Positions 1-64,000 of a stretch of DNA of 64,000 bases are shown one piece after another (position 1 is the stretch's first letter; each line of letters starts with the position of its first letter). Origin of the DNA: Rhina ancylostomus (lineage: Eukaryota); NCBI GenBank assembly GCA_030265395.1, contig JARFYF010000046.1, positions 10,628,797-10,692,796 on the forward strand, given 5' to 3'. The notes under the pieces were generated by a model. The model was not told the origin of the DNA. It worked only from the letters and a program-made list of their open reading frames with translations, and made no database searches. Position numbers and translations under genes: made by a program.

Positions 1-873
1 TTGGGCTGGCTGCTTCTTGTTGTGATTCACCTTAGTGCTGACGCTGTGTAATATTCTGTGCAACTACTGACGTTATCAATGTGCTCCGCATGGTTTATTT
101 ACCTAGTGGCAGGAAATGGATCAAAAGGTTGTGATTTATAACCCGTCTAATCAGCACACAATTCACCAAGCAGCACCTCATGCTGAAAATACTGTAATGA
201 AAGCTGCATGATTTAAAGTGTCCCCTCAGGTTATTACTGAATATCACTCCCTAAGGTGTTTGTCTCTATAAAATTTGGTTGACAGCNNNNNNNNNNNNNN
301 NNNNNNNNNNNNNNNNNNNNNNNNNNNNNNNNNNNNNNNNNNNNNNNNNNNNNNNNNNNNNNNNNNNNNNNNNNNNNNNNNNNNNNNNNNNNNNNNNNNN
401 NNNNNNNNNNNNNNNNNNNNNNNNNNNNNNNNNNNCCCCCCCCCACCCCCGTTGAAACTTATCTCTATGGCAACCTGACTTTGTGATGAAGAGGGTGTTG
501 ACCCCCTTTCCCATAAGTGAGTGTTGCTTCTAGCAAGCGACATTGTTCACTGTTCCTTAAAGAGAGTAAATCATGACAAGAGCACTATTTAGGTTGACTT
601 CTGCTTTGGTGTTAGGGCTACCCTACCACACACCTACTACACCAAATGTGGTGAAGTCCACTTTCTCGGGTCTCAGTCTTCTAACCTTGCACAGTTTTGC
701 TGTGACCATGTGAACCTCCTCCAGATGCCCCATTTTTATCCCACATCCCAAGAAGGTTAATTTGGTGATATTCTCGTTCAGGAATCTGGTCCCTTAATTA
801 GCATTCCTATTTTATTTTAAGTTATAAAAAGAGTAGAAATTAATTTGTGATTCTGCCATTACCAAAGGTGGTA

Positions 874-1008
874 AGTCCAGATGAAGGGTCTTCACTTGAA
901 ACGTTGACTGATAATTTCCCTCCATCGATGCTGCCTGACCTGCTGAGCTCCCCCAATGTTTTGTGTGTTGCTCCAGATTCCAGCATCTGCAGGATCTTGT
1001 GTGTCTCC
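874..1008 (+). mobile_element. Penelope pLTR-derived repeat with degenerate hammerhead
   Basis: AGTC-CAGATGA-AGGGTCTTCACTT-GAAA-CGTT-GACTG, followed by the same tail as 57027-57131. Confidence 0.7.
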
Positions 1009-1204
1009 GTGGTGATAAATCTACCTGTTTAGTCAGTGTGTGTACCTTTTCTTTCTGGTTAGAAAGAAAATCTTCATTACAGAAGATATTAAATAAATGC
1101 CAATGCTAAGTTTTCCCATGTGATGTTGTTTTAATGTTTGAACTTAGAAACTCTAAACCTTAAACATACCATTGATCCAAGTACCAGAGCTTATGGGTGG
1201 CAGG

Positions 1205-1545
1205 GAAGTGCAGCAGGTGGTGCTGCTGCCTCACAGCTCCAGTAATGTAGGTTTGATCCTGACATAGGTGGTGTCTGTGTGGAGTTTGCATGTTCTTTCA
1301 GTGACTGTGTGGGTTTCTGCCAGATCCTCTGGTTTCCTCCCACATCCCAAACATGAGTTAGTAGGTTAAATGGCTCCTGTAAATTACCCCCTCACCCACC
1401 CCTCATGTACAAAGTTGGCAAAAAATCCAAAGCAGAGTTGATGGCAAGTGAGAGAGAGTAAGTTGTAGGACTACAGAGGCGAGTGGGATCGCTCTGCTGG
1501 GAGCAGGCATGGATCTGATGGACTGAATGTCCCCCTGTTCTGTAA
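1205..1545 (+). mobile_element. Older HE1-like SINE with CR1-type tail
   Basis: gctgcctcacagctccag...tgtgtggagtttgcatgttct...ggactgaatgtcc. Confidence 0.75.
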
Positions 1546-2229
1546 TTAATCAGATTTAAATTGGGTTTTAGCTCCCCATATAATTCTTGAAGGAAGCAGA
1601 TGATTTCTTATTCCAAATAAATTGGTTACATATCACAATGTAGTGNNNNNNNNNNNNNNNNNNNNNNNNNNNNNNNNNNNNNNNNNNNNNNNNNNNNNNN
1701 NNNNNNNNNNNNNNNNNNNNNNNNNNNNNNNNNNNNNNNNNNNNNNNNNNNNNNNNNNNNNNNNNNNNNNNNNNNNNNNNNNNNNNNNNNNNNNNNNNNN
1801 NNNNNNNNNNNNNNNNNNNNNNNNNNNNNNNNNNNNNNNNNNNNNNNNNNNNNNNNNNNNNNNNNNNNNNNNNNNNNNNNNNNNNNNNNNNNNNNNNNNN
1901 NNNNNNNNNNNNNNNNNNNNNNNNNNNNNNNNNNNNNNNNNNNNNNNNNNNNNNNNNNNNNNNNNNNNNNNNNNNNNNNNNNNNNNNNNNNNNNNNNNNN
2001 NNNNNNNNNNNNNNNNNNNNNNNNNNNNNNNTGCAAAACAAATTGTATTCCTTCGCCTCAGGGTGTAACTCATTCTAAATATCCGGATGGATGGGTTTAG
2101 ATTATCAGCAAAGATGTTCCTCAGGATAGGAAGCAAAAAAGATCTCAGAGCACAAATGTACAAATTATGAAGTGAAGCAAAGCATGCTAATAACTGCCAT
2201 AAAATAGCAACTGTCACCCTTTGATTATT

Positions 2230-2890
2230 TTTGGAAAGATAGAATTGAAGAGTTTAGGTTAAACCTGCATCAAATTCTGGTTGGAAGACACTTGAAGTTG
2301 AATGTACAGTTCAGGTTGCCATGTAATAAAATAGATTTAAAGGTACTGCAGAGGGTGCAAGAGGGTCTTTGAGGTGGTATCAGAAATGCAAGGTTGTACC
2401 TTACAGGATCCCTCTTCTCATGAAGGGAGAAGGCTGAGAAATAACCTCACATTTAACATTATGAGAGATTTTGACAGAGATAACAGAGTCTTTCCATATC
2501 TGGAAAGAGCAAAACCAAAGGGCTATCATTATCACGTATTCACCAAGAAATCAAAGAGGGAAAAAACTACTTTTCTCTGAGAACGCAGTTAATGAGAAAC
2601 CCGCTGCCAGAAGGAGAGGTAAAAGTGAAAGGCATATGAGACTTAAAGGGTGTCTATNNNNNNNNNNNNNNNNNNNNNNNNNNNNNNNNNNNNNNNNNNN
2701 NNNNNNNNNNNNNNNNNNNNNNNNNNNNNNNNNNNNNNNNNNNNNNNNNNNNNNNNNATATGAGACTTAAAGGGTGTCTATGAACGTGTTGTTAGCAGGG
2801 AATGGACGGCTTTCCTGCTAAAGTTAATTGAGGAAGCATGATGCTGCTATGTGCAGATTAGGATGAATGGCTTGTTTTGCTGTAATTCTA
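2230..2890 (+). mobile_element. Old CR1 LINE 3' fragment
   Basis: Degenerate similarity to the younger CR1 copies; tail gatgaatggcttg. Confidence 0.55.
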
Positions 2891-3359
2891 CAATGAGGAA
2901 AAACAAGGCCATTCATTCAGTCAAATCTCACTGATAACATGATGACAGCCATCCTTTGGTGCAGAAGTGACCCAGCGACATGTTGTCAGTCTTGGCAGGG
3001 ACAGCCGTAAACAACAGAAAAATGGAAATCCTCAATAATCTTCCACATTTTAATTGTTGTCAATAATTTATGTTTCACTGTTCCAGTTACTTCCTGTAGA
3101 ATGGCCATTTCTGCTAACAGTTCTGCCAGGGCCACTGTTGTTTTTGAGATTCTCCCTTCTGTCCTGAAGGCTCAGACATTAGATTTCCATAATGAGAGGC
3201 CCTCCTTGTCTGTCAGAACGGACATTTGGAAACTGCTAAAAAAAGTAACAGAGAAAAATAAAACAACTGAAAACAGACTTGAAAAGTAACAAATATATTT
3301 AAAAGCATATAAAACAAATATGTTACAATAAACAAAAACATATCTAAACTAGCTGTTCA

Positions 3360-4075
3360 AATATAAGTCAGCAAACCCATTCAGAAGTGTGAGGTAACGC
3401 ATTTGGGAGGTGCAACGGGGAAGGAAATCTACAATAGATAGGGAGCTAGTGAGTGACAAGCAAGAACTTTGGAGTATATGGCCACAGATCATTAAAAGTA
3501 GCAGGACAATAACTAAAGTGGCTCAAAAGCATATGGGATGAGTTCTATTATTAGCTGAGGCAGAGAACATATGAGGAGGGAGGAATGTTTACCACACTAC
3601 AGCTTGAGCACATTACAGGAAAGATGTGATTGCACTGAAAAGGCTGCAGAGGAGACTTAGGAGGATTTTGACATGGCTATAGATTGGATGGGTTGGTGTT
3701 GCTTGCTGTAGGGGAGTCTGAGGGAAAACTGAACTGAGGTGTGTAAAACTACAAGGAACTTAGAGTAAAGCGGAAGGAACCATTTCCTTTAGCAAAGGGT
3801 AAGAAACCAGGGGGTAGCAATTAAACAGCAGAACAATTAGAGGGGAGATGATGATAAATGCTTATTTGCAGAAATGTGTGGAGGTCTTAAATTTACTACC
3901 TGACAGCGTGGTAGAGACAGCGACTCAAACTACATTTAAATAGTGCCTGGATGGTTCCTTGACCTGCAGGGCTACAGATCAAGTGCTTGAAGGTGCAATT
4001 AAGTTTGGCTGGGATTTTATTGACATAATGGGCTGTATGGTCTCCTGATGATCGTAAATTGTTTCCGATTCTACA
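3360..4075 (+). mobile_element. Old CR1 LINE 3' fragment
   Basis: aagtgtgaggtaacgcatttggg...tgggctgtatggtctc tail. Confidence 0.65.
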
Positions 4076-5039
4076 AGTGGGACATATGCCAGCTATAGCT
4101 GGTGTGAAGCTGAGATGCCAGGTACAAAGTGTCCATCTTCCCTCACCTCCGTAAGTTATGAATCGCCCCTTAACTCCGTGCCCAGGTATGGAATTGGAGA
4201 GCTTTATGAAATATGTAGTTGATGGTTCTGGAAATAACTGCCATCAACACATTCCAGCCCAATAACAGTAGCAACGGCATTAACTTATGTATCATCTCTA
4301 ATGTAATATAAAGTTTCACGGTAATTAACAGGTGTATTATCCAAGGTAAATTGACACCGTACCACAGAGATGTCCAAGCAGTGACCAAAGACTTAGTTAG
4401 AGAGAAGGGGCTTTAAGGAGCACCATAGGAAGAGAGAGAGAGCTTGAGAGGTGGAGAGTTTTCACGAGAAAATTCCTTAGCTTAGAACCAACATGGCTGA
4501 GGTTACAGCTGGAGAGGAGGGAATTAATTAAAGAGGAAAGAATGGGAGAAAGGGTTGTGGGATGAGGGTGTGGGGTGGGAGGATGAGCTGAGACATGGGG
4601 AGAGTTGAAACGAAGGCTGAGGATGTTTACAATCAAAGCAATGATGTGGCAGTAGAACTCTGGGTAAATGCAAGTTTATGCATGGCAGAAGGTGGGAAAC
4701 CAGCCAGGAAAGGATTGGAATTATTATTTGTCCATAGGACAAGGACATCACTGATAATGCCAGCACACATTGCCTTGAAATGATTTTAAGAGTCAACTGG
4801 TGCCATTAATGGTTCAGCTGAATAACAGAGGCAGGCTTCCTTCTCTGAAGGAAATGAATTCACCAGATGAGATTTTGCAACTAGCCAGCAGCTTTCTACT
4901 ACTGTCACTATGCGTATTTCCAGATTAATTTAATTACTTGAAATCAAATTCCCCAGTTGCCTTGATGAGATTTGAACTCATGTCCTTGGATCAATTATCC
5001 AGGTCTCTGGCTGCTGGTCCAGTAACTTAATCACTATGT

Positions 5040-5400
5040 CACCATAAGTCCAAACAAGGTCTTGGCGTAACAGAAGCACAGACAAGGGTTTCGGCCATGT
5101 GGTGGTAGGGCTGGAGCTGGCAGAGTTGTGGAGATGGAAGTATGTTAGTGATGGAATGTAGAGCAGCATGCACACAATAAAAACAAAATGAGTTATTAAT
5201 GAAGAAAGACTGTCCCAAATTGCCACATTTAAAGGAAAGCTGGAAATGGAGAATAAATTCAAGCACTGGAAGATTGATTGCCCTATACTCACCATAGAGT
5301 TCCATGCTTGAGTGTAATGGTAGTTGGTCAATGGATAGTCCAGTGGTCAACAGACTAATTGACCATTGTGGGACTGCAGTTACACCTTCACTTCTAGCAG
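5040..5400 (-). mobile_element. L2-like LINE relic
   Basis: AETLVCASVTPR resembles the L2 motif AETLVHAFVTSRLDY. Confidence 0.45.
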
Positions 5401-6034
5401 TTTGCTAGATCTTGCTTAGTCTGGAGATTTTAATTTCTCTGGCAATGCAGCTGCGCTGAAAAATCTCATCACAAAAAATTATAATCAGGTTAGAACACAC
5501 ACATTCAGAAATCATTGCTATTGTTGGACCATTCCTCTGTGTTATCTTGGCTGTGGACCTGCCACTTGGGAATATAATAGTGCACAAGGTTTGAGGCACA
5601 GGTTTGAGGTTTGTTGTCGAATTGACCTTACATGAGGTAAGGACCTGTGTTCTCCCGATCCACCAATGCAGTGCAATGGAAGTCAGGTAAGTGGAGCTCC
5701 ATGTCTGCAACTAGTCAGGTCATGGGACAGGGAGGCCTAGGGGTGAGAAGGATGGGTGACCATGAGTTTGAAAGTAGGGGTCGGGGCAGAGTCATCTGTT
5801 AGTGATCACCAATGGAGATGGGAGTCTTGGATGAAACGAAGGGGTAAATGTCATGGGGATGATGTGGGGCTTGAAGGAGGACCTGATCCTGCAGGAGTGG
5901 CAAGTGGATGGTATGGGCCACTCCAATGAGAAGGAAACTTCTGGAGGTGGTGTCCAGATGTGCATTGCATGTCATTGGACATCCACAGTCTCCCATGCTT
6001 CATACATTAAAATCCTATGTAAGAACCAAGAGGC

Positions 6035-6355
6035 ACTGTGCCACAGCTGGCAGAGCCACTGCCTCACACCTCCAGTGACCCAGGTTCAGTCCTGACCTTG
6101 GTTGCTGTCTGTGTGGAGTATGCACGTTCTCCCTGGGTGCTTCAGTTTCTTTCTACATCCCAAAGACATGTGGGTTTGTCGGTTCATTAGCCACCGTAAG
6201 TTGCCACTAGTGTGTACCTAGTGGTTGAAACTTGGGGCGGGGGGTGCAGGGTGGGAAAGTTGATGGGAATGTGAGGACAATAAAAAGGTTAGGGTAAATG
6301 GATGCTTGAAGGCTGGCATGGACTTGGTGGGCTGTAGGTGTCTCTGTATTGCATG
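6035..6355 (+). mobile_element. Older HE1-like SINE
   Basis: gcctcacacctccagtgacccaggttcagtcc...tgtgtggagtatgcacgttctcc. Confidence 0.75.
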
Positions 6356-6564
6356 AGGATGACCCTGTGACTTCAAGCTGTAATGCACATTGGAGTGTTT
6401 GCAATCCACACTGTATGTATTTATCTGCCATTCACATTCTACTTTTCATAGAAAAGGCACATGAACATGGTGTTTTGCAACCTAATTTGTAATGGTTACC
6501 TCTTATTCATTTATTCTTATTGCTCCAATCAGTGAGCAAGGCTCAGATCCCTTAAGAGGCAACA

Positions 6565-6790
6565 GACTTCAGATGCCGAAACTCTGAAACAAAAGCAGAG
6601 AAAGCTGGAAAAGCTGAACGGGTGTGGCAACATCTGAGGAGAGAAAGAGTTAACGTTTCAGTTGATGGCCTTTCAACCAAACTCAGTCTGAAACATTTAT
6701 TCTGTTTCTTGCTTCACAGATACTGCCTGGACTGCAAAGCATTTCCAGTGTTCTCTGGTTTGATTTCCAGCAACTGCAGGGCTTTATGTT
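6565..6790. mobile_element. Older inverted pair of pLTR-derived repeats
   Basis: Left half resembles the reverse complement of the family tail (gttaacgtttcag); right half is forward (ctgaaacat...cacagatactgcctg...ccagcaactgcag). Confidence 0.5.
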
Positions 6791-6894
6791 TGTTTTATCT
6801 ATGTAACCATGATAGAAATGATTACTATATGCTTGTTCATTCTTTGCAAAATAAAATTGCTTGCTATTTAAACCTAAAGTAATCTCATTGAAAC

Positions 6895-7260
6895 CTACTG
6901 GACACTGAAAGGCCTGGATAGAGTGGACGTGGAGAGGATGTTCCCACTAGTCGGGGACTCTAGGATCCGAGGGCACACCCTCAGGATAAAGAGATGTCCC
7001 TTTAGAACAGAGATGAAGAGGAACTTCTTCTGCCAGAGAGTGGTGAATCTGTGGAATTTGTTGCCACAGAGGGCTGTGGAGGCCAAGTCATTGGGTGTAT
7101 TTAAGACAGAGTTTGATAGGTTCTTGATTGGTAAAGGGGTTAAGGGTTACAGGGAGAAGGCGGGAGAATGGGGATTAAAATAAAAATCAGCCATGATTGA
7201 ATGGTGGAGCAGACTCGATGGGCTGAATGGCCTAACTCTAGTCGTATATCTTATTATGTA
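6895..7260 (+). mobile_element. CR1/HER-type LINE 3' end (fairly young)
   Basis: RMFPLVGDSRIRGHTLRIK...FFCQRVVNLWNLLP C-terminus and the GGGCTGAATGGCCT tail. Confidence 0.9.
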
Positions 7261-8526
7261 GTATTGTTCTTGAACAGTTGAGTGAACCTGATGAAAGCAT
7301 AAATAAAAGCAATAATTGAAAACAATTGATAGGGCATTTTGTTCATTTCCCAGACAAGCTATATCCAAGTTCACCTTGATCTTAATGCACAGATATTCCT
7401 GTAGTAACAGCAGAGTCAGAATTCACCACTAAGTATCATTTAAAATTCAAGAGCTGAAGTAATGTAAAAGCTGTAAAGAACCCAAAAATCTAACAAGCAT
7501 GTGCGTCACCCTCTCCTAAAGGAGACTTTACAGGATGTGTGGCAGCAAACCCAGTTGACAGCAAAGCAGGAGCTTCTGCCCTTATGTTTTGATTAAACCC
7601 TTAAAGCCATGGGCATTACAGAGGGAAAACAAAACCTAGAGATCAAAGAAATCATCTGCGGCTAATTAATGGAGTACTTTGCATGGAAATCACTTTCACA
7701 ATATGTTCCAGCTCTGGTGCAAGCACTACCAGATATACTTTACTGAATGGAAGAGCCGACTTTGACTCGTTTCGATACTTCATCATATCGCCCAGAACAG
7801 CGGTGCATGTCAACTGATTTATTTAGAAGTGGAATCACTGTTGTATACATATACACTGCAGGTACTCTGAGCACAGCAAGTTACCACAAACAAATGAGGG
7901 TCTTGGCAAGTTGGTCTTGAAGAGGTCAGCTTGGATCTCTTCACTTATCTGAGAACAGAGTTTAATCCTGAAGATAAATTAGGGATCTTTATATAAGCAT
8001 TAGAGGGAATCCCGAGGGAACCTTCTCTCCCATTTCCCCATCTTTGATACCTACAGCTATTAGTCTTCCCTTAAATCTATATGGTTTCCTCCTAAAAGTG
8101 GGAAGGAAGGTGGTTCAGAACCTGCTTTACTCCAGGTGTCTTCTCTTCCATGGATAGCAAGCCATCTTCTTCCTGCTATGGACGTGTTAAATCAAATGTG
8201 TCCCATTCTAAGAGAAACTAAGATTGACAGACATGTAGGATAGCAGGAATTGTGGATGAAGGAAAAGCTAGACATAAGCAGAAATATATGTAAGAAGAGT
8301 GGTGGATCCAAACTGATACAACGTACAGGAACTGCTCATCAGCTCTCACCACTGTCAGAGAAAGTATCAGAGACATGAGAGTCCTGACTCTGGAGAATGA
8401 CAGAAGCTTCATATCAAGAATGCCTTAAGTAGACTCCAGGGCTCAGTGCAACCATTTTTAGCCTTTGTTTATTACATACACAGGAAAGTTGGAACAGCAC
8501 GGCAAAACTGAGTGAAGTAAGGTCAT

Positions 8527-8812
8527 AGAATAAGACATCTTTATTAGTGGCATGTACATTGAAACACTCAGTGAAATGCATCTTTTGCGCAGAGTGTTCT
8601 GGGGGCAGCCCTCAAGTGTTGCCACACTTCCGGCACCAACATAGCATGTCCACAACTTCCTAACCCGTACGTCTTTGGTATGTGGGAGAAAAGCAGAGCA
8701 CCCGAAGGAAACCCACACAGTCACAGGGAGAACATACAAACTCCTTACAGATTTGAACCCCGGTCACTGGCGCTGTAAAGCATTATGCTAACCGTTATGC
8801 TACCATGCCTGT
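8527..8812 (-). mobile_element. V-SINE/HE1-like SINE
   Basis: Reverse complement of the 52068 family. Confidence 0.85.
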
Positions 8813-9290
8813 TCTAGGTTGACACTGCAGTGTATTACTTGAGGGAATGCCGCACTGTCCAATATGTTGCCTTTCAGATAAGAATTAGATTGAAGCACCA
8901 TCTAATCTGTTGAACATGAAAGCTGCTACAGAAATACTTTGATGAAAACCAGGGCAGCTATCAACTATCTTGTGTACCTTTTTTTAAACTACCTGCCCTT
9001 TTACCTTTGTGGATCCATAGCAAGTGATCCAAGATTCCTTGGTTCCTCCACACTCTCAGTATTCTCCCATTTATTATGATTCCCCAGCCTTGTTGTATCT
9101 GTCTAGATATATCACAGCTATTATCCTGCAGTCAACAGCAATAAAATGACCATTTCCATAATCGCTGCCCATGGGATCTTGCTGTGTTTCCTATGGTACA
9201 ATGAAACCTACACTTCAAGGGTATTTAATCAGCAGAAGATTGTTTTGGAACATCCTGGGATTGCAAAATGAGCCACATTAAAGCAATTTA
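8813..9290 (+). mobile_element. Ancient DeuSINE-like (SacSINE/AmnSINE-type) relic
   Basis: ctgcagtgtattacttgagggaatgccgcactgtc...ctttcagataag resembles the Deu-domain as recalled. Similar minus-strand relics near 7820-7990, 47690-47820 and 57780-58030. Confidence 0.5.
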
Positions 9291-9720
9291 TTTATTGTTT
9301 TTCAGTAAGTGTCAGAACCAATGTGGCTTGTATCTCATCCAAATCACTCACTGGAGAGCTGTCTAATAGTGGTCACAGAATCCTCGAGGTGCTGGGAAAA
9401 TCTCACACATCTCCACGCCCTTGCTGCTGTGTTTAATTTTGTATTGGCAGATATGTGAGTTTTATTTCTTTCCCGTGGCCATTGTACAGTGCATTCATCT
9501 CTCCTTCTCACGGGTCTCCTGCAAGCCACCATGGAGTGAAGCAGAGGGAGAGCAGTGAGGGGAATGTGCTCCGCTCTCGGGCTGCTCAGTCCCTCAACAT
9601 CAGAGTATCACAGAACAAAANNNNNNNNNNNNNNNNNNNNNNNNNNNNNNNNNNNNNNNNNNNNNNNNNNNNNNNNNNNNNNNNNNNNNNNNNNNNNNNN
9701 NNNNNNNNNNNNNNNNNNNN

Positions 9721-9998
9721 TCCCCAGCTACCCGTCCCCATCGACCCGGCTCCCATCTACCCGTCCCCATCTACCCGTCCCCATCTACCCAACCCGTATC
9801 TACCCATCGCCATCTACCAGCCCCATCTACCCATCCCCATCTACTCAACCCCTCCTCCACCCATCCCCTTCTACCCATTCCCCCATCTATCCGTCCACCA
9901 TCTACCCGTCCCCATCTACCTGTTCCCATCTACCCGTCCCCCCATCTACCCGTCCCCCCATCTACCCGTTCCCCCATCTACCCATTCCCCACCCCCCA
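9721..9998. repeat. Minisatellite, ~14-bp unit CCCCATCTACCCGT
   Basis: Many imperfect tandem copies directly visible; abuts an N gap. Confidence 0.92.
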
Positions 9999-10214
9999 TA
10001 TCTGCTGCTCATGTCCTGGAGGAACTCCCACGCATGAGTGGGACATGCTTTCTGCTTCACGAACGTGGAGTCTCCTGGATGCTGAGCATTCCTATAACGC
10101 TGTGTGTGGGGGCAGAGTGGGGGAGACTGGGGAGGATAGAGTGGGGGGGGAGAGGAGATGATGGGTGTCAAAAAAGAACTACCCATTCTCACGGAGCACT
10201 TGTTCCTGGGTGCT

Positions 10215-10972
10215 ACAGGTCAAAGGGCACATCTAAGCACTTTATAAATGTGGTGAAGGTATCTGCATTTACCACCAAATCAGGTAGTGAGTTCCAAACC
10301 CTTACCATCCTCTGCAGGAAGATCTGTTTCCCCATCTTCCTTCTAATTCTTTCTCCAATTGCCTCAAAGCCATGTCCCTTAGTTTTTGATCCATTGATAG
10401 GTCATTGACAGGTAAAATCTCACACATCTCCATGCACTAGTTGGTGTGTTTAATTTTGTATTGGTATATATGTGTGTTTTATTTCTTTCTATTGACAGCC
10501 ATTGATAGGTCATTCCTCCTTATTCTATCCAGTCCCTTTATAATTTCCCAGTTCCGTCTCCTTGCTGTCTCCTCTTATCCAAAGAAAATAACCTCAGCCT
10601 ATTCAATCTTTCCAGTTCTGGTAACATCATCAAGAGTAACCTTTGCACCAGCTCCAGCACAACATTGTGGGCTGAAGGGCCTGTTCCTATGCTGCACTGC
10701 TCTATGTTCTCCCAAGGGCAATCACTTGCCTATACTGTGGTGACTGGAATGGTGCACAGCACCCTACCTTACTAAGTAGTGTTGGATATAATTCCAGCAT
10801 AACCTCCTTGATCTTACATACTATGATTAAACTAACAAAGGTGTACCTTTTTTTAAACTACCTGTCCTTTTACCTTTGCGGATCCATAGTAAGTCATCCA
10901 AGATTCCTTGGTTCCTCCACACTCTCAGTATTCTCCCATTTATTATGATTCCCCAGCCTTGTTGTATCTGTC
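10215..10972 (-). mobile_element. Old CR1 LINE fragment
   Basis: Reverse-complement CR1 C-terminal motifs (gagttccaaacccttaccatcctctg...). Confidence 0.6.
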
Positions 10973-12844
10973 NNNNNNNNNNNNNNNNNNNNNNNNNNNN
11001 NNNNNNNNNNNNNNNNNNNNNNNNNNNNNNNNNNNNNNNNNNNNNNNNNNNNNNNNNNNNNNNNNNNNNNNNNNNNNNNNNNNNNNNNNNNNNNNNNNNN
11101 NNNNNNNNNNNNNNNNNNNNNNNNNNNNNNNNNNNNNNNNNNNNNNNNNNNNNNNNNNNNNNNNNNNNNNNNNNNNNNNNNNNNNNNNNNNNNNNNNNNN
11201 NNNNNNNNNNNNNNNNNNNNNNNNNNNNNNNNNNNNNNNNNNNNNNNNNNNNNNNNNNNNNNNNNNNNNNNNNNNNNNNNNNNNNNNNNNNNNNNNNNNN
11301 NNNNNNNNNNNNNNNNNNNNNNNNNNNNNNNNNNNNNNNTTACTATGGGAGGGAGGGAATATTCCCTCCGATTTGCCTTTGGTGAGAACTGCGAAACTAT
11401 TCTGTACAGGCACAAACACCTAGAAGGTGCTTCACACCAATTTTCTGGCCTTCTGACTACGGTTATCCTAAGATTTGTCAGTCTCCTTACAGTGTGCCCT
11501 TTTGATGCGTCATACATCTTCACGTTTTGGAATATGGTCCACCAGAGTTTACCTCTACAGTCAGTTCTTAAAGGGGCAGCTCACTATTCAGGCTGTACTC
11601 TTCCAGTTTCAGGGAAGTGTTGCTACTGAATGAATGGACCCTGCAATGATGAAGAGCTGGGAGAATGCTTCCAGAATGGGGATCAGAGAGCCGTATACAG
11701 TAGGCTTCTGAAGAATGGGGCCCACGCGTAAAAGAGGACCACAGATACTCTCCAGGACTGCAGCCAGGTCCTCCTGGCAAGAGGTTGCCAAGGAGGTTCC
11801 TGCGAGGGCATTAAGGTGATCTCTACATTACTGAGGAAGCCTGCAATGTAGGCAGATACCATGCCCACTCTCTCTATTCCAATGGACTGAAAGAAGATAA
11901 GACAGCATCTCCTCTCTAAGTACTGAGTTTGGATGACAGCAATGAGCAACAAACCATGAGATGTGGAAGAGATCAGCAGGAGTAGTCTACAATGTTCCTG
12001 GACTATTCCAACAGAAATAATCCCAGCATATCCAGTCTGTCTTCATTGCTAACATTCCCGGCAACATCCTCATGAATCTCCTCCATACCCTCTCCAGTAC
12101 AATCACATCTTTCCATGACTTGGTGATAGTGGCCACTGTTCCATGGGTAAAGCAGTCCAGGCACATGTGGTTGTACTTGAGGCCACAGGACGTCAGAGAT
12201 CTTAGCCGGAGCAAAGCGTGTAGTTTTTGAGTGTTGCCCCTTTAAATAGCACAGCTTCAGGGAAAATAGTACTTGTAATATTTAGTTGCTCTAAGGTCAA
12301 ATATAAACCAAGTTTTTTAGTTCAGTGAGGTTGAAACTCCCATTGCAAACAAATTTTGCAGGTGGACACCACTCTTGGTACCTTTTGGGGGAATTTTACC
12401 TCAGTCAAAACTGCTTGGGAGAATGAACATCTTGCCTGAAAATAAGGAGATTCATTTCCTGATAGATACCACCAAACCCAGAAATGTGCCCTAAATTGCT
12501 CTGCTTCATGTTATGCTAGTTTTCAGCAGCACAACACCACCTTTTTTATTGAGGTGTGTATGAACAAATTTCCAGGCCAAAGACTTGTTTTTAATTGGCA
12601 CCTTTCACAACCCAAGATTCTGCCTGGNNNNNNNNNNCTGCCTGGATTTTACGCAGAGTAGATCAATACAGTCATTATCTATGACTCAGAAGGAGTGCTA
12701 CCAATTGAGCCAACGGCTGATTATTCACCACACTGAACATTTAGCTGCAAAATGCACAGAAGATTCTGACCTTCATGTTGACCTCAGCGTATGGAAATTA
12801 ACAACAAGCATCAAAAGAAAACCGTCAACATTTGATGTGAAGCC

Positions 12845-14118
12845 ACAAGAAAGCGTCAGTAAAGCTTTACTTGATAAAACTGTATTTTTCCACAGACATT
12901 TGTACATTTTTTGTTACAAAACTGTATAGTACTAAAATTTAAAATCAGTTTTTGGTCAGAGAATATTTAATCTTTGTGTGCAATTATCATGTATTTACAA
13001 GGTCCCATGTTAGTGATTTTTCAATGATTATTTCATAATGTCATACACNNNNNNNNNNNNNNNNNNNNNNNNNNNNNNNNNNNNNNNNNNNNNNNNNNNN
13101 NNNNNNNNNNNNNNNNNNNNNNNNNNNNNNNNNNNNNNNNNNNNNNNNTTTCATAATGTCATACACTCTCCACATAAGACATGGCTTAAGATAAATATAT
13201 TAGTAAATAAATATTCTGAGAACATATTTCCATAAATGAAATGTGCCGCTATACATATACAGAATATACACAGACAATTTCTAGCCTTTTTTTTAACACG
13301 TTAGAAAAAACTGGTAATGACGGAGAGAACTCTTGACCATTTTATAATTCTTTACAAGAAATTTCAGACAAATCTTTTAAGTGCTACAAATATAAAATAG
13401 TGCCTTAAGTACCCAACAAAATTGTTACTTTGCATGGATTGGTCAGGCAGTAAAGGCATTATTGTGTACATAAAACTCTACTGTGGTGCCTTTCAATACA
13501 GATGCACAAAACATACACTCAACTGTTGTAGCGTCACTAAGCTTGTTCCATGGCTTCCATGAGTGCTTGTTATAGCTAATCTGATCCTCTTGATACAGCA
13601 CAGTGAAAAACATTCAGTCACAGCCATAAAATGGCTGTTGCTTCCCTCCCCATCCCCAACCCCCCCTTCCCCTACTTGTTTCCCCTCCCTCAAATTTTCC
13701 CTTCTGCAGTCTCTTCATTGTCCCCACCTCTTCTCTGTTTGCTCTTCTTACATTTCATATTGCTGACTTACTAAGGCAACCGTAACCCTGAGCATGTAGA
13801 AGGCTCAAAAATCCCTTGGACAACAGATCAAAGTTTATTCCTGATGTTCCTTGACAACAGTAGTTTTGTTGCCTTGCAACAAAGGGCAGCAGGGTTTTAA
13901 ATAACAGCAGATCTTGATCTCACAAGACAAGCAGCACAAACTGAGTCATGGGAAGATGCATCAGATTTGGTGTTTTTCTCCATATTACCACTTATGTGTG
14001 TTTTGTCAAAGCTAAAACAGTCGGTTAAGGACTGGGTTTGGAGTTTTATTGATTGCTTCCCGTATCTCCGTACTTATTTACACATATATATATATATATA
14101 TATTTATATATAAAAAAA
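12845..14118 (-). other. ZNRF3: Probable ZNRF3 3'UTR
   Basis: No recognisable transposon sequence. AU-rich, with multiple UGUA motifs, a Pumilio element TGTAAATA (12992-12999), a (TA)n just after the stop and an AGTAAA hexamer at the distal end. Confidence 0.6.
12866..12871 (-). terminator. Candidate variant polyadenylation signal AGTAAA
   Basis: Preceded on the minus strand by TGTA motifs (TTTTGTAAC, ATGTACAAA) and followed by U/GU-rich TTTCTTGTGG. Confidence 0.5.
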
Positions 14119-14174
14119 TCAGATGTTCTGTTCAGTGACAAAATCTTTCTCTAGCATCAGAGATGGTCCGGACC
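14119..14174 (-). CDS. ZNRF3: Probable ZNRF3 terminal coding exon: (G)SGPSLMLEKDFVTEQNI*
   Basis: Strong acceptor TTTTCTTCTTTCTGTAG|GG. Phase 1 (the phase recalled for the last ZNRF3 intron) gives a short ORF ending in TGA, followed by repeat-free AU-rich UTR-like sequence. The donor is hidden in the gap, so linkage is inferred. Confidence 0.7.
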
Positions 14175-14749
14175 CTACAGAAAGAAGAAAAGGAACATGG
14201 TTACCAAAGAGGAATGAACTCTCAATTAAAATGGTAAGCTTTTAAAATTCAGACATACAAATGGATTTCTTTATCATCAGGATTAAATGCAATAATTGTC
14301 ATCCATTCTAAGTGACTATCCTATTAACTGTGAAGCTAACATTATTATTTGGTATACTTTTGACAAGGGCCAAGTGGCAATAACGGTTAAGATTCCCTGC
14401 ACAGCAAATTATCCACCGCTGTTGCAATTCCCAATGATCAAACTTAAGGTCTGGGCTTATCAATAGCTAGAATCAAATGCTTCAACACCGTTAAAATTGG
14501 GAATTCAATGAACCCAGATTTAAGAATGTCTTCTCTAGAATTGCCAAGGGCAGGTTCCTTGCCAGATGGAAACTTGCTTGTTTGCATTTTCTGTTTAATG
14601 AGTTGATGAAAACTTCCTGCCCTCCGGGGAACTGACCCCTCTGTCCCCTCATCTCTCCAGAATGCAGAACATCTTAATTGCTTCAAATGAAGACAAACAG
14701 ATGAGTGAGGCAAGAAATGTAGCCGGTTGGCAGGGTTGGGTTTGATCTG

Positions 14750-15360
14750 TGCTTCAAAGCGAAATACAGAAAGAGGCCATTTGGCCCATCAAGCTTGCTC
14801 TAGCTCTCTGCAAGAGTAATCCTGTCCAATGTATACCTTGGCTCTTCCCCACAAACAGCAATTACAGCATTTCCTTTCTGTCTCAAGTATCTATCCAATT
14901 CCCTGTTAAAAGAGACAATTTAATTTGATTACACTCTTCCACGAGGTGAATTCTAGGTCATGACTACTCCCTGCATGGAAAAGCTTTTCTTCATATTGCC
15001 TCTGCTTCTTTTGCCAGTCACTTAAAATATGCATTGTTTAGTTCCTGTTTATACAACCTGTCTTGCTTGATGGCTGAACACTTCAATAAAAATCACCTCT
15101 CAATCTTCTCCACTCCACGAATGGAGAAATAGATGAAAGAGTAGGTCATTCAGGCCTTCGTACCTCTTGCTCAATTCAATAAACCATAAAAATAACAAAA
15201 AATCTATCTGTCCCTCTCTTGAATATACTCAGTGATTAAGCCTCCACAGCCCTGCTAGGGAGAGAATACTATTGTGTGGGGGGAGGGGGGGTGGAGGGTT
15301 AGCTACCCTCTGGGTGAATTAATTTCTTCTCATCCCATTTCTGAGTGGTCAATCCCTCAG
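14750..15360 (-). mobile_element. Degenerate CR1 3' fragments
   Basis: aggccatttggcccatc and aggtcattcaggcc are reverse-complement CR1 tails. Confidence 0.55.
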
Positions 15361-15689
15361 GACGTTGATCTCTATTTGGAATGATAGTGGAAATGTAAAT
15401 AACTCCCTGGAATGATTCATGGAACCACTGTGCTCTGGAGCATGTGAGAGAGCACAACATCCATGCAAATGAATAAATAATGAATAATATTGTGTCAAAC
15501 CCAATTTCTTGGGTGAGAGTGGGGAATCAGGATCTCCACAATGTTCACTCTTGGTTGCTGTTCAATATGTCTAGCTGAAAAGTGGATGGTGACCTGGATT
15601 CATCCTAGCTGTGACTCCTCCCACTCCAAACAGTACAGGAGCTCACTCGTATTGATTTGTTAGATTCACCCTTGATTACAAAGCTTCTG

Positions 15690-16710
15690 TAATCACAATA
15701 CCTTGTCATTTAATGGATTATTGTGTGTAATATCCACCATCTTCAATGAGATTCCACCACTGATATTCAAGTTGTATTTCCTCTTTTCTCTAAAGATGCG
15801 GACATCTTCCCCTTCCCTGTCAGCATTCTGAAGGCACTGTTCCCCATGTGGTTCCCTGGACCTCTCTTCCCTTTTTACCATCCACTCCCCGTCCAAAGGC
15901 AACAACAGGAGATACAACACATGTCCTTTTACCTCATCCCTTTCCACCACCCCGGAACCCCAACAATCCTCCATGCTGAAGCAACAGATCACTTGCACTT
16001 CTTCCAACCCAGTGTATTTTATTCGGTTCACCATGTTGCTGTTCTACATTGGAGAAAGCAAGTGCAGATTGGGTGACCACTCTGCAGATTCCTCTGTTCT
16101 CTCTGCCTTCAATGAGCTTTCAGTCATCTGTTACTTTGATTCTCTATCCCACTCCCATTCTGTCTTTGGTCCCCTACACCATCCCAACAAAACCCAATGC
16201 AAGTGCGAGGGACAGCACCTTATCCTCATCTGGGCACATTGCATCCCTTGGGACTTAATAGGGAATGTAATAATTTTGTGTCAGAACTGACCAGTACTAA
16301 TGCAAGGTCACCCACCTGTAACTTAGTTTTTCTCACTCCGCAGATGCTGCCTGATCTGCTGGGTATTTCCAGCAATCTCTTTTGCTTCATATTTTATGCA
16401 ACTCAGTTCCAGCACATTCTTTCATTTCTTTCCCCCCTCTCCTTAATAGCCCTCATTCATCTATGAACTGGACAGCTCCAAAAGCATTGTGTCACCTGTT
16501 CTCCAACCTAGCATGGACAGTCACTGTGATCGCTCCATCCCTCTCCCTCTCTGCAACTTAAAACACACTTACTTCCTCACTTTTAATAAAGGGTCTTCAA
16601 TCCAAAAACAATAAACTCTTGTTCCCCTCTCCACAGACGCTGTGGGACCTGCTCAGTATTTTCAGCGTATTCTGTTCTTATTTTCGATTTGCATCAATCA
16701 GCCTTTTTGA
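15690..16710 (+). mobile_element. Degenerate Penelope-like retroelement with GIY-YIG endonuclease relic and two terminal-repeat remnants
   Basis: ORF 15973..16290 reads ITCTSSNPVYFIR...FYIGESKCRLGDH, matching the PLE GIY-YIG pattern TCxSxNVVYxIxC...YIGETxRxLxxRxxEH. Remnants at ~16300-16390 and ~16580-16700 resemble the hammerhead-associated repeat. Confidence 0.8.
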
Positions 16711-17764
16711 TTTTCACCCATTCACAATATGCCAATGTAGTCAGCATCTTCAGGGAGGAGAGGGGAAATAAAATTGGAGAATCAACAAATTTAATTCAAA
16801 AAGACTGAATGGTTCCACACAATAAGATTAATGTGGATCAGCATGATTCATATGTTGCTTATTTGAAGTCAACTGCAGTACATTACTGAACTGGTGCTCT
16901 TTGCCGGCTCCCTTCATCTTCACATTTTTTCTTGATTTAAATTTTTAAAAATGCATACTTAAGTTTGACTGTTTTTTCTTTCCAGACCGCTCAAGGGCAG
17001 CTGTAGCTCTGTTCCCAATTACAGACTCCAATCTTCAAAAGGGCACTGTACACTAAATACTAATGTTTCACAAATGTGCGAAGCACTGCCACGCAAAGCC
17101 AATATTGCAAAGGTTCGCCATGCTTAAAGTAATTCCAACAATAAATTGACGATTTGCTTCTAGGGGACGCTCCTGCCACTGGCATTTGAATGCCATCAGG
17201 AGGTCACTAAAGACTTTCAGCTGACGTTCAGTACCATATTTCAGCTGGAACAGATCACTTGTTAGTCAACTTAACCTTCCCGGGAGCTGCCAACGATAAT
17301 AGCCAGTCGTGGTAATGATAAAGCACTCAGTGTGGCATACTAAATATCATGGGTAATATGACATGATCCTTAAAATTACTGCGGTAACTTCAAGGACATT
17401 TTAACAGTCTTGGCTGGATTGTATTCACAGCACAGGAGTTTGCACAGTGTAAAAAGTATCCATTGCATTTCAAAATGCTTCACAGCTAATTAGTTGTTAT
17501 GGAATTGCAATCTGTTGTAATGTGGGTACACACGGCAGTCACGTTGCCAAAATCCAACATTGAAGTGCAGGGCAAGCCTAGAGTACTTGGTAAGCACTGA
17601 AGTAGTCATTAAAGGAGAGTATGCTTACAAAATATCAATAGAAGCAGACAGGGAACAGGGAATGGACATGGTGAAAATTGACGGGCAGGATGGTTTGCTC
17701 CGCTTAGAGTGGCTAAGTCACCTGATCCAGGTGGCTTTCCATTTAGGTTGCTGTGGACATGACT

Positions 17765-20035
17765 GAAGAGCTTGCCAATAATCTTCCATTATTTCCCAGA
17801 TGCTAGGGAGGTGCCAGAGGATTGGAAAGTGGAAAATGCAATTTACATATTCAAAACGAGGTGCAGAGACATTCCTTATAACTAGGGTTAGTTAATATTG
17901 ATGACGGGCATGAGCCAATTAATCAGAGCCCTGCATGGATCCCAACTGAACTATCTGATATAGTAAGACGGGAAAAATTGATGAAGGAGATGTATTTTAG
18001 GTTGATTTTAAGACAGTGTTTGACAAAGTACCACACAAAAGAATGGTTAACAAAAGTGAGGGTCCTGAGGTAGGAGAATCCCTGGATAACAAATGAGATC
18101 AAGGATATAAAAGGAGACGAGGACACAAAACTAGAAGTTGTGGTAAATTTTAGAAAGAGTAAAATTTCAAAATTTACCAAGAATACCAAACTTGCCGTGA
18201 GGCAAACAGCCAGCATGATGCCAATCAACTGCAGAAGGCTGAGTGGGTAGACAAGTGGCAGATGGAATTTAATACAGAGAAGTTCAAGGTGATGTGCTTT
18301 TGTGGTAGGAATGAGGAGAAAGGATGCAAGGACATTTCAAGTAACTATCAGCTTAACATCGGTGGGGGGGGTAAGATTTTAGAATCAATACTCAAGGAAA
18401 AAAATGACCAGGCACTTGCAGAGGTTTCAGTTAACTAAGAATAACCAGCACAGATTTGTAAAGGGAAGGTCATGTTTGATGAATTTAATTTTTTGATGGA
18501 GTAACACAGAAGGCATGGGAGCTTGTGTGCACTTTTGAAGATGGCAGGACATATTGAGAGAGTAGCAAGCAATGCACCTTGGACTTACTGAATAATAGTA
18601 CTCAGTATAAAAGCAGGGAATTTATACTAAAATATTATAAGGCTCTGGGTAGATCACAATGAAAGAATTGTGTCCTGCTCTGGTCATCACATTTTAGGAA
18701 GGATGCAGCAGTCTGAGGGATTGGGGATTTTATCTCCAAGGTAGGGATGGAGGAGCTTGGGATGTTCTTCTTGGAGCAGGAGAGGTCAGGGGAGATTTGA
18801 TAGAGGGATAAAAGTTTTTGATAGGTTTTAGTGTGTAAGAACATGGAGCTAGGAGCAGAAGCTGGCCATTTGACTCCTCAAGCCTGCTCTGTGCTTCAAC
18901 AAGACGTTGCTCAACATCACTCTCCTGCCTTTCCCCATATTGCTTGATCCTTTAATATCTGTTTTGAATGAACTCAATAACTGTATATTTGTTCTTAGGA
19001 AAGGAGACCAAAATTGTACACTCAGTAAGTCTTACCTGCAGTTAGATATCCTTATTCTAACACTTAGATACTCTTGCAATGAAGGCCGACATATGATTTG
19101 CCTTCCTAACTGCCTGCTGCACCTGCTTGCTAGCTTTCCCTAATTTCTGTACAAAGACATCCAGGCTCCTTTTAACATCAACATTTCCCAGTCTCTTACC
19201 ATTTAGAAATACAATTTCTGCTTGTTCCATGGAAGTGAATAATCTCACATTTTCTGCATTGTTCTACACCAGTCATGTTTCTGTTTACTTGCGCAGTTTG
19301 CCTATGTCCCCTTGAACATCCTCATCAGCACTCACATTTCCACTTGTGTTATTAGCATACTTAGAAATGTTACATTTAATCCTCTCAGACATATTGTTGC
19401 TATAGATTGTAAACCACTGGGAGTTGGAGCACAGATCCCTGGAGTCTCCAGCTAGTCACAGTCCACCAACCTGAGAAAGACCTGTTTATTCATGATTAGT
19501 TTCCTATCTGTTCACCAGCTTTCATATCCATGTTAGTATATTACCCCAGTTCCATGAATTCTAACTGTGTTCACCAGCCTCCTGTGTGGGGTGTTGTTGA
19601 AAGCCTTCTGAAAATCCAAAAGCAGCAGTCACTGGTTCTCCTACATCTACTCTGCCAGATACATCCTCTAAGAACTGCAAATCGATCACCCTTTCTAAAC
19701 CAAGGTTGACTCTGCTCCTTCATGTTATTAGGCAAGGCAGACAAAGGAAAGTTATCTGATGCTATGAAGACTAGGGGGACACAGGTGTAAGGCTTGGGGC
19801 GATTCATAAAGGGAGATACGAAGGAAAACTCGTTTATGCAGCAAGCGTTAATGATCTTGAATCCATTGCCCATGAGAATGGTGGAAGCAGAGATGATTAA
19901 CGATTTCAAATAAAAATTGGATGGGCATTTGAGCAAAATAAATTTGCAGGAATATAGAGATTGATTGATTTGAGTGTTCAACAGAGAGCTGGCATTTCTA
20001 AATTAGCCAAGTGGCCTCTTTCTCTGCTGCAGGAT
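17765..20035. mobile_element. Cluster of nested CR1 fragments in both orientations
   Basis: gaggattggaaagtggaaaatg and aagtggcagatggaatttaat on +; KASKQVQQAVRKANHMSAFIAR on -; CR1 tails. Confidence 0.7.
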
Positions 20036-20929
20036 AAATCATCATATATTGTAATCTATCTTACTGAAGTCAATTTGACAAATAAATGTTGGCCACAACA
20101 CAGATGTGCTACTCAAATTTTATATAACAAAATGCCGAGATGAGGAAATTACACGAACAGCCAAGGGTCATGTCCGGAAGCTTTAATGGTCAAAGTCCCT
20201 GTTATCTTGTCAATTTTCTGGCTGTTGAGAGACCTGGCAGCAATTTATAATAAAAATGCTACAGTTATGGTAAATGATACTGAACCATGCAGGCACATTC
20301 CTGAATGTAAGGTGCTTAGATCTCTCACAGGAGTAGTTGGGAGTGTTGTACCCAAGAATATCAAAAGCAGATAGTACTTGTAATAGTCCAGTACTCAAGT
20401 CGTGGTCTGGTGTGACCAGGTGTGGTGTTGCGTATGCACGAGTGTGAATGTGTGAGGTATGCATGTGCATGCACTGAGGCAAGTGAACGAGGGTTGCCTG
20501 CACGAGTGCATGGAGTGATGTGCAGGGGTTGGGTAGTGCACATCCATGGCCCAAGGCACATGCATGTTTGGGGATCAGTCTTTGGGCATATGCTTGCTCA
20601 TGTGCATGGAATGTGCACACGTTGTTCAAGATTTAGTAAGCCTTTTGGATGGGGTACTAAAACAGAGGCTGGCCGCCCAAAGTGGTGCACAGCAAGAGTC
20701 AGCAAAGTGAACAAAATTGAAGGTATTCTGGAAAAGCTGGAAAGCAACGGGAAGTCAGACATGTGAAGGAGGAACAAAGCTTAATTCTTCAGGTGGAACT
20801 GTTGGCCAATCCCCTTGAAACACTTTCTCTTTGCTTGCTAATCTTCTGCCCCGGGCTTGTTCCTTTCTCCTCTCATCTTTCACTGGTTTCAGCAATCAGG
20901 TTCCAAGAGTTTGCCTCGGTATTCAGCAA

Positions 20930-21235
20930 GCCTGAAGTCCCACACCACCAGTTTCAGGAAGAGTTACCTTCCTACAACCATCAGGTTCTTGAAGCAACCT
21001 GCATGACCCTAACCCTACTTCAGCAATGGAACACTATGGACCACCTCTTGCATTTCCATGGACTTGTCTTTGCATTCCTTACGCACTATCTTCTTTCCCC
21101 CCACTGTATGGTATAATTTATAGTTTGTGTGTTGTCTGTACCCACGTGCTTAAGATGCTGCTGCAAGCAAGTTTTTTATTTTACTTGTACCTCATTGTAC
21201 TTGGGCAAATAACAATAAACTCGACTTGACTTGTA
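20930..21235 (+). mobile_element. Rex1/Babar-type LINE 3' end
   Basis: cacaccaccagtttcaggaagagttac...aataaactcgacttgacttg, ending in a short tandem tail. Confidence 0.6.
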
Positions 21236-22879
21236 TACATTGGCAAAGAGTGATGGAGACTGTCAGCAGTCTCTGCCATCAGAGGGTTATCACAGCTGAA
21301 TCTGGTCCTTTCCCAGAAGGGGCGGTCTGATGGCAAGCAGGAGCAAGAACCCTGCCCTATTTTCTTTCCATTAGCCGAGGGACACTTGGTCCAGTTTTAC
21401 AGCCCTATCAGTGCCCTGGTAGATAGTAAGCAGATCAGGGACTGTACTTTCAGTGTGACTTCATGACTCACTGGATAAAAATCACTGAGCTATCATAATG
21501 GATTAATGTATCACAAATAACCCATATTTCTCTATAAATTAACATTCAATCTTCAATATTTTGCTTTTAAGGTTTGCAATGAAAAAGATTACTGACCCAC
21601 CAAGTCCACAACCAGAAACCCTGTGTGATTATCTCTAACCCCCACTCACCCCTTATCCATTTAGTCACCCTTTTAATGATCCATTTCTTCACATCTTCTG
21701 AGGAAATACAAAGGAGTGCTATTAATATCTCCTTTTTCCCTCAATCTTCCTTTTCAACAGATTTGCACCTTTCATGCACTCTTTAATCTTTTGAAATGTT
21801 TCAATCTGCATTCATGGGTTACTCAAATTATGTGCAGGTCATAAAAATGCCCTCTGTTGACTTTCAGTTGTTTTGATTCATTTATTAAGACTGCAGCTCC
21901 TGACAGTCTTTCTGAGACTCTGAACAAATCCTAAATGTCATCAGGAAAGGCTATGGTCTAAGCTAAGTAGCCCACAGGTCTGGTGCTCAAATCAAAATGT
22001 AGCAAGATGCGTAAATGAATTCAGTCAGCTTATTTATGGAATGGCCTCAGTATTTGGCAGCCAATAGGCTGATGAAAAAGTTCAACCTGTTCTTATTTGG
22101 TCCGCTAGTAACTCCATTTCCACACTCGTCAGTGAACTCCCAGGAAAACTTCACAATAAATACTACCCATGTCCCAAGAAAAAAAGGAAAAATGTCCATA
22201 AACTGTGAACAAATCATTAAAGGTGCATAATGAGATGCAACCTCTAAACTAAGTGAAACAAGAAAAATTCTTTTTTATTCCATATGTGAGTTTAATTTTT
22301 TTATGGTGTAGCTTTGGTGCAAAGCAACAATATCTCTGCTAAAGGCAAGCATCGTGTAACTTTTATTGAAGCATGTGCTTCAGTTGATGTCATTTGGTTG
22401 TCAAGCTTGCTTTCCAATTTTTCCAAACTTTAGTTCTAATGCTGGTTGCTTTGAAAGTTCACTGAAAATGTATTGAAGTCATGTCTTATATCAAAAATCT
22501 GAACGTGTCTAGACAACAGTAAATTAAATGGTACAGGTCATTGTGGGCTTTCAGCATGACAGTTTTATGTAAGGACTTTTAAAAATAAACAGGTACTGAT
22601 GCCTTTAGAGATAATCAACATATTCTCAGTTAATTCCTCATGTTATTCTAACTTCTGTTACTCTTTCTACTGCTGCTTGGGCCAAAGGAATTCTTCCAAA
22701 GTGCTCTATTGCTAATGGATTACTTTTGAAGTTTAATCACTCTTATAAAGTTACAAATTTTGCTTCTTAGTGTATTTCACCACTATAACCAGATTATCAA
22801 TAAAACATTGTTCATGAAATCAGTCTTCTTTTCCACTTTCTTGAGCAACTGGCTCCAGATAGTCAAAAGGCAATAAACA

Positions 22880-23040
22880 AAAGCAAAAAACAAACAGCTG
22901 AAGGAACTCAGCAGGTCGAGCAGCATCTGTGGGGTGAGATGAATAGTCCAGTGGTATGCTGTAAATTGACCTGCTTTAGTTCTTCTGGTAGTTCATTTTT
23001 TGCGACAGATCCCAGCATCTAAAGTCTCTTCCGTCTCCAT
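22880..23040. mobile_element. Inverted pair of pLTR-derived repeats
   Basis: gctgaaggaactcagcaggtcgagcagcatctg followed by tgacctgct...cagatcccagcatct. Confidence 0.55.
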
Positions 23041-25049
23041 TCTAAACATAAAATCATCTGGCTACTGCGCAGACCTAATCGATGTTGCTCCACTGGCTAG
23101 AGAGCAGAATGGGTGAAGGATGCTGTGTGGCATCCAATTCAGGACTCAGACCTCCGCCGTATACATTGCTGGAATATCACCCTGACAAAGTGACTGCTCT
23201 GTGATTGCTCTGTGCATCTGTACAGAGGAAATATCTAAGGAAATGTAAAACTAGAAATGCCACTTAAGTGTTTCGGTATCACTCATATCTGTTTTCAGCA
23301 AATTATTCTCCCCAGCTTGAGCATGTACCCTGCTTTGGATCTGACAAGTGGGAGATGGAGAAAACATGTGGAAAGGAGTCCCAGTTGTTTCGTTTTGCTT
23401 GGTTTGAGTCTCTCAATCCTGGATTTACCAGTCTAACGTCCATTTGCAGCTTTCTTCAAAATACCCACCTCTACCTTTAAAATCAAAGAGTAAATCATAA
23501 TCCTGCAGTTGTCCTTACACAGGCTACGTTGGACACAGTAAGAGTTAAGAGTAACCAGGAAAGTTGCCTCTCAGTTCGAAGTAGATCAGACTGACAATGA
23601 TTGATGGCTGGCTTTTGGGGAAAAGAAAACAACCTTCCTCCCCTACAATATTTTATCATTTTACAAGAAAATGTCACGTCAACACTTTCTTCACAAACTA
23701 ATCACTGCATATTTGAGCTGAATAGGAGGATAAGAGAGGTCAGTGACAGGGAAATGAACGTAAGATTGTGAATAGCGTGCAAAGTGTGATACAAGGCTCC
23801 AGCCCTCCAATGCATCACCACCTAAGCTTCAGAGAGATCCACTTTGCTGTTGCCTATGCTTTCCAGCTCTTGCACACATTAATCTGTCGGTGAGTTAAGT
23901 TTCTCTGCAAAATAAGCTACTGTGGTGAAACTTTTATACATCCATGTGGTTTAGCCTAGCAGTCAGCAGTGANNNNNGAGAGGATCATTGCAAGATTGAT
24001 GTGATCAAGAGAGCCAATTTGGCTCATTGTGGCTTATTATCTGGACAGACCCACGTCCTTCCCACAGCCACTGCCTCCACCCTCAACTGTTTCCTAAGTA
24101 GCTACTGCCTCGACTACCCTGTCCAACACTCTAATAATGCCTTTATCACTTGTTATTTGAAGAATGATTTCCTGGCTTCAGCCAAAAAAATCGGCCCCTC
24201 TCCAGTTTGCTTCCTTCTGCTTCCTGCAGTCACAATGTACGAGCACAATTGGGAGTTTACTCCAGTTTCCTCCCACGTCTCAACAATATGCTGGTGGATT
24301 AACTCACTGCAGTACATCGCCCCAGTAATGGTGGGTGGCAAGACAATCAGGATAGAGCTGACGGGTTACTTCCCAGTAACCCAGAGGGAATGGGTTACTG
24401 GGAAGTAAGAAGGGGGATGGGACGGATGGGAATCAGTTAACCTATTGGAATGTCCATGCATTAAACTTTGTATGGTTCCCTGAACTGAATAGGCATGTGT
24501 CTGTAGATTCAAGTGAAATCTCAGTTGCAGAGGGCTCATGTCTGAAGGCCCCACCTACACAGAGGCTGGCTGACCTGAAGGGTTTCCTATTTTTGTTTTC
24601 GATATGCAAAATTTTACTTTCAGGCCAACCCCCTTCTGCTGCTCTGGCTCTGTGAGGATTGCTTGAGAATGTGGTGTCTGAACTGGGTGTCCGGCTGATT
24701 TTCCTGCCCCTTGGTTTTACAGTAAAAGTCCAATAATGCAGAATGCTCAGGGTCTTAATGGTGCCACACTGTCAGGAGTTTCTTACTTACAGGATGTTAT
24801 TAATGCTGCAATATAATTTTAATTCACAGTTTTTGCAATGCTGTAATACTTTTTCTGGTGAACCCTGTAAATTTAAAAGGACCAAGGGGATCCCAGGCTT
24901 CAGTGAGTGTTGAGGCAGCAGAGGGAGCCTGATGAGTGTCGGGGCAGTGAGGGAACCCCAGCTCCACTGAGTATTGGAACAGTGAGAGGAACCCCAGGAC
25001 CCAGAGAGCGATGGAGCAGTGAGGGGGCTCTGGCCCTGCTGAGCATTTG

Positions 25050-25749
25050 GGCAATGAGGAACCCCAAATTAGGTATGTCCCCGATGAACTTCACCAATTT
25101 TTACAGATGCAGCATAGAAAGCATCTTATCCGGATGCTTGGTATGGCAACTGGTCTGCCCAAGACTGAAAGAAGTTGCAGAGAACTGTGAATGCAGCCCA
25201 GTCTATTATGAAATCCAGCCTCCCCTCCATTGACTCTGTCTGCACTTCCCGCTGCCATGGGAAAGCATCCAACATGATCCGAGATTTCTCCCACCCCGAT
25301 CATTTTCTCTTCTTCCCTTAGGCAGAACATACAAAAGTTTGAAAACACGCATCACCAGGCTCAAGGACAGCTTCTATCCTGCTTTTATAAGACTCTTGGG
25401 CAGACAGTTTGCACGATAAAGATGAACTCTTGATCTCTCAAACTACCTCGTCGTGGCCCTTGCACTTTAGTTGTCTGCCTGCACTGCACTTTCTCTGTAA
25501 CTGTAACACGATATTCTGCATTCTGTTAGTGCTTCTCCTTTTGTACCATCTTGATGCAGTTATGTATGGAATGAGCAACAAACAATCTGCTGGAGGAACT
25601 CAAGAGGGTCAAGCAGCATGGATGGGAGGAAATTAATTATTGACATTCTGGGTCAAAACCCTGTATCAGGACTACGATCTGTCTGGGTGGCATGTAAACA
25701 AAAGCTTTTCATTGCATCCTACTACAATGAGACAACAATAAACCAATTA
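25050..25749 (+). mobile_element. Rex1/Babar-type LINE 3' fragment, interrupted by a minus-strand pLTR repeat (~25575-25675)
   Basis: LGMSPMNFTNFYRCSIESILSGC is typical of the Rex1/Babar RT C-terminus. Also CACCAGGCTCAAGGACAGCTTCTATCC and a tail ending in AATAAACC. Confidence 0.75.
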
Positions 25750-26013
25750 NNNNNNNNNNNNNNNNNNNNNNNNNNNNNNNNNNNNNNNNNNNNNNNNNNN
25801 NNNNNNNNNNNNNNNNNNNNNNNNNNNNNNNNNNNNNNNNNNNNNNNNNNNNNNNNNNNNNNNNNNNNNNNNNNNNNNNNNNNNNNNNNNNNNNNNNNNN
25901 NNNNNNNNNNNNNNNNNNNNNNNNNNNNNNNNNNNNNNNNNNNNNNNNNNNNNNNNNNNNNNNNNNNNNNNNNNNNNNNNNNNNNNNNNNNNNNNNNNNN
26001 NNNNNNNNNNNNN

Positions 26014-27497
26014 GGGCCCGCGCAGCCTGGCGGCCTTGGCCCCTGCCGCCTCCGCTGGCTCGCCATCTGTGTCCTCAGGGATGATAGCGACGCGCTGGGC
26101 CAGCTCACAGCTGCCGGGGGGCGAGGAGGAGGAGGAGGAGGAAGGGGCCGTGGCGGCTTGGGGTCTGCCAGGGGTCTCGTCGGCCTGGGCGTACCGCACA
26201 TTGACGGCGCAGTCCTCGGCCGGGCCGTGCACCTGCTTCTCCTCATAAAAGCAGCGGGCCGGGGCCCGGCGCTTGCCCGGATCTGTCCAGCACGGGCGGC
26301 CGGCGGTAACACCGTACAAAGCTGGCGAGGCAGTCCTGGGCTCGGAGGCCCTCCGGCATGGCCCATTGAGCAGCGAGAAGTGGCCGCTCTCTGCCCCCTT
26401 GCAGTCCGCCGCGTGGATTTCAAAGCAGCAGGCACAGGCCTGCCCGACTGGGCCGCTGCAGTCCTCGGGCCTGCCGTCCGAGGAGGCAGAGGCGGTGGCG
26501 CTTGGATCCCTGTCCTCCAGCGAGGAGCTGCTGCTGTAGTTCATGTCCATGCTACAGTTCGAGAGCTGGTCCCCAGGCGAGGCCGGGTGTCCCGCATCGG
26601 GAGAGGAGCAGCCATATTTCAGCAGGCCGCCGCCGCTCTCCTGAGGCCCTTCCATCAGCAGGACCTCGGTCCGGCCGGTCGCCAACTCGCCGCCGTGGCA
26701 CGGGCTTCGGCTCCGGTAGACGTAGGGGTCGTAGTCGCTGCTGAGGGAGCTGCGGAAGGTGGAGCAACTGCCGTACACTCCCTGGTTGCTGACCTCGGTG
26801 CAGTCCAGCATGGAGTCACTGGAGGAGCAGTGGCAAGGGCCCGAGCTGGAGCTGGAGCTGGAGCTGGAGCTGTCACTGCCGGGGCAGTCGGCCAGGTAAC
26901 CGCTGCACACCGACCGGTGGCCGTGGTAGCAGCTGAAGCTGGAGCCGCTGCCCCCATCCAGGTGGGACGACGGTGGAATGTGGACCACAGTGGGATACAA
27001 CATGCTTCCACCCGCCTGAAACCCGCGGGCCGGCCCCTTGTGACTGTTGAGCCCCGGCTGGGATTCTGCCTGCGGGTAGCTCAGCCCTTGGATGAAGTAA
27101 TGCTGATACATGGTCTCGTACTGGGAAAAGCAAGGGGCCCTCGAGTAGCTCCGCCCATTGAATTTGGGCCTCCGGAAGGTGTGGCTCTGAGGGTAGGCAC
27201 GGTGCTCCAGGTTGCAATGGTGGGCGCCCAAGCCGTGGTCCAAGTGGACGGGTGGGTAGCTCCGGACATAAGCGCCTGACTGCGCCGGGTACAGCCCCTG
27301 CTCGCTGTGCTGCTCCACCGTGAGCACCGTGACGGGATTCCCACGTGGATCCATGCTAGTCCTGGTGGGATAGGTGGTCAGTTGGCTCGTCCTGTGCACG
27401 CGTCCAGGGTAGTGGACAGGGAGCACCACCCGCTGCCGGCTACGCCCTTGGCCCTCGGCTTCGATGCACATGGGGCCACTGCTCTCTTTCTTCCTTT
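26014..27497 (-). CDS. ZNRF3: ZNRF3 large cytoplasmic-tail exon (exon 8 equivalent); 3' end lost in N gap 25750-26013
   Basis: Acceptor TTCACAG|AA continues phase 1 in frame (E-RKKESSGPMCIE...). Conserved motifs: LPVHYPGRVHRT, YETMYQHY, SCYHGHRSVCSGYLADCPGSDS, SNQGVYGSCSTFRSSLSSDYDP, QRVAIIPED. Confidence 0.96.
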
Positions 27498-30399
27498 CTG
27501 TGAAGAGAAAGAAACGTTAGGTGGGGTTTGAGAAGGCAGAACTCAGGCAGGGTGCAACCTGTGCTACCTGCACTCAGTAAAATCTTGAGCGAATTAACAA
27601 CGCTGTGTTTTTCGTTGCAGCTGCCATTTGTCCAAACTGCCACAGATGCCTTTGCCTCGTGCTGCACAGGAGCTCATTTGTGTCTATTCACTTCTTGGAA
27701 TCTCAGTGCTGCAGGCAAGGCCAGCATTTATTACCCATCCTTAATTGCCCTTGAGAAGGCGGTGGTGAGGCGCTGTAGTCATTTTGGTGAAGTACTGTTG
27801 GGGAGAGAGTTCCAGGATTTCTACCCAGCAATGATAAAGGAACAGCCATGTTGGGATGGTGAGAGACTTTAAGAGGAACATGAAGAATTCTGTTTTTTAT
27901 TTTCAAGATTATTGATGAGGGAGAATGGTCTTTTAGNNNNNNNNNNNNNNNNNNNNNNNNNNNNNNNNNNNNNNNNNNNNNNNNNNNNNNNNNNNNNNNN
28001 NNNNNNNNNNNNNNNNNNNNNNNNNNNNNNNNNNNNNNNNNNNNNNNNNATGAGATCATCACCACCACCCCCCCCCCCCTCCCCAACCACATTCGCAGTG
28101 GTCTGTAAAACAATCCTCTTTGTTGAACAATGGCATTATCCAAAGAGGAATTCTCCCTTGTGTCCCAAAACACCAAAGTCACCAAAACAAATTTCCTGCC
28201 TCATTTTATCCTATTGATGTCTTGCAGGAACCTGCAGTGTGAGGATTAACTCTCCCAATCCCTGTGTCACATCAATGGAAAAGAAAACTAAACAAGATGT
28301 AAAATGTGTTGGCAGCTTGTTATCAATGTGCAACGTTAAGGCAGATATATTGTAAACTATTTGATTTATAAGGCATTGAAACCCAGGGTCAAAGAACAGC
28401 AAGCCTTTGTCCTCTGAATATGATAACTGTAACTTCCTCAAAAGTGGATGTTCAGCCTCTTCAAAACGAGGGAGCACTTGGTGAGGAGTAAAGTTTTGAC
28501 CTGCTTCATGTCACATCAAGTGAATGCACAAAGCAACTGTCACAATCACAAACAGTTAAACAGCACAACTTGTCTTTGGTGTTATAATAATAAATAATAA
28601 ACATGTACCATCCTGGATCAGTGGTTCAATCTACACATCAAGGTAACTTGCAGCTTCCCTCCTCTGTGTCTGGCCAAGCTTGCCTGGGTAACTTGCTGCT
28701 CTAAAACCTGGCATTATGCTTTTCTGGACCTGGCTTTGGGTCACGTGTCTTTTATTAATCCCCTTTAATTAAGAATGTTAAATAACCAGAAACCTTTCAA
28801 TGCCGTAACCATGACGCATTTGTGGATTACTGAGGAAGAGTGATGAATTGGTTGTTGAGTTGTGATTCGGGTTTTCCCTGTGTGCATTTGTTAGCATTCT
28901 GGATTTCAGTCCATTACTTCTGTACCACCTTCCTCACCCCAGTTTAACACATTTCCTTCCCCATGAAGCCCATTGGCTTTGCCCCACTTCTCAGTTCTCT
29001 CCTCTGCTGTCCTCCCAAGCCCCATCCTAACCCTCTGGTATGCCTTACCTTCCTCCTTAGTTGCCATCAGTCTAAGCTTGTCAATTTCTGGGCATTTCTC
29101 CAGAGGGACTTTGAGGCACCCACTGCAACCTCCTTACAGGAAACAACCCATTCTATCTCCCTGACATTCCCTTCCAGTCCCATCCAATACCCACAGTTGG
29201 CTCTGCCACTGGATCAGCTGCCACTACCTCTGTGTACATTGCTGCAAAGTTTTGATGAGACACTCAGGAATACACAAGCAGGCCNNNNNNATAGGCACAC
29301 ACTTCTCTTCTGTCATTTGGGTCCAATCATACACATTAGATGCCTTTGACCATTGCATTGAATCCAGAAAATGGAATATTTTGCACGGAGTGACAGCAAA
29401 CATTGGGAGCAACATACAGAATACCTGCTCTGCACAGCAGTGTGGTTTAACCACCAATCTTTGAGATATAGCTGAATTAATAAGAAATCCCAATGGATTA
29501 GATCTGCCAGGGATCTTTGAAGGTTTTTCTTCATGAAGATCCAACTGAAGAGTCACAAATTAGGCTGACCCTTGGGACCCAATCTTTGACTGGGAGTTAC
29601 TGAAAGAAGTCGAGTACGCTCTCCTTCAACCAAGACCATGGATGCAGCACTGGTCAAAGCCTGAGGGCCCAACACCTTGTCTGGGACTGCCATTGCTCTA
29701 GCAAACTCCTGCCAAGTACTTTGAAGCAGATGAGTTTTGTCGGACTGGGCATAGTCAGCCAAATGGCAGTGTGGGGTCCCTCTAAGTGAATCTCTGTAAA
29801 TGGGTGGGGAAGATGTAACATCACACCCACTCCCTCCAAACACACCCCCCAACACACAAAGCCTCATTTTACAGTCAAGACCTTGGTAAGCACTCAAAAT
29901 ATACCCATAATGGCATTGATACAAATCTCCCAAAGGCCCCAGAATGATGGAACCAGATTATATGTGTCGGGCTCACGTTGGGTATCGAATATATTTTGTC
30001 CTTGGGTTCAGGATGAACGTGACCAGGCCAGGCTGGCTCTTTTCAGACAAAATAAGTGCACTAAGATTCAGTAATGTGGGACATTACGTGGCAAACTGCC
30101 TGCCTTCAGCAGGAAGAGTGTAAGAGGTACAGGACTGCTTCCTATAGGGCTTTGCTGTGGAATCCAACCACTGACACAAGCCCGACAGGATTCAACTAAA
30201 CTTTTCAGGTTCTAGTCAGGTCCAGCATCAGAGATGTTTCCAGCCCATGGGTTTGGATTATGTGGTCAACTTGTTTAGTTTTATACCCAAACAGACCTCT
30301 AATTTTCCCACTTGACCCTACAATGAGTCACAGTCATACAATATGGAAACCCACCTTACAAACCCCCACCCCCCATCCAGTGTGTGCTGACCTTCAAAT

Positions 30400-30660
30400 A
30401 TCCCTTTACACTAATCCCATTTTACTCTCCCCACATTCCCATCGATTCCCCCCAGATTCTACCACTAGGGGGAGTTTCCAATGGCCAATTAACCTACCAA
30501 CCCACACGTCTTTGGGATGTGGGAGGAGGAAAGCGGAGCACCTGGAAGAAACCAACATGGTCACAGGGAGAACATGAAAGCTCTGCCCGGACAACAGCCG
30601 TGGATAGAATCCAGGTCACTGGAGCTGCGAGGCAGTGGCTCTACTGGTTGAGCCTCCGCT
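30400..30660 (-). mobile_element. HE1-like SINE
   Basis: Reverse-complement V-domain tttgggatgtgggagg...gagaacatg. Confidence 0.75.
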
Positions 30661-30731
30661 TCCAATGCTTGCCAGGGTCAATGCAAAAGGTTCCTGGCGC
30701 ACATATCCTGGCATTGATGCCAGATTGCTCA

Positions 30732-31007
<276 letters not shown>

Positions 31008-31919
31008 CTAGACGTGCTGAGAAGTACCGGCAATGAATGACATCGACCTGACTTGTAGATTGAGCCCCAGCCCTGTCCTGACACAAATGATGAAATCAAA
31101 AGAAAATATAAACAGATAAAGAGAAGTTTTGATGCTATTTGTGGTAAAGTATTAATGAAGTAAGATTTGGGCACTCTGCAGATCTTGAGTAGAAGGTAGA
31201 GAGAGATAATGGAGGCCAATAAATAACATTTATAGAAATAATCTGTAAGATCACGTACAAGCAGGTTCTGAGGCAAGGAAATGGAACTGACAGGTTTGAG
31301 TGGCTATTTAAGAAGAAAGGATGTTTGTTGGGAAGACTGATCCAGGAAAATGAAACACAGAAGGTAACACCATCTCTTTGGATAAGTGTCTCAATAACTG
31401 ACCAAACTCCCATGTGGTTGACTTCCCAACTTACTGTTTACAGCCACCGTTTAACCATTCCAAGTTGCACACACACACTTAATCAAGTTTCCTCCATGTT
31501 TTCTCATCAATATTTGTTACTTGTATAAAAGCAGATACTTCAACAAGCAGACAATCAAAACCCAGACATAAGGTTCTGTTTGCTTCTGTAGGTTTTGTGA
31601 AAGTAGCTTTATATCTTAAGAGAAAAATGGTCTTTGTGTCACAGCTCACCTGTTACTTTTTTGTTATTTCTCCAATTCTGCCATTCACCTTTCTCTGCGC
31701 ACTGCCCCCTCCCCTCCCACCCTCTGCTCCCCATTCTCCATGTGATAGATCAGCAGCAGAGCTGTGAAGCTCCCTGATGAAAGGGCTAGTTCCAGCTGAC
31801 CGTTCACCCAGGGTGCAATATCTTTCCTACAGGCCACAACTTCTCATTTGCAAGGTTGCTACTGGAGATAAAATTGTCCTTCTTAAAATCATTGCATTGT
31901 TCCTCAGGTAAATCAGGAA

Positions 31920-32265
31920 GTGTGGTGGCATTGCAGGTAGAGCTGCTACCTCACAGCTCCAGCGGGTTCCATCCTGACCTCTGGAACTGTCTGTGTGGAG
32001 TTTGCACATTCTGCTGGTGACAAATGGGTTTCCCCTGGGTGCTCTGGTATCCATCCAGGTCCATAGATGTGCCAGTTGGCAGGTTATTTGGTTACTGTAA
32101 ATCATCCTGTGTATGTAAGTGGGTGAAAGAAGCATAAGAGTGAACTTGATGGGCAGGTGAGGGAAAATAGTTAGAGGGAAATAAGTGGGGGAATGGGATT
32201 GATGAGGTTGCTCTGAAAGCTGACATAGACTCGATGGGCTGAATGGCCTCCTATGCCATAGGAAA
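31920..32265 (+). mobile_element. Older HE1-like SINE with CR1-type tail
   Basis: Head and V-domain plus gatgggctgaatggcctc tail. Confidence 0.75.
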
Positions 32266-32538
32266 ATATGAAACATTAACACAATTAAAACTGGAGCCAA
32301 CTCTACATGAACACTTCCTTTTAAAGACCTGGATCCTTCTCGTTTTCTGGAATTTCCTATCAACTAAGCAGAAAATGAAGAACATTTATTTTACTATTTG
32401 ACTGAAAAAGAACGTCTACACAGTTTGATCTTTGTAAGATTCTGATGCTAATCAGACTGACCATCCCATGGCACATATCTTGCCAACCGTTCGAATCAAT
32501 CATGGACAATCTTTAGATTTTAAAAATGCTTCCCCCAC

Positions 32539-32706
32539 CTCTCCGTCGATATATTTTTCCAAGCAGATGGCACAATCCGAGGTGGAGCTGCTACTCAGTG
32601 TATCTGAGGTGCTGCAGTTGCCTTCTCGAGAAACTTTGCCCTTTGATTTGAATTTTCTCGTTTCCATCTTCTCGAGGGCTTGGAGAGCCATCCTGTTCAT
32701 CGAACT
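32539..32706 (-). CDS. ZNRF3: ZNRF3 coding exon (exon 6 equivalent): [19 protein letters not shown]...[14 protein letters not shown], start of RING-H2
   Basis: 168 bp. CCCTCAG|AGT ... GAG|GTGGGG. CAICLE RING start; matches ORF 32500..32700. Confidence 0.96.
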
Positions 32707-33059
32707 CTGAGGGAGGATAGAAAGATTCAGATGACATGGTCAGAGCTAGAACATAAATCTAGCTGCTCTTGGAGGAGTGTGTGGCACCGTGCATACCAAT
32801 TTCACAATTGGCACAGTTTTACTCAAAACTGATCACTGATCAATTAATTCTGGACTATGTTGATTTTAGTTCCTGATTTTAATCACTCAATGATTTTAGT
32901 TCACTGTTATATGATCTAATTTCTATCCACGTGTGCATAAAGCTATCCCTTTATGAATCAGGTATTGGATCTTCTGTGTTGTTGGTCTAATTGGCACTAG
33001 ATGCATAACAAACTTCCAAGCAAGCCTCATTTCCCCGGTGACCAAGGTGCTTATAAGAG

Positions 33060-33173
33060 TCTCTCTCTCTCTCNNNNNNNNNNNNNNNNNNNNNNNNNNN
33101 NNNNNNNNNNNNNNNNNNNNNNNNNNNNNNNNNNNNNNNNNNNNNNNNNNNNNNNNNNNNNNNNNNNNNNNNN

Positions 33174-33245
<72 letters not shown>
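33060..33245. repeat. (CT)n / (CA)n microsatellite spanning a gap
   Basis: Direct reading. Confidence 0.95.
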
Positions 33246-33248
<3 letters not shown>

Positions 33249-34330
33249 CAGGATCAAGTTTTTGGAAGTGCAGTAGTACAGTAGATGTTTACATCATGAA
33301 TCAAAACTGGGCTTTAGAATACAATACAATCACATTGTGCATAAAATTACTATGCGAAAGAATGTCTAGCCCATAAAATATTTTGCCAGTACATTCCAAG
33401 TTGTTAAGTAAGAGCAGTCTCAACAAGCTTCAGAAAATAAATATAAAACCTAGTCAATGTATTCATGCATCTGAATACAAATCTTTGCAATCCCATGCAT
33501 GTCAAATAAATGGGTATGGCCTCTATTGTTAACTTGACAATAGGACCTGGCATTTGTATAGACTCAGATTGCAGTTGGTTGCATTCTTAAGAGATCGTAG
33601 CTGCCATATTGGAAGTGTTATGAACAGCATATAGAAAATAACATGGAAACTTGCAATGCAACAGTCAGTGTGAAGTTTCTCGTATGCCACAGCATTACAA
33701 GGTCCCTGATGGACCTGGTCCATCATTCTCATTGAAATCACAGCACTTTTACACCAACTACTTCAACTTCACATCAACAAATTTCAATTTCAGTCACTTA
33801 AAGCACATATGCAGATGTGAAGAGAAGGATTTTACCTATGATTATAATCCGGAACAGTAATAGCATGTGTTTGTATTACAATAATTTTAGGTTTTTTATG
33901 GTTTCTGCCTCTCAGACCAGAACACAATTACACTGAATAGGGATCTCAGCAATGATAACAGATTGCTAACAGCACTGACAAAGTTCAACAAAGCACCACA
34001 CAGGTAATTTTGTATTGTGTGGATGGTGCAAGGCAGGCGATACCGAATCAGACACGTTAATCATCTCTTCAGGTTTACATGTTTAATTTTCTTCGAGTTC
34101 AGCTTCTTCAAGTATCTGCCATGTTCCATTCATGCTCAAATTTCAAAGTAAACTTCTTCACATTTTCTCCTTTAGCTCATATTTCCCACAACCCATTAAG
34201 TATCTGTCTGGTTCTGTTGAAGTTGTTGAAGCTCAGGAATTGTGTTGCCTTTAGGAGGACATTTAACTTCTTGATAAAGGAGCTCAATCTAAATTTATGG
34301 CTGCAAGTTATCAATATACAAAAGGTACAA

Positions 34331-34569
34331 CAATAAAACTCTGATAATCCGAGTTCAAGTATTTGGAAATCCCAATGGTTTGGCATCTGGCTGACCAAGC
34401 CCCAGATTTCATGCTCCCTTTAAACTCATCAGGGTCCCATTTATTGTGCTCTGTTTAAACTTACCAGGTTCACATAAAAAAAATGACCTATAAGTGTTAA
34501 TAGTCCAGAAAATCTGTCAGTCTGGCACTGCAAATGTCCTGAGTATGCTGGATTATCAAAGTTTTACTG
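34331..34569. mobile_element. Tc1/mariner (pogo/Tigger-type) MITE
   Basis: 20-bp TIRs CAATAAAACTCTGATAATCC and GGATTATCAAAGTTTTACTG (2 mismatches); TA at the right flank. Confidence 0.75.
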
Positions 34570-34657
34570 TACCCAGTGTTTGGGATTTTCCAACTCCTTC
34601 GGAATCTGCACTAATTTTTTCAGATCAGTTCTAAAAAACTTCTGTTCAGTCTCTTAC

Positions 34658-34768
34658 CTGACTCCTGCGTTGTTTAAGCTTGATTTTAATGAGTAAAACC
34701 AGACAGACAAGGGAAACCACCACAAAAAAAGCCAGGAAGATTCCCATATCAAAGTATTCCGTGGGCTG
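34658..34768 (-). CDS. ZNRF3: ZNRF3 coding exon (exon 5 equivalent), transmembrane helix: [37 protein letters not shown]
   Basis: Translated by hand (absent from the ORF track). 111 bp, TTACCAG|CAG ... CAG|GTAAGA. Hydrophobic TM segment followed by a basic stop-transfer patch. Confidence 0.96.
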
Positions 34769-36529
34769 CTGGTAAGACAGAAGGAAGGAAATATGTTAAG
34801 AGATGCCATTAATTAAATGAATTGTTGACAGAAATATAATCTTGTTAAAGTAAGCAGATCCAGCCACAAACATTGTCATAATTAGTGACAAGAAACTATA
34901 CTAAGAATGTGTTCACTCCTGTCATCAAATAAACCTTTAATGCTATGCTAATATAGTCTGGCTGTGATCTTTTTAATTCTCTCTATCAGAACTAGTGACA
35001 GACCAGAAACCATTAGCATTATAGAAAGAGGACTCCCTGCTGTTATACTTTATTTAAATCTCAGTCACATCAAAAGTGCAGAAAAAAATTACTTTTGGAA
35101 TTGAGAGCTTGGAATATAGAAAATAGCACACTGAAAAAAATATGCATCACTGGCCAATATTTAACTAGAGGAGACATTTTCAAATTCATAAGTACTGTAT
35201 TAGTCATCTTTAGTGTTGTTCCTAACATACATACCTCTTGTATAAAAATTACCTGCTGCCCAATCAGGGTCCTCATACATTTGGAGTAAGCCTTCAAAAG
35301 CTAGTTGCTTGAAAGACTATGGCTCTCCTTCTAACTATCCCCGTGGCCCACTTCTCATTTGCTCTGAGAAGTATATCACTTCCTTTCTAACAGTGGTGCA
35401 ACCCTACTCCCATGTCTCTATTCATTGAAGGGAAGACCTGAGTGATGAGTTACATCTGTGAGCTTCAAGTAGCATGGATGGCAACTGCAGAAAGTGATCC
35501 CAAAACACCGGTAAAAGTCAAAGGAATCCCTAAATACTTGGAATAAAGAATGTGGCCCTGATGAGTTTTGCTAATGATTTTGCTGGCTGATTTTATTCAG
35601 ATGGTGAGCTCATGAACCAGACACATTCAACTATGTTCTGAATGCAGACACACCAGAATTATCTTTTATTTTTAAATGGTGTATCATTCACTGGGATATG
35701 CAGGATATGATTCCCAAAGCACATTCATGAATGTATCTGCGATAATGATTAGCTGGCCTTTACCATCTTGCATGACTGCCTCTGTGGCTCGGTTACTCAG
35801 CCTCGAGGAAGGTTACCTGTTTGATTGTTGCTCTATGCTATTAAGGTAGCTGGAGCAGTGATCAGCATTAAGATCAGCCAGAACTCTTGATCTTAACCCC
35901 TAGCTATGTACTGATGCCGGTTCAGAACAGGATCAGCCTCAGTTGTAATGTTCTCCACACCTTTTTCTACTGAGTTCTAAAAATTCTGTGGCCAGCTTGG
36001 TGACCCCCATGGCCAAGGAAGTGCTTGATTAATGGACAGTGTACCAGTAACCTGTGGAACCAGACCCTGCCTGAGTTACAATATATCACTGTCAGCCATT
36101 AACTTTTGCTATGCAACCTGGCCCTGTCCCTTATGTTCACACTTTTCAAATCAACCAAAAGACTTCATCATTGAATTATAAACATACACATTTTTAAGTA
36201 AAGTAAATTCCATGCACCTTGAGTTGTAGAGACCACAAATATTGAATCAAACAACCCAAATGCTTGGAAGTACCACACAGTTTAGCATGGAGAACTGGAA
36301 AGTTACTTGAAAAAAAATTAAACTGGTTGTGGAGTGACAGCAAGCCTGGATCTAATTTGCAGGCCAAATGGTCCACTTCTGTTGCATGTCATGATTCACA
36401 GATAATATCCAATTAGCCTACTTATTGGGGTGAAGGAAAAGCCATTTTTTCCATGATGAATCACTCAATGGAACAAATGCTCTGCTACAAAAAAATGCTC
36501 GTGAAAGACTCAGTCTATGTCACTCATTG

Positions 36530-36915
36530 GACATCACTCTGTTGGATGGATTGCTGGGATGAAGGTGCTGCCTTGCGGGGAAAGGTTGAGAAGGTTTTGC
36601 CCATACCCATTAGAGTTTAGAAAATGGGAGGGTTTTATCATGAAACTTAAGATTCTGAGGGGGTTTAACAGGTTTGTTGCTGAGAGAGAGGATGTTTCTC
36701 CACTGAAACAAGGGGGTACGGTTCAAAAATAAGAAGTTGCTCATTTAGGACAGAGGAGAGGATAAATTTCTTCTCCCAGAGGGTCATAAATCGGGGACTC
36801 TCCATTCTAGAGAGAGCTGTAGATTCTGAACCATTGGCAGGACAGTGAAAATCAAGATCAGATCAATCAAGATGTTACTCAATGGCAGAGCAAACTCAAG
36901 AGAACAAATGACCCT
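36530..36915 (+). mobile_element. CR1 3' fragment
   Basis: Degenerate ERLRR...PLEFR...; aatttcttctcccagagggt. Confidence 0.6.
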
Positions 36916-39329
36916 TATGTTCACACTTTTCAAATCAACCCAAAAACTCCATCATTGAATCATAAATATATATTGTTTGGAATAAAGTAAATCCCATGCA
37001 CCTTGAGTTGTAGATACCACAAACATTAAATCAGATGGCTCAAATGCTTGGAAATACCACTCAGTTTAGCATGGAGCAGAATGCTGAGCTTGGAATAAGA
37101 CTGGCCAGCAGGTGGAGACCTAGCTGTACAGTAGAAGCCTCAGCCAGAGTTATTCATTATACTGAGAAGTACATTTCAAAGGCATTCTCCTGTCGTGAAC
37201 TCATCTTTCATGTCGGCCCCCGTGGATTTTAATTTAGCAGGAAGGCTTGGCCGGGAAAGTGTCAAATTAATTTTTCAGTTACACTTCTGTGTGGTTGGTT
37301 GCTGAACGACTGGAGAGGTCGTTGAGGGTTTTTTTGTTGCTTCTGAGTGAAAGCAGCAAAAATTTAGGTCAAAGGCACGGGATACTCCAGTGATACCAGG
37401 ACAGCATTCATCTACTTCATCCTCTCTGGAATTCCTCACCACCCTGCCGTGTCTCACAGCTGTGGGTGGCTGACGTGGGTGACAGATGTCGCTGGAATTA
37501 ATAGCAATGTACATGCAACATATTTTGTCTCATTTATCATACTGACCGCATCCAATTAAAGGGCGCTTCCTTCGAGAATAAGAACTGTAACTACTTTCTT
37601 GTTTGAAGAAACTAAAAAAAATAGATGGAGCTACAATTTGTTTATTACTGGGCTTAATTATACACACCCATATAATCAACACTTTGGATTTTAAATGAAT
37701 AGAAAAATAATTGCATTTCATTAAGTAGGTAACCCGATAGAGGGATGCAAATCTTCTCTGAGTATCTAAACTAATCCCACTAAACTCCAGGATATCAATC
37801 TGACGCCACAACCTGCATTATTCAACCATAACAATTTGCATTCCACAAATACCATTCCCATGGTGACAGCAGCATGGGTCCATCAATTGTGTATTTGATC
37901 ATCTGTGTATGTACTTACTATTATAAGCCACAGGACCATTGTTAACTAGTTGCTTATCCAACTCCCTATGAAGGAATTTAATCAACACAGCCTTGCTGGA
38001 AGTCTGTTCTGTGTCCCTTCCAAGGCCAATGGCCAACAGGAATAAATTTCACTGGGAGCTTCTTAATTATGTACTGGGGAGATGGTGGGGGAGCTGGTGT
38101 GGGGAGGTTGTGATGTTGGTGACAGTGGTCTGCCAAAATTTTTTGCAGAAATTTGTTTTGAAGTGTGGTGAAACAGTTATGTCAACTGTGGGCCAAACAT
38201 GGCATGATGGGAAGCCCCTGTGTACATGTGCATTGCCAACATCTGTACAACTGATTGCCCAAGGGACTACTGATGGTAACCAGCATTTGTCCTTCTTGAC
38301 GCCTGACATTTTATGGCGGTAAGGTGTTGTAGCAATCCAGGTCATTNNNNNNNNNNNNNNNNNNNNNNNNNNNNNNNNNNNNNNNNNNNNNNNNNNNNNN
38401 CAAACAACATGTCAAGGATTGCATTCAATTTCCTGAATGTTTTGCAACTGCACCCATCACCTGGAGCATCTTCCATCACACAACTTGCTTCAGCCTTTGT
38501 AAATGTGATGGTAAATCCTTCTGCTTCTGTTGATGCCTTATGGCGTTGTTAGTGCCCAGCTTAGAGCTGCTTGATCGGTTTGCTCTACCTCATAGGGTGG
38601 TGGCATCACACCAAACAATGGAGGATGTATTCACAGCGGAGACATAAACTTGTGCTCCCTAAGCAGTGCACCATGGTCAGGTGTGCCAAAGTTATCACTG
38701 ACATAACTGACAGCTCGCTAAGTGAAGACAAGATTTCCTTTGCAGGTTTTCTTGTCAGTCAGTCAGACTGCCTTAGTTTATCCTGATGGCTTGCTTGGTC
38801 ACTTTCCCTCTTATTGAATTTTGTAACATTCGTTTAAAACTAGATGTTTCAAGGAACATACAGTGTAAGACTAGAGGTCTGTGAAGTAATATGAAGGAAG
38901 GGTGGCAAATTTCCTTCTTCCTAAAGAACATTAACAAATCTTTTAGGATTTTCCATATCCAGATATCCGGTGTTGGCCCAAATATTAATACCATTATTGA
39001 ATTCAAACTGTTGTAAGTCATGGCCTCTGAAGTGTGATATCAGTATCATCCTGAGGACAAAATCCTGTCTTAAAACAACTATCTGAATGATCTTGAACCC
39101 ATGGCCACATAAGTAAGTGATCAAGAGATTTGAAGTGTACACTACTTGGACAGATTCTCTACTGACCATATTAGTTTTGCTTCATCATCTCTGAAGAAGA
39201 AGGGTGTTTCTTTACCAAATGGTAGCTAAGGCATGAAATCCTAATGTTGACAGCTATATTCCCAGATCTCAGTCAAAAAGGACATCCTGTTGGTCTAATG
39301 ATCTTTCTCTATCTCCCATTCATAAGTGG

Positions 39330-40145
39330 GATGTAGTTATTGCTCAAGATCTACAATTAATTTGCATTGCTAAGAAGGTGGTAGTGAGCTACCTTTTTGA
39401 ACACTGTTGATATTTCTCCTAGTTTGTTGCCAGGCAGCAAGTTCCTGGATGTGGACATTAGCAACGAAGGAGGAATAATAACGTATTTTAGTAAGCCAGC
39501 TTTTGGATGACTTAGAGAGGAGCCTGCTGCCTTTGTACTTCCAGATACTAGGATTTACAAATTTGGAAGGCCTGCTGGAGAGGATTTGATAAGTTGCTGC
39601 AGTGAAGCTTTCAGATGCTATATACAGCAGACACCTGGCAACTGTGGCGGAGAAAATAAATACTTAGGCTGGTAGATGGGGTACCAGTTTAGTAGGCTGG
39701 TGTTAAGTTCCTTCTGTCCCAAGTGGGATATTTTCCTTCCCATTTCTTTTGAAGATATTGTAACAACCATGGGAAATCTGGAGGACAGTTAGTTGTTTCG
39801 GGATACCTAGCCATCGACCAGTCCCTATTGCCCCAGCATTGATGACCCCTTGAATCAATGATCCTCCAGTAGGGTATTCAGCAATGGTGATGACACCAAG
39901 TACCGATTTTGTTGGAGGTGTGCACAACCTGGTACCAAGAGTTACTTGCCACATCAGCCCAGGTCTGAAGGCTAATCAGGTCCTGCTGTATGTGAACATG
40001 GACTGCTTTATTATCTGGGGAGTTGTGACAGCAACAGAATGCAGTAATGAACAACTCTACTTCTGATCTTATGATGGAGGAGTCATTAATGGGTAGTTGC
40101 AGGACAGTTGGGTCTAGGACATTCAGCTGTGAGCTGCTAAGTGGC
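39330..40145 (-). mobile_element. Second CR1-group LINE family, RT core relic
   Basis: VLDPT...INDSSIIRSEVELF...IQQDLISLQTWAD (ORF 39878..40159). Confidence 0.65.
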
Positions 40146-40174
40146 CTACCACCCACCACAAAAGTGCCAGGTTA

Positions 40175-40900
40175 GACTTTCTTTTCCAACAAAAGAGAAT
40201 CTAACCACCTACCCTTGACATTCAGTGGCATTACCATCGCTGAGTCCCCCACCAACATCCTATTGACACCATTGATCATAAGTGCAACTGAACCATCCAC
40301 TTCAATACTGTGGCTACAAGAGCAGGTCAGAGGCCTGGTTCCCTGCAAGAGGTGACTCACCTCTTGACACTCTATAGCCTTTCTGCCATGAACGAAATAG
40401 ATGTCAGGAGTGTGATGGAATACACTCCATTTGTCCAGATGAATGCAGCGCTAACAGCTCTCAAGAGCTCAACACCATCCAGGACAAAGCAGCTCAGGAC
40501 AGGCACCACATCCACCACGTTCATTCCTCTAGCACCAGTGACAGTGACTGCATTGTGTACCATCTATAAAATACACTGTGGTTGCTTGACCAGACTGCTC
40601 CAATAGCACCTCCCAAATGCATGACCTCTACCACCAAGAAAGACAAGATAGCAGGCACATTGTCAGACCGACACCTGGCAGGTCTCCTTGATGACACATG
40701 TTATCCTGATTTGGAAACTTGTTGCTAGTCCTTCATTGTCAATGGGCCTCAGTCCTGGAATGTCTTCCCAACTGCATTGTGGGAATGTTTTCACCAGAAG
40801 GACTGTAGCAGCTCAGGACAACAGATCACCACCATCTTCTCAAGGGTAATTAGGGGTGGACAGGAAATGTTAGCCTTGCCATTGACACTCAGATCCCCAA
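40175..40900 (+). mobile_element. Same CR1-group LINE family, 3' end
   Basis: VRSVMEYTP... RT C-terminus and tail caccaccatcttctcaagggtaattaggg. The same tail occurs on the minus strand at ~27700-27870. Confidence 0.7.
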
Positions 40901-42462
40901 AATAAGGAAATTATAAGGATACTTCCCCAAGGAACCCAGGCAGCAGTATTCCTTATATCCAAAATATTCTTCAATTCTTAATGGTCAATAATCCTCTGAG
41001 CTTCAAATGTTGAGTTTGAATACTTTTTGGCAGATCATTGAGTTCCTTCCTTACAGTTATCTGGGTCTTATTGAATGGTGCTTGAAATTCTTAGACAAGA
41101 ATTCTTAGAAATCCTTAGCCTCTGTTGCTTATTGTGATGGATAGAGCTGGTTTCTATCAGACCAGTCACCTTGCTATTGTCTCTACAGATAATGATATAA
41201 GTCTATGCTGACATCACGTGAAATACAAGAAAAGTCAAAGCTCTGTGATGTTCAAAGTAGCTTTGGGTAAGTTATGGGTAACAGAACCTACACTGGTAAT
41301 AAGACTTCAGACAGCTTGCTTTTCAGCAAGCTTTGAGAGTTTATAAATACCAGCTGTCCAATAATCTTTGACTGACACCAAAGGAATGCTTAATATGAGA
41401 TTATGCACAAGATTCTGAAGCCCAATAGGTTTCCTTTGAAGAGCACTTAGAAAGTAAATGATGGTGTTTGCATTTAATCTGTAGACTGCGCTGATTGCTT
41501 TATGGGATTGTTTCTGGGCCCCNNNNNNNNNNNNNNNNNNNNNNNNNNNNNNNNNNNNNNGCAGGTTTCCTGCAATCCTTGCTGAAGGTGCAGGGTCCGA
41601 GACAATATTAAGCCTGATCTATGGGCAAGTACAGGATCGGTTTGACACTGACAAGGAACCCGGGTTATCAACGTAGCCAGACGTGTACTGAATGCACTTG
41701 AACACAGTTTTCCCTGTGGCAATGATGGTTCTGTTTGTGTTATAGCAACCGATCAATTTCTCTAAGAAATCTTGGAGGCAAGGTTTGGGTTGAGAGATAA
41801 CCTTGTCAATTATTCTTCCATGTGGTAATAGGTTTGTACTACCATGGAGAGGGGCAAGGAGGACACTTATGATGAATTTATATAATATTACAGGGGGAGA
41901 AATTTGCACCCTTAATGCACCCCTGGAGCCACTCTACAGTAATGAAGGTTGGATGGAAACACTGCATAAAACAATGAACCCAGGAGAGTGTTGAGTACCA
42001 ATGGGCCAAGCACAAACATTACACTGGCTGATAGTTATTCTGGCTACCTTCTTTCAGCTCATGGTCATTAAGTCTGCACCATAACAAACAACACCAACTG
42101 CAATGTGTCTCACTGGATAGGTCTTGCATGAAGTTTGGGTTTATCCAGAAGTTTGAAGTATGATTTGGAGGGAGGATTTATGACTCTGGCCTTGTGCGGC
42201 TCCAGTTATTATTGAGAGAGACAATAAGACACACATCATCCTGGTGTTGTGTGGGACTTGGGCCAAAATATCTTTGTCACATTTGTTAATCAGCATAGCT
42301 TTACACTGTCCCAAGTCAAGTGGAGTCCAGTGGACTGCAGCTGCTGGTTGTGTCATAGCACAGAAACAGGCCTTTCTGCCCAAATGGTCCATGCTGACCA
42401 AGATTCTCATCTAAGCCTTTTTTCATTTGCCAGTGTTTGGCCCATAAACCTTTCCTATCCAT

Positions 42463-42596
42463 GTAAGATAAGATTTCTTTATCAGTTATGTGTACAGTGA
42501 AATGCACCTTTTGCATAGCGTGTTCTGGGGGCAGCCCACAAGTGTCGCCACGCTTCCGGCACCAACATAGCATGCCCACAACTTCCTAACCTGTAC
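42463..42596 (-). mobile_element. V-SINE/HE1-like SINE 3' half (head in gap), inserted in a CR1 tail
   Basis: Closely matches the 3' half of the 8527 copy. Confidence 0.8.
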
Positions 42597-45500
42597 NNNN
42601 NNNNNNNNNNNNNNNNNNNNNNNNNNNNNNNNNNNNNNNNNNNNNNNNNNNNNNNNNNNNNNNNNNNNNNNNNNNNNNNNNNNNNNNNNNNNNNNNNNNN
42701 NNNNNNNNNNNNNNNNNNNNNNNNNNNNNNNNNNNNNNNNNNNNNNNNNNNNNNGTGCCTGCCAATAGGTAATATTGGGTGCAGTATGTACCAACCCAAG
42801 TACCTTTTAAGTGGTGTTAATGTACCTGACTCAACCGCTTATGATGATATGAGTCAATGCTGGATCAATGATACTTTATTCCAAGCACACGGAGGGCCAG
42901 CAAAGCGGGACCGGTCAGTAACAAGAGGAACATACAATGTAACAGAACGGGTGGGCAAAGTGAAGACTGTGAACCCCTTTCCCCCCAAATCTCTCATTTC
43001 TAAATTCCTTCTTTAAAAATTTCATTTAGGATAAGCCGTCAAACTCCAAATGTATTCATACATGCTATTTCTACAGTGTGAATGGTAGGCTTTGATAGGA
43101 GTGGTCTCAATGTAAGGCATAACAATGTAATTGCCAACTAACCCTGTTGGCAAAAGGAACACTCAAATAAAATAATGGAACACAAAACAGTTGTTACATT
43201 TGATGTAACAGTGCTTTATGTTGGGCTGGTTTGCTGCAGGCAGTGATAATTATCTAGCATTTCAATGGCACTCACTGATGATTTATTTTTTATATGAAGG
43301 AGAGGTTTGAATTATTCTTGTTTTGGCAGAAAAGGTTAAGGTGAGATTTAAATGGTATGCAAAACAATGAAGGATTTCAATAGAGTAACTAAGGAGGAAC
43401 TGTTTCAACTGGGAGGAGGATGGTAATAAAAGCACACAGATTTCATGGTAATTGCTTAATGGTCCAGAAGAGAGATAAGGCAAATATTTTTTATGGAGTG
43501 AGTTGCTTTGATCTGGGAATGCACTTCCTGAAAGGGCAGTGGAAGCAGATGTGAGGGTGGCTCTTAACAGATGATTGAATAAATCGTTGTAAAGGAAAAA
43601 AATTACATGCCCAGTGTTAAAAGGGAAATGGAGTGAGACTCTTTAGACAACTATCTTATAAAGAGCTAACGCAGGGCTGAATGGCCTCCCTTGCTGGTTA
43701 GAGGTTTANNNNNNNNNNAGTAGACGGCTAGTTCTGCATCAGCCACAACCCCTCCATCCCAGCCCTGCTCCCCACAATGAATCAGGATTTTTAAACAGAT
43801 GATCAGACAGATGAGATCAGGAGGCCCATCTTCATCCTGGGCTCTTGTAGTCATTCTTCTGCCTTTGTAGAACCACAGGATATGAATGATGTTCAGCTCA
43901 TTTTGGCCTTATGCAACATGTTGCCTTGCGGGATATGTCAAAACACTTTGTCCAATTTGCACCAGGCTTCATTTGAACTGTGAATCACTTTTACTAGAAA
44001 CTGTGTCAAGATCAAAAAATGTGGTTTAACTAACAAAATGTCATGCAAGGTTGGAAGTACTTCAATAAAAAGTGGTTTTGCACAATGAGAGGATACAGTG
44101 CTTTTACACTTCATGTGACTCATATTTCCTTTAGACGTAGAGAGAAGCTATTCGGTCCATCAAATCAGATTCATTCTCCTTGGAACCTGTTGCCTCTCAC
44201 ACGCCCATTAACTCCACCCCATGATCACAATGAAGGCCTACATTTGGAGGACAAATTGGTCAGTATGTGGGTTGAACAGGGAGTGGAAAGGGTTTGGGAT
44301 GGGAGTGGATGGGAACAGAACAATGAAGAACTGTTCCTCAGTTGGTTAAACATAAGGACATAAATTAGAGGGCCAGGAATAATCCATTTGACCTCTCATA
44401 CCTGCTCCAGCCTTCAATAAGATCATCAATATACATCTTCAACTTGCAGCTGCTTAACTTTTGACGTACATTTACATGCACAAATTCTACATGGATATTA
44501 AATGGAAAATATTTAAAATGACACATAATAATTCTCAGCATGGCTAAAACTAGGAGAATTTTGATTAGCACAGTAATGAAAGCCAACAATGCTTCATTAT
44601 TTTAACCTCTTCAAGTCTAATTTCCCAGAGAATTGATTTTACTTTAAAATGTCCCTTGTTTCCCTTATGAATGGATTGCTGGGTATAAGTCACAATGTGG
44701 AAATGAGACATGAAGGGCAAATAAATTCCAGGTCATATCCATATTTTGCATTGGCTGATTTCAGCCAGGGTAGCTGTACAAGTTGGTGTGGTTGGAATCA
44801 TCACTGGATTAGAGAGGGAGATAGGAAATTAAGCTGGGATCCTGCAATTGGTCAATGGCCAGTAACCCAGCTGGACAATGGGATGGGAGGCACAGTGCGT
44901 TAAGCAGCATCTGTGGAGGCAAAGGGATGGTGAGCACACTGCGTGAGCGCAGTATCATGGCTGGGTGCCAGTGCCAGTCCTGATATATGTAACAGGCACT
45001 TGAGCAGATGTGTTAGGGACATGACCAAGGTACAAGCTTTGAAACCACACCCCTGCAACAAAATTAACAACCTGTCTTTCTGTAGTATCGCTAGCATCAT
45101 AAAAATTGTCTGAAGGTGNNNNNNNNNNNNNNNNNNNNNNNNNNNNNNNNNNNNNNNNNNNNNNNNNNNNNNNNNNNNNNNNNNNNNNNNNNNNNNNNNN
45201 NNNNNNNNNNNNNNNNNNGTCTGAAGGTGCTTTACGAAACATCTTATGAAGCACCTGGACAGGCACTTGAATTGGATCTTTCTGGCTATGGACTTATTGC
45301 GGGTAATTGCAATTACTGTAGATGGGTGCAACAGTTAGCAGGGACATGGTGGGCTGAAGGGCCTGTTTCTGTGCCGTACGACCATGACTCTACAACTCTT
45401 TGATATACCATCAAAGAAAACTTGACACTGAGCCACCTATTGGGACCATGAGGTAGGTTTTATGGAGGACCTTGAAGGATAACAGAGGTGGTGTTTAAGG

Positions 45501-48044
45501 GGGGGAGGGGCAATTCCAGAGAATGGTCTCTTGGCATCTCAAAGGGCAGGGAGCAAAAGGTGTTTTAATTTTGGGAAGGAACAAGAGGCCAGAATTAAAG
45601 GAGCACCAACATCTTGTACAGCTCGCATGGCTGTAGATGCAGGGAGGGCTGGACCAATGATGGTTTAGAAAATAATGCTGAATACTTTCAAACTAAGACT
45701 TTGCCCAACGGGGCCCAATGTATGTCAACTAAGATGTTGAAGGGATAATGGGTGGCAGTATATGGGTGTCCTTTAGCAGAATAAGGAAACTAGCCACAAG
45801 TACATTGTACGATGTCCTGGGCGGGGCTTTAGCAACAGGATGAGCTGAGGGAAGGGTGAGATGGGAACAGGGCATGCATAGACAGGCCAAAGGTTATTGC
45901 AGCGTCAAAGTTGCAAAGATTTTGGTTCAGTTTCAACTATTGCGATGGAGTCAATAGCTGGGGAACAATGCCTGTAACTGAAGTGACAGACAATGGCTTT
46001 GGATGTTCCCTGTTCAGTTGGAGGAAATCTCTGCAGATCCAGTGCTGTCTGTCAGAGACGCAGTCTGACAACGAATCCTGGCACTATTAGGAGTGAAGAA
46101 TTAAGAGCAGGGAGAAAGATGATCACGTTTTAAAGTACTGAACTCCGACGGCTGCCTGACCTTACTATTGCTGTGAAGCACAGTAGGTTCTAAGTCAGCT
46201 CTACTTTGGAGTTCTACATTAGGCCTTTGATGTTACGTCAAATGATTCCCAACATGATAACAAGGCCCCTTATATCTGATTGAAAAATTTCTCAGCATTT
46301 AGAAATGTACAGATTCACTACTTTAGGAATTACAGTAATGGATTTTTCCAAATGAATGGATGTTATGAATTGGACAGCAAGATAAATAGGGAGGTCAGTG
46401 GAATAGTCGGGCTAAGCAGTTTCAGACACTGATGTGTAATTAAACTGCACCTCTTCGACTAGTGACAGGCAGCATACAAATTTCACAGTGGAGTCTAGAT
46501 AGTACTAACCAAATCTTGAGCTGATTAACTAATTGGCTGCAGTTTCAGGGGTGGCTAACAACAACTGAGACTGAAAGTCACCTCCCAAAGGGGAGGCAAC
46601 TTTTGGCTTCAGGATCCATTGCATGGAGCAGCAAAGGTGACTTGGTGATCGGCACAGGAGAGACGGGGCACCATGCTCTACCAGTGCAGCACCATAAAAT
46701 GAAACAGCAGGTGGAGAAACCGGGAGGTAAATGCTGAAGTCAAGCACCAAGAAACTGCATGCATTTCTGCAAAGAGTACAATAGCTTCCCATACCGTCAA
46801 GGTTAGTGAATGCATCTCCCTTATCCGTACCACTACCAAACTGTAGCAAAGTGAATTTATCGTGATTGCTGCCTGGACACTGGGCATTAATCAGCTGACT
46901 GACATCAAGATCTATCTAATCCCCATGCCTACTGTAGGTGAAGAGTCTGCAGCACTCCTACTTTTACGGTGGTTGGAGTCTGTCATAATATATATGTGAT
47001 TGTGTGCACTGGGCACTAAATTGGATGCAGGTTGGCACTCTCAACACCCTAACAACATGCACCACGCAGCAAGTTGCATGCCCTCTCTTTTTTCCCTTTG
47101 GAGGGCTATTTGCCAGCAGTGTTGGTATTGCAGGATTCCAGCACTGGCAGATTCATTGATGTTGTAAGAAAATGATGGTGACAGGATTGCAAAATAAAGG
47201 AATTTTTTTTTTAAATGATTAGGCCGAGATCCTGAGGGTGAAAATAGTAAAGAGATCCAGAAATGTTGCAAAACAGGTCTCAACCAATCAACAAAAATGA
47301 AAATGGTTTGCAATTTACATTCTAATTAATTCTCAGAACAAACCTTTGACAGTCTACATTTTGTCTGGTAAAATGCTTAAACATGTTTACTCTATTATCT
47401 AGGTTACAGGCTGCTTGCCAAAAGAGTCAAAACTAGAAGGGCTCATGATATTGAAATGGATTGAATAATGAAATTGAATCAGTTTTGAAACAAGTGAACT
47501 CATTCCTAGTTTCACCAGGCCAGTAACTTGCTTCACATTCCTTGGAATTCTGCTTACTGACGAAATTCCAACTTAAAAGTTTGGGACGGCTTACCCATAA
47601 TGGGTGAAAATTACATACTCCATTGCAGAGGCCTTTAATTTCTTTTGCTGTTCCTTTTTTGTGGGCTTTAAACAAAATTATCACCTTTTACAGCCAATGA
47701 AGCACTTTATTTTAAAGTCTAGTCATTTTTGCTAGGTTGGAAATACAGCAACCAATTTATTTAGAGTGAGTTCCCACATAAGCAGTAAAATAATGACCAG
47801 GTAGTTCATTTTGATAATACCTTGTTGGGTTTTTAGTTCAACGCGATGTCCATAAGGGAATGCTGCCGACTGGCACTTTCCAAGCTACAGGAGTCCGTGC
47901 CAAGAAACTTCGATGTGGGAAAGAACTACAAGTCTAAGATCCTGCTACCAATGGACACTGACTGGCTGGGCTCTGTCAGAAGCACTTGAAGGGTGTATCG
48001 TTCAAAGGGGCCATGAGTAGTACTGGTGCTTTGTGCATAGAACG

Positions 48045-48215
48045 TAGACACAAGAGACTGCAAGTGCTGGAATCTGGAGCAACACATAAAGCACTGAAGG
48101 ATCTCAGCGGGTCAGGCAGCATCTATGGAGGGAAATGGATGGAAACGTCGACTGTCCATTTCCCTCCATAGATGCTGCCTGACCCACTGAGTTCCTCCAG
48201 TGCTTTGTGCACTGT
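48045..48215. mobile_element. Inverted (fold-back) pair of Penelope pLTR-derived repeats
   Basis: Arms 48088-48139 and 48155-48206 are reverse complements (52 bp, 3 mismatches). The loop contains GAAACGTCGACTG. Confidence 0.8.
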
Positions 48216-48339
48216 NNNNNNNNNNNNNNNNNNNNNNNNNNNNNNNNNNNNNNNNNNNNNNNNNNNNNNNNNNNNNNNNNNNNNNNNNNNNNNNNNNNNN
48301 NNNNNNNNNNNNNNNGTGAATGTAATGAAAGATGTGTAT

Positions 48340-48460
48340 TGGAGACTCAAGAGACTATAGATGCTGGGAGCCGGAGCACAAAACAAACAGCAGGTCAGGC
48401 AGCATCTGGGAGGGAAATGGACAGTCAACGTTTCAGGTCAGGACCCTTTGTCTGGACTTC
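48340..48460 (-). mobile_element. Penelope pLTR-derived repeat with degenerate hammerhead
   Basis: Minus strand reads AGTC-CAGACAA-AGGGTCCTGACCT-GAAA-CGTT-GACTG plus the family tail. Confidence 0.65.
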
Positions 48461-48512
48461 ATCAGACAGGTACTGATTGTGTCATATTTCCTGCATATAT
48501 GTTAATAAATAA

Positions 48513-48752
48513 TGTGGCACGGTAGCATAGTGGTTAGCACGATACTATTACAGCTCCAGTGACCTGGGTTTGATTCCCGCCGCTGCCTGTAAGGAGTTTG
48601 TACGTTCTCCTGCGTCTGCGTGAGTTTCCTCTGGGTGCTCCGGTTTCCTCCCACATTCCAAAGACGTACAGGTAGGTTAATTTGGGGTTTAATAAATGGG
48701 CGTTGTGGACTTGTTGGGCCGGAAGAGCCTGTTACCACGTTGTAAATAAATT
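48513..48752 (+). mobile_element. V-SINE/HE1-like SINE
   Basis: Same head and V-domain as 52068; tail TTGGGCCGGAAGAGCCTGTTACC. Confidence 0.85.
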
Positions 48753-51681
48753 TTTTTTTAAATTTTAAAAATTCAAAATCATTTCGATAATGTTGGTTGA
48801 GGAATAAATATTGGCAGGCTCAAACCACTCCTCCACTTAGATAAATGTCATGTGATCTTTTACAAGCTCTTTAAAGTGAGACTCCAGTTTAAAATCCCAT
48901 TTGAAGGATCGCACGTGCAACAGAAGTGGGGGTGTGTGGCGGGTGGGGGGCTGAGGAGGGTTCCTCACCGCTTTGTACTGGAGAGTCAGACTAGATTTGA
49001 ACCATATCTTCCAGCTCAGAGGCTACAATCTGAGGCACAGTCAACATATAACACAAAGGGCACTTGTGGCCACATTTCTCCCTCTCTCAGGGACCCTTCA
49101 TGAACCCTCATTAAAATTCCAACTCAAGATATCGGCAACCCTGGTGATTCCCTGTAGTTAATTGAGCTATGGGAGGCTTTCACAGAAGATCGATGCCTTT
49201 GTTGAATTTCAGCTCAGACCATCCAAACTCGCCTTGGATGGCTGCACTGATACCAGAAAGTGAAACACCCTGCGCTGAATTCAAGATCAGTTCCCAGTCC
49301 ATCCACCACGCAGCACAAGGCTTTAGTACGATCTGGTGTGATGGCATGCTCATAATTTTCCCCACCACATCCATGTGACCCTGTTTGAAGGCAAAGAGAA
49401 TTTAGCCATTGCAACCAGAAGTATCTCACTCAGGGTGATGCAACCGGCCCTGCGACACTGGTTCGATCCCTGCATGAGGCCATTCAGCCCACTGAATTTT
49501 TGCCAGCTTTTGTTTCAAGAGCCATTCAGTCAGTCTCACCCCCTCTGCTCTTTTCCCTAAGCCCCCATTGTTATTTGTACCTTCAACTGTTCCTTTTGGA
49601 GAGCCACAATTGAATTTGGATCCACCCCACTTTCAGGCAGTGTGCACCTGATCATAAGTGCTTACTGCATTTCAAAAAAATATTTCCTGATATCGCCCCG
49701 TGTTAATCACTTCAAACGTGTGATCTCTGCTTTTGGTGAAATATATTCTGTTAGCCTTAAAACTCAATTTTGTTGATATTACTTGTGCTTCATGTACTCT
49801 GACCTTATAACACTCTTGAAAAATGCAAGGAATATTTTTGCAATGTTTTAAGTGGTTCAGGTATAGCTGTAAACCCCCTAGAAATTGTCAGCCTAAACTG
49901 GATCTTCCAAATACACTACAACCATGTGCGACCTCTGGATTTAGAGTCCTGAACTAAATTTCTTAAAGTTCTTTATGTTCATAAATGTACATCTTGATTA
50001 AAATACAGATTTTCTGCTGCTTTTATTCATTTACAGTTGCAACTAGAAAAAAACCCCGACTGCAGCCTGCAGCCATTTGGCAATTCATTGTCACTATCCA
50101 ACGAACATATTCCTTTGATCTTCTATTCAACATCAGCCAAGCTGGACTACAGAGCCTGTGGCAAAACAGTACACAGGCAAGGCTAGGACCTCAGCAGAGG
50201 CAACAGCAGAAGTAAAACCAGCTCACAGAAGGGAATATATTTTCATGCCTCCTCTTTTTAGCCATTTAAATGATTTCTTTGCAGAGAGAGTGAAAGATGT
50301 TTCCCGTATAAAACGGAAGACTACAGTAACTCAAACCAAAAGGAAAGAAGAAAGAATGCATCAAAAAAGCCAGTATCAAGAAAAAAAACAGAAGCCATTA
50401 GCTTAATTCTGACAAAGCTACTGGCAAAGTTAGAGTTACAAAACGCATGAAACTCAATCTTATAAACCTTGTTCTGATAAATACATTGAGCTATCAATAA
50501 TTGACAATAAAAACTGGTAAGATTAATGAAGTGACATTTCTCTTACATTAAGAGTGTTAGCTGAATATCAGAGGACTTTGTTCTCTTACTTGACCTGTTG
50601 AATGAACTCTAAGACTCCAACATGAAGAAGGAATTTAATTCACAATGGAATACCCTTGATCATTACAATTCACATTTCTGTCCCACAATCCATTTTCCTC
50701 TCCTCTGTACATTGCTGTGCACCTTCTGCTATACTTCAGCCATCTACTTCAAATTTTGGCTTCACAATGTTCAACTTTAATGAGGAAACTTGAGCAAAGG
50801 CTAAAAATTCATCTCCAGGTCTACCTTTAAAAGAGAAAAGATCCCAAAACAGACCCCTCTATTTAAAATTAAAAGCTGAAAAAGACTCTGATGAACTCAG
50901 TCATTCATCTTTCTGACATTCCTGTTGAGCTTCCTTTGCATAACTTATGCTATCTTGAGTCACTGATTGAATCATCTGAGGGACCACATCAATACTAGTG
51001 ATCTTCTGATCTTTCTGTGATGCCACCGATCCACAGTGACCCTGGATTACCTTTGTTCCAGGGAAGAATTAAAGAACTGAACTGCTACTATCAAACAGAG
51101 TAAAAGATAATCTCTAGATATTAAACCAGAACAAAATACCATTAGTTATGGACTTCCATGGCAACTTCTCCCAAAGATTGCATCAGTAATCACTCATGAG
51201 CCACCTTATGTACCAGGTATCTGTTACAGGGTGAACTCTTTGTTGAACTATCAAACTGGCACCAAGAAGTGGTGGTAGGAAGGGTTGGAGTGAAGAGTTG
51301 GGGATGGGATACTGACACATTAAGAGATAATCTAAGGGAAGCAGTGGACCTGAGCTGGAGGTGTGTGGATCGATGGTAATTCCTTGGGTTTAGGAATCAA
51401 AGAGCATTTATGTCAAACTTTACATCAGGAGATTAAACAGGTGGAACAGACTCCAGGATGAATAGATCGTTTCACCTCTGATTCAACAGTCTTCATGTTT
51501 TCTCTCCAATTATTGACCAATGTGCATAGTAATTGATCTTGGATATATACTGGGTCTGGGTCAGAGATTATAACTATTTCCCTGGACATCATGTGAGCAG
51601 AAAGCTCATTTTAACCTGAAAACTGGGGAACACACAATATGATTGCAATGATGGAACTTAAATTGTTTCCCTCATTCTTAC

Positions 51682-51813
51682 CCGCGGTGGTCGGTGTTGG
51701 ATCCGCGCCCGCGCCACTTTCTGCTTGTTAACAATGTTCATTAATCTCGCCGCGTCAACACCCTTGACGTAAACCACAGGCCGTTTCAACGGGTCCTCTG
51801 AGCCTTGATTCAA
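51682..51813 (-). CDS. ZNRF3: ZNRF3 coding exon (exon 4 equivalent), PA domain end: [44 protein letters not shown]
   Basis: 132 bp, phase 0/0. TTTGCAG|TTG ... CGG|GTAAGA. ZNRF3-specific peptide. Confidence 0.97.
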
Positions 51814-52067
51814 CTGCAAACAAAAAGCCACATCAGCCTGGATAGGTAGCATTTGCAGCAAAGTAACAGCACAATGGATCAGAGGTGCAAGTAAACCGAT
51901 GGTACAGTGCAATAGCGAGACGTTGGACAATACAATCAGTATGAATTGGTTAAATCAGCAATGCTAGCAATACGAGCACATAGGTCAGAAACTTAAATCA
52001 CTTTCACTCTGCCACTGGTCATCAGAACTGTGCTGGTAGTTAAATTCCACGTGCCCCTCTTCCAATG

Positions 52068-52372
52068 TGGGTGGCACGGTATTGTAGCGGTTAGCGTAAT
52101 GCTATTACAGCGCCAGTGACCCGGGTTCAATTCCTGCCGCTGTCTGCAAGGAGCTTGTACGCTCTCCCTGGGTCTGCGTGGGTTTCCTCTGGGTGCTCCG
52201 GTTTCTTCCCACATGCCAAAGCCCTACAGGTTAGGAGCCGTGGGCATGCTACGTTGGCGCCGGAAGAGTGGCGATACTTGTGGGCTGCCCCCAGCACATT
52301 CTCAGTAATGCAGAAAGACGCATTTCACTGTGTGTTTCAATGTACATGTGACCAATAAATAAATATCTATAT
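52068..52372 (+). mobile_element. tRNA-derived V-SINE/HE1-like SINE (young)
   Basis: A-box-like TAGCGGTTAG, B-box GGGTTCAATTCC, V-domain GCTCCGGTTTCTTCCCACA, tail ending AATAAATAAA. Confidence 0.88.
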
Positions 52373-55300
52373 CAATATCATTTCATCTGGCTCTATCAGC
52401 AGACACTTTCTGCCTCTTTATTTAGCATCTCTGATATAATCCACGCTTTTTTGCCTCAACTGCTCCTGTGGCAATCTGATTGCTTTCTGATCAATAGATT
52501 TGCTCAGCTGCCTGTATGGGTTAAAACCTTCCATATAACAAAAAGGCAGTCAGACTTTCAGCAGAGCAGACCCATAAAAGAAAACTTAATCCTAGAGTCA
52601 CCATCTGACACTCAAACGCCCAACCCAGTTCACAGTCCCATTCACCTTCCAGTATGCCATCTTTCTTCAGTGGCACCTCCTCCCATCCAACTCCCTCCCC
52701 CACCACCAACAGCCCCAGAGCAGGTGGGTTATGACACTCTTCATCCTCTTCCCTTTGCAAGTTTATTCACTGTTCTGCTCCACTACTTCCCATCCCACCA
52801 GCTCTATTCAAGTTACTACTCATCCCCCACATATTCAAGCTAATGTCTACCTCCTGCCGTTGACCCCTTTACAGTAACACCAACCTGACTGTGTTCCTCT
52901 TTCCCCTCTGTCAAGGTGCTGTTCCTACCAATGTTCAGAGCTTATTTGAAGTATGCAGCAAGTTTGCTCTCCTGAGAATTCTCCCCTTAATCACAAAGCA
53001 ACTGGGATGCCTTCAAACAGCAGCAGAGTATTGTTGAGTGAAGAGGGTCATGGTCTGCAGTGACAGTGATGGTCACACACTGACAAGCACACAGCAGGTT
53101 CCGAATGCTAAGGGTTGACATGTCTGACATTACGACACTACAGCCCATCCTTTAGGGAGCTGCTAAAATCCCTGTGCCTGAAAAGCGGCTTCACTTTAAG
53201 TAGTTTCTTGTTTTGGCTGCTTAGAAGCTGCCTGGAGCTGCTCATTCCTTGGAACCATTCCCAAGCGAGCATTCGGATTGTATCTTAAAGATTCTATCCT
53301 GCAACAAATTTGTTTTGTTGACAGGTGTGGATCTTGCTGGCAAGGGCAGCATTCATTGCCCCGGATTGCACCGAAACTGAGCAGCATTTCAGAGGGCTAT
53401 TAAGAATGAACTGCACTGGGGTCACAGACTGCACAGGCATGAAAAATTTCCTTCCTCAAAGGACATTAGTGGACCAAATGGGTTTTTGCAATAAACCAGT
53501 ACTTTCTTGCTTTTCATTCCCTATTTATTTAGTTACTTGAATCTAAATTTGCCTGGTGCTGTGGTAGCAATCATGCCCATGTCTGTGGATCAAGAGTCAC
53601 AACTTCTAAATACTAGTTCAGTAACTTAACCACCATGCTACTGTGTAGCACTTGTATCAAGATTGAAAGATAATTCTTTTACCCTCTAAATGTTTTTGTA
53701 TTCTATGTAGCAGAGTCAGATAATTGAGCAATACAGAAAAAGTCACGTTAGTTTTACAAGCCTCTGTTTTTTCTTGCTGATGATCCAAGTCTCTTTCGAG
53801 GGCTGACATGATTTCATCAAGTTATTTATGCAATGAGTCATCTTCATTAGAATCAGTAATATAATTCAAAATTGCAGCTTCTTTCAGGTACCTAAATTTT
53901 TCATTATAGTACATGAAAATTTAACAGGGTTTTGTCAGGTTACATGCAGGGCTGATGTTTCACTATGCTGGGGTATTTAGAACCAGGGTCACAGTCTCAA
54001 AGTAAAGGGTTGGCTATATGGGACGGAAATGAGAAGAAATTTATGCACCCTTAAGACAGTGGATCTTTGGAATGCTCTACTTAAGAGACTTTTCAAGGCT
54101 TAGTTGCTGAGTATAATCAAGGTAGTGATTGATAGACCTTTGGATAATGGGTAAATTAAGACATTTGTCATTGGTACAGGAACGTAGCACTGAAGTAGAA
54201 GTTCGGCCATGGTCTTTATAGGTGGAGCAGGTGTGAGATAAGGATAGTTTAATGTCCAGGATCAGAAGCCGAACAACCGCAGGCTATTTGCCATTTGCTG
54301 TTTAAGTCCAGAATGTCAGGAGATGCTCGACGTAAAAGAGATCACAGCCACCCCATCTAACTTCTGCTGCCTCAATATTCTAATGATAGGGCACTTAAAT
54401 AATCATAGTCAACAATCATTAGTCTATAACAAACACAGAACCACCATTGGGAAAATCCACCTGTTCCTCTCAGACATGCTTTAATTACTATGCCATGCAT
54501 CAAATTACACACTTACACAGGAACTCCATAGTTTTCTGAGATATATCTGTATGATTTTCAAGAAAATTATATGGGTGATAATTTGCCTTCATACATTGAC
54601 CTTCTAAAGTGGTCAAGCTGGGGTCTTGAACCCCAGTGTTGGTATAAATGGTATACTGCCCAATTCACCAGCTTGATAATGGAACTGAAGCAAGTGTCAG
54701 GAACAGCAGCTCGAGAGAGAGGGCTGAATGGTGTTAAATGATTAGAGAGGTTCTAACCCATGCTGGGGTACTATAGGAGGTTGTCATGGCTTGAAGTTGT
54801 CCTCAGCTTTTATCCTCGGGTGGGGCAGAAGAAATGGAATGCTCCTTCTCGTCCCACAAGGATTCTTTGACCCACTGTCAACCCCTGTTGGGACTCTGTT
54901 TGCTGTTTCACCTTCTCTCTCCAAAAGTCCGTGGTCAATCTTTTTAAATAGGTTAGCAATTCTGAATAAGCAAAGGGGTTGCAGCAACCCATTAGTATTC
55001 ACACAGCATAATGTTGATGCCTACACCAGGCCTGCCTCTGTCTAATTCAAGAAATGAGAAGCAGATCAATTATAGATGGACAGGATCACCTTTCAACTTC
55101 TAAATAATTCCAATACAGAAAACATTTTTACAAAGTAATGCTAACTCTTCAAAAACTAAGTTAAATTCCAGGAATAATCATTATTTGGTGATGAGATCCA
55201 TCTTAATTTAGCAATAAAGCCAATAATCCTTATCTGTTACTTCATTTCCCAAAAACAAACCACCTTTCCCATCAGGGACATCAAAGAAGCCACAGTTAAT

Positions 55301-56858
55301 GACAGTTCTTAGGCCTAGTTGTAAATCTTGGATTAATTTTCTGTTCCTCATTGTAATTTAGCCCTGGGTCTCTGACTAGTTCAAACTGTTCCCTTCAACA
55401 TTTGCCATTCCTGTCCAGACAGCAATACCAGTGTTTACCTGGAGGGGTGGAGACCTTTTCAACATTGGGTATTACAAAGCAGCCAAAAATAATGCATAGA
55501 GGAATTTGCAGACTCCATGGTTTCTTGCCGCCCAGCACATTCCAATGACAGAGATTGAAGGGGCCTGGGAGACAAGAGCAGCGCCTGGTGTTTTACTGAC
55601 TTTTTTGTGATCGACACGGTGCACTGCCTCAGCCTCTGTTGGCTGCTGCTCATTTAATATCTTAAAGAAACACACAGGGAAACATTTGCAAATGCAACGG
55701 CTGTTTGCTCTGGGGGGGGGGTGTTGGTTTATGTAACAGGCTAACATTTACAATTCATCCAAGAAAGTTTAAAAAGGATGAGAAAAAAAATCCCTGGGCT
55801 CCTTTTCTAGTCTCTGGCAGGTTTGAGTGTCGTGACAACTGCACTTACAGCCAATGGAAGGGAGGTGTTTCCAGGGTTACCATCTCCATCTCTTTCTTAC
55901 TGCCCTCTATGTGCTAATGTTGAGTAAGGGTAGAACCCTGATTCTGTTTGACTCTATCACACACGTGTGTGTGTGTGGTCACTGGTTCTGTTTGCATATA
56001 TCGCTCATCTTTAATTGCCCCAGAAGGTGGTACCGAACGTTCATCTTAAATACCTGTACTGTGTGTGGTTGGGTCAGGAGCTCTGTGATTATGCCCCAAT
56101 GCTGATGAAGGNNNNNNNNNNNNNNNNNNNNNNNNNNNNNNNNNNNNNNNNNNNNNNNNNNNNNNNNNNNNNNNNNNNNNNNNNNNNNNNNNNNNNNNNN
56201 NNNNNNNNNNNNNNNNNNNNNNNNNNNNNNNNNGCTCATTTAGAAGATGCTTTCAAAAACTCTGAGAATTTTGCAGTGTACTTTGGATATGGCACACACT
56301 TCAGACATGGTTTGAAGGAGGCAGAGGGTGTGAATGTTTAACCTGGTGAAAGGGTGCCAGTCAATCCAGGACCGGGTTCGAGCTTTGGGACTGAGTCACG
56401 CAGTCATTCAGCACTGAACCAGGCCCCTTGGACCACTATGTCCATGCTGACCACTGCAAATCCATTACACTAACTTCATTTACCAGCATTTGGTTCTNNN
56501 NNNNNNNAGCCCTGCTGGAGCTTCACTCATCCAGGCAAATGCAGTATTTTTCCTCACACGCCTTGTATCTGTGCTTAGGCATGAATACAGTCACCCATTA
56601 GACTACTGAATGTGACTAGGGTAGGACTTTCTCAGTGAACACTGGGGCCCTGGGGAGTGTTGTAGAACAGAGGGACCTAGGAGTACAAGTACATGGCTCC
56701 CTGAAAGTGATATCACAGGTAGACAGGGTGGTGAAAAAAGCATTTGGCATCCTGGCCTTCACCAGTCAGGGCATTGAATATAGGAGTTGGGACGTTATGT
56801 TNNNNNNNNNNNNNNNNNNNNNNNNNNNNNNNNNNNNNNNNNNNNNNNNNNNNNNNNN

Positions 56859-57131
56859 CCCCACCCACCCACCTACCTTCCCCCTCTCACCTGGACTCAC
56901 CTATCACCTGAACTCACGTATCGCCTGCCTGGCTGTGCTCCTCCCCCTCCCCCCACCTTCTTATTCTGGCTCCTGCCCTCTTCCTTTCCAGTCCTGATGA
57001 AGGGTCTCGGCCCGAAATGTCGACTGTTTATTTCGCTCCATGGGTGCTGCCCGACCTGCTGAGTTCCTCCAGCACTTATTTTTTGTGTGTGTTGCTCCAG
57101 ATTCCAGCATCTGCAGGATTTCTTGTGTGTC
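56859..57131 (+). mobile_element. Penelope-like element 3' end / pLTR fragment nested inside a CR1 LINE
   Basis: Pyrimidine-rich leader, then the hammerhead, then the CTGCTGAGTTCCTCCAGCA...CCAGCATCTGCAG tail. CR1 RT sequence stops before it (EYRSWDVM) and resumes after it. Confidence 0.7.
56989..57026 (+). ncRNA. Minimal type I hammerhead ribozyme motif in a Penelope-like terminal repeat
   Basis: CAGTC-CTGATGA-A-GGGTC-TC-GGCCC-GAAA-TG-TC-GACTG. Stem I is CAGTC/GACTG, the core boxes are intact, stem II is GGGTC/GGCCC, and cleavage is predicted after C57021. Confidence 0.75.
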
Positions 57132-58658
57132 CTGGAGTAATGTGTACAGTTTTGGTTACCCTGTTATCGGAAAGACATCACTGAGCTGGAAAGAGTGCTA
57201 AGAAGGATTACGAGAATATTGCCAGGACTCGAGGACCTGAGTTATAGGGAGAGGTTGAGCAGGATAGGACCTTATTCCTTGGAGTGTAGGCGACTGAGGG
57301 GAGTGCTTATAAGGGCCATAGATGGGGTGAATACACACAGGCTTTTTCCCAGGGAAAGGGAATCAGAAACTAGAGGGCATAGGTTTAAGGTGAGAGATGA
57401 AAGATTTAAAAGGTACCCTGAGGGGCAATTTCTTTACGCAGAGGGTGGTAAGTACATAGGATGAGCCTCCAGAGAAAGTAGTTGAGGCAGGTACAATAAC
57501 AACATTGAAATGATATTTGACAGGCAAATGGATAGGAAAGCTTTAGAGGGATATGGGCCAAATGCAGGTAAATGGCATTAAAAAAACGACTAGCTTAGAT
57601 GGGCATCTTGGTTGGCATGGATAAGTTGGGCTGAGGGGCCTGTTTCCATGCTGTATTACTCGATGACTCTCTGACTACTGGGAGTTGTGATCAACCATAC
57701 AGACTTTCTTTATGCAGGGAACTGAAATATTAGTCCATGTCTGGACACTGTATGGACACTCTTGGTTCATCATGTAAAGAAAAGAACATTACTTTGTAGT
57801 CGATGTACTTTTGAAATGTAAAAAAGAGGGCAGTCAATTTGTGCACAGCAAGCTCCCACAAACAGCGCTACAATGAAGATCAGATAATCATCTTTAGAAC
57901 AGATGAATGGAGAGGGAGATATTGGATGGAAAATCAGGGTTAACTCCTCTGCTCTTCTCTAAAATGGTGCCGGGGCATCTTTGCGTTCAGGGAGCAGATT
58001 GGTGAATGGATGCTTTGATTTTATTTCGATGACTATTTCTCTGTCTTGCTGTCTTGCAGAGATTTATCTCTTGGACAAGCTCTGCTCTGGCCCACACACA
58101 TGACTGGATTCCATCACACATTCGTCAGCCACCTCGAGGGTGATGTTGCCCATGTGCCTGGATTACATCACACAGCACAGTTCCAGCACTTAGCGATGGG
58201 TTCTGGACAATGAGATTAAGACGAATGAGTGCCCACTGGTCGGCCTGGATGTGGTCGGTTGAATGGTCAGCTTCCAAGCTGTACGATTCGATGGCTCCAT
58301 GATGCCCCTTTGCTTCTGCCATTTGGATTTGAATTGGGTAAATGCGTGACCTCAATGGGACACGCCGTCAGCAAACACTGAGGCACAACCCTATAAAAGG
58401 TATTCACCCTCTGCTATCTTATGTAAANNNNNNNNNNNNNNNNNNNNNNNNNNNNNNNNNNNNNNNNNNNNNNNNNNNNNNNNNNNNNNNNNNNNNNNNN
58501 NNNNNNNNNNNNNNNNNNNNNNNNNNNNNNNNNNNNNNNNNNNNNNNNNNNNNNNNNNNNNNNNNNNNNNNNNCTGTAATGAGCATATTTGCTTCTTTTA
58601 TGTGTCGGGCTTGGCTGGGCGACAATGTATCGGCCAATGGTGAGAATGCATCTCATAC

Positions 58659-58733
58659 CTGGTCAATGGCGTCTGGGTTTTCAGACACGTCAAAGATGAC
58701 AGCTGTCGCTCCTCTCTGGACTGCTCGCTTTGC
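58659..58733 (-). CDS. ZNRF3: ZNRF3 coding exon (human exon 3 equivalent), PA domain: [25 protein letters not shown]
   Basis: 75 bp, phase 0/0. Minus strand reads TTTTCAG|GCA...CAG|GTATGA. Peptide nearly identical to vertebrate ZNRF3 as recalled. Confidence 0.96.
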
Positions 58734-59570
58734 CTGAAAAACAAAGCACAATGTTCCTGAGTACAAAGTACATTTCAAAAAGGAAGACAGTTCAACTGCA
58801 GTAGNNNNNNNNNNNNNNNNNNNNNNNNNNNTTTTCTCCAGTACGATATATGGCAGAGGCAATAATGTTGCCTCAGGCAAGACAGTCCAGGCCGTTATAG
58901 GAATACAATCAGCAGCAGATAAGCCTTTCTCTCTTTTCTTTCTGCCCTGTTCCTTCTTGAGGAATTCTTGCTTCTATCTTCGTTTGGTTATGTAGGTTGC
59001 TGAGGTAAATGTAGAAGGATTGTCACAAATGTGCTACAAAGCCAGGATTCTTAACAATTAAATGCTGCCCTAATAGCACGCACCATGCGTGGGAGAAGCT
59101 AGGTGAATGAACTGTTGGCAGATCATCTCAATATTGCTTTGATACTGGGTGCCAAGGACAAACAAGGAAGATTCTGGGACATCTCCTTGTCCCTCCTCCC
59201 TGTGAGAAAACAAAGCACCAGTGTTCCTATACAACACAGTAATGGAGGTGCTGATCCACAGGACAAGTTGACTCCAGTGCCATTCTTCCAAACCTTTAAC
59301 CCTCATTGATAACCCAACCCAGCTCTCTCCTGTAAATCCCATGGTAGACAATCCTCTGCCCCCTTGGTATCCTTAACTTGTAAGCATTGAGAGCCAACAA
59401 TACAGCCTCATTGAGTCTTCACAAATTCAGACTTGTCTTTGCGATAATACTTCAGAATAACTCACTTTGCATGAAGTGCTTCAGTGTGGATCTGGGAAAT
59501 GTGGTGAAAGCAAGCATCCATTTTCTTTTCAGCAGGGGTTACCAGTTAGTGAACAAGAGTATCGCCTCCC

Positions 59571-59634
59571 CCTTTGATGCCTCATTCCCCACTCACTCCC
59601 ACCTCCCCATCCACAGCCAATGAGTCATTGGCTG
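59571..59634. promoter_or_regulatory. Candidate intronic enhancer: TCF/LEF site plus palindromic CCAAT/AP-1/CCAAT
   Basis: CCTTTGATG at 59571-59579; CAGCCAATGAGTCATTGGCTG at 59614-59634. Confidence 0.35.
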
Positions 59635-60769
59635 GTCAACTGACTTAACATGGTCCAAAGATTGAATCTAGTGTTTGTGACTAAAATCCATACTGTGCAG
59701 TGCAGCCGTAAAGGGAGAAAAGGGTGAGCTGAAAGTAAAAAATATTTTGATTAGTATTGGTGTACAGACACAGGATAAGCCATCTCTTTGTAATGTGTTT
59801 TACTCAGCAATCACTGGAATTTGTTTCTTTGCCCCTAGTTACTCTGGGGCTGGAAGCAATTTCAGTCTAAGGTCTGCAACTCCCCTCAACTATGGAAACA
59901 AATTGTTTTCCACTCTAGGGGTTAAGACGTTCAACTGGGCTGTTTATCTCAAATGAGTTTGTCATCACACATTAAGCATTTGAAAAGGCTAAGAAGACTG
60001 ACCACACAAGGCACCCCATAGTCCAGGCACATCAAAGAGGTATCATCAACTAAAAGCAGCTATTTAGGTTTTTGCAAGGTGAATGTGCAGGTAGCCCATT
60101 TCCACATTATTATTTTGGGTTGTAACTCAAACACATATTCTGATTCAACACAGAGCATTTGTAGTGTTTCTGAAAATACTTATGGCAATAAAATGCCACC
60201 TTGTTTTTCTGTTCAAGTCCAATTGTCAAGTAAATACTTTTACCATCTGGGTTGCATTACCAATTGTGGCAGTGAATGGGTACTTATTCTGGAGTTTGTC
60301 CAACTAGCTGAGGAAAAATTCTGTTGTTTCTATCTGGATTCTTCTCTTAGTAGAGCATTCATGAAAGAAAGAAGACCTGTTTAACCCAGGATTCACCATT
60401 ACCCGTCCTGCACTCGTTCCTGCTTTAATAATGTGATGTGAGAAACAGAAGCAAGAGGAGGCCATTTGGACCCCCATGTCTACTCTACCACTTAACACGG
60501 TCATGGCTGATCTTTTACCCCAACCCCACTTTAGTGCGCTAAACCCAGATCCCTTGATATCTGAATAAATATCAATTGATCTCTGATTCCTCTGTGATCC
60601 CAACAGTTTGGGGGCGTTCGACAAACTGAGTGTGTGGGCAAGATAAATGTAGATAGAATATAATGTGGAAAATGTAAAGTTATCTACTTTGGTGCATAAA
60701 ATAGAAAAGTAGAATATTTTGTAAATGCTGAGAGTGTGGGTAATGCTTTTGTTTAAAATGAGCTAAACG

Positions 60770-61262
60770 TGGAAACATAGAAAAACTACGACACAATTCA
60801 GGCCCTTCAGCCCACAAAGCTGTGCCGAACATGTCCCTACCCTAGAAATTACTGTGCTTACCCATAGCCCTCTATTTTACTTAGCTCCATGTACCTATCT
60901 AACAGTCTTTTGAAAGACCCTATCGTATCCGCCTCCACCATCATTTCTGGCAACCCATTCCACGCACTCACCGCTCTCTGAGTAAAAAACTTTCCCACGA
61001 CATCTCCTCTATATCTACTCCCCAGCACCTTAAACCTATGTCCTCTTGTCACCATCATTTCAGCCCTGGGGAAAGGCCTCTGACTATCTACCCGATCAAT
61101 GCCTCTCATCATCTTATATAACTCTATTAGGTCCCCTCTCATTCTCCGTCTCTCCAAAGAAAAAAGACCGAGGTCCCTCAACCTGCTTTCATAAGGCACG
61201 CTCCGCATTCCAGGCAGCATCCTTGTACACCTCCTCTGCACCCTCTCTATGACCTCGACGTC
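60770..61262 (-). mobile_element. CR1/HER-type LINE 3' end (young)
   Basis: ORF 60858..61241: LGLFSLERRRMRGDLIELYKMMRG...RGHRFK...FFTQRAVSAWNGLP. Confidence 0.92.
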
Positions 61263-62234
61263 TTGCCTGTAAATTGTGTATGTTATTTATTTTGTCAAGT
61301 ATTTTCCTTTAAAAAAAGGACTTTATTTTTGTCTTTTTTGAAGTTATGGCTCTTTAATAAGTTAAGCTAAAGCATTCCCTCTTTGCTGGATGCAGAAGAG
61401 CCTACGGCAGTTTTCTGCTCTCCTATCCAACACACAAATCACCACAATGCCACTCCAAGATCTTCCCTCCATTTCTAATTACAATTACTATGGCACCACA
61501 GAACAGAATGGGGGCTACAGGTTTCTTCGAAACAACAGTTTCTTGGAATACGTAAAAACTTTAGAATGAGAAAGTTATTTTAGAATAATTCTTCAAGACA
61601 CTTTGACGAATATTGTTCACTTAACACTACGTTTTGATGTGGTGCTCTGGGTGAGTAGGAAGGGAGAAAAAGTATGCAGAAGGCCCCCAGGCGTTCTGAA
61701 TCTGGTGAGGTCTTTGAATTCACCTTTCTCCATTGTTGTGTGCATTTTGTGATTCTCATAGTGATTTCTCCAAAGTACTCTCAAGGGTTTAAAATTCTGG
61801 GGCTGTCCTCTCACGTACATGTGGTAGGTACATTGGCTGCGGTAGCTTATGTCTCAGTGAAGGCAAGTTGCAAAAGAATCAGGAGGGATGATGATGGGCA
61901 TGAGAGATAGGATAAGTTGTTGGACTTCAGGAAAAGTAAGGAGAGACGGAATGGGNNNNNNNNNNNNNNNNNNNNNNNNNNNNNNNNNNNNNNNNNNNNN
62001 NNNNNNNNNNNNNNNNNNNNNNNNNNNNNNNNNNNNNNNNNNNNNNNNNNNNNNNATATGGACATGTCCGCAATAAACTGTGGGCAATGTAGTTCTAGGT
62101 TTATTTGTTCGGCATTAACTGTTAATAGTTGTGAGCCTGTTCCGCATATTCCAGACATTATAGTGATAAGTAAGCTCTCACCTCAAACCTTTAAGATTTT
62201 TTTAAACTGCATTTACTGTAAAAGAGAAAGGAAA

Positions 62235-62545
62235 TACAAGTCATCCCGGGTAACAAAAGGGTTCCATTTTTACAGACAGCTGGAAGTTGAATTTATCCAT
62301 AAGTCGGAAAATACACAGAAATCACTTGATATGGTGACCATCCCTCCACAGCATTTTAATGAATGGCATCAAAGACTGATAAAGAAGAACAATTACTAAA
62401 AGTTGGGGGGGGAGGCAAAGAAATTAGTTCTGCCTTTCATAGGAATGAACATATGTGGGACTTTTGAATTTAATATTATGAGAGTGCATCGGCATGTAGG
62501 GATGTCAGTAAATCAGGCGTTCGTAACGTGGGGATGGCTCTTGGA
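62235..62545. mobile_element. Possible degenerate Tigger-type MITE
   Basis: Left end acaagtcatcccgggtaac, right end gttcgtaacgtggggatggc; loosely inverted. Confidence 0.4.
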
Positions 62546-63069
62546 GAGAAAAGGGACGAAGGGGGAGAATAGATAAGCAGAGTGGGTGGACCTCCTTTGG
62601 GCAGCGGAAACAGTTGCATGGAGAATTGGCTGACCGGCTTGTCCTGGTGCTGTTGATTCCAGGTTTGCCGGGTATCTCCAATACCCTTTAGCTTTGTGCT
62701 CACCATCAAGAGTTAAATAAACCATGTCCATCTGCAGCGTTCTGCATTTAAATGTTGAATTCTCTTCCCTTTAATAGGAAGTCCGAACTTGGGAATTTTT
62801 TTAGTCCCACCGTTCACAAGTTCCTCATCTCAGTCAGTGTGTGTGTGCCAGGGAGGAGTGGGGAAGGAGACTAGGGAGATCATTGCTTCTGTGGGGAGAC
62901 TAGGAGATCCCTATCGGAATAAAAGTTGTATAGTGGTCAAAAGAGCAAAGTTTAGACATCTTACCCTGTCCTTGCCCTTTACAGATGCTGTGTATTCCCT
63001 ACCATTACATTTAAATGGTGCATAAAGAGCGCACATTCATGGCACATCACAAAGCTCTCCTTTTAGAAA

Positions 63070-63162
63070 GTGAGAGACAGAACAAGAGAAAGAGAGGGAG
63101 AGAGAAAGAGAGTGAGAGAGTGAGAGAAAGAGAGAGAGAGAGAGAGAGAGACACACACACAC
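63070..63162. repeat. (GA)n-(CA)n compound microsatellite
   Basis: Direct reading. Confidence 0.9.
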
Positions 63163-64000
63163 AATGCAAATTCAAGCCTCAAGGGACAGGGTCAGTCAAG
63201 GCACATCCTTACATCCACACTCCAATCTCACTGTGGAGAAGAACAAGTGGTGCAATAATGCAGTGTTGCTTACCTCAGCCAGACAGATGATCATTTAATT
63301 CAGATACAATTCCTAACTCAAATAGGTCACCTTCCAGCAGTTAATATGGTGTTCTATACCTGCTGTTGATGCATCTTGTTTCTCGGGCTGGAAAAGGTTG
63401 GCCTTCCAACAGAAGTTATTCTGGCTGATGTGTTCTAGCAATGAGTTTAATTCGTTGTGTGAGAGGAACAACATGGGATGATTGGATAAAGCAGTCCTCC
63501 CCCACCCAAGGTGATGAGATGTCCTTGTAGACCCCAAATAGGGGGATAGAAGACAATGAGATGCACAGAGCAAACACTGCTAAACCTTCATAAGTCAAGA
63601 AGCAGATCTGCTGTTGTGAGAGACAAACTTACAAATAGAAGTTGAAGTATTTCTTTACCCATCAGCTGAAATGTTCAATAACATTGGTGGCTGAGGCTCA
63701 GGTCATTGGGCTTTAAAAAACGACAATGGATAGATGGCAGAGTGGATAGTCTGGAAGAGTTGGCTGACGGGCTTTCTCCGTCCAAAGTGTCCTTGCAATG
63801 TGGAACTGTCTTGTTCCTCGGCCAGCTCCCAACTCACAAAGCCCGTGATATGGTTCACACAGTGGAAAGGGGCATGTGATCGGATTGCAACGGTTTTGTC
63901 CGGTTTTGAGCAAAGGTGGAGATGGCTAGAATAATTTGAGGAGAATTGTGGGTGGCTATGCAGGAACCATTTTGGCCAAACCTGCACTGATGTGCCACCC

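Follow-up and report, generated by a model that had tools for sequence, protein, structure and literature searches.

An antisense minimal hammerhead motif in a ZNRF3 intron of Rhina ancylostomus is likely the worn 3' end of a Penelope-like element

The ZNRF3 Locus and the Insertion Site

The window analyzed here is a 64-kb stretch of the Rhina ancylostomus genome that carries part of a ZNRF3-type gene on its minus strand. Two ectodomain exon frames were recognized with Pfam, at 58656..58802 (minus; ZNRF_3_ecto, E = 8.5e-09) and, next in the gene, at 51661..51954 (minus; ZNRF_3_ecto, E = 1.2e-12), and a RING exon was recognized at 30732-31007 (minus; Pfam). A hammerhead motif at 56989..57026 on the plus strand falls in the intron between the two ectodomain exons, the first of which lies upstream of it in the sense of the gene. 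Because the ectodomain and RING exons are all on the minus strand, the motif is intronic and antisense, which bears out the orientation proposed in an earlier, sequence-only reading of this DNA. Two further upstream exons are found ~67 kb and ~188 kb past the window end, and by their motifs these probably belong to ZNRF3 as opposed to RNF43. Copies of the motif-bearing repeat family that lie below ~17 kb in the window are probably outside of ZNRF3.

The motif is carried by a fragment at 56859..57127 (plus), the readable part of a 5'-truncated 3' end (UTR or pseudo-LTR) of a Penelope-like element that measures ~300 nt overall. Its 5' junction sits within a run of N just upstream, and for that reason the target-site duplication of the insertion is unreadable. 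On either side lie the two parts of a single host repeat, the left one at 56601..56801 (plus; recognized by sequence comparison, with no Pfam match) and the right one at 57128..57660 (plus; joined to the left by 22 collinear left-right pairs in other introns). Empty copies of this host repeat have ~28 nt where the window has 326, and thus the Penelope-like insertion interrupts an older repeat. The latter is probably a CR1-like LINE remnant.

Anatomy of the Motif

At 56989..57026 (plus), the sequence reads as a minimal type I hammerhead, as first reported. Stem I consists of 5 bp formed by CAGUC (56989-56993) and GACUG (57022-57026), and the core comprises CUGAUGA (56994-57000) with an extra A at 57001, GAAA at 57014-57017, and the triplet GUC at 57019-57021, after which (57021) cleavage is predicted to occur. 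While these elements were placed correctly by the sequence-only reading, the 5-bp stem II that it drew (GGGUC/GGCCC) was not recovered; the minimum free energy fold, which retains the 5-bp stem I, gives a stem II of 4 bp (GGGU/GCCC) capped by a CUCG tetraloop, the energy model not permitting the 2-nt loop that a fifth pair would leave. Helices I and II are closed by G10.1-C11.1, and the core CUGANGA plus one extra nucleotide, the GAAA, and an NUH triplet are all in place. No intramolecular stem III is formed within the motif.

What would take the place of stem III is a 4-mer that reads AUGU in the window copy (57017..57020, plus) and the palindrome ACGU in the family form, the difference being a C>T change at a CpG (57018). 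This agrees with the earlier observation of ACGU in sister copies at 901-904 and 48145-48148, which was confirmed in the sequence. The self-duplex energy is +2.6 kcal/mol for AUGU versus -1.7 kcal/mol for ACGU, and dimer self-pairing of the window copy is thus weakened by the substitution. The palindromic positions 15.2/16.2 are accordingly present at the level of the family, in which 369 otherwise intact ACGU motifs are found genome-wide when the loop is left free (control, 0), but absent from the window copy. The 38-mer with the palindrome has 65 exact occurrences genome-wide (control, 0). Changes at the palindrome site follow CpG decay.

A structural descriptor of core and stems returned six matches in 1.40 Mb searched on both strands, one of which is the window copy, and none in reversed and complemented controls, which puts the arrangement well above chance expectation. 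Thermodynamic and covariance measures are less distinctive. The folding energy of the motif is not significant (z = -1.31, with 17 of 200 shuffles folding equally well), the stem pairing probabilities of the window copy fall to 0.09-0.27 when flanks are included, and an Rfam scan of the window gave no hammerhead family at E <= 10 and eight unrelated weak matches. Of 154 family copies, 48 have C-G and 44 have U-A at pair 2.1-1.1, a split that runs along subfamily lines; this compensatory change probably reflects a single evolutionary event and hence lends weak covariation support. Changes in stem II are one-sided only, and loop 2 varies among the copies.

The Parent Penelope-Like Element

The 30 best DNA matches to the fragment have ~140 nt in common downstream of the motif start and vary in length upstream, and 29 of the best-scoring relatives share the same 3' end. 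In longer copies, the motif is preceded by a pyrimidine-rich stretch of ~300-340 nt and then, going upstream, by the end of a GIY-YIG endonuclease, beyond which a CX4CxxC linker and reverse transcriptase (RT) motifs are found. GIY-YIG motifs with CCHH were read upstream of the 3' repeat in five loci (L018, L064, L065, L067, and L275). In L275, RT motifs, the CX4CxxC linker, GIY-YIG, and the hammerhead follow in that order within ~2 kb. The Penelope origin put forward in the sequence-only reading is therefore supported by a single locus that joins all four features.

Pfam gave weak support: GIY-YIG matched 1 of 11 peptides (E = 0.0009, under the cut-off) and none of three in an earlier set, and the Pfam RT families matched none of the endonuclease and RT fragments. 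The DKG, LPKIH, GxAMG, and YIDD motifs were located by pattern, and we take LPKIH, GxAMG, and YIDD to be Penelope-type RT motifs. DKG is named as such for Penelope-like RTs by Craig et al. (2021; PMC8557442). The linker between RT and endonuclease, CX4CxxC in both L064 and L275, is of the CX2-5CxxC type and, by the definition in that paper, would place the element with Neptune or Nematis, an assignment made from the linker that keeps the two clades together.

The element resembles the endonuclease-bearing Neptune or Nematis elements in this linker and in its inverted partner copies, a layout that has been described for Penelope-like elements (Craig et al., 2021; PMC8557442), although no full-length copy was recovered here. 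Head-to-head pairs are common, with 129 of 329 profile matches having an opposite-strand partner within 300 nt. A full-length copy with two pseudo-LTRs was absent from the five long loci, several of which are broken at runs of N. Separately, 125 of the 329 alignments in the intron sample start between -15 and +4 relative to the first base of the core, a clustering that may reflect either a truncation hotspot or divergence of the subfamilies upstream.

Most copies are short, as could also be the case if they were units of a retrozyme or SINE-like family that is non-autonomous, and not truncated autonomous elements. Retrozymes are known to derive from Penelope ends, animal non-LTR retrozymes carrying type I hammerheads of that origin (Li, Clavereau, Pollet, 2026; bioRxiv 10.64898/2026.07.22.740005), and a tandem run of bare motifs does exist in this genome (L252, described below). 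Nevertheless, the copies have ragged 5' ends that pass without a break into sequence of the endonuclease and RT, and the window copy is a solo end, unlike retrozymes, which are tandem repeats with a hammerhead in each unit. We therefore consider a retrozyme or SINE-like origin unlikely.

Taken together, our preferred reading, to which we give a probability of roughly 85%, is that the motif marks the 3' end, with its hammerhead, of a truncated Penelope-like copy inserted in a ZNRF3 intron in antisense orientation, where it is likely carried along as an inactive passenger, that the parent element likely worked as a dimer, and that this copy would not cut the pre-mRNA. In the parent, two motifs in one RNA would pair their ACGU palindromes to form helix III, with cleavage proposed by analogy to the published Penelope hammerheads; the dimer would then cut after GUC, so that the element transcript is processed. 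The window copy itself would not be expected to cut ZNRF3 pre-mRNA because it lies on the opposite strand, has no nearby same-strand partner, and has lost the palindrome.

Abundance, Age, and Preservation

The size of the family was estimated from a sample of introns from nine genes that amounts to 1,399,205 non-N bases. Profile matches numbered 246 in a first round, 329 in a second (reversed-sequence control, 0), and 333 with four subfamily profiles, a density of ~238 ends per Mb in the sampled introns. The very abundant ribozyme-bearing family that had been anticipated is thus borne out. Extrapolated to the genome, this would amount to ~5x10^5 related ends if introns of long genes are representative, and the ZNRF3 locus itself, holding one worn copy among them, has little significance.

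Relative to the majority of 30 near copies, the window copy differs at 9 of 229 non-CpG and 3 of 10 CpG sites, where the others average 5.4% and 29%; these divergences are underestimates, as the relatives were chosen for their likeness to the window copy. At the near-relative rates, ~8% of copies are expected to carry at most one change in the 38-mer, and the near-intact state therefore needs no selection. Such good preservation is likely to be expected of a fairly young subfamily in which neutral decay is slow. Across the family, non-CpG catalytic columns are slightly less changed than the tail (188/1592 vs. 719/4853), a difference that can be caused by selecting copies that align over the motif.

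These figures bear on a possible domestication of the window copy, by which it would regulate either ZNRF3 or an antisense RNA. Its core and both stems are intact, and domesticated intronic hammerheads do exist in amniotes (RECK and others; PMC6155905), with which it shares the type I architecture and a position in an intron of a vertebrate gene. Those, however, are single conserved canonical motifs, whereas the window motif is minimal, belongs to a high-copy repeat, is antisense, and has no canonical helix III. Its palindrome is broken, its stems pair poorly when flanks are included, and its preservation is inside the neutral expectation, all of which make domestication highly improbable.

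Sister Copies in the Window

There are 11 profile matches to the family in the window. Earlier, at least five motif copies had been counted (874, ~25640, 48142, 48422, and 56989); the number has to be raised, and the copy at 48142 is only a half motif. It forms part of a head-to-head pair of half copies at 48049..48209 that has neither CUGAUGA nor stem II. The other profile matches comprise a copy at 874..1003 (plus) that has ACGU but in which stem II is damaged and core position 4 is A; an old, decayed head-to-head pair at 6567..6788; two old decayed copies in direct orientation at 16288..16674 (plus); a tail-only copy at 22888..22950 (minus) that has no hammerhead core; and two decayed copies that are sense to ZNRF3, one at 25568..25673 (minus) with C at position 9 and one at 48348..48459 (minus) with core damage at positions 4 and 8. 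No second intact motif in tandem with the window copy occurs among the 11 matches, and the closest profile match on the same strand is a half motif 8.7 kb away.

The two sense copies, at 25673 and 48459, are damaged, as the sequence-only reading had noted. Damage is equally present on the plus strand, in the copies at 874, 6682, 16288, 16583, and 48125. Two other repeats were seen in the window. One is an abundant SINE-like family (48514-48760, 52071-52359, 8540-8778, and 1196-1400) whose head was judged tRNA-like by eye and which served as a strand control. The other is a C-rich minisatellite with a unit of 14-16 nt at 9722-10007.

Strand Distribution in Introns

It had further been suggested that sense-oriented copies are preferentially damaged, leaving an orientation bias of intact cores. 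Gene spans and strands in the intron sample were taken from exon matches to the ZNRF3, glypican, and laminin-G families, and all nine regions show an excess of T over A in the assumed sense direction, nested genes not being excluded. All copies together are distributed 117:129 sense to antisense in round 1 (p = 0.48) and 151:178 in round 2 (p = 0.15). Of the 149 motif-spanning copies of round 1, 66 are sense and 83 antisense, and the 12-position core is intact in 7 and 10 of these, respectively (p = 1.0); stratification by subfamily of the 171 motif-spanning copies of round 2 gives odds ratios of 0.99 (p = 0.82) for the core and 0.72 (p = 0.48) for G12. The suggested bias is thus not supported by this sample, in which almost no copies were dimer-competent. 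A weak sense-damage effect remains compatible with a test of this limited power (confidence interval of the odds ratio for intact cores, 0.26-2.7).

Two apparent strand differences in the motif were set aside. Pooled G12 retention in copies with a canonical core differs by strand (21/36 sense vs. 41/49 antisense, p = 0.013), and this reflects confounding by subfamily: antisense copies make up a larger share of the older, non-CpG subfamily, which mostly retains G12 because CpG is absent there. Since stratification abolishes the excess (p = 0.48), it was dropped. Strand-asymmetric CpG decay was likewise rejected, as none of the eight CpG positions of the motif differs by strand after stratification; in the control repeats, p was 0.50 for the SINE-like family and 0.03 on three columns for the CR1-like family.

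That intact motifs cut the host pre-mRNA, with selection removing or damaging sense intronic copies, nonetheless finds some favor in the raw counts. The strict descriptor matches comprise one sense and five antisense copies (p = 0.22; 1:4 if the window copy is left out), and motif-spanning copies of the older subfamily are distributed 24:47 (p = 0.009), as compared with 44:50 for the rest of that subfamily, which lies outside the training set (difference, p = 0.11). The control repeats show no such skew (SINE-like 92:80, CR1-like 235:238), two SINE-like counts (92:80 and 91:80) that appear to be one family having been counted once. Against this, neither core nor G12 differs by strand once stratified, the group that includes the window copy is unskewed (35:43, p = 0.43), and monomers were not cleaved in the published test (Cervera and De la Pena, 2014; PMC4209133). 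Moreover, mean core changes in the older subfamily are 1.54 sense versus 1.74 antisense (p = 0.61), and with no strand difference in damage, its antisense skew is unrelated to core damage. The only descriptor match that has the palindrome along with both stems is the sense one. Selection against host cleavage is therefore improbable. Instead, the null result suggests that pre-mRNA tolerates minimal hammerheads when they stand alone, which is consistent with a requirement for dimers.

The mild skew of the old copies could alternatively be real and stem from splice-acceptor-like or other RNA-processing signals as opposed to the ribozyme, an explanation compatible with our preferred reading. Solo matches are distributed 85 sense to 115 antisense (p = 0.04), and the older subfamily is distributed 68:97 (p = 0.029, post hoc among several tests), with antisense exceeding sense in seven of nine genes and a more pronounced skew in its solo copies (41:71). 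By sequence, a candidate splice acceptor consisting of a pyrimidine tract and CAG is predicted at 56975..56991 (plus), where it overlaps the 5' strand of stem I. The YAG is retained in 27 of 30 near copies, with a mean of 14 pyrimidines in 15, and 26 of 35 old copies have similar predicted sites further downstream. In mammals, transposons within introns are known to be biased toward the antisense orientation. The 5' end of helix I coincides with the end of the intron in the Penelope element of Drosophila virilis (Cervera and De la Pena, 2014; PMC4209133). Younger groups with similar sites are unskewed, however, and the grouping was made post hoc; we thus regard an RNA-processing origin of the skew as possible and somewhat doubtful.

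RNA reads from organism A, possibly a different species (three raw runs, with more than half of the reads less than 90% alike, and one contig set), cover the element in both directions, and no pile-up of molecule starts or ends on the element was seen in them. With the strand convention of the libraries uncalibrated and the reads dominated by expressed loci, G12>A was counted at 223/851, 278/1069, and 460/2043 in first-mate-plus and at 164/1331, 215/1402, and 533/2550 in first-mate-minus reads. RNA depth in the same reads steps up at 56990.

Relation to Known Hammerheads

Minimal hammerheads (min-HHR) were described in the pseudo-LTRs of metazoan Penelope-like elements by Cervera and De la Pena (2014; PMC4209133), who found no cleavage of a single minimal motif and low cleavage of dimers and trimers, and who proposed a role in processing of the element RNA. 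The window family shares with them the CUGANGAH core, the extra nucleotide after A9, G10.1-C11.1, GAAA, the lack of helix III, a location at the 3' end, and, at the family level, the palindromic positions 15.2/16.2. Nearly identical in layout is the Neptune motif of Acropora digitifera (their Fig. S3), which likewise has a 4-bp stem II and a tetraloop. Where it departs from that class is in the window copy having no palindrome and in sister subfamilies having C9 or A4. The family is thus a member of the min-HHR Penelope class, from which the window copy deviates in the palindrome only.

Cartilaginous fish are absent from the table and alignment of that study. In the open literature, with subscription papers and Repbase/Dfam outside the scope, no report of hammerheads in shark Penelope elements or chondrichthyan genomes was found, and neither was any study of hammerhead strand bias. 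The retrozyme preprint introduced above did sample one chondrichthyan, with a positive result, and reports depletion from introns in Xenopus; the words 'antisense' and 'orientation' do not occur in its main text, which reports no strand test (bioRxiv 10.64898/2026.07.22.740005). Related chondrichthyan families may be listed in its supplements.

Subfamily Core Variants and Tandem Units

Some core changes characterize whole subfamilies. In one cluster, 22 of 42 copies have A at position 4, and because A is the majority letter there, the A4 of the window copies at 874-1003 (plus) and 48348-48459 (minus) is a subfamily trait, not damage specific to those copies. Two further clusters carry C at position 9 in 38 of their 41 copies. 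This C9 subfamily (CUGAUG-C-A-G; L251-L270 and, in the window, 25568-25673, minus) contributes 72 of the 333 ends in the intron sample without strand skew (41:31), and 79 otherwise intact copies were found genome-wide, with UUCG most often as loop 2. Two C9 ends lie downstream of endonuclease remnants, at distances of 221 and 676 nt, which weakly suggests, by their arrangement, an autonomous parent for the subfamily.

Neither C9 nor A4 occurs among the 56 motifs of the Fig. S3 alignment, for which the descriptor required a canonical core (PMC4209133), or in the text of the core-variation section of PMC3088659, and a whole-word search of the literature, with subscription papers outside the scope, found no report of an A9C hammerhead. 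We tentatively raise the idea, with more doubt than confidence, that the C9 subfamily carries a working natural variant of the hammerhead core; if so, the subfamily would have spread to ~10^5 copies in spite of the C9 change, or of a shift of the extra nucleotide to the 5' side of A9, and would escape standard descriptors. Should the C9 core not cleave, it would show instead that a working ribozyme is dispensable for the spread of a Penelope lineage. In either case, the subfamily core variants constitute a natural series for whether Penelope elements need ribozyme activity to spread, a question left open in 2014 (Cervera and De la Pena, 2014; PMC4209133).

Among the 65 perfect motifs and 100 listed of the 369 ACGU motifs, the only close pair is that of L034 and L035, two perfect motifs (the C7 pair) 170 bp apart. 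Because its two motifs lie on either side of a 100-N gap whose flanks are duplicated, this candidate for a natural dimer was discarded as probably an artefact of scaffolding. A natural tandem array was seen only at L252 (1390-1570, minus), a run of five bare hammerhead units of ~35 nt, four of them C9, variously decayed, with an inverted copy ~120 nt upstream.
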